The notes under the pieces are model-generated. The model made no database searches and was not told the origin of the DNA. It saw only the letters and a list, made by a program, of their open reading frames with translations. Both the position numbers and the translations under genes were made by a program. A stretch of 32,000 bases of DNA from Trichodesmium erythraeum IMS101. Lineage in GTDB: Bacteria > Cyanobacteriota > Cyanobacteriia > Cyanobacteriales > Microcoleaceae. Positions 1 to 32,000 of the stretch are shown piece after piece; the first letter of the stretch is position 1; each line of letters starts with the position of its first letter. Location of the stretch: NCBI RefSeq assembly GCF_000014265.1, contig NC_008312.1, forward strand, positions 1,890,001 through 1,922,000, written 5' to 3'.

Positions 1-137
1 CATAAGTCTCTAACTTCTAAAAATATTAACTCACTTAACAAAAAATCAAACCATAGTAAAGTAATTATCTCAATGAGTCACAGCTCCTTCTAAATGCAGG
101 AAAACTCAACCAGTTATCAAAAAAATAACTGGTGAAA

Positions 138-960
138 ATGCTGTTGACTCAACAAAAAGTAATGGAAAAACTACAACTTGAAATTGAGACATTAAAACTT
201 AGTCGAGAAACTGATAGTAAAACTTTTTCTAAACCCCTATCAACAGACTTGCTGAAAAAAATCAGACAAAGCAAAATACTCTAAAGATACTGGAAGCTCT
301 GAGGCAAAAAAGAAACTCCACCGGGGGCAACCAGGTCATCAGAGTAAAATACCTCAAGGATTTCTAAATTGAACAGAATTGAAATCCTAAAACCTTATGT
401 ATGTATGAATTGTAGTCAAACATATTTTTAAGATGAGCCAATTCAAGTAGAAACCCAACAAGTAGCACAACTGGTAGCTAAAACCATAGAAGTACTAGAG
501 TACCAACGTCACAGGTGTCACTCTAAAAGCTGTAGTCAAGAGACATCTGCGGATTACTCTGCTCAGATGATATAATTAACTTGATTTAGGGCTCAAGCTA
601 CAAGCTTTCTTGCCGTAATTAGGTAATTATGGACATTTACCTGAGGAAAAACAACAAGAGATGTTATGGGAGTTGGGAAAAATTAAGATTGGGTTAGAGA
701 CTTTAGTTAATAAACTTCAAAGTTGTAGTTAATAAACTTCAAAAGTTGGAGTCAGCAATAAAACCTTATTTAGAACAATTATCAAATTGGGTAAAAACTG
801 AACAACCAGCAATTCATATAGATGAAACGCCTTCGCTACTCAAAGGAATTAAGTAGTGACTATCGGTATTTACAAATAAAGATTTCTGTCTATTTAGAGC
901 AACAGACACTAGAACCTATCCCACTAATAAAATGCAATGAATCCAAATTGTATAGTGGCG
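138..960 (+). pseudogene. IS66-family transposase relic (several stops/frameshifts, 3' truncated; right boundary uncertain)
   Basis: Translated fragments carry IS66 hallmarks. These are SKTFSKPLSTD, HRGQPGHQSK at about 319-348 (GGQPGHxG-type motif), a CxxC stretch VCMNCSQ, and IDETPSLLKG at about 818-847 (DETP motif). The frames are broken repeatedly. It contains a 22/23-bp tandem duplication, tagttaataaacttcaaa(a)gttg, at 704-748. Confidence 0.55.
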
Positions 961-1800
961 GGCGCTACAATTGCTTCAATACAAGCAGAAATACCCTCCT
1001 ATCCTACAACTAGGCGACGATATTTACCTTGATCCCAGGCAAAACAACCCTCTTGTTGAAAACGAGACACAGAAACTTTGATTGCACTTCCTGGTTTCTT
1101 TTTCCTTTTCCCAAGTCGTTTGGGCATTTGAGGTTTAATCCCTCTTTGATACCTTGCTTGTCTTTGTCGTTGCATCATATCCTTTATCAGTAGCAATGAC
1201 TTGAAAGCCCTTACGTGGCCGTCCTCTTTTGTAAGTTTTCAGACTAGTACTATCAATTTAGCAGAATTAGCTGTTCTCTTTCATTGCCATTAACAGGGGT
1301 AATATAGTTAACTACTGGTTATCCATTTCCTTGGCTCAAGGTATGAATTAAAATCTCCTTCCCTTTACGGCCGTAAGCTATATCCTCTCCTTCACCCTGA
1401 CCAGGAAGAAAAAGCTTCATCTACAGCTGTGTAGCTCCAATTGATTAGTCCTTGGTTGTTTGCAATTTCTAAAATTCGTCTTTGTAGATGTTTGAGAGTT
1501 CCATCTTCTTCCCAATGCTTCAGGCATCTGTGTGCTGAACTCTTGGAAGCCCTAATCTCTCAAGCTGTTACATCCCACATTTTGTGCTTCATTATGTAGC
1601 ACTAAAAGATACATGAATCATCATCAGAATTTAAGCCAACAAATTAAACATATTAATTCTATAGAACACAAAAAAATCAGTGGCATGAGTATTGTTTGCA
1701 AACCAGAGATTTCTTTTAGCAGGAGAAAGTACAGGAGCAACTATACTCCTATTGATAGCATCAATTAATTTTTGTAACCATTCAAAATGATTCAAGTGGT
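940..1800 (-). pseudogene. IS5-family (IS427/IS1031-like) transposase relic
   Basis: Minus-strand fragments include SAHRCLKHWEEDGTLKHLQRRILEIANNQGLINWSYTAVDEAF and the tracked ORF 999-1196, which ends VSVSRFQQEGCFAWDQGKYRRLVVG. That end matches the RWxVERxFxWLxxxRRL tail typical of IS5-group DDE transposases. There are many internal stops. The junction with the IS66 relic around 940-1013 is ambiguous. Confidence 0.45.
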
Positions 1801-2034
1801 GTGAACATATGCGTTAGTGTGCGATCGCTTATTATTAAAATCACAGATAATATTTTTGATAACAAGAGGGTAAAAACTCTAAAATCAAGCTCCTTTTTTA
1901 TGTGAGATTAACTACTTTTTGTAATTGATTAATTATTAACAAATTTACTCATTGAAAATATTAAAATATCCATCTTAATATCGGAGTATTTATCAACTTT
2001 CTTAACTAGTTTTTCACTTCACTATTGTTTTTTT

Positions 2035-2303
2035 TTAAGTCTTTCTCAGCTCTTTTTTACCAAAATTATACAATAATAAACACAGTAACATAATAAACAG
2101 TATTGTTTCTACTATTTCTGGTTTTTTGACAAAAAAACTATCGGCAAAAAATAGTTGAGCTTTGAGAACTCTGAAACCACGTTCACAACTCTGTTGGTTT
2201 TTATAATTCCAGAGTATTTCTGGGCTTTGAACTTCTGAATACGACATGGAGTATGAGGTATACCTTTACATTCTTTCTGGTGAAATAGGAAAAATATCTT
2301 CAA
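2035..2303 (-). pseudogene. C-terminal fragment of an IS4/IS1634-like transposase
   Basis: Tracked ORF 2035-2247 reads WNYKNQQSCERGFRVLKAQLFFADSFFVKKPEIVETILFIMLLCLLLYN. This follows the YKxQxxVERGFRFLKDPxFFxxxxFxKKPERI pattern of the C-terminus of IS1634/IS4-type transposases. No upstream catalytic part is present. Confidence 0.4.
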
Positions 2304-2519
2304 ATAACTTCCATTCTATATCACTTAATCCTTCAAATATACCTGGTATCTTCTTTTAATTACCTATACTGAGTAACGCTTATCATAGCGTCACCATTTT
2401 ACTATATTTTACTATTAGTAGGATAGATTTATGATGTTGCTTTCCCTGTAACTTGAACGATCTTAGAAAATATTGGGAAATCAAAAACTTGTGAAAGAAT
2501 AGATTTGTTAGCTCAATTC

Positions 2520-3152
2520 TGAGATACTTTTCCCGATGCTCAAGAATTGTATCTTTGTAGTGATAGATAGTTTATCCCTCAAGAGTGGTTAACTTACTTA
2601 GGAATTGAACCTCAAATTCCTTTCCCCCTGAAGTAAAAAGCAGATCATAATATTGGTGATTACTCAAAAAGTTTAGCCACATCAATTATCTTTCCTAACC
2701 TTCAAATTGGGGAATATAAAACTATTTTAGGAAAACGATGGGTTTGGTGCAAACAAGTGTATTTTTCAGCTTTACGTTCAGATGATGGAGAATTACTAAT
2801 TGTGATTAGCAATAATTCAGCTTTCACAGCGCTCGCATTTTATGCTAATTGATAGGGGTGTGAAATACTCTTCGGGATGTTTAAAACCAGAAAATTAAAT
2901 TTGGAATCAACTCATCTAAATCAACTTAAAAGACTGAGTAAATTATTGGCGTTAATAAGTTGGGCTCTATGTTGGACAATTTTAATCGGGGAATGATTAC
3001 ATAAACAAAGACCCTTGAAAATCAAAAAATACGGTCCTAGGGCAAAAAGTATTTTTCGTTATGGACTGGATCATTTACCGGCGATAGTTCTTGACATTGA
3101 TTTAAAACAAAATGAATTTATTAATTGTTTAAATTTTTTGTCTTGTACCTAG
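2520..3152 (+). pseudogene. IS4-family DDE transposase relic (C-terminal two thirds, with stops)
   Basis: The translation reads LYLCSDR*FIPQEWLTYLGIEPQIPF ... DDGELLIVISNN ... *GCEILFGMFKTRKLNLESTHLNQLKRLSKLLALISWALCWTILIGE*LHKQRPLKIKKYGPRAKSIFRYGLDHL, ending at TAG 3150-3152. The RWxIExLFGxxKTRGFxLExTH block is characteristic of IS4-type enzymes. In-frame stops are present. Confidence 0.5.
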
Positions 3153-3457
3153 AATAAAAACATCTAAATGTCAAGCATAAAGATTTAAAATATGTTGATT
3201 ATTATCAATCTTTTACAATTACTCAGACTAACTATACTATAACAAATTTAGCACTATCCAAATCGAAAATATTAACCATGATAGAATCAACCATTATTTA
3301 AGATGTGAATCTTTAAATTAACAATCTTTATAATGAAATATTAAAGTATAAATTTTCCCAAATACATCCACGTATCTAGTTTTTTATCACACAGTAATTT
3401 GCAAAAAGTATGGATATAACATTGAACTTAGACGACGACAATATAACGCCAGGGTAT

Positions 3458-4407
3458 ATATAGTCATTTAACTTAAGAGTGAGACATTAAAATCCACAAT
3501 AATCACAGATTATTTCATCTAAGTCTGTATTTGAAAGAGCATACATTATGGCTCTCTTTAAGGCACTAAAATCATGTTCAATATCCTTCAAGTCAGGAAA
3601 ATAATTAGGCATAAATATGACCTAAAGAGCTCCATATTCAAGTATTTATTTAATCACTATTTTTTGATGAATTGGTGCATGATTTATAATCCAAACTGAT
3701 GTAATTTTCAATGATGGCAATCAACATATTCATAACCAGCCTTCCCAGTTTTCTACATTCAAACTTCCTATGAATATCATTGATGGAATTAAATCTTTTT
3801 TTCCTTTTTTTATACCAGGAACTAAGTTTTCTCTTTTTCCCCTTTTTCCTTGCCTATCTCCAGAAAATTTTCCCCTCTTTTTGACCACAAATAAAGACAA
3901 TTTAGAAATTATTCAAATCCTGAATCCAAAAGAAATACTAAACTTTTAATCCCATATATTTTGATTAATTTCCATAAATCCTGATAAGATTTTATCCATT
4001 ATTATCTACTTCTTTGCACCATAACATAGTTCTTTTTTTTCTGGTTATTTTCATTTTTTTGATAGACTTAAAAATTGCATTTGTACTTACACCGTAATTT
4101 TTTAGCTGTGTACTTTAATCTAGCTTCTGGATTTTCTGATTAATCTATTGACAATTCTCTTATATCTAGGGAACGCTAGAGATATTTTACCTTTGTTGCT
4201 ACCAGTTCCTTTCTCTCAAGCCATCTGTAGATTGACCCTATTCCTATTCCAAAAACTTGCGCCGCTTTGCTGACTCTAACACCATTTTCTATTATTACTA
4301 TTACTTTTTATCTTCAATCTAAACTATAAGCCATGATTTCTATTCCCATACTTTCTCTGTTCAATCTTATACTCTTTTTATTTCATTCTTAAGTTAAATG
4401 ACTATAT
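3458..4407 (-). mobile_element. IS630/Tc1-mariner-family element, degenerate, with intact terminal inverted repeats
   Basis: A 21-bp perfect inverted repeat, atatagtcatttaacttaaga, lies at 3458-3478, with its reverse complement at 4387-4407. TA dinucleotides sit at both outer edges, as expected for IS630 TA target duplication. The minus-strand frame starting at ATG 4334 reads MAYSLD*R*KVIVIIENGVRVSKAAQVFGIGIGSIYRWLERKEL (an IS630-type HTH N-terminus) and then decays into many stops. Confidence 0.6.
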
Positions 4408-6808
4408 CCTTAACCTGAATTATTCATGAACAAAAAAACTAAAGGAAAAAAATAAAAATAAACATATTGATTAACGGTCGATAATCAAAATTAGTCAAAT
4501 AACTTAAAATAACTTAAAAAAAAACTTAAAAATTTACAGTTATTTTTCTCAAAAAAACCCTAAAAACCTCAAAAATTTTCTTTTTAATTCTTTAATTATA
4601 TGCTCCAAATTTGTAGTTATTTGAGCATAAAAACTATCATAAATTTATTGTTTTTTTTATCTCCATGTTTATGACTAAAAATTGAGAATTTATAATTTTC
4701 TATAGCCCATCTAATTTTATCAATACTTGATGAGGGTTATTCCAACTTTTTTATCAGCAATAAATATCATCAAATAAATGAAATTTTTGATTAGTTTGAT
4801 AATAATTTAATCTGGCTTTATCTAATAAATAATTAATTTTATTCTGAACACTGCATTACTACTAAATCCAAAAACATATTGTACATTTTGATCTTCACAC
4901 ACTTTAATTATTTCTGGTAAAGAAAAGTATCGATCTCCTCTTAAAATAATCGAAACATTTTTTCATGCTTTTTTTTATTGCCAAAATCACCATCATAAAA
5001 TTCCCTTTATTCCCTTGGCCGAATGAGAAGTTATTCCCCCTTCATTGTAATATTAAAGTAACACCAGTTTTTGCCTCATTAATTCAACAATAAAAATAGA
5101 TTTTTTACCCATCAAAATCATGAAATAAACTTAGTTGTTGATTACCATAATTTACCCCATCGTTTTCATCTATATCTAAGCTAATTTTTTTTGATGCATT
5201 TCTGAATAACTTTCAATAAATGGTAGTCCTGTATATGTAGTGATAAAATTACAGTGAAGCGATCGCTTCATTATAATGATTAATGAAATACCAAATAGCT
5301 CCTAGATGGGACCGAAGCTTTTTAGAAAAGGATAAAGTCTTTCTGACCAACCGAGAAATTCTTTGACGCAAAGTATTATTCAATCTTTCTATATAAGCTG
5401 TTAAACCTGAATATTCCCCACTGATTTATGTCTCTCTTCAGGAAAGACAAGCTCGTAAGCTGACCAAAAATCTGTATAACAAACTGCACACGGCCTTAAG
5501 ACACCGTGGGTTAGAATTCCATAATCTATGCTGCCCCTTTTTCTCCTCTTTCCCCTAAGTAAAAACCCACAATTTCTTTAGTTTCTATATCAATCGCTAA
5601 CCACAGCCATTGTTTATTATTTTTATTGCCTACAAATGACCACATTTCATCACATTGAATGGTGAGTTTACCTGTTTTTTTTTAGTACATTTAATAGAGC
5701 GTGAAACCTCAGCATACTTATTATTGACGTAATTCTGGAGCCATTTTTCTGACACGCCTGTTACACGGGTTATACCAGCTAAACTAATTTTTTCTCTATT
5801 TTAATTTATCAATAAGTTCTTTGGTTTCATTACTAATATAATCTCTTTGACTATTTTCGACAAATTGTCTCTGACAATTTTGACATTGATATTTTTGTTT
5901 TTTGTTGTGAATAGTCCCATTTTTGACAATATGATTACTGCCACAACTAGGACAGATTAATTTATGAATGGACATCTGAATTATATAGATTTTTTCTTAT
6001 TACTGTCATAGATAATAGCATACTTTTTTCATGATAGTTGAGTTTAATTCTTGATAGTTTAATGACTGATTATTATGTAGCGATCGCCTAGATAAAAATT
6101 TTGAATTATTAAGCATAAAAAACTTAATGTTTTCAAGATTGATGTCAATAACTAATCATTTATATTGGCTTATCACTACATATACAGGACCACCCAATAA
6201 ATTTATCAACAAAAAAACATTAACTTTTTAATTTATTGAGATAAAAGTTGATTTTCCCATCTACTCATTGTCTCTTGAGCAGCCAAAAATTATCCTTCAA
6301 TAGTGAGTGTTTTTCAAGAAATAAGCGGCACAATAGAATCGTTGCATAAATAATTCCTATGATTTGATAAATTCTTTGAATCACTAATTATCCCAAAGAA
6401 TGTTTAACTTGATTAACTTCTATTTTTTGATCTAAACAATCAGCAAATTTTTGACAAAATTTCAGATTTTTTCCCTTTATTTAACCACTAATAAACCAGC
6501 ATCTTAACTGAAATAAAGGGAGTAAAACTTAAAATCCAATTTTTTAGTAACGGGAAAATTAAAAGGTAATTTCTGACTAAATAAATTCATTTATGTACAA
6601 TTCAAAATATCATTAAATAATCAATATTTAACGATAATATTATAACTTATTAATAAATAAAAAAATCAGAAATTAATTGTTTTTACTAATATTTATTCCA
6701 GGGGAGACAAAAAATACAAACTGCTGGGACTGTGAATTATCTACAAGTAACACTGAATATATGTTTTGAGCTTATTTTCCATTTTCTCATGAATAATTCA
6801 AGTTAAAG
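4408..6808 (-). mobile_element. IS1380-family-like element relic, split by an IS1 insertion
   Basis: Imperfect terminal inverted repeats (20/23) are ccttaacctgaattattcatgaa at 4408-4430 and tcatgaataattcaagttaaag at 6787-6808. Minus-strand fragments include LDIDENDGVNYGNQQLSLFH (about 5125-5185) and YDSFYAQITTNLEHIIKELK. These match the LDIDSTDDPTHGxQQLSxF and YCxRGxMENxIKExK blocks of IS1380-type transposases. There are many stops. Confidence 0.5.
5222..6194 (-). mobile_element. IS1-family element with 25-bp IRs and 8-bp target-site duplication; transposase frames broken
   Basis: The IR ggtagtcctgtatatgtagtgataa lies at 5222-5246, and its reverse complement at 6170-6194 has 1 mismatch. The direct repeat caataaat lies immediately outside both ends (5214-5221 and 6195-6202). 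The minus strand encodes MSIHKLICPSCGSNHIVKNGTIHNKKQKYQCQNCQRQF (InsA-like zinc finger), then IQCDEMWSFVGNKNNKQWLWLAIDIETKEIVGFYLGER, CYTDFWSAYELVFPEERHKSVG and GLTAYIERLNNTLRQRISRLVRKTLSFSKKL. These lie in three different frames, which is more breaks than the single programmed frameshift of IS1. Confidence 0.75.
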
Positions 6809-7010
6809 CTGGTTAAGCTATCTGGCACTTCATCCATCATTACAATGCCTTATTGTCTAAAGCCTTATCCTTTCCCTTTTAAGACTACCTGTTTTGACGT
6901 CCATTTTTATTGAACTTGAAAAATCTTATAGTTTTACATTTTCTTTTGCCTATAGTTCACTTAAAAAGATTTGTCAGGGCGAACAGCCACAAAATTCAAG
7001 GCTCCTAAGA

Positions 7011-7250
7011 TTTGATATCTTCCTTGGCCTATAATGCTATGATATTACCACTACGCTGAAACTTCGATGGGGGTTAACTTTTCTTACCCTAATGTAATTC
7101 AAGTCCTGATCGAGAAACTTGATACTAGTCAAACCCCTTGCGTGGTAACTCCGTTCTTTGTATCGGACTGCCCACCCGTGAATAACTAACAAATAATTAG
7201 GGTTTGCTGAATAAATCTAAAAAACTTACACAATAATGATTTTAGGTATT
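7011..7250 (+). repeat. Dispersed intergenic repeat family, copy A
   Basis: 5' block: tttgatatcttccttggcc. Mid block: gagaaacttgatactagtcaaacccctt. GC block: gtatcggactgcccacccgtgaataactaac. Tail: aaatctaaaaaactta...gattttaggtattttt. These are collinear with copies B, C, D and F. Confidence 0.55.
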
Positions 7251-7756
7251 TTTCATCAGAAATAGTATCTAATTTTCAGCTAGAATAAACCTCTATAATA
7301 CATACAGCATGTAAAGAAAAGTAGGCCAACGTGACACTCCACCAGAAAATTTTTAACTACCATTCAATGGCCAGTTATCCCCAGAAAATCCTTGGGTAGT
7401 GATGGCTATTTTAATTCCTTGGAAGAAATATGAAGATGTATATGCAATCTTTTTCTCCACCATAAATAGGAGCACTTAAATTAAATTTAAGAATAGAATT
7501 AAGGGCGTTAATTATTAAATAAAAATTAGGTATAAGGGGTAGAGAAAAAGTATAACAAATTAAGTGAAACCACTATTTATAAGAGTTTATTGGTCTAAAA
7601 ACCTATAACAACCAAGATAATTTTTCTGCTTCAATATTGGTTCATTTTATAGAGAAAATAGGTGCATATTTAATCAATAAAATTAATTTAGATGTGGTGA
7701 AAATCAGAGTAAAACTCAGGAATATGAAACAAAAAAAAGAACCTTATTAGAAGATA

Positions 7757-9140
7757 TTAACGGGACTTTAGTGAAAAAATAGTAAAAAAAAGGGTATAAT
7801 GTATACCTGATATGTATTTTACGTTAATTACTGGCCTGGGAAAAGTTTGATGAAAGAAACAACTTCAGTGGCCATGCCCTCTTGTTTCCATCGATGGTGC
7901 GATCGCTTTAACAATGTCTTTAAAACAAAAGCCCAAAAAACAGGGTTTAGGGAATATATAGGAGGATTACTCTTGAGAAAGCGATCGAAAAAACTTGTCT
8001 CAAATTGCCAACAACACTGTAGGTCACACGTACCACAAATTACGGCATTTTCTAGTTCGAGCAAATTGGTCTGTAGATGCTGTGAATGAGCGTCGTCTTC
8101 AAGTAATGTGGGAACGTCGCCAAACAAAACCTTCTCGATCCTATTGCTTTAATTATAGACGATTCAGGCCACAGAAAAAGTGGTAATTTTACTGCAGGAG
8201 TAGGGCGGCAATATATAGGAGAAATAGGAAAAACAGATAATGGTGTAGTCGTGGTGACAACTCATCTTTATGATGGAGTTAAAAGTCTACCTTTAGACAT
8301 AGCTTTGTATCAGAAAGCTGATTCTTTTCCAAAAGGAAAAAAAGACCCAGAATTTGTCAAGAAACCAGACGAGTGCAATGTCTCTAGTAGATCAATGTTT
8401 GTCCAGAGGACACCAACCAGAAATTGTGTTAATTGAAATTTGGCTATGGTAACAATACATCATTCTTAAATCAACTAGAGAAAAGAAGTTTAACTTATAT
8501 AGGAGGATTAGCTAAAAATCGAAAAGTCATCATTAAAAAACAAGATGACATTAAAGAGGAAATTAGATTAGACAAGCTGGCAGAAAGTATACCTCAGAAA
8601 GCTTTCAACTTAGTTCAACTAAGTACAAAAAATGCTAGAGAAGTTTGGGTAGCTACATTAGAAGTAGAAATATCTAGGATGTCAGGTCAAAAAACTATAG
8701 CTATCGTTATGAATGCTAAAAGTTTTTCTGAGGCCACTGATATTAACTATTATATCACTAATAGAGAAGACAAATATGTAACTCCTGAGTGGATATATTC
8801 TACTTATTCTCAAAGAAATTGGGTGGAAGTTTTCTACAGGGAAGCCAAAGGATGGTTAGGATTAAGAGAATATCAAGTCAGAGATAAAATCAGCCTTAAA
8901 AGGCATTTTATTTTAGTATTTTGTGCTTATACATTTATTATCTGGCATCAGTTAACAGGAGGTATAAGAAGGCGTTGGGCTAACAAACCATTAAATACGT
9001 TTACTGATACTTTAGAAGCATTTCGTACCGCAATATCTTATCGTTTTGTTGAGTGGTTAGATGAAAACATCGACGTATTTACCGCTCATAAAGAGAGTTT
9101 AGGGTTTGTTTGGGCTTGAAATTTGCTAAAGTCCCGTTAA
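7757..9140 (+). mobile_element. IS701-family-like element with 15-bp perfect terminal inverted repeats
   Basis: ttaacgggactttag at 7757-7771 and ctaaagtcccgttaa at 9126-9140 are exact reverse complements. The outer TTAA could instead be a 4-bp palindromic target duplication. The repeats enclose the frameshifted transposase at 7847-9119. Confidence 0.7.
7847..9119 (+). pseudogene. IS701-family DDE transposase, at least three frameshifts
   Basis: Four consecutive ORF pieces lie in frames 2, 0, 1 and 0 (7847-8089, 7995-8186, about 8149-8436, 8433-9119). Motifs include FREYIGGLLL, HKLRHFLVRANWSVDAVNERRLQVM, LIIDDSGHRKSGNFTAGVGRQYIGEIGKTDNGVVVVTTHLYDG and YSQRNWVEVFYREAKGWLGLREYQVRD. This order is typical of IS701-group enzymes. 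Confidence 0.75.
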
Positions 9141-10226
9141 GGAGTTCAAAAATCAAGGTAAATTAATTTAAGGTAAATTAATTTAAGATGGCACCTGCGC
9201 TCCCAACTATCCGAAAGACTTAAACCTATTAAATCATGGCATAATTGAAACCTAAATCATCTAAGATATTCTCTTAAAATGCTGTGAAAATCAGTTTCAC
9301 AAAAAAATCATTACTCACCGTCAAACAGCAAAAAAAAGAATATTTAAAGGTAGGTAAAAAAAGACGAATAACTACTAAAGCTATCAGGAAAGCCATCAAA
9401 AAATAACTGAAATATGTAAGTAAAAACTTAAGCACCCAAAAGGCTGTTAATTGAGAATGGTGTCCGTCATGAAAGTTTGAGTATTAGAAAATATAAAACA
9501 TTGTTGGATTTCTGTGAAATTTAGCGTCAACAATAATTGATGTGGGATAGCAAAGAACAACGAATAGATGGTATAATAATATGTTGAAATCAACCTGATA
9601 TGCGTCTAATAGTAAGAGTAAAAGGGGGAAAAGTACAGAATTTGGAGCCAAAATATCTGCAAGTTATATGGATAGATATATATTTTTACATAGAATAAGT
9701 TAGGAAAACTATAACGAATCTTGAGATTTAAAGGCTTAAGTTGAAAAGTGGAAAAACTATATAGGTTATTACCCAGAGTCAGTTCATGCAGACCAAATTT
9801 AGCTAACATGAGAAAACCGAAAATCATGTAAAAATAAAGGTATTAGAATCAGTGTTTCATTACGGAATATCACCCAAAAATTTTGATAAAGAACAGAAAA
9901 ACAAGCTCAGGAGTGATGAAATATTAGGTCACCATATTGAAGGTAAATTTGCCCAGCAGCAAAAGAGGAGTCATAAGAAAGTAATAGCTAAACTTTCTAA
10001 AACTTCTACAACTGCAATCGCAATTACTTTTTTTACTTTCTTAGTAATCAACCTTTCTACTCTCTTAAAAGAGGCTTTTTCTCTTTTTTGATATTTTTTG
10101 TCTGGGTCTTTTTAATAATTTCAACTTATAGTTGAATAAATGATGATAATTTTTGATAATCATCAATTTTTTTTGAATAATAAATCAACTATTTTCATAC
10201 TTTTTCAGAAAACCCTAATTTAGAAC

Positions 10227-10300
10227 AACATATGTATTCAAAAAAAACAAATGAAAACTGAGTCTAGAGCCGCAAGGCTTTAGACTCTATTTCTTGGTAA
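10227..10300 (+). repeat. Isolated tail module of the dispersed repeat family (copy G), with a 12-bp GCAA-tetraloop hairpin
   Basis: aacatatgtattcaaaaaaaacaa at 10227-10250 recurs at 23773-23796 and, on the minus strand, at about 16800-16825. It is followed by the hairpin gagtctagagcc-gcaa-ggctttagactc at 10260-10287 (12 bp, one G:U), then tatttctt. Confidence 0.5.
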
Positions 10301-10404
10301 CTATTTACTTACAAGTCAATTATCATATAATTCTTAACTATCAGGTCTTAGTATAAAAATAGAAGTACTAAATATCCCTATATCAAGAATCTAATAATTT
10401 TAAA

Positions 10405-10476
10405 CTCCCCGGGCAGGATTCGAACCTGCGACCAATCGGTTAACAGCCGACCGCTCTACCGCTGAGCTACCGAGGA
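10405..10476 (-). tRNA. trnN: tRNA-Asn (anticodon GTT), CCA not encoded
   Basis: The reverse complement is TCCTCGGTAGCTCAGCGGTAGAGCGGTCGGCTGTTAACCGATTGGTCGCAGGTTCGAATCCTGCCCGGGGAG. It has a 7-bp acceptor stem (one G:U) and a D loop AGCTCAGCGGTAGAGC. The anticodon stem is GTCGG/CCGAT with loop CTGTTAA. The T arm is GCAGG-TTCGAAT-CCTGC and the discriminator is G. Confidence 0.92.
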
Positions 10477-10635
10477 ACGAATGTTTAATCACTTATTCCT
10501 AAGTACCGATGATTTATTATAATCTTAATTCAAGAGATTTGACAACTCCTTTTCTATATTTTTTTATTATATTTAACATTAAAGAAATTTATAAATTGGA
10601 ATTGAGTTCTATAAAACTATGTTGTACGATAACAA

Positions 10636-11181
10636 TCATTTTTCCATTCTCAATTCAGCTAAACGCTTTTGAGATTCTGGATCTAAGTAACTAGCCAGAA
10701 AACGACCTGATGCCCTTTTATTTCGTTGACATCTACTCCGAACACAATTCGCTGCACTTTCAACATCATGGGCCAGCTGTTGGGAAGACATCCATTCGGC
10801 ACCATAACCAATCACAGTAAGCCTTTGCACTCTATCTGAAGTAGCTACAATTAACCTACTTCTAGACAAATGGACTTCAGTACGAAGACTAGCACAAGCT
10901 TTCTCTATATATGTGTCTGCTGTTTGACCAAATTCTGTATAATGAACCGATAACTTATCAGTAATAATTTCTTTTGTAGTAGGAGTATATTGATATTGAG
11001 AATCAAATACTATCTGAGTATTTAAGTCCTGACTAGCACTGTAATTTACCAAAGCCTCAATCAAATCTCTTCTGGCTGTTTCTAAGCCATGAAAATTGCA
11101 AATTTCTCGGAGACGAGACCATAAACCAATGACATTATAGCCATCTACAAGCAGAATAGTTTGTCTTAAAGGGCGTGACAT
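10636..11181 (-). CDS. NYN-domain ribonuclease, Rae1/YacP-like
   Basis: This 181-aa ORF contains ILLVDGYNVIGLW, IVFDSQ, VHYTEFGQTADTYIEKA and IVATSDRVQRLTVIGYGAEWMSSQQL. These are collinear with B. subtilis YacP/Rae1 (ILLVDGYNMIGAW ... VVFDA ... TADERIEK ... VATSD). Confidence 0.8.
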   Translation of the reverse strand: MSRPLRQTILLVDGYNVIGLWSRLREICNFHGLETARRDLIEALVNYSASQDLNTQIVFDSQYQYTPTTKEIITDKLSVHYTEFGQTADTYIEKACASLRTEVHLSRSRLIVATSDRVQRLTVIGYGAEWMSSQQLAHDVESAANCVRSRCQRNKRASGRFLASYLDPESQKRLAELRMEK

Positions 11182-11361
11182 AACTCAAGATAATAATTGT
11201 TCCAAAAATATTAATAAATACTAACTATTATAACACCTATCCAAATTTTATAGTAATGTATTATTTATTACTTACCCAAAATTATCCACGCTACTATGTT
11301 CAATATTCTGAATTTTTAACGAAAAGGCTTAGTGATTTAAGTTAAGTTGAATAGTTACCGC

Positions 11362-12057
11362 TTAAAATGAATCTTTAATTAAACGTTGCTTTAAAAATTC
11401 AGGGTTGCCTTGTGCTACTACCTGACCTTTATCTAGTAAAAATCCTCCATCACAATAATCTAACTCATTTAAGCGATGAGTAACCCACAGAGCAGTAATA
11501 CCTCGGTTTTTCACCAAACTTTGCACTTGAGTCAACAAATCTAATTGACTATCTGGATCTAGTAAAGCTGTCGGCTCATCTAAAAGTAAGATGTCACAGT
11601 TTCGAGCAATAGCACCAGCAATAGCAATTCTTTGTTTTTGTCCCCCACTCAAAGCATATATAGGTCGACGTTCTAGTTCTAATAAATTTACAGTACTTAA
11701 GGCATCTTTAACCCGATTACGAACTTGAAGTTTAGATAGTTTCTCTGCAACTAGACCAAAAGCTACATCTGCTCCTACTGTAGGCATGACAAGTTGATGA
11801 TCAGGATTTTGGAAAACAAAACCTATCTTTCCTTCAAAATTAATTGTTCCTGACTGAGGAGACAAAAGTTTAGTCAATAATCTTAATAAAGTTGATTTAC
11901 CACTACCATTAGTACCCAAGAGCATCCAAAACTGTCCCTTGGGTACTTTTAGAGAACAAGAGCGTAATACTTGAGAGCCATTAGGCCAATTAAAACAAAT
12001 ATTCTCTACTAAAATTGCTGAACGAGTGGCAATATTGGTTTTATCCTTTGGGTTCAT
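11362..12057 (-). CDS. ABC transporter ATP-binding protein, ECF/CbiO-type
   Basis: This 231-aa ORF has Walker A GTNGSGKST, FQNPDHQLVMPTVGADVAFGL (typical of EcfA/CbiO), signature LSGGQKQR, Walker B ILLLDEP and an H-loop VTHR. Its start ATG at 12057 overlaps the stop of the upstream ORF (ATGA). Confidence 0.88.
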   Translation of the reverse strand: MNPKDKTNIATRSAILVENICFNWPNGSQVLRSCSLKVPKGQFWMLLGTNGSGKSTLLRLLTKLLSPQSGTINFEGKIGFVFQNPDHQLVMPTVGADVAFGLVAEKLSKLQVRNRVKDALSTVNLLELERRPIYALSGGQKQRIAIAGAIARNCDILLLDEPTALLDPDSQLDLLTQVQSLVKNRGITALWVTHRLNELDYCDGGFLLDKGQVVAQGNPEFLKQRLIKDSF

Positions 12058-12320
12058 TGAGCTACAGTTACAAAACCAGGTGGCCTTCCAGTCGCAGCAG
12101 CACCAGATTTTTGGGAAATTTGAACACCAGAAACTTCACTCATTACTACAGCAATCTTTTTCTCCGGTATTTTCTCACAAGTTAATTCTAAAATTTGAGG
12201 ATTTCCAGAGCGAATAGACTCAACGATTTGTTCATAAGTAGATTCAGCATCCTCAGCGGACTTACGTTGAATTGAAAATGGTACAGGAGTGTACTTCACA
12301 ATGATATCAATAGTGAACAT
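12054..12320 (-). CDS. Small hypothetical protein (88 aa), translationally coupled to the ABC ATPase
   Basis: This ORF is intact in an AT-rich context. Its TGA (12054-12056) overlaps the ATG (12055-12057) of the downstream ATPase gene. I do not recognise a motif. The alternating beta/alpha pattern and the GRPPGF tail are only vaguely reminiscent of small DUF-type proteins. Confidence 0.5.
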   Translation of the reverse strand: MFTIDIIVKYTPVPFSIQRKSAEDAESTYEQIVESIRSGNPQILELTCEKIPEKKIAVVMSEVSGVQISQKSGAAATGRPPGFVTVAQ

Positions 12321-13736
12321 TTTTTAATTAGTGAGTGTAAGATATTAGATTACTTATGTCGCCTTGGTTCTCGGCAGTAATAGAACATATATATGGGTAA
12401 TAACCAGACTTTTTTGTTGCTTATCCAGAATTATACCACTCATAGTTGCAGTTGGCTGCGGAACCAGAACCTTTAACTACTTTGTTTCTTCTATTAGTTA
12501 GATTGTAACATTGGGTCGCAAACTATAAACCTTAAATTTTTGTATGCAAATTTCACCTAAAATTGCCAGAAGCCCAGTCCTATAGTATTTCCTAGTAGTA
12601 CCTACCCCTATTTCTACGCTTACACCGAGTAGATCGGGGTTAGTGATTGTATATTATAACTGTGACATATAATCATAACTATAACATAGAACAAATATTA
12701 AGAGTTTATCCAATTCACATTATTGCATGCCTACTTATTTATTATAGTAAATGTAGTCAAAAGATTAGCTATACCTTACTAGTAATTGAGACAAAAATCA
12801 AAGGTAATTAACATCACTACAACGTTTTAGCCCAAATAATTTTCACAAGTAAATTCATCATAAATAGTTATTTTATCCTTTACATAAACAATAAAAACCT
12901 CAAGACAAATGACTTATAAAAGCTTTTTTAAAACAGCAAAATATAATAAATTTTATTAGACTAAAAAAACTAAAATTTCTAGCTATACTTTACTTTTATC
13001 CTAAAATATAAGGTAGGAAAATTACCTAAATAGAAAAATTCATCAAACCTAGATTTTATTAAATCAATATTGGTATGATCTCTAATGTAAGCAGATGTCA
13101 AAAATTATATTGCACCCAGTAAAATTTCTATCAAAAATTTTCTCCGTTTTAAATACTCATAAATCATGTTCTTTTAATTACAGAGTAAAGTTAGCTTTGA
13201 CAATGCTTATTGGCATACTCCTAAAATCAAAAAATATTCCCTTTCTTAGTTATAGAATATTGACCTTAAAACCGATCTAATTTTTCAATATTATTTTAAA
13301 ACTTATTTTGAAATGGTAATAGTGATTCAATCTTTTAAACATTACTTAAAGTAGTAATCTCTAAATCTAGACTAATTGATTTATTATTTTCTGGTAAAGC
13401 TTCTAGATTAATATCTAGAACAAAACTTACAAAGTAACGATCAGCAAATTATTTAATTATTCCAAGGGATATAGATTTATTTGGATTAAGCTTGTAATTA
13501 TTACCTACAAAAGGAGCAGTTTTTTTGTTTTTATAGATTTAGATTGAGGAACTTTAACCTTTATTCTTTGACGTTTACCTTAACAACTATTAAATAAACT
13601 TTTTAATACTATTAATAGTATATATAGATTAGCTTAGTCCTGAAATAGATTTTTCTTCTGGAAATTGATCAGCAGATCTTCTTGCTCTGAATACTTAAAA
13701 CTAGGAAATTGTATGAAAACTATGGGCTAAAAAGCC

Positions 13737-13980
13737 TATTAACATCCTCTGTTGCTGAGGTTGTGCAGAAGGTTCTTGCGAGCCGAAGCCCAAGAATCTT
13801 AATTTATCTTCACTAGCGCAAAACTTGACCCTACTCTTACCCCTGTCGGATGCGTTCATTTTTCTCTTGGAGTGCCTATTGACCACTAAATAATTAACAT
13901 TATTAAATTAAATACCTATTTAAAAGAAACTAAAATATCCACTTATGGGCAAGGTTTTAGGCCAAATTTTTGGCTGAAGG
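13737..13980 (+). repeat. Dispersed intergenic repeat family, copy D
   Basis: 5' block: tattaacatcctctgttgctgaggttgtgc. Mid block: gcaaaacttgaccctactcttacccc. The 3' block ends ccactaaataattaac. Tail: agaaactaaaatatccacttatgggcaaggttttaggccaaattttt. It is collinear with copies B and C. Tracked ORF 13701-13886 (minus strand) lies inside it and is judged spurious. Confidence 0.55.
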
Positions 13981-14063
13981 AGAAGTTATGTTGCCAATTA
14001 AGATTGCTTAAGGGAAAAATCCAAAATCTAAAACACTAGATCGGAAAAAACTTATTTTTCTGG

Positions 14064-14092
14064 TTGCCCTGAGCAAAAATTACCTCTATAAT
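14064..14092 (+). promoter_or_regulatory. Candidate sigma70-type promoter upstream of psbD
   Basis: TTGCCC (14064-14069), a 17-nt spacer, then TATAAT (14087-14092), about 145 nt upstream of the psbD ATG. A GGAG lies at 14225-14228, 9 nt before the ATG. This is a sequence match only; the transcription start is unknown. Confidence 0.35.
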
Positions 14093-14237
14093 GAGAATCA
14101 CGGTAAAAAAATTAAACAATGTTTACAAAAGTTCTTATATTCTGCTCAAGTAGAACACAATTATTAATACATTAATGATGGTGGAGGACAAACATTAGCC
14201 GTAGTTATCATAATTATTTGATTTGGAGAACTATTTA

Positions 14238-15296
14238 ATGACTGTAGCAGTCGGACGCCCACAATCTCAAAGAGGAGCATTTGATGTCCTCGATGACTGG
14301 CTAAAACGCGATCGCTTTGTATTCGTTGGTTGGTCTGGTATACTTCTCTTCCCATGTGCTTTCTTGTCCATTGGAGGATGGTTAACTGGGACTACCTTCG
14401 TCACTTCCTGGTATACCCACGGGTTAGCCAGTTCTTACCTAGAAGGATGTAATTTTCTAACAGTTGCAATTAGCAGCCCAGCTTATAGCATGGGACATTC
14501 CCTACTCTTCCTTTGGGGCCCAGAGGCTCAGTGGGACTTTGCCCGTTGGTGTCAAATCGGTGGTCTCTGGTCATTCACTGCCCTACACGGTGCATTTGCT
14601 CTAATTGGATTCTGCCTACGTCAGATTGAAATTGCTCGTTTGGTTGGAATACGTCCTTACAATGCTATTGCCTTCACAGGACCAATTGCAGTATTTGTAA
14701 GTGTATTTTTAATGTACCCATTGGGTCAATCAAGCTGGTTCTTTGCACCTAGTTTTGGTGTAGCTGGTATATTCAGATTTATCCTATTTTTACAAGGATT
14801 CCATAACTGGACACTCAACCCATTTCATATGATGGGTGTAGCAGGAATCTTGGGTGGTGCACTTTTGTGTGCTATTCATGGTGCTACAGTAGAAAACACA
14901 CTTTTCCAAGATGGAGAGGCAGCAAATACCTTCCGCGCATTTGAGCCTACTCAATCTGAAGAAACATATTCAATGGTGACAGCTAATCGTTTCTGGTCCC
15001 AAATTTTCGGTATTGCATTTTCCAACAAACGTTGGTTACACTTCTTCATGTTATTTGTACCAGTAACAGGATTGTGGATGAGTTCCATAGGTATAGTGGG
15101 TTTAGCATTCAACCTACGAGCTTATGACTTTGTATCTCAAGAGTTACGGGCAGCAGATGACCCAGAATTTGAAACATTTTATACCAAAAATATCTTGCTA
15201 AATGAAGGTATCCGAGCTTGGATGTCTCCTGCAGACCAACCACATCAAAACTTTATGTTCCCAGAGGAAGTACTACCTCGTGGTAACGCTCTTTAA
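14238..15296 (+). CDS. psbD: Photosystem II D2 reaction-centre protein
   Basis: The 352-aa product from ATG 14238 (the tracked ORF starts 5 codons earlier at a TTG) begins [34 protein letters not shown] and ends [15 protein letters not shown]. It is near-identical along its whole length to canonical cyanobacterial D2. Confidence 0.98.
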
Positions 15297-15559
15297 TATA
15301 CTCTAATTTTTTTGACAGGATAAGTTTAATACTTATCCTTAATAGTTCCTACACTAAATATGTAGGAGCTATTAAAAAAAAATCAATACAGCAGTTTTCG
15401 GTTGTCATGAGCTACACTTATAGAAAATAATTTGGGCAGTGCGTCAGTAAAGTATGGGATAAGTAATTAAGTCGTTCCCACTCCAAGGATCGAGACCTAA
15501 CTTAGCTCTTTACGCAGCAGTATTTTCTTTGGGACTATGAACCTAAATCCAATTAAAGT

Positions 15560-16270
15560 AGGTGCTCACCAACCTTACTGTTATCTCAGTTTGTTGCAAA
15601 AGCTGGCCAAATTTATTCTGTCGGCGATGCTATCGACCGAGCTAATCTCTGATAATTCCATTTGTGCGTTCCAATTACAGGGCAATGGTTTTTACCAATA
15701 ATGTGTTCTATTACAGGGCAATACTCGTTCATACTCTCCCCAATCATCAGTTAGCCATTTTTTACAGATAGTTTTCCCTTCTTTTCCCTTCTGTGTTGAT
15801 GAGTAATTCCTCAACGAACTGGTCAGTATGTTTATTTACTCTAGCACTTAAAATTAATCCATTGGATAAAGGGTAGGGGCTTGCCAACCCAAGAATCTCT
15901 TTCTGTCAATTCTTAATACTGGCAATGTTTTTGTTTTTTTGGACGAATCACCAAAACTCATCACTGCTCATTTGTGAGGTATTGATATTCTGGATATGAG
16001 CATTATGAATCAATTTTCCTTTTTCAGAGAGAGCTCTCACTAAAGTAACTACCGTATCATAGGCCAAATTCACTGTTCGACTAATCCCTCTCAAACTACT
16101 GCCCTCAACGTGAGCCTCTAGAACCATGCGTATTTGTTCAGGTTGAATTGTTCTACGATAGTAGGTAGTGTCAAAAGTATCAGTGAAAGCTTGTAGGCAT
16201 TCAGAACAATAATATAGTTGACAACATTACTGGTCTTTCCACGTTTATGAGTTTTCTGATGGCCATATAG
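15560..16270 (-). pseudogene. IS1-type transposase relic
   Basis: Minus-strand fragments read CSECLQAFTDTFDTTYYRRTIQPEQIRMVLEAHVEGSSLRGISRTVNLAYDTVVTLVRAL, then SQMSSDEFW*FVQKNKNIA (the DExWSFV block with a TGA in place of Ser), then NDWGEYERVLP. There are many stops and I found no inverted repeats. Confidence 0.4.
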
Positions 16271-16744
16271 AGGAAATTCTATGATAATAGAAAGTATTTA
16301 AGGACAACGATTATATTACTATTCCCACACTTTCTTGATGCATTACCATAATTTGATTATATATAGGTAGTCTATGTAGATAGATACGAAAAATCCTAAC
16401 TATATTAAGTTTTTTCAAGTAACTCCAAGTTCCTTGAGATAGTTGATTGAAAAATAAATTTACATTTTGTTAAATATCCAGACATTTTAATGCCTACCTA
16501 CTTACTTATAAAATCATATTTAATATATCGGTAGTGCATCAACAAACTGTGAGATAGGTAGTTAAATAATTCTACTTCCAAAGAGCAATATAGCTGCCAC
16601 ACTTGCTCACTTAGGCCTAGGCCAACTTAGATTTGTGTAACACTATTGTTATTGCGAGTATGAACCAATATCTAATTAAAGTAGGCCATCGCTAACTTCA
16701 CTATTACTTCTACCGGCTCCCAGATATTTCTTCCAGAAAAAAAT

Positions 16745-17042
16745 AGATAGAAATTTAACGAAAAATTTATTTGAAAACCTTACCTAACCATAAGGCGACT
16801 TTTCAGTTTTTTTTTGAATACATCTGTTGTCCTAAATGTTCATTAATAGTCTTGCTTGGGCCTACTAAGCTCAAAAACGGATTTATAGGAAAGGCTTTTG
16901 AGAAGGGTTAAGTTAACCCTAGCAACGATAAATTGGAGGAGCATGGAGAATGCGGATAACTTCGTAAGTGCAAAAAGTTAACTCACTGAGGAAACTTGCC
17001 TCCAGTATCAATGCCTCCCCATCTAAGAATGGGAGAGAATAT
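16745..17042 (-). repeat. Dispersed intergenic repeat family, copy F (only minus-strand copy)
   Basis: The reverse complement starts atattctctcccattcttagatggggagg (compare copy B, ataccctccccagctgttaggggtgag). It contains cctcagtgagttaacttttt (compare copy C, cttagtgagttgacgtttttt) and ccaatttatcgttgctagggttaacttaaccctt (compare copy B, gcaatttattgtcgtgagggtgaaacttgaccct). It ends with acagatgtattcaaaaaaaaactgaaaagtcgccttatggttaggtaaggttttcaaa. Confidence 0.55.
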
Positions 17043-17659
17043 TAAAACTATTAAAATATTGAACATTAAGGTTGAGTTATCTGGCAAATACGGAATTAAA
17101 CTTACAAAAGATTCCAAGTATATGAAATTTAAGTATTAATGATTAAATCTTTGTAGCGCGGCTATCTTGTCAGGCAGAGCTATTCCCTAGTCTTTATTAA
17201 ACCGAGCTGGTTGCCTTTTTTTTAGGATCCTCTCTACAAAACTGAGCTACACAATACTATGGCTTTGAAAAAAAATTTACAATACAATTGCATTCTGAAA
17301 TTTTTGTGCTAACATAATATTATTAAGTGAAATAAAAAAACCACTTAGGGAATAAAGGAGGTGATGCCTATGTCAGATAGTAGTAAACGCATGGGTCACC
17401 TGATTGGAAAATGCCGGCTGTGTGCCAGGACTGCTCTCTAGTAGTTAGCTTATGTTCCTTTTTTATTATAGGAGCTATAATATCAACCGATAAATCACTA
17501 CCAGGCTGACCTAGGGTTTCTCCCGGCAGTCAGGTTTCAATCAGTGTGACCCCCTAGACCGCTCTTATACAAATTTAGTGTTATAAATATATGATATTGA
17601 AACACTATCCCAGATAAGAGCGGATAGTTGCTTATTTTAGTAATTTTAGGAATAGTTCA

Positions 17660-17941
17660 ATGACTGAATTGCTGGCTGTAGAAGAAATTAATCAACGTAT
17701 CAGTCAAATATCGGACTGGAAATTAGAAGGAAACAAGCTTAAGTATATAAAAACAGTTAAAAATTTTGTTGAAGCTATTAATTTTGTGAATAAATTAGTA
17801 GCTCCTGCTGAGGCTTCACAACATCATCCAGACTTAGAAGTATCTTACAATAAAGTGACAATCATATTAACAACCCATAATTCTGGCGGCTTAACAGAAA
17901 AAGACTTTAAGATGGCTAAAACAATATCTGGCTTAAGTTAG
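17660..17941 (+). CDS. Pterin-4a-carbinolamine dehydratase (PCD/DCoH family)
   Basis: This 93-aa ORF contains WKLEGNKL, FVEAINFVNKLVAPAEASQHHPDLEVSYNKVTIILTTH and GLTEKDFKMAKTI. The HHPD ... V ... L.TH core and the size are typical of the family. Confidence 0.85.
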   Translation: MTELLAVEEINQRISQISDWKLEGNKLKYIKTVKNFVEAINFVNKLVAPAEASQHHPDLEVSYNKVTIILTTHNSGGLTEKDFKMAKTISGLS

Positions 17942-18789
17942 CTAAATACTCGATTCATCTTACACCATAATTGTTGTTAGAGTTGTTGTGGCAAAAAATT
18001 AAAGAAACAGCTTAAAGATAGAACTGATTCTAGCTCAAACTGTGGTATAGTAATAGGCCCAGATATGAATGTTCAGTGCATTCTGTACTTAAATAATTTG
18101 TCTATTCGACGTGATATGGGGAAAAGGAAAAGAGAATAATGCTAACTTTACAGTTGGGCATATTAATATTTGACTTTACTGAAAAAGTATCTTTTCTCAT
18201 CCCTTGCTAAATAATTAATCAAATGAAAATCTATGCTGTATTTTATGTTTTTCATTATTAGAGCTTGCTGAAAAAGTTTTACGAGTTAGGTGTAAGGAAT
18301 TAATAACTGGGAATAGGCTATATAGCTATATAGCTGTTTATTTTTAGCATTTTTTTCAGTCAGGTAAAGGAAAAATAACTAATTTTATTCATTTAATCGT
18401 TTTCTTATAATTTTTCAACGTCTGATATCAAAGCGATTTAGCATCTTTAATTCAAGCTAAATTAGCTTCTGAAGTATTTAGTGTAGTATATAGATAATAT
18501 AGAGAATTTAAGGCCATTGTATTGGCTAAGTAGGAACTATATTATGTCAAGAATGATTAAAGAAAGAAACTATAAGCCTGATAATTAGGTAATAATATCT
18601 TAAATGGGTTATAAAATGGTTATTTATTTATTTAGCAGCCCCTCAGGAAAAGTTAATTAGTGAAATTCTAAAAATTTAATATGCCTAATTTCCAATCATC
18701 TTTTCTAAGTACACTTTTATTAGAAAAAATATTATATTAATTAATAATTAAGTTTATTTAAGCTTAAGGCTATTGACTAAGCCTAAACT

Positions 18790-20424
18790 ATGATCCAGTT
18801 AAATACACTTAAGTTGTTTCAGGAACTTACTGAGACCTCTGAATTATTGATAATAGAGCAGCTACTAGATATTGGAGTAGCTCTATCTGACACTTACAAT
18901 TTGGGTGAACTATTAAATTTAATACTGTCCAAGAGTCGGGAAATAACTTGTAGCGATGCAGGTAGCGTTTACTTAGTAGATGAGGTAAATTTCAAAGAAC
19001 GCAAGTTAGTTTTCAAAGTTGCCCAAAATGATTCTATTCCAGAACTAGCTTTTCAGGAAATCGCATTACCAATTGACTTTAAAAGCTTGACTGGGTATGT
19101 TGCTTTAACTGGTCATACTTTAAACATACCAGATGCTTACAATCTTCCTAAAGATATTCCCTATAAGTTTGATGAAAGTTTTGATGAGAAAACAGGTTAT
19201 CGCACTTGTTCAGTCTTAATTTTGCCAGTACAAAAACAAAATCAGGAAATTATTGGAGTACTTCAGTTGATTAACCGTAAGGTTCAACCTGATGTTGTAA
19301 TTACAAAAGAAAATGCCAAAGAATTAACTAAAGCATATTCAAAATGGGAACAGAGAATATTAATTTCTCTGGCTTCTCAAGCTGCTATATCTATAGAGAG
19401 AAATAATCTACAAGAAAATATAGAAAATTTATTTGAGGGTTTTGTCAAAGCATCAGTACAGGCAATAGAGGCTAGAGACTCCTGCACATCAGGTCATTCA
19501 GAGCGAGTAGCTAAGTTAACGGTAGGACTGTGTCAAGAAGTGAATATAATTACTAATGGAGTATTCTCGGGGACATATTTTAGCAATGAGCAAATTCAAG
19601 AAATGCGTTATGCAGCTCTATTACATGATTTTGGTAAAATAGGAGTGCCAGAAGGTATTTTAACAAAACGCAAAAAACTATATCAAGAACAATTAGAGCT
19701 AATCAAGCAAAGATTTTCTGTAGCCCAGCGTACTTTGGAAATGGAATCTGCTCAAACCAAGTACGAATACTTGCTTAGACATTTATCTGGGACATATCAA
19801 TCACATACTCAAGAAAGTTGTCCTTTGTGTCAAAAAATTGAAAATTTAGATTTAGAACTAAAAACAGCAATTACTCAGCTTAACAACTATTGGCAAACAA
19901 TACTAATAGCTAATGAACCAAAAGTTTTAGCAGAAGAACCACTCAAGCAACTACAACAGATATCACTTTATACCTACAAAGATACAGATGGTCAAATTAA
20001 ACCTCTAATTACATCAGAGGAAATGGCTCAACTTACAGTTCCCAGGGGAAACTTGACTCCTGAAGAACGACGAGCTGTTGAAGCTCATGTAACACATTCT
20101 TATGAATTTTTAAAGCAAATTGCCTGGACAAAAAATCTACAGAACATACCAGAAATTGCTTATGGACATCATGAAAAGTTGGACGGTAGTGGTTATCCTA
20201 GGGGACTAAAGAAAAACGAAATTTCTCTTCAAACCCAGATAATAGTTATCGCAGATATATATGATGCTTTAACTGCTGGCGATCGCCCGTATAAACAAGG
20301 GTTACCCGTAGAAGCGGCTCTGAGAATTATGCGTTCTGAAGCAGCCGAGAATAAAATTAATAGCCATTTCTTGGAACTATTTGAACAAAAGCAAGTCTTT
20401 TCCATACTAGGACATAGTAAATAA
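18790..20424 (+). CDS. GAF-domain / HD-GYP-domain signalling protein (probable c-di-GMP phosphodiesterase-type)
   Basis: This 544-aa ORF has an N-terminal GAF-like region (SDAGSVYLVD ... GYVALTGHTLNIPDAY ... IGVLQLINR). The C-terminal HD-GYP domain shows GHSERVA, LLHDFGKIGVP, HHEKLDGSGYPRGL and IADIYDALTAGDRPYK, split by a roughly 130-aa insert. Confidence 0.85.
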   Translation: MIQLNTLKLFQELTETSELLIIEQLLDIGVALSDTYNLGELLNLILSKSREITCSDAGSVYLVDEVNFKERKLVFKVAQNDSIPELAFQEIALPIDFKSLTGYVALTGHTLNIPDAYNLPKDIPYKFDESFDEKTGYRTCSVLILPVQKQNQEIIGVLQLINRKVQPDVVITKENAKELTKAYSKWEQRILISLASQAAISIERNNLQENIENLFEGFVKASVQAIEARDSCTSGHSERVAKLTVGLCQEVNIITNGVFSGTYFSNEQIQEMRYAALLHDFGKIGVPEGILTKRKKLYQEQLELIKQRFSVAQRTLEMESAQTKYEYLLRHLSGTYQSHTQESCPLCQKIENLDLELKTAITQLNNYWQTILIANEPKVLAEEPLKQLQQISLYTYKDTDGQIKPLITSEEMAQLTVPRGNLTPEERRAVEAHVTHSYEFLKQIAWTKNLQNIPEIAYGHHEKLDGSGYPRGLKKNEISLQTQIIVIADIYDALTAGDRPYKQGLPVEAALRIMRSEAAENKINSHFLELFEQKQVFSILGHSK

Positions 20425-20705
20425 TACGAATTACTAGAAACTTTGCTACATTAAGATTTAAATTTTTATTTAAGTATCACCTTTTAAAGTAAAAAGGCTA
20501 TTTGATATAAGTGGAAAAAACAAAGATGTAGATGGAGAAATAGGGATAACTGGAAAACTTGAGAACCCCAAGTCAGGAAATATGCCAAATTTATCAATTA
20601 TTCTAGAAGATAAATTAAGGAATTCTTGTCATTTAAGCTAATGAGACTAACCAAATATTTAGTCAAAGTTTAACGATACTCGGAGACTAAATTCAGCAGT
20701 AAATC

Positions 20706-20995
20706 TTATTAATACCCTCCCCAGCTGTTAGGGGTGAGATTATTTCTATCGTTGTCTTACCCAAGGGCAGGTTGAGGTTTTACACTTAGCAGGTCCTTTG
20801 CACTCCTGAATTCTGCTGCAATTTATTGTCGTGAGGGTGAAACTTGACCCTAGTCAAACCACTTTCCTAGTGTGTCAGTTTTGTTGTCTCAGACTCCCTG
20901 CCCGGAAGTAATTAAATAACATTTGGGAGCAAATTTACATAAAGAAACTAAAAATTTAATTGCTTATACACGAGGCTTTCAAGCAAATTTTTCTT
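20706..20995 (+). repeat. Dispersed intergenic repeat family, copy B
   Basis: 5' block: ttattaataccctccccagctgttaggggtgag. Mid block: gcaatttattgtcgtgagggtgaaacttgaccctagtcaaaccactttcc. GC block: gtctcagactccctgcccggaagtaattaaataac. Tail: agaaactaaaaatttaattgcttatacacgaggctttcaagcaaattttt. Confidence 0.6.
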
Positions 20996-21567
20996 TAATT
21001 TCCCTATTCTCGTAACCCTTTATCTATGTTTGTCTCACCCATCGTTAACTTACGATACTTTGAAAAAACCTTGCCTTTTAAGGTAAGAATATTTGCTGGA
21101 GTTAATAGTCTCTGGGATAGTAGTCCTAAGAATTTTTAACAAAGGTTGTTGATACAAAAAAATTGTGATAGTCTGTCAATCATCTACCTAACCTATATAT
21201 GTACAAGCTATTACTTTTGTAGTTCTCAGCTTGAATATACCTAAAATATTAAGGTGAAAAATCTAAACTTTGTAGTAAAGGTCATAAAAGAGTCTGTTTG
21301 TGCTATAAGAAAGTCGAACAAATATCAAAATTTGTTCTAGGGCTAGAATTATTTTAATATTGCTGGAAAAAACCATGTTCTGGAAAGATAGATCCAGATT
21401 CAATGAAAAAATTGGACTACCTGCAATTCTAGTCCTTATTAATACATAGTTAATACCCAAGGAGATGCGGGTTTATAAAGCAATAATTAACAATCCTACC
21501 CTATTAAAACTAACTAAACAAAAGAGCCAAATAGTCTCTCTATAATTGGTGTGAGGATGAGAGAAAA

Positions 21568-23487
21568 ATGTCAAAAACATTCTGGTATTGTCTAATACTT
21601 AGTCCAGCAGTTTTAGGAGCAACTCTTGTTGCATCCTCATACGCTCTGGCGACTGAAAACAAGCAAACTAATACAGTTATTCAGCCTCAAGCTGCAACAA
21701 CTGAAAATATATCAATAAATAATAATATAGATATACAGGAACCTGATCTATTAGCTCAAGTTACTGCAACCAATTCGACTAATTCTGTTGGGAATACACC
21801 TGCAACTACCATACGACAAATTAACCGCTATGGTAGAGAAGGTCGTAATCTTCGTCGACCAGGTCTTCGTAATATTACGAACAATAGGAAACCAATAAAA
21901 GGACAAGTTACTTCTGTATCTCAACTTTCTGATGTTCAGCCTACAGATTGGGCTTTTCAAGCATTACAGTCTTTGGTTGAGCGTTATGGATGTATCGTTG
22001 GATATCCAGATGGTACTTACAGAGGCAACCGTGCCTTAACTCGTTTTGAATTTGCTGCTGGTGTTAATGCTTGCCTAGATAGAGTTATGGAACTTTTACA
22101 AGCAGCTATAGAAGATACCGTAAGTAGAGAAGACCTGGCTATTCTGCAAAGGTTACAGGAGGAATTTTCTGCAGAATTAGCGATTCTCCGGGGTCGTGTT
22201 GATGCTCTAGAAGCTCGTGCTGCTGAATTAGAGGCTAATCAATTTTCTACAACTACTAAACTTAGGGGTGAGGTAATTTTTGCCCTTGTTGATAACTTTG
22301 AAGACCAAGGAAAATATGGAGCATTTGGTGATACTATCCAGGATGAGGATCAAACGGTATTCCAGTATAGGGTACGTCTGAATTTCAATACTAGCTTTTC
22401 TGGTGAAGACTTATTATTTACCAGGTTACAAGCGGGTAATGCTCAAGCATTTAATCAAAAAATAGCTGAGTCTGAGGGACAGCAAACCTTTAATATTCTT
22501 GACCGTACAGATGATACGCTTCAACTAGATAAGCTTTTCTACAAGTTCCCTGTCAGAGATAATATTAGAGTAACTATTGCTGCTAATAAGGTAAGTTGGT
22601 ACGACTTTGTTCCTACACTTAATCCTTATATGGAAGATTTTGATGGAGGCAGCGGTTCTCTAAGTGCTTTTGGTCAAAGAAACCCAATCTATAGGTTAGG
22701 GGGTGGTAAAGGACTTGGAGTTGAGTATGATTTTGGTTGTAAAGACCAATATGCTTGTACCTATAGTCCATTTTCTGTATCTTTTGGATACTTAGCGGCA
22801 GAAGGTGAAAATCCTAGTCAAGGAAAAGGTCTGTTTAATGGAGACTATGCTGCACTAGCGCAACTAACCTTTACTCCCATCAGAAATTTCCAAGTTGGAC
22901 TTACCTACAATAAAGGTTATTTTGGTCCAGGGAACTTTGGATTTGATGATGGTGCAGCCACAGGTCTAGGTGATAATGGTAGTTTAAACAGTGGATTTGT
23001 AGGAACTGGTATTGCTAACAGTGTTTATGGTTTAAATGCTGGACTTAATGATCGTCGACCAGGTTCTGTCAATATTAATAAGTCAGTTTCGACTAATGCT
23101 TATGGTGTAGAAATGTCTTGGCGAGCAGCTGATTGGGTAACTATTAATGGTTTTGGTACATATCTTGATGGGAAACTAATTGGCAAAGGTGATTTTGAAA
23201 TTTGGACTTATGGAGCTACTATTGCTTTCCCTGATTTATTGAAGGAAGGTAGTCTGGCTGGTATTGTTGTAGGTCGGGAACCTTATTTGAATGACTTAGA
23301 ACTTCCTAGTGGTTTAGATTCAGGATTACGACAAGATATGTCATGGCATCTTGAAGCATTCTACAAATATCAACTTACAGACTACATTTCAATTACTCCT
23401 GGTGTGACTGTAATTACAAATGCTAACCAAGATGATGATAACGATGAGTTAATTATTGGTACTATCAGAACTACTTTTCAGTTCTAG
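21568..23487 (+). CDS. Outer-membrane porin with N-terminal SLH domain and OprB-like beta-barrel
   Basis: This 639-aa ORF has a signal peptide (MSKTFWYCLILSPAVLGATLVASSYALA). An SLH motif follows (VSQLSDVQPTDWAFQALQSLVERYGCIVGYPDGTYRGNRALTRFEFAAGVNACL), then a coiled-coil linker (LRGRVDALEARAAELEANQFS). Next is a long beta-rich region with alternating aromatic residues that ends in a terminal F (TIRTTFQF). This architecture is typical of cyanobacterial SLH-OprB porins. Confidence 0.85.
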   Translation: MSKTFWYCLILSPAVLGATLVASSYALATENKQTNTVIQPQAATTENISINNNIDIQEPDLLAQVTATNSTNSVGNTPATTIRQINRYGREGRNLRRPGLRNITNNRKPIKGQVTSVSQLSDVQPTDWAFQALQSLVERYGCIVGYPDGTYRGNRALTRFEFAAGVNACLDRVMELLQAAIEDTVSREDLAILQRLQEEFSAELAILRGRVDALEARAAELEANQFSTTTKLRGEVIFALVDNFEDQGKYGAFGDTIQDEDQTVFQYRVRLNFNTSFSGEDLLFTRLQAGNAQAFNQKIAESEGQQTFNILDRTDDTLQLDKLFYKFPVRDNIRVTIAANKVSWYDFVPTLNPYMEDFDGGSGSLSAFGQRNPIYRLGGGKGLGVEYDFGCKDQYACTYSPFSVSFGYLAAEGENPSQGKGLFNGDYAALAQLTFTPIRNFQVGLTYNKGYFGPGNFGFDDGAATGLGDNGSLNSGFVGTGIANSVYGLNAGLNDRRPGSVNINKSVSTNAYGVEMSWRAADWVTINGFGTYLDGKLIGKGDFEIWTYGATIAFPDLLKEGSLAGIVVGREPYLNDLELPSGLDSGLRQDMSWHLEAFYKYQLTDYISITPGVTVITNANQDDDNDELIIGTIRTTFQF

Positions 23488-23504
23488 TGGTTAGTTGGAA
23501 AGGT

Positions 23505-23526
23505 TAGGGTGGATAATACCACCCTA
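23505..23526 (+). terminator. Hairpin 18 nt downstream of the porin stop (possible terminator)
   Basis: tagggtgg-ataata-ccacccta forms a perfect 8-bp stem. It is followed by an A/T-rich tract (taaattaatt) rather than a clean U-run, so confidence is modest. Confidence 0.35.
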
Positions 23527-23547
23527 TAAATTAATTAAATAGGACTT

Positions 23548-23850
23548 ATTTGATATCCTCTCTGGCTGTTAGCTACTGGAAAATAAACGTATCAAATATA
23601 CTTAGTGAGTTGACGTTTTTTCAGAGCAAAGCTCCACGATTCAAAATGAATACATCCACCTCTCTTTCTATCCTTCTACTTAGGAGATGGGGGTAGGTTA
23701 TATTTATCTTGTGCGTGCGTTTTTTTGTGTCAGATTCCCCGGCGGGTACTAATTAATTAATAATAAAATAATAACACATGTATTCAAAAAAAACAACTAA
23801 AAAGTAGCCCCTTTATGGGCTAGGCTTTAAACTGAATTTTTAGGTAAAGG
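23548..23850 (+). repeat. Dispersed intergenic repeat family, copy C
   Basis: 5' block: atttgatatcctctctggctgttagctactgg. Mid block: cttagtgagttgacgtttttt. GC block: gtgtcagattccccggcgggtactaattaattaa. Tail: aacacatgtattcaaaaaaaacaactaaaaagtagcccctttatgggctaggctttaaactgaatttttaggtaaagg. Confidence 0.6.
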
Positions 23851-24920
23851 GAAACTATAAAATCACATTTGCCCTGCTATATTGTTTAATGGTTTTATGT
23901 TTTGGATAATTACTTATTAAACTTAATATGTGTTATTTAAGTCTTTTTTATTGTTCTGCTAATTCCTTTATTTTTTGATAATTCTTTGGGAGCTTAACAG
24001 GGTATTAGAGTTGACTTGAAGGGAAAAGGGTTAATCTTTAGAGTAAATACATGTCAATCTTAACTCCCTAGTTCCACTCAGAATTGTAGGGTTTAAATCA
24101 CCTCAAAGAATAATGACTGAAACCCTGAATAGATAATCCTTTCAAAAAGCATATAGAGAAAGTTGAAAATTTACAATTGAGCAGGGATACAAAATTAATT
24201 ACACATTTTTTCAAGCTGAATCCCTTATAACGTATATATTATATAAAATTAGTGATGCCTGCAATGAGTGTTTAATGGCTGATAAAGTACAAGGTTTTAG
24301 GAATTTAGGCAATGGGAGATAGGTAAAAGAAATTAACATTAAACTTACCTAATTACCATAAAAATTGCTGAAATTAAAAGTAAAAAATCTCTAATCATGG
24401 AGGTTTAATATTATAAATAGTATATAATATATTAGTTGAAATTAAAAAATCATAAAATACCTAATATCTATATATTTATTTGATTTTATTTTTATTAAAA
24501 ATTAACTAAATAGTAAGGTGAAAATATATACTATAGCTAGCAATCCGATTTTATTCAAATCAAAAATATTGCTACTTTTTGAAAATAGGTTTGGAAACAA
24601 TGGTTAATGGATAAGACTTTGGGAGTTAATTTATAGTTTTTGAATCCTGATTATTTTAGATTCCTATATAAAGAAGATAAAGAAAAAACAAAAATGTATT
24701 TATTGATCAAAATTCATACATAATTTGTCTATAAACTAAAGCAATCATAACTAAATATTAAGTGTAATATCAAAGAATTTAGACATAAGTATGTTAATAC
24801 TGATTTGTACTATTGAGGGTATAAAGCTTAATGGTTGAAGTCTGAATTTTTACGTTCTAATAACTGTTTTCTATCATTTATTTGTAGAGTTATAAGTCTA
24901 AGGTTAGAGATAAATATATC

Positions 24921-25883
24921 ATGCGTATTGCTCATAATATTACAGAATTAGTAGGTCGCACTCCCCTGGTACAATTAAATTCTATTCCTAAAGCAGAAGG
25001 TTGTTTAGCCAAAATAATAGTAAAGCTAGAAGGAATGAATCCCGCTGCCTCAGTTAAGGATCGTATTGGTGTAAATATGATTAATGTAGCGGAGCGCGAA
25101 GGTTTGATTAAACCAGGTAAAACAACATTAGTTGAACCAACGTCTGGAAATACAGGTATTGCTTTGGCAATGGTTGCTGCTGCTAGAGGTTACAAGTTAA
25201 TTTTGACTATGCCAGAAACAATGAGCATGGAGCGTCGTGTTATGTTACGAGCTTATGGGGCAGAGTTAGTATTAACTCCAGGTAGTGAAGGTATGAAAGG
25301 TGCAATTACCAAAGCACAAGAAATTGTGGATTTAAGCAGTAATGGATATTATATGTTACAGCAATTTCAGAATCCAGCTAATCCAGAAATTCATAGCAAA
25401 ACTACAGCTCTAGAAATATGGGAAGATACGGATGGAAAGGTAGATATTCTGGTGGCTGGTGTTGGTACTGGTGGGACAGTTACAGGGGTGGCAGAGACTA
25501 TTAAGGCAAGAAAGCCTGAATTTCAAGCGATCGCTGTTGAACCTTCTAATAGCCCAGTTTTGTCTGGGGGAAAACCAGGACCACATAAAATTCAGGGAAT
25601 AGGAGCTGGTTTTGTGCCAGATGTTTTGGATACGAAGATTATTGATGAGGTGATCCAGGTTCCTGATAGTGAGGCGATGGTTTATGGTCGTCGTATAGCA
25701 AAGGAAGAAGGTATTTTATCTGGTATTTCTACGGGAGCTGCTCTTTGTGCGGCGATCGAAGTAGGTAAGCGTCCAGAAAATGATGGTAAGTTAATAGTCA
25801 TGATTCAGCCTAGTTTTGGGGAGCGTTATTTAAGTACTCCATTGTTTCAAGAACTAGGGCCTACTCTCGCTGAAGTCAGGTAG
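24921..25883 (+). CDS. cysK: Cysteine synthase A (O-acetylserine sulfhydrylase)
   Basis: This 320-aa ORF contains [27 protein letters not shown] (PLP lysine motif), [22 protein letters not shown] and [11 protein letters not shown]. It is collinear with CysK. Confidence 0.93.
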
Positions 25884-26810
25884 ATAATTACGGTTTGCTG
25901 AAAAATTATTTTTAAGAAGTAGGAAGTTAGGGGAGTGGTTAGGGACTTTGTATACAATGTATGTATAGGAGGAAGGTCGAATTATATATGAGATAGCCAC
26001 CTATGGATGTCTTTTGATTTTTCTCCAATTATTCTGACCACAATTCTAAATTTTTGAGGGTTTAGGAGGTGATACCTGACCCTTGTTTTTTTATCCTCAA
26101 GGGTAAGAGGGGTAAAAGGGATAAAGAGTATAGTAGTTAAGCAAAATTGCTTAAATCTATCAAAAAAATGCGTTTTTCAACAATACACTTTATTTTTCTC
26201 AACAAACAAATAAAATATTGTCACATGCCTTTTATACTTTGCAACCTTCTTTTTTATTTTTAAAATCTAACAATCTATAGTTAAATTATTGGGTTTGAGA
26301 TATCGGTGACTTCTCATGGTGAAATTACTATTTCATTACCTATTTATATAGAAGCAGATGATACTTTCTGTCGCCTTAGTTTATTTATGTGACTAGATAT
26401 TAGGAAAGTTTAAGCTACAGTACTTCGCTGACTTTCAGATCTATTAAAAAGTTGGTGTCGTGAGATTTTATGTTTGCTTGAAAGCTTACATATTTTGTCT
26501 ATGATTTCTAACAGTTAGATAGAGAATTATCACCTAATTATATATAGTATAGCAGATATTGATAGATAAATTACTCTGAGAAAGAGGATATGTTTTGTTA
26601 AGAATAAGAAGGATGTTTATTGGTATACTCCCGAAGTTATGCTTACAAAGTAAGTATAAAATTATTTACTCAGGGAATATCTAATAGAAGTTTTGATGTG
26701 AAGTGAGACCTTCTTTTTTTATTTATTTTAATATAAATATTATTATAATTATAATGACTGTATATATAATTGTCAACAGCTATATATAGAAAATTAGGAC
26801 GAACCAGATA

Positions 26811-26880
26811 GATAACCCCGGACTTTCATCCTGAGGCTATCGTTCGGAATAGCGCGGGATTTCCCGCCGGGGTAGTTAAA
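26811..26880 (+). repeat. Short GC-rich structured segment related to the 3' GC block of the repeat family (copy E, partial)
   Basis: gggatttcccgccggggtagttaaag resembles copy C, cagattccccggcgggtactaattaa. Nested pairings are visible. These are 26815-26821 with 26867-26873 (accccgg/ccggggt), gctat/atagc at 26836-26840 with 26849-26853, and cggg/cccg at 26855-26858 with 26863-26866. Confidence 0.4.
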
Positions 26881-26944
26881 GCATACGACTAAAAGTTAGG
26901 GTCGGCCTGAGATGCTCTTAGTCTTGGTGTGTCATAAGAGACTG

Positions 26945-27667
26945 CTATTGATTTTCTATAGAACTTGGCTGTTGATTATTTTGATTATTTTCAGAAGTTT
27001 GTGGAACTGGGCTCTGATGATTGGAAGTGGGTTTTAATTGTTGATTAGAGGGAGACTGCTGTTCATTTTCTATAGAATTTGGCTGTTGATGATTTTGATT
27101 ATTTTCAAAAGGTTGTTCTTCTTGGCCTTCAGGTTGTTTGTTAGGCTCGGTAAATACAAAAGCTTTAAGTGATTCACCAATAATACGGTTGTTTACGGAG
27201 TATCCTGGATAGGTAGTATAAACAATCTGGCCACTGGGTTCACAACTGGGGACAGGTTCATGGTTTTCAGGATTAAAGATCTCTCCTGGGTTAGCAATTA
27301 AGAAATGACCAGGAGGGTCGTCGTTAACAATCTCTTTTACTAATTTTAATCCTTTTTCTACCAAGTTCTTTAAATTTGTGGGAATAGGTTCCGGAAATTT
27401 AGCTGCTTCTGGAATTTGTAAATCAGTTAATATTGAATTTTTCAAGTCTTCGACAACTTGAGGAAATTTATATTCTCCTATTGAATTATTGTCAGTAAAA
27501 TATTGACTTCCTTGGTCAAATATATGTTTAGAAAATACATGTTTAATTTTGGCAATCTCTCGTTTACGATGAGCTTTTAAATCTGAATTTATTTGAGATA
27601 AATGATTGAATATTTCTTGACTAACTTTTGTGATTTCTTGATTTTTAAGTTGGATAAATTTGTCAGT
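26945..27667 (-). CDS. GrpE-like nucleotide-exchange-factor module with Q/N-rich repetitive tail; no canonical start codon at its 5' end
   Basis: The frame is open for 241 codons, from just after the TGA at 27668-27670 down to TAG 26945-26947. The first ATG/GTG/TTG is the TTG at 27445. The translation runs DLKAHRKREIAKIKHVFSKHIF ... NLVEKGLKLVKEIV ... GEIFNPENHEPV ... PGYSVNNRIIGESLKAFVF. These follow the order of E. coli GrpE landmarks ([25 protein letters not shown] / VEGIELTLKSMLDVV / PLDPNVHQAI / KGYTLNGRTIRAAMVTV). The assignment rests on my reading of motifs, not on a search. Confidence 0.5.
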   Translation of the reverse strand, partial: TDKFIQLKNQEITKVSQEIFNHLSQINSDLKAHRKREIAKIKHVFSKHIFDQGSQYFTDNNSIGEYKFPQVVEDLKNSILTDLQIPEAAKFPEPIPTNLKNLVEKGLKLVKEIVNDDPPGHFLIANPGEIFNPENHEPVPSCEPSGQIVYTTYPGYSVNNRIIGESLKAFVFTEPNKQPEGQEEQPFENNQNHQQPNSIENEQQSPSNQQLKPTSNHQSPVPQTSENNQNNQQPSSIENQ

Positions 27668-29836
27668 TCAAACATCTCTTTGGGGGCGTGATTCATCAGA
27701 AGTAATTGTGTTACTTGTGTCGCGATCACGATCGCTTAACTTACTTAAAAGAGAACTTTTCAATTTACGGAGTTTTTCATTTTCCCTCTTAAGCTCATTT
27801 ATTAGTATTTCTTGGCTTTGAATTTTTTGGTTTAGCAAGTATACTGTTTCCTTCAGCTCTTGCTTGTGTTTTTGGTTGTATCTTTTTTTTGGCTCTACAA
27901 TCATTAGGTAGATATTATAAAATTTTTCTAGAAGTTTTTTAGGATTTTTAAGTGCATTTTTAAGAGAGTTAATTTGCTGTTTTTCTTGTTCATGATTATG
28001 ATTGGAATACTGAATATCAAAATTATTTAATAACCAATTCAAAAAATCATTATTATTTTTATATACTCTCAAGCAATTTTCCCAATTTTCGGGATTATCA
28101 CTTTGCTGTTTTTGACTTATAATTGTATCCTTAAATTGATTAAATTCCCTAGAGGATGAAACACCATAGGTTAATCGACTCCGCCTGGCGCGAATGATGC
28201 CTGGAGCAACACCGAAAGATGCTGCCCCCTTTAAAATGGCAACACCCGGACGTGGAGGCATAACAATTTTCTTGGCCTTGCTTCCAAACTCTTTTTTAAT
28301 TCGCTGCCGGAGCACAGGGGAAGTAGAAAATCCGCCAACAAGAAAGATGATGTCAACTTCTTCATCTCCCAACTCTTTAAATTGATTTTTAACTGTTGAA
28401 ACTAAACCATCTAAAGTTGGACGGAAAATATTTTCCATTGTTGAGTAACTTAGATGAATATTTTTATCATCCCCGTTTTGTTCATCAGCTAGCTGTTCGA
28501 GGATTTTTGCTTTACGCTTGGAGATAAAATTGTAAAGTCTGGTTGGAATGTTAAAGTAAATAACATCACCACTAGTTTCTGGATCGAAGTTGCACTTTGT
28601 TCGTTCCCACTCCTCCATCATCTTCAAATAATCAACAGGCTCCTGATCATGGAAACCCTTCACCATTTCAGCAGAGAGTTTTTCGGTCAAATATTCTTGA
28701 AAGCTTTTATCTACATATATCGAGCCAAAAGGACCACCTGTCCCAGGAGCTACCTCATCAAGTCCACCATCTTTGACCAACTTATGAACAGTGATACGGA
28801 AAATATTTTCCATTGTTGAGTAGCTTAGATGAATATTTTCATCATCCCCGTTTTGTTCATCAGCTAGCTGTTCGAGGATTTTTGCTTTACGCTTGGAGAT
28901 AAAATTGTAAAGTCTGGTTGGAATGTTAAAGTAAATAACATCACCACTAGTTTCTGGATCGAAGTTGCACTTTGTTCGTTCCCACTCCTCCATCATCTTC
29001 AAATAACCAACAGGATCCTGATCATGGAAACCCTTCACCATTTCAGCAGAGAGTTTTTCGGTCAAATATTCTTGAAAGCTTTTATCTACATATATCGAGC
29101 CAAAAGGACCACCTGTCCCAGGAGCTACCTCATCAAGTCCACCATCTTTGACCAACTTATGAACAGTGATATCGACTGTACCGCCACCGCAGTCAATTAT
29201 CATAATCTTATTACCAGGTGTTAGTGCATTTTTATCTTCCTCTTGGCAAAAGATAGCAGCTGCTTCTGGCTCTAATACAAGGAAAAGACGTTCAGCTTCA
29301 TCATCAGAGGAATTAATTAATCCAGCTTTTCGTGCCGCACGACGCATCAAATCTTTATCTTCATTTTTCCAAATTGCTGGTATACTTAAACACCACCTAA
29401 TTTCTTGATCCTTTAATTCTCCAGAGGTACTGTTTTTAATTTCCTTGAGAGCTTCGTCTTTAATGAGACGAATATATTTAGCTATCAAGTCAATAACATA
29501 AATTTTTTCTCCGTTATTTTTATTAATGACATAAGGTCAACTTTCGTCTTTTTTACCAGAATGTAACTCCATTTTAAAGTTACGGGTAAAGTAATAATCT
29601 TTAGCAGTTCCCTGAGCACGAAATTGAGCCAGTTTTTTCATTGCTGTATAGCCCCAAGCTTCTACTTCTCCTGTAGAAGAAAGCAATAAATAGGTTGCGG
29701 TTTTAGGATAAGACATGGGGTTATCAGGCCACAGGTCTCGAAAGACAGAAACGTCCGACTCTTTAAACTTATAAGCAAACCCAGAACGAGATGTTCCGAA
29801 GTCAATTGCTACGACGACCTCAAATGATTTGTCCAT
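27668..29836 (-). pseudogene. HSPA12-type Hsp70-superfamily ATPase, interrupted by an in-frame TGA and carrying a 125-codon internal duplication
   Basis: ORF pieces 29836-29537 (99 aa) and 29488-27668 (606 aa) are in the same frame, and the 16 codons between them are also open. Motifs are VVVAIDFGTSRSGFAY (phosphate 1), FKMELH, IRWCLSIPAIWKNEDKDLMRRAARKAGL, LVLEPEAAAIFC, IIDCGGGTVDITVH (phosphate 2), GGPFGSIYVD, IIFLVGGFSTSPVL (adenosine motif) and AILKGAASFGV ... RRSRLTYGV. These are collinear with the HSPA12A/B branch rather than DnaK. The C-terminus is coiled-coil and Q/N/K-rich, with no DnaK-type substrate-binding domain. Confidence 0.8.
28422..29171. repeat. Tandem direct duplication, 2 x 375 bp, near-identical, in frame within the Hsp70-like gene
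   Basis: Unit 28422-28796 repeats at 28797-29171. Both begin cggaaaatattttccattgttgagta and end cttatgaacagtgata. I see only about 5 mismatches (gtaactt/gtagctt, atattttta/atattttca, aataatcaacaggctcc/aataaccaacaggatcc). At protein level, ITVHKLVKDGGLDEV ... HLSYSTMENIFR occurs twice. Confidence 0.95.
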
Positions 29837-29853
29837 CTAATTTACCTAATTTA

Positions 29854-31656
29854 TCAAAATAAAGTTTGTCCATGTCCATCTACTCCAATACAGCCCTTAA
29901 TCTTCAGCTTTCGCCAAGTATCTAGTAAAGTTTCTGCTATAATCACGTAATTTTCTCTTCCAAGTAATAATATAAACTGGTTTAGTCTGTCTAAATATTC
30001 GTCATCTCCTGAGACTAAAACATATTTCATCACCTCTAAATTACTAACCTGATCTAAAGATTTAATTCCACGCATTAATAACCAAGATTCTACAGATTTT
30101 TCTATCTGTTCTTTCGCCCAAAACTTGTTATCTAGATAAATCAAACTACTAGCAAAATCTATCAGCATTTCTGGAACCCAAGCCGATTCTTCTTCCCCTA
30201 ATTGCTGATATAAAGATTGATAAAAATAAACAAGATACTCAATAATTTTTTCTCGTTCTTCTGAGGGAATTTCTTCTAAAAGATTAGGTAATAATTCAGG
30301 AAGCAAAGGGCGTTTGCGTTCTTGAGGTGGAACATCTAAGAGAAAATATGCATCGGCGGTTCTACCTATTAAGAGAGAAACTTGAATAGCAATGAAACGA
30401 GAAAAAGTTTCTTTGTCTGAATCAAGAACTGTATAGTTACGATTAGGTAAATTGTTAGGATCTTGACCTCTTTCTAACAGTCTCTTTTCTCGTTTTATCA
30501 ACTGTAAATCTGCCAAAAACTTCTTAACTACTTCCTCACCCCAATCTGCATCAAACTCTTCTGTTGTTCCCGTTTCTATTTTTTCCTGATTTCGTTGTTT
30601 TTCCCATTTTAATAACCTTTCTTTAACAGCAAAATATAATAATTCTAGCCAAGACAAAGGATCTTCTTTAGGCAAAGAATCAATATAAGGTTCTGGAAAA
30701 TTTTGACTCCAATAACTATATTCTAGATGATAGTAAGTTCTTTCAACTAATGTGTTGATAACTAACATTGGTTTACTTTTCAAACCACTAAAAATAGTTT
30801 TAAAAGCTCCCTCTCCAGACAAAGCTTTTGTCATCCATGCACCGGTTAAAAAATCGACTTTTCTACCAGTTTGTTTATACTTTTCGAGGAAAGCTCTTAA
30901 CCGTCTATTTAATCCTTGTTCAATATCAGGAAAAGTATTAGGTTGGCTATTTGCACCAGCACCAGCACGGTCATATTTAAGAATAGGTGGAACAAATAAA
31001 ATGAGTAAATTATCAGATTTTACAATTTCCTTAATTTGTTCATCATCCAGAGTAAGAGGCCAATTATTTAATCGGCGTTGTTGACGAATAACTGTGAGAT
31101 TATTTTGCAAATCAATAGCTTTTAATTCTCTAGCTAATGTAGCATCTATTTCTTTTAACTGAAGTTGTAAATCTTTTTGTTTTTCCTGTAAAAATATTTG
31201 TAATTGAGCCCGAAAAAGTTCTAATTGATGAGCATTTTCACGATTTAATTTACCCTCCTGAATTTGATGCTCCCTATTCAATCTTGCTAACTCAGTTTGT
31301 AATTCCCGATTTAACTTTCCTTCTTCAGCCTGAAATAAACGATTAATAGTTCCTAACTCAGTTTGTAATTGACGATTTAATTCTCCTTGTTGAGCTTGAA
31401 ACTGTCTATTAAGATTACCTTGCTCATACTGAAATTGAAAATTCCTCTCCTCCATAACAGTTTTTAACTGTATTTGAGCAATCTGTATTTGTTGTTGAAT
31501 ACTATCTCTTTTTTCATAATATTCAATTAAATTATCATTATTGATCCGCAGAGTTTCCGATGACATTCTTGCAGACCTAGTTCCCCAAAAAAAATCGCTG
31601 AATCCCTCTGCTAAATGTTGAAACCAATTTTTTTTATTAGGTAAAAATTTTTCCAT
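29854..31656 (-). CDS. 600-aa protein: N-terminal coiled coil with six 11-residue xGxLNRxxQxx repeats plus uncharacterised C-terminal region of about 400 aa
   Basis: The long ORF is intact and ends 17 nt upstream of the Hsp70-like ATG at 29836, on the same strand, so the genes are probably co-transcribed. Residues 79-144 read QGNLNRQFQAQ QGELNRQLQTE LGTINRLFQAE EGKLNRELQTE LARLNREHQIQ EGKLNRENAHQ. The region after NNWPLTLDDEQIKEIVKSDNLLILFVPPILKY has no motif I recognise. Confidence 0.7.
   Translation of the reverse strand: MEKFLPNKKNWFQHLAEGFSDFFWGTRSARMSSETLRINNDNLIEYYEKRDSIQQQIQIAQIQLKTVMEERNFQFQYEQGNLNRQFQAQQGELNRQLQTELGTINRLFQAEEGKLNRELQTELARLNREHQIQEGKLNRENAHQLELFRAQLQIFLQEKQKDLQLQLKEIDATLARELKAIDLQNNLTVIRQQRRLNNWPLTLDDEQIKEIVKSDNLLILFVPPILKYDRAGAGANSQPNTFPDIEQGLNRRLRAFLEKYKQTGRKVDFLTGAWMTKALSGEGAFKTIFSGLKSKPMLVINTLVERTYYHLEYSYWSQNFPEPYIDSLPKEDPLSWLELLYFAVKERLLKWEKQRNQEKIETGTTEEFDADWGEEVVKKFLADLQLIKREKRLLERGQDPNNLPNRNYTVLDSDKETFSRFIAIQVSLLIGRTADAYFLLDVPPQERKRPLLPELLPNLLEEIPSEEREKIIEYLVYFYQSLYQQLGEEESAWVPEMLIDFASSLIYLDNKFWAKEQIEKSVESWLLMRGIKSLDQVSNLEVMKYVLVSGDDEYLDRLNQFILLLGRENYVIIAETLLDTWRKLKIKGCIGVDGHGQTLF
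31225..31422 (-). repeat. Intragenic 33/66-nt periodic repeat encoding the hendecad array
   Basis: On the plus strand, ctaactcagtttgtaatt recurs at 31287 and 31353, a period of 66 nt (22 aa). The peptide shows six 11-aa units. Confidence 0.8.
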
Positions 31657-32000
31657 TTATTAGACTCTAATTTAATCAATAAACTACAAAGTATTAGACT
31701 TCTATTATCCCTAAGTTTTCCAATACCATAATGGATAAAGTTAATTGCTTCTAAGGTATTTCATTTAATTTATCAGTTACTAGTATTTTGATGTAAAGCC
31801 AGAGGTTTAAAATATGTATTATACTAAATACACTTATGAAAAGCTTCTTGTTTTTTTAATCCTTTAAACCTTTCAGCATAAATATCAGTAGCATAAGTAT
31901 CTTAGTTTTTAATAAAGCTCTTGTGTAAACCGGACTTAACATTAAGAATACTTCTTTTATCCCTTTGAAAGGGCAGGTTTAAGACCTGACTTTTTGGTAA

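Follow-up and report, generated by a model that had tools for sequence, protein, structure and literature searches.

Hsp70 derivatives that lack the canonical substrate-binding domain are plentiful in complex bacteria and in animals, where they are represented by HSPA12; bacterial DnaK derivatives are very diverse, and the function of HSPA12 and of the other derivatives is unexplained (2026 review, PMC13580251). A combination of HSP70 and GrpE has been described as a theme of the GAP1-N2 systems of actinobacteria and firmicutes, in which it occurs together with DO-GTPase, GAP1 and FNIII-repeat proteins and is often J-domain-fused (Kaur, Burroughs, Iyer, Aravind 2020, PMC7159879). An Hsp70-like domain is also found in CnuD of the CoCoNuT type III McrBC systems, again in a predicted defence context and in the company of coiled-coil proteins (PMC11090510).

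Here we analyzed a window of 32,000 nucleotides from Trichodesmium erythraeum IMS101. On its minus strand, an intact 600-aa ORF is followed by an Hsp70-superfamily ATPase and by a frame with a GrpE-like domain at its end. The locus is probably a decaying copy of a conserved Hsp70-like/GrpE-like module. As in DnaK-GrpE(-DnaJ), an Hsp70-family ATPase with conserved catalytic motifs has as its neighbour a coiled-coil protein with a helix-plus-beta domain of the GrpE type at its end, and nucleotide exchange on an actin-fold ATPase is the likely working principle. Unlike DnaK, the module ATPase falls well short of the equivalog cut-offs for DnaK, HscA and HscC and carries a beta-rich C-terminal domain (DUF8340) instead of a substrate-binding domain and lid. 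Its partner (210-650 aa) falls below the Pfam GrpE threshold and is in most cyanobacteria two to three times larger than GrpE of E. coli, and unlike the DnaK-DnaJ-GrpE operon the module is without a linked J-protein in the 80 loci surveyed. With the eukaryotic atypical Hsp70s HSPA12A/B it has in common that both are lid-less Hsp70 derivatives. The N-terminal motif AIDFGT-S/T-x-SG-Y/F-A-Y resembles HSPA12, which may point to membership of this subfamily. HSPA12 itself is not known to us to have a GrpE-like partner.

Like the GAP1-N2 systems, the module places Hsp70 and GrpE outside of housekeeping proteostasis, in multicellular bacteria and beside variable signalling or effector genes (in Streptomyces, kinase, PP2C and STAND NTPase genes). 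However, no GTPase, GAP1 or J domain was seen at the Trichodesmium locus or in the neighbours sampled, and the family of the 600-aa protein is absent from the GAP1-N2 paper (PMC7159879). CnuD is tied to McrB/McrC and its ATPase motifs are degenerate, whereas the module has intact motifs, no McrBC and a GrpE-like partner; as a counterpart CnuD was rejected for its different context. Two cyanobacterial candidates were also set aside. One was All4144, a GrpE with an HTH domain, which according to the abstract is 214 aa long and acts on DnaK (bioRxiv 10.1101/2025.04.14.648684); the other, judged by title and abstract, was the DnaK1 hormogonium system of Nostoc (PMC9239167).

Layout and decay of the Trichodesmium locus

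The preliminary description had reported three closely spaced ORFs on one strand, and all of their coordinates and motifs were recovered. The 600-aa ORF extends from 31656 to 29854 and is separated by a 17-nt gap from the ATG at 29836, and the last ORF, 241 codons at 27667..26945 with the segments GEIFNPENHEPV...GYSVNNRIIGESLKAFV, is indeed in frame with the preceding one. The motifs AIDFGTSRSG, EPEAAAIF, DCGGGTVDITVH, LVGGFSTSPVL and RRSRLTYGV were all found in the translation of the window, and the duplication, the in-frame stops and the low-complexity tail correspond to a 375-bp repeat, two TGA codons and a Q/N-rich tail, respectively. Some statements had to be revised. The Hsp70-like gene had been taken as one ORF and is split into 99 aa and 606 aa; the 241 codons of the supposed third protein are only the C-terminal portion of a coiled-coil protein of 414 aa; and the region, described as rich in repeats and spacers, contains only scattered short repeats, the repeat scan having revealed no CRISPR-like array in the window. 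The window is ORF-poor, and a tRNA-Asn was the sole product of the Rfam and tRNA scans. The features of the locus are listed in Table 1.

Table 1. Features of the Hsp70-like/GrpE-like locus, given as positions in the window
Position	Strand	Feature	Remarks
29854..31656	-	Intact 600-aa gene	Coiled coil with 11-residue repeats at the N-terminus, then a region of about 400 aa
31287..31377	-	33-nt period, 2.8 copies (TRF)	Codes for the hendecads (11 residues each) in the coiled coil
29537..29836	-	First 99 codons of the Hsp70-like pseudogene (5' piece)	AIDFGTSRSG phosphate-1 motif; ends at TGA 29539-29537
28133..29536	-	Remaining nucleotide-binding domain up to the deletion junction	EPEAAA, DCGGGTVD, LVGGFS; holds the internal duplication
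28421..29171	-	In-frame tandem duplication of 375 bp (125 codons) within the ATPase domain	2.0 copies, 98% matching
28132..28133	-	Junction of 468-bp deletion	In-frame deletion
27668..28132	-	Third gene, coiled-coil N-terminal part	Joined in frame with what is left of the ATPase; ends at TGA 27670-27668
26945..27667	-	Third gene, C-terminal part	Helices, GrpE-like beta domain, Q/N-rich tail
27146..27319	-	GrpE-like beta domain	G-E-I-F-N-P-E-N-H-E ... P-G-Y-S-V-N-N-R ... K-A-F-V-F-T
26938..27116	-	Repeat in the Q/N-rich tail, family D3 (repeat scan)	114-nt spacing (38 codons)

The lesions were mapped by comparison with related loci. At codon 100 of the ATPase the window has TGA, where the orthologs P0002 and P0004 as well as locus L009 have GGA (Gly); the second premature stop replaces a TTA (Leu) codon of L009. 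The stretch 28133..29536 aligns to L009 2232-3625, and in a blastn comparison window position 28133 equals L009 3625 and 28132 equals L009 4094, so that L009 3626-4093 has been lost. This 468-bp deletion took the beta-rich C-terminal domain of the ATPase (about 127 aa), the intergenic spacer and about the first 18 codons of the third gene, whose counterpart in L009 is a protein of 414 aa. In Trichodesmium sp. MAG_R02 the syntenic triad is intact (600 + 570 + 414 aa) and is followed, as in the window, by genes for PALP-domain, SLH/OprB and GAF/HD proteins.

The dN/dS values relative to L009 are 0.95 and 0.83 for the ATPase pseudogene and 0.99 for the whole third gene, compared to 0.12 for the 600-aa gene, the latter value being calculated from nine codon differences in all (six synonymous and three non-synonymous). 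Purifying selection together with an uninterrupted ORF of family length was thus found for the 600-aa gene only, and neither for the ATPase nor for the GrpE-like gene. Because of the premature TGA codons, the duplication, the deletion and these substitution ratios, the ATPase and the GrpE-like gene in the window are pseudogenes, both evolve neutrally, and the 600-aa gene alone is intact. A working three-component system, as proposed in the preliminary description, is therefore not present here: the two genes are fused by the deletion and carry one premature stop each.

It is very unlikely that the three ORFs still work at this locus, by read-through of the stop codons or as separate polypeptides. 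Such a reading could draw on the reading frame, which is kept by the 468-bp deletion, the 375-bp duplication and both stops, and on the 600-aa gene, which is intact and apparently constrained. However, the window ATPase is without the C-terminal domain that is present in 18 of 18 aligned relatives, the stops stand in place of Gly and Leu codons, the dN/dS ratios are close to neutrality (about 0.8-1.0), and the lesions vary from strain to strain, a pattern of ongoing decay. The 375-bp duplication is present in the window and in L001 and absent from L002-L004, where the ORF comprises 481 aa. In L012 the first stop is absent, the 600-aa gene is split, and the Q/N-tail repeat, whose copy number depends on the strain, has one copy more, giving an ORF of 204 aa vs 166 aa. 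Assembly or sequencing artefacts as the source of the stops and the duplication are more improbable still. The duplicate copies in the window do differ at the positions (DPVG/EPVD) that separate the single-copy strains, which could suggest collapsed or expanded alleles; yet both TGA codons are common to four assemblies of different sources and runs (L001-L004), and the duplication was found in L001 as well as in the window. The locus is a clear case of step-wise gene decay that differs among close Trichodesmium strains; the module it belonged to is of interest, but two of its three genes are dead in the window.

The ATPase, its neighbours and the 600-aa protein

Pfam HSP70 (PF00012) matches window positions 27671-29536 with 50.8 bits (cut-off 20.6, E=1e-13) and the intact ortholog P0004 with 48 bits. 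The DnaK and HscA equivalogs of NCBIfam reach only about 45 bits against cut-offs above 600 (TIGR02350, DnaK: 44.7 bits, cut-off 822; HscA: 43.9 bits, cut-off 743), in agreement with the earlier view of a divergent, non-DnaK member of the Hsp70 superfamily. The best PDB sequence matches of the ATPase are DnaK nucleotide-binding domains, and the equivalog matches are confined to this domain; a DnaK substrate-binding domain is lacking, as had been noted. In the intact ATPase of about 570 aa, a nucleotide-binding domain in which no catalytic motif is missing is followed by the beta-rich C-terminal domain, to which the DUF8340 label is given by precomputed Pfam annotation. Among 18 relatives the phosphate-1, phosphate-2 and adenosine motifs and the catalytic acidic residues (D12-F-G-T, K88, E189-P-E191, D215-x-G-G-G-T-x-D222 and G376-G-F) are invariant or nearly so, and they recur in the translation of the window.

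For a survey of the module, 80 loci were taken from 154 genome matches. They span cyanobacteria, Thiotrichaceae, Flavobacteriaceae, Chloroflexota, Planctomycetota, Myxococcota and many actinomycetes. In 74 of the 80 loci the next gene downstream of the ATPase gene is homologous to the third gene, and in 14 of them, and additionally in L108/L109, the gene directly upstream is a homolog of the 600-aa gene. The gene order is conserved in other genomes. These data point to a widespread, unnamed module in which an atypical Hsp70-type ATPase is almost always paired with a distant GrpE-like partner and less often with the 600-aa protein. The branch with the 600-aa partner comprises Trichodesmium, other Oscillatoriales, Thiotrichaceae and a flavobacterium; L035 has the ATPase domain in fusion with a 600-like region. 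Since only a minority of the loci have the 600-aa protein and relatives of it also occur without any Hsp70 (L104, L105), it is an accessory of one branch and not a universal third component.

The claim that no J-protein accompanies the module holds inside the window and for the survey, in which none of the 80 loci had a J-domain ORF within 8 kb, but not for the immediate surroundings: just past position 32000 there is a divergent 224-aa DnaJ-domain gene (Pfam DnaJ E=3.5e-22), about 550 bp upstream of the 600-aa gene, as seen in L001/L012. This linkage is not conserved. Apart from the DnaJ-domain gene, the Trichodesmium triad is flanked by genes for PALP-domain, SLH/OprB-domain and GAF/HD-domain proteins. 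Elsewhere the neighbours differ between lineages; among them are STAND NTPases with TPR, Ser/Thr kinase-TPR, PP2C, patatin and WD40 proteins, a double AAA+ ATPase and beta-flower proteins. By tblastn, no trace of the upstream beta-flower gene was found in Trichodesmium.

In the translation of the 600-aa gene the 11-residue pattern G-x-L-N-R-x-x-Q-x-E-x can be read, confirming the hendecad coiled coil. The protein matched nothing in Pfam, NCBIfam or PADLOC, and its family comprises 365 relatives at E<=1e-3 in a library at 50% identity. In a PDB profile search with this family, all matches fell in the TPR and FGE-sulfatase parts that are fused to some members, and the core had none.

Relationship of the third protein to GrpE

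The third protein has no Pfam domain and is labelled "hypothetical protein" in every annotation source consulted, with one DUF465-type label. Pfam GrpE (PF01025) gave 11.4 bits (E=0.27) on the window fragment, below the gathering score of 25.8, none of 36 family members matched it at E<=0.01, and Pfam and NCBIfam scans of the intact 414-aa ortholog returned no GrpE match. However, alignment of the family (36 sequences) with 11 GrpE sequences by hhalign resulted in a probability of 93.1% (P=3.2e-7, score 45.5), while the best of 40 column-shuffled controls scored 17.0 and the reversed alignment and two unrelated profiles likewise did not exceed 17. AlphaFold2 (AF2) predicts for the third protein a helix of 75 residues, then a helical bundle and a beta domain of five strands, in the order known from GrpE; the part encoded by 27134-27466 was modelled with a pLDDT of 82.8. 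With this 111-residue fragment, GrpE or GrpEL1 took nine of the ten best places in a Foldseek search of 350,542 PDB chains (probability at most 0.95, E=0.013-0.5, TM 0.35-0.39). From the profile and model comparisons, the third protein is probably a remote relative of GrpE that lies below the Pfam threshold, in line with what the preliminary description had suggested for this frame. The correspondence drawn there between an HRKRE-type block of this frame and GrpE is not established, the hhalign alignment carrying no confidence in that part.

An unlikely alternative reading of these data is that the beta domain is convergent or unrelated and that the third protein is not a homolog of GrpE at all, serving as a coiled-coil adaptor or client of the ATPase. 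This would agree with the failed Pfam search and with the PDB-sequence profile searches, in which the full-length alignment gave coiled-coil noise and the trimmed C-terminal domain no GrpE. The modest Foldseek values (E above 0.01, TM below 0.4), the search with the full-length 414-aa model, which returned globin-like helical noise and no GrpE, and the number of helices that separate the long helix from the beta domain (four, as opposed to two in GrpE) point in the same direction. On the other hand, the profile-profile match, far above its controls, is specific for the GrpE signature (G-x-x-F-D/N-P-x-x-H-E ... G-Y-x-h-x-x-R ... A-x-V), GrpE fills nearly all of the top Foldseek places, and a dedicated exchange factor would be expected to be a constant neighbour of an Hsp70-family ATPase, as the third protein is.

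Proposed role of the intact module

As a remote GrpE relative, the third protein of an intact module would dimerise via its long helix and is a candidate for the dedicated nucleotide-exchange factor of the ATPase. Since no J-protein is linked, the ATPase cycle would probably be started by a partner or client and not by DnaJ; in the Trichodesmium, Oscillatoriales, Thiotrichaceae and flavobacterium branch this partner would be the upstream 600-aa coiled-coil protein. Relatives of the latter elsewhere carry TPR+FGE-sulfatase, WD40, GUN4 or dynamin modules, and for this reason the most likely role may be that of an ATP-driven switch for the assembly or remodelling of a scaffold or sensor protein with coiled coils, in a context of stress or conflict.

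A possible defence or conflict role is suggested indirectly, by the variable neighbours; PADLOC-DB 2.0 gave no match for the 600-aa protein, for P0004 or for a Streptomyces homolog of the third gene. The one PADLOC match, of the 414-aa protein to BilC, was weak (E=0.0048, residues 121-203 in the coiled-coil N-terminal half). It is conceivable, if less probable, that the module is instead a specialised cell-biological chaperone set without any conflict or defence role, which might serve, for instance, to assemble a coiled-coil protein that forms filaments in large or filamentous bacteria. The long coiled coils of the partners, the filamentous or giant host taxa, the PADLOC result and the ordinary-looking PALP-domain, SLH/OprB-domain and GAF/HD-domain neighbours in Trichodesmium would fit. 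The lineage-variable neighbours, among them STAND NTPases, kinases, PP2C, patatin and beta-flower proteins, argue against it, as does the fusion of 600-aa relatives to TPR+FGE-sulfatase and GUN4; Kaur et al. 2020 (PMC7159879) count these domains as effectors that are typical of conflict systems in cyanobacteria. In addition, a patchy distribution and easy loss, as in the window, fit an accessory system.

More speculatively still, the ATPase and its GrpE-like protein might form a self-contained nucleotide switch that needs no J-protein and works with interchangeable scaffold, sensor and effector partners; the pair might then represent an unnamed class of chaperone-based conflict or stress signalling and could be a prokaryotic counterpart of HSPA12. 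The near-constant GrpE-like neighbour without a J-protein provides a concrete and testable hypothesis for the cycling of these ATPases, and the variable partners offer a handle for finding what the ATPases act on. The module occurs in several phyla of filamentous, giant or otherwise complex bacteria, its candidate partners being the 600-aa family, STAND NTPases, patatin, kinases and beta-flower proteins.

Conservation of the ATPase gene and its neighbours

The preliminary description had taken the gene for a 600-aa coiled-coil protein, the following gene for an Hsp70-like ATPase and the third, GrpE-like gene for a candidate three-component system. Relatives of the ATPase number in the hundreds, are about 570-590 aa long and are called "Hsp70 family protein" by the sources. 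One genome per species was scanned, which revealed 154 encoded ATPase relatives. The 80 loci retrieved belong to filamentous cyanobacteria, Thiotrichaceae (Thiomargarita, Parabeggiatoa), one flavobacterium, Ardenticatenaceae, Planctomycetota and Myxococcota as well as to many Streptomyces and further actinomycetes. By iterated profile searching of the locus ORFs, a homolog of the third gene was detected directly downstream of the ATPase gene in 74 of the 80 loci, so that the neighbourhood of these two genes is conserved, whereas a homolog of the 600-aa gene lies directly upstream in only 14. The robust core is the pair of ATPase and third gene, to which the 600-aa protein is added as a third member in one branch. 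Eight of its 14 upstream homologs are full length; in five from Nostocales (about 220-300 aa), nothing but the N-terminal coil and the last ~150 residues is left, and the remaining one forms a fusion with a truncated ATPase. A metagenomic relative of the 600-aa protein (49% identical) again has an Hsp70-like gene and then a 323-aa gene downstream.

Nucleotide-binding and catalytic motifs of the ATPase are all invariant among 18 relatives. Its best matches in PDB sequences are DnaK nucleotide-binding domains, and it scores an order of magnitude under every DnaK/HscA equivalog cut-off. The C-terminal ~125 residues form a separate beta-rich domain (PF27033 DUF8340 in precomputed annotations). None of the 80 loci contains a J-domain ORF; therefore the divergent DnaJ-domain gene found in Trichodesmium about 550 bp upstream of the 600-aa gene, just past the window end, is not a conserved part of the module, and its adjacency is probably lineage-specific.

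The core of the 600-aa protein gave no match in Pfam, NCBIfam, PADLOC or PDB sequences. The family comprises 365 representatives at 50% identity. Among 55 aligned members, a C-terminal FGE-sulfatase domain occurs in 20, TPR repeats in about 21 and WD40 propellers in nine, with single cases of GUN4 or a dynamin GTPase. Such fused forms occur without any Hsp70 (locus L104) or with dynamins instead (L105). At L105, a relative of the core is fused to a dynamin-type GTPase, and next to it come a 284-aa gene and another dynamin-like gene; the 600-aa-type scaffold may therefore pair with a different NTPase class.

In the closest relatives outside Trichodesmium, a gene for a ~230-aa protein lies directly upstream of the 600-aa gene. 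At L014, L015 and L041, the conserved C-terminal region of this protein has a match to Pfam beta-flower (PF21785) that stays under the gathering score, whereas the L108 copy was assigned solely by BLASTP similarity; Trichodesmium shows no remnant of the gene. In one ORF of Oscillatoria sp. PCC 10802, residues 31-513 are 600-like and are joined with a truncated Hsp70-like nucleotide-binding domain; a GrpE-like gene downstream is absent, and the ORF represents a Rosetta-stone fusion or else one more copy in decay.

Coordinates of features in the window and, where a locus handle is given, in fetched loci
Feature	Position	Strand	Remarks
600-aa ORF	31656..29854	-	intact; coiled coil with 11-residue repeats
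99-codon ORF	ATG at 29836, 17 nt past the 600-aa ORF; TGA 29539-29537	-	Hsp70 phosphate-1 motif AIDFGTSRSG
606-aa ORF	29488..27668	-	frame of the 99-codon ORF; EPEAAAIF, DCGGGTVDITVH, LVGGFSTSPVL, RRSRLTYGV
Open frame past second TGA (27670-27668)	240 further codons, to 26945	-	continues frame of 606-aa ORF
Tandem duplication, 375-bp unit	28421-29171	-	repeat scan
Q/N-rich tail of third gene	26938-27116; L012 12011-12625		38-codon repeat
G+C-rich stretch	26810-26935	-	just 3' of third gene
Truncated DDE transposase	8433-9119
tRNA-Asn	10404-10477
Photosystem II reaction-centre (Photo_RC) gene	14223-15296
DnaJ-domain protein, 224 aa	about 32200-32880; L001 1914-2588; L012 6960-7634	+	Pfam DnaJ E=3.5e-22
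~230-aa protein gene	L014 496-1200; L015 5449-6129; L041 4674-5384; L108 374-1078
Fusion with dynamin-type GTPase (1464 aa) and following genes	L105 1079-7414
952-aa fusion ORF	L035 6444-9302		Oscillatoria sp. PCC 10802
GrpE-like proteins with HTH_3	L014 4807-6261; L015 9742-11490		two Oscillatoriales
Extended same-strand cluster	L016 2947-14215

Relationship of the third protein to GrpE

The third frame had been described as GrpE-like. In the sense of Pfam this did not hold: the GrpE profile reached E=0.27 on the window fragment, and neither the intact ortholog nor any of 36 diverse members gave a match; a profile search of PDB sequences with the family did not find GrpE. By the Pfam criterion the protein does not count as a GrpE family member. 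In the sources the proteins are "hypothetical", apart from a single DUF465-type label, and Pfam domains are absent from all of them.

Remote homology, by contrast, was supported. The proteins share a conserved C-terminal block, G-x-x-F-[DN]-P-x-x-H-E ... P-G-Y-x-V-x-x-R ... K-A-x-V-F-T. When a profile of this block was aligned by hhalign with 11 GrpE sequences (E. coli and plasmid records), a probability of 93% was obtained (P=3.2e-7, score 45.5), and the match falls exactly on the GrpE signature G-x-x-F-D-P-x-x-H-E-A ... G-Y-x-L-x-x-R-v-i-R-P-A-x-V. As controls, the best of 40 column-shuffled GrpE alignments scored 17.0, and the reversed alignment and two unrelated profiles scored at most 17. 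The proposed equivalence to a GrpE "HRKRE block" is not supported, since hhalign gives no confidence in that stretch. AlphaFold2 modelling of the intact protein from 42 sequences (pLDDT ~90 for residues 170-350) yielded a 75-residue helix, four more helices and a five-strand beta domain. Foldseek returned only helical noise for the whole 414-aa model; with a model of window 27134-27466 (pLDDT 82.8), GrpE/GrpEL1 took nine of the ten best places among 350,542 PDB chains. The matches, 9blt, 1dkg_A (probability 0.95), 9bls, 3a6m, 9a81, 4ani and 8gb3, have modest values (E 0.013-0.5, TM 0.35-0.39). Thus, it is well supported that the C-terminal helices-plus-beta domain is a remote GrpE homolog. In two Oscillatoriales, the GrpE-like proteins carry a C-terminal HTH_3 domain after the beta domain (best E=7.6e-9).

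Possible role of the module

An Hsp70 with GrpE outside housekeeping has already been noted in GAP1-N2 GTPase-centric systems (PMC7159879). The defining components of those systems are DO-GTPase, GAP1 and FNIII, none of which was seen in the Trichodesmium locus or among the neighbours scanned. A 2026 review stressed that the functions of bacterial DnaK derivatives and HSPA12 are unknown (PMC13580251). The pair, whose GrpE-like partner is unannotated, seems together with the 600-aa family to be a variant, not described so far, of a known type of system.

Neighbours of the pair in cyanobacteria include genes for a WD40 protein, a double AAA+ ATPase and the ~230-aa beta-flower protein, and also a further Hsp70-like gene accompanied by a coiled-coil protein; in Streptomyces they are a STAND NTPase-TPR, a Ser/Thr kinase-TPR, a PP2C and a patatin. 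FGE-sulfatase ("FGS") and GUN4 are effector domains almost exclusive to cyanobacterial conflict systems, and superstructure-forming repeats and STAND NTPases are among the commonest effectors across all the systems of that study (Kaur et al. 2020, PMC7159879). The lineage-variable neighbours and effector-type fusion partners suggest a role in conflict or stress signalling, as a pattern and not as a proof. A cell-biological role, the handling of coiled-coil proteins in large or filamentous cells, is a live alternative to conflict or stress signalling. In the mechanism we propose, the third protein would dimerise via its long helix and serve as dedicated nucleotide-exchange factor of the ATPase, the upstream coiled-coil partner, or other lineage-specific partners, would be both trigger and target of the ATPase cycle, and the whole system would operate as an ATP-dependent switch.

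The locus L016 and similar ones from Nostocales (L017, L020, L021, L026) form extended same-strand clusters of a WD40 protein, an 872-aa double AAA+ ATPase, a short 600-like protein, an Hsp70-like gene, a GrpE-like gene, a second Hsp70-like gene (536 aa) and a 358-aa pure coiled-coil protein.

Decay of the copy in the window

Translations and repeat scans of the window confirmed the ORFs, motifs and duplication as first described, and a 33-nt period in the coiled coil of the 600-aa protein corresponds to its 11-residue repeats; of the reported "repeats and spacers" around the cluster, the scans showed no array, only scattered short repeats. A working three-component system, as had been proposed, is not what the window encodes. 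Comparison with the syntenic locus of Trichodesmium sp. MAG_R02, which carries three intact genes (600, 570 and 414 aa) and the same PALP-domain, SLH/OprB-domain and GAF/HD-domain genes 3' of the triad, accounted for all oddities. Relative to orthologs, the Gly100 codon GGA of the ATPase is changed to TGA. A 468-bp in-frame deletion (window 28133/28132, corresponding to 3625/4094 of the MAG_R02 locus L009) starts ~127 residues before the end of the ATPase, spans the spacer and takes ~18 codons from the start of the third gene, and a TTA codon (Leu155 of the 414-aa protein) became the second TGA. Thus, the N-terminus of the 414-aa protein makes up the odd tail of the 606-aa ORF, and the "241-codon GrpE-like segment" is the C-terminal part of this coiled-coil protein. 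Compared with the intact ortholog, the ATPase segments have dN/dS values of 0.95 and 0.83 and the third gene one of 0.99; the value of 0.12 for the 600-aa gene rests on nine differences only. The ATPase and its partner in this genome are pseudogenes in step-wise decay. The copy in the window is non-functional, which lowers the worth of the locus itself, not of the module.

Both TGA stops are common to four independent assemblies, and an identical 600-aa protein is encoded on at least 22 contigs. Strain L012 shares the deletion and the second stop, yet it keeps Gly100 and has its 600-aa gene split into 337 + 215 aa (L012 8181-9983); therefore the parts of the module that were lost differ from strain to strain. 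Not all strains compared (L001-L004) have the 375-bp duplication: it is missing in three others, whose ORF measures 481 aa versus 606 aa. Within the window, its two copies are distinguished by DPVG/EPVD and DDENIH/DDKNIH. The same positions vary among single-copy strains, a hint that alleles may have recombined unequally.

ORFs are sparse in the window: positions 1-25000 hold nine that reach 90 aa or more, and in this part a YacP-like NYN gene and an ABC ATPase are also found. The G+C-rich stretch in the A+T-rich spacer is predicted to form stem-loops (-36.4 kcal/mol, z=-2.3); it has no Rfam match and is single copy in the window. Where the third gene ends with TAG in the window, the MAG_R02 ortholog has CAG, and the repeat in its Q/N-rich tail varies in copy number between strains.
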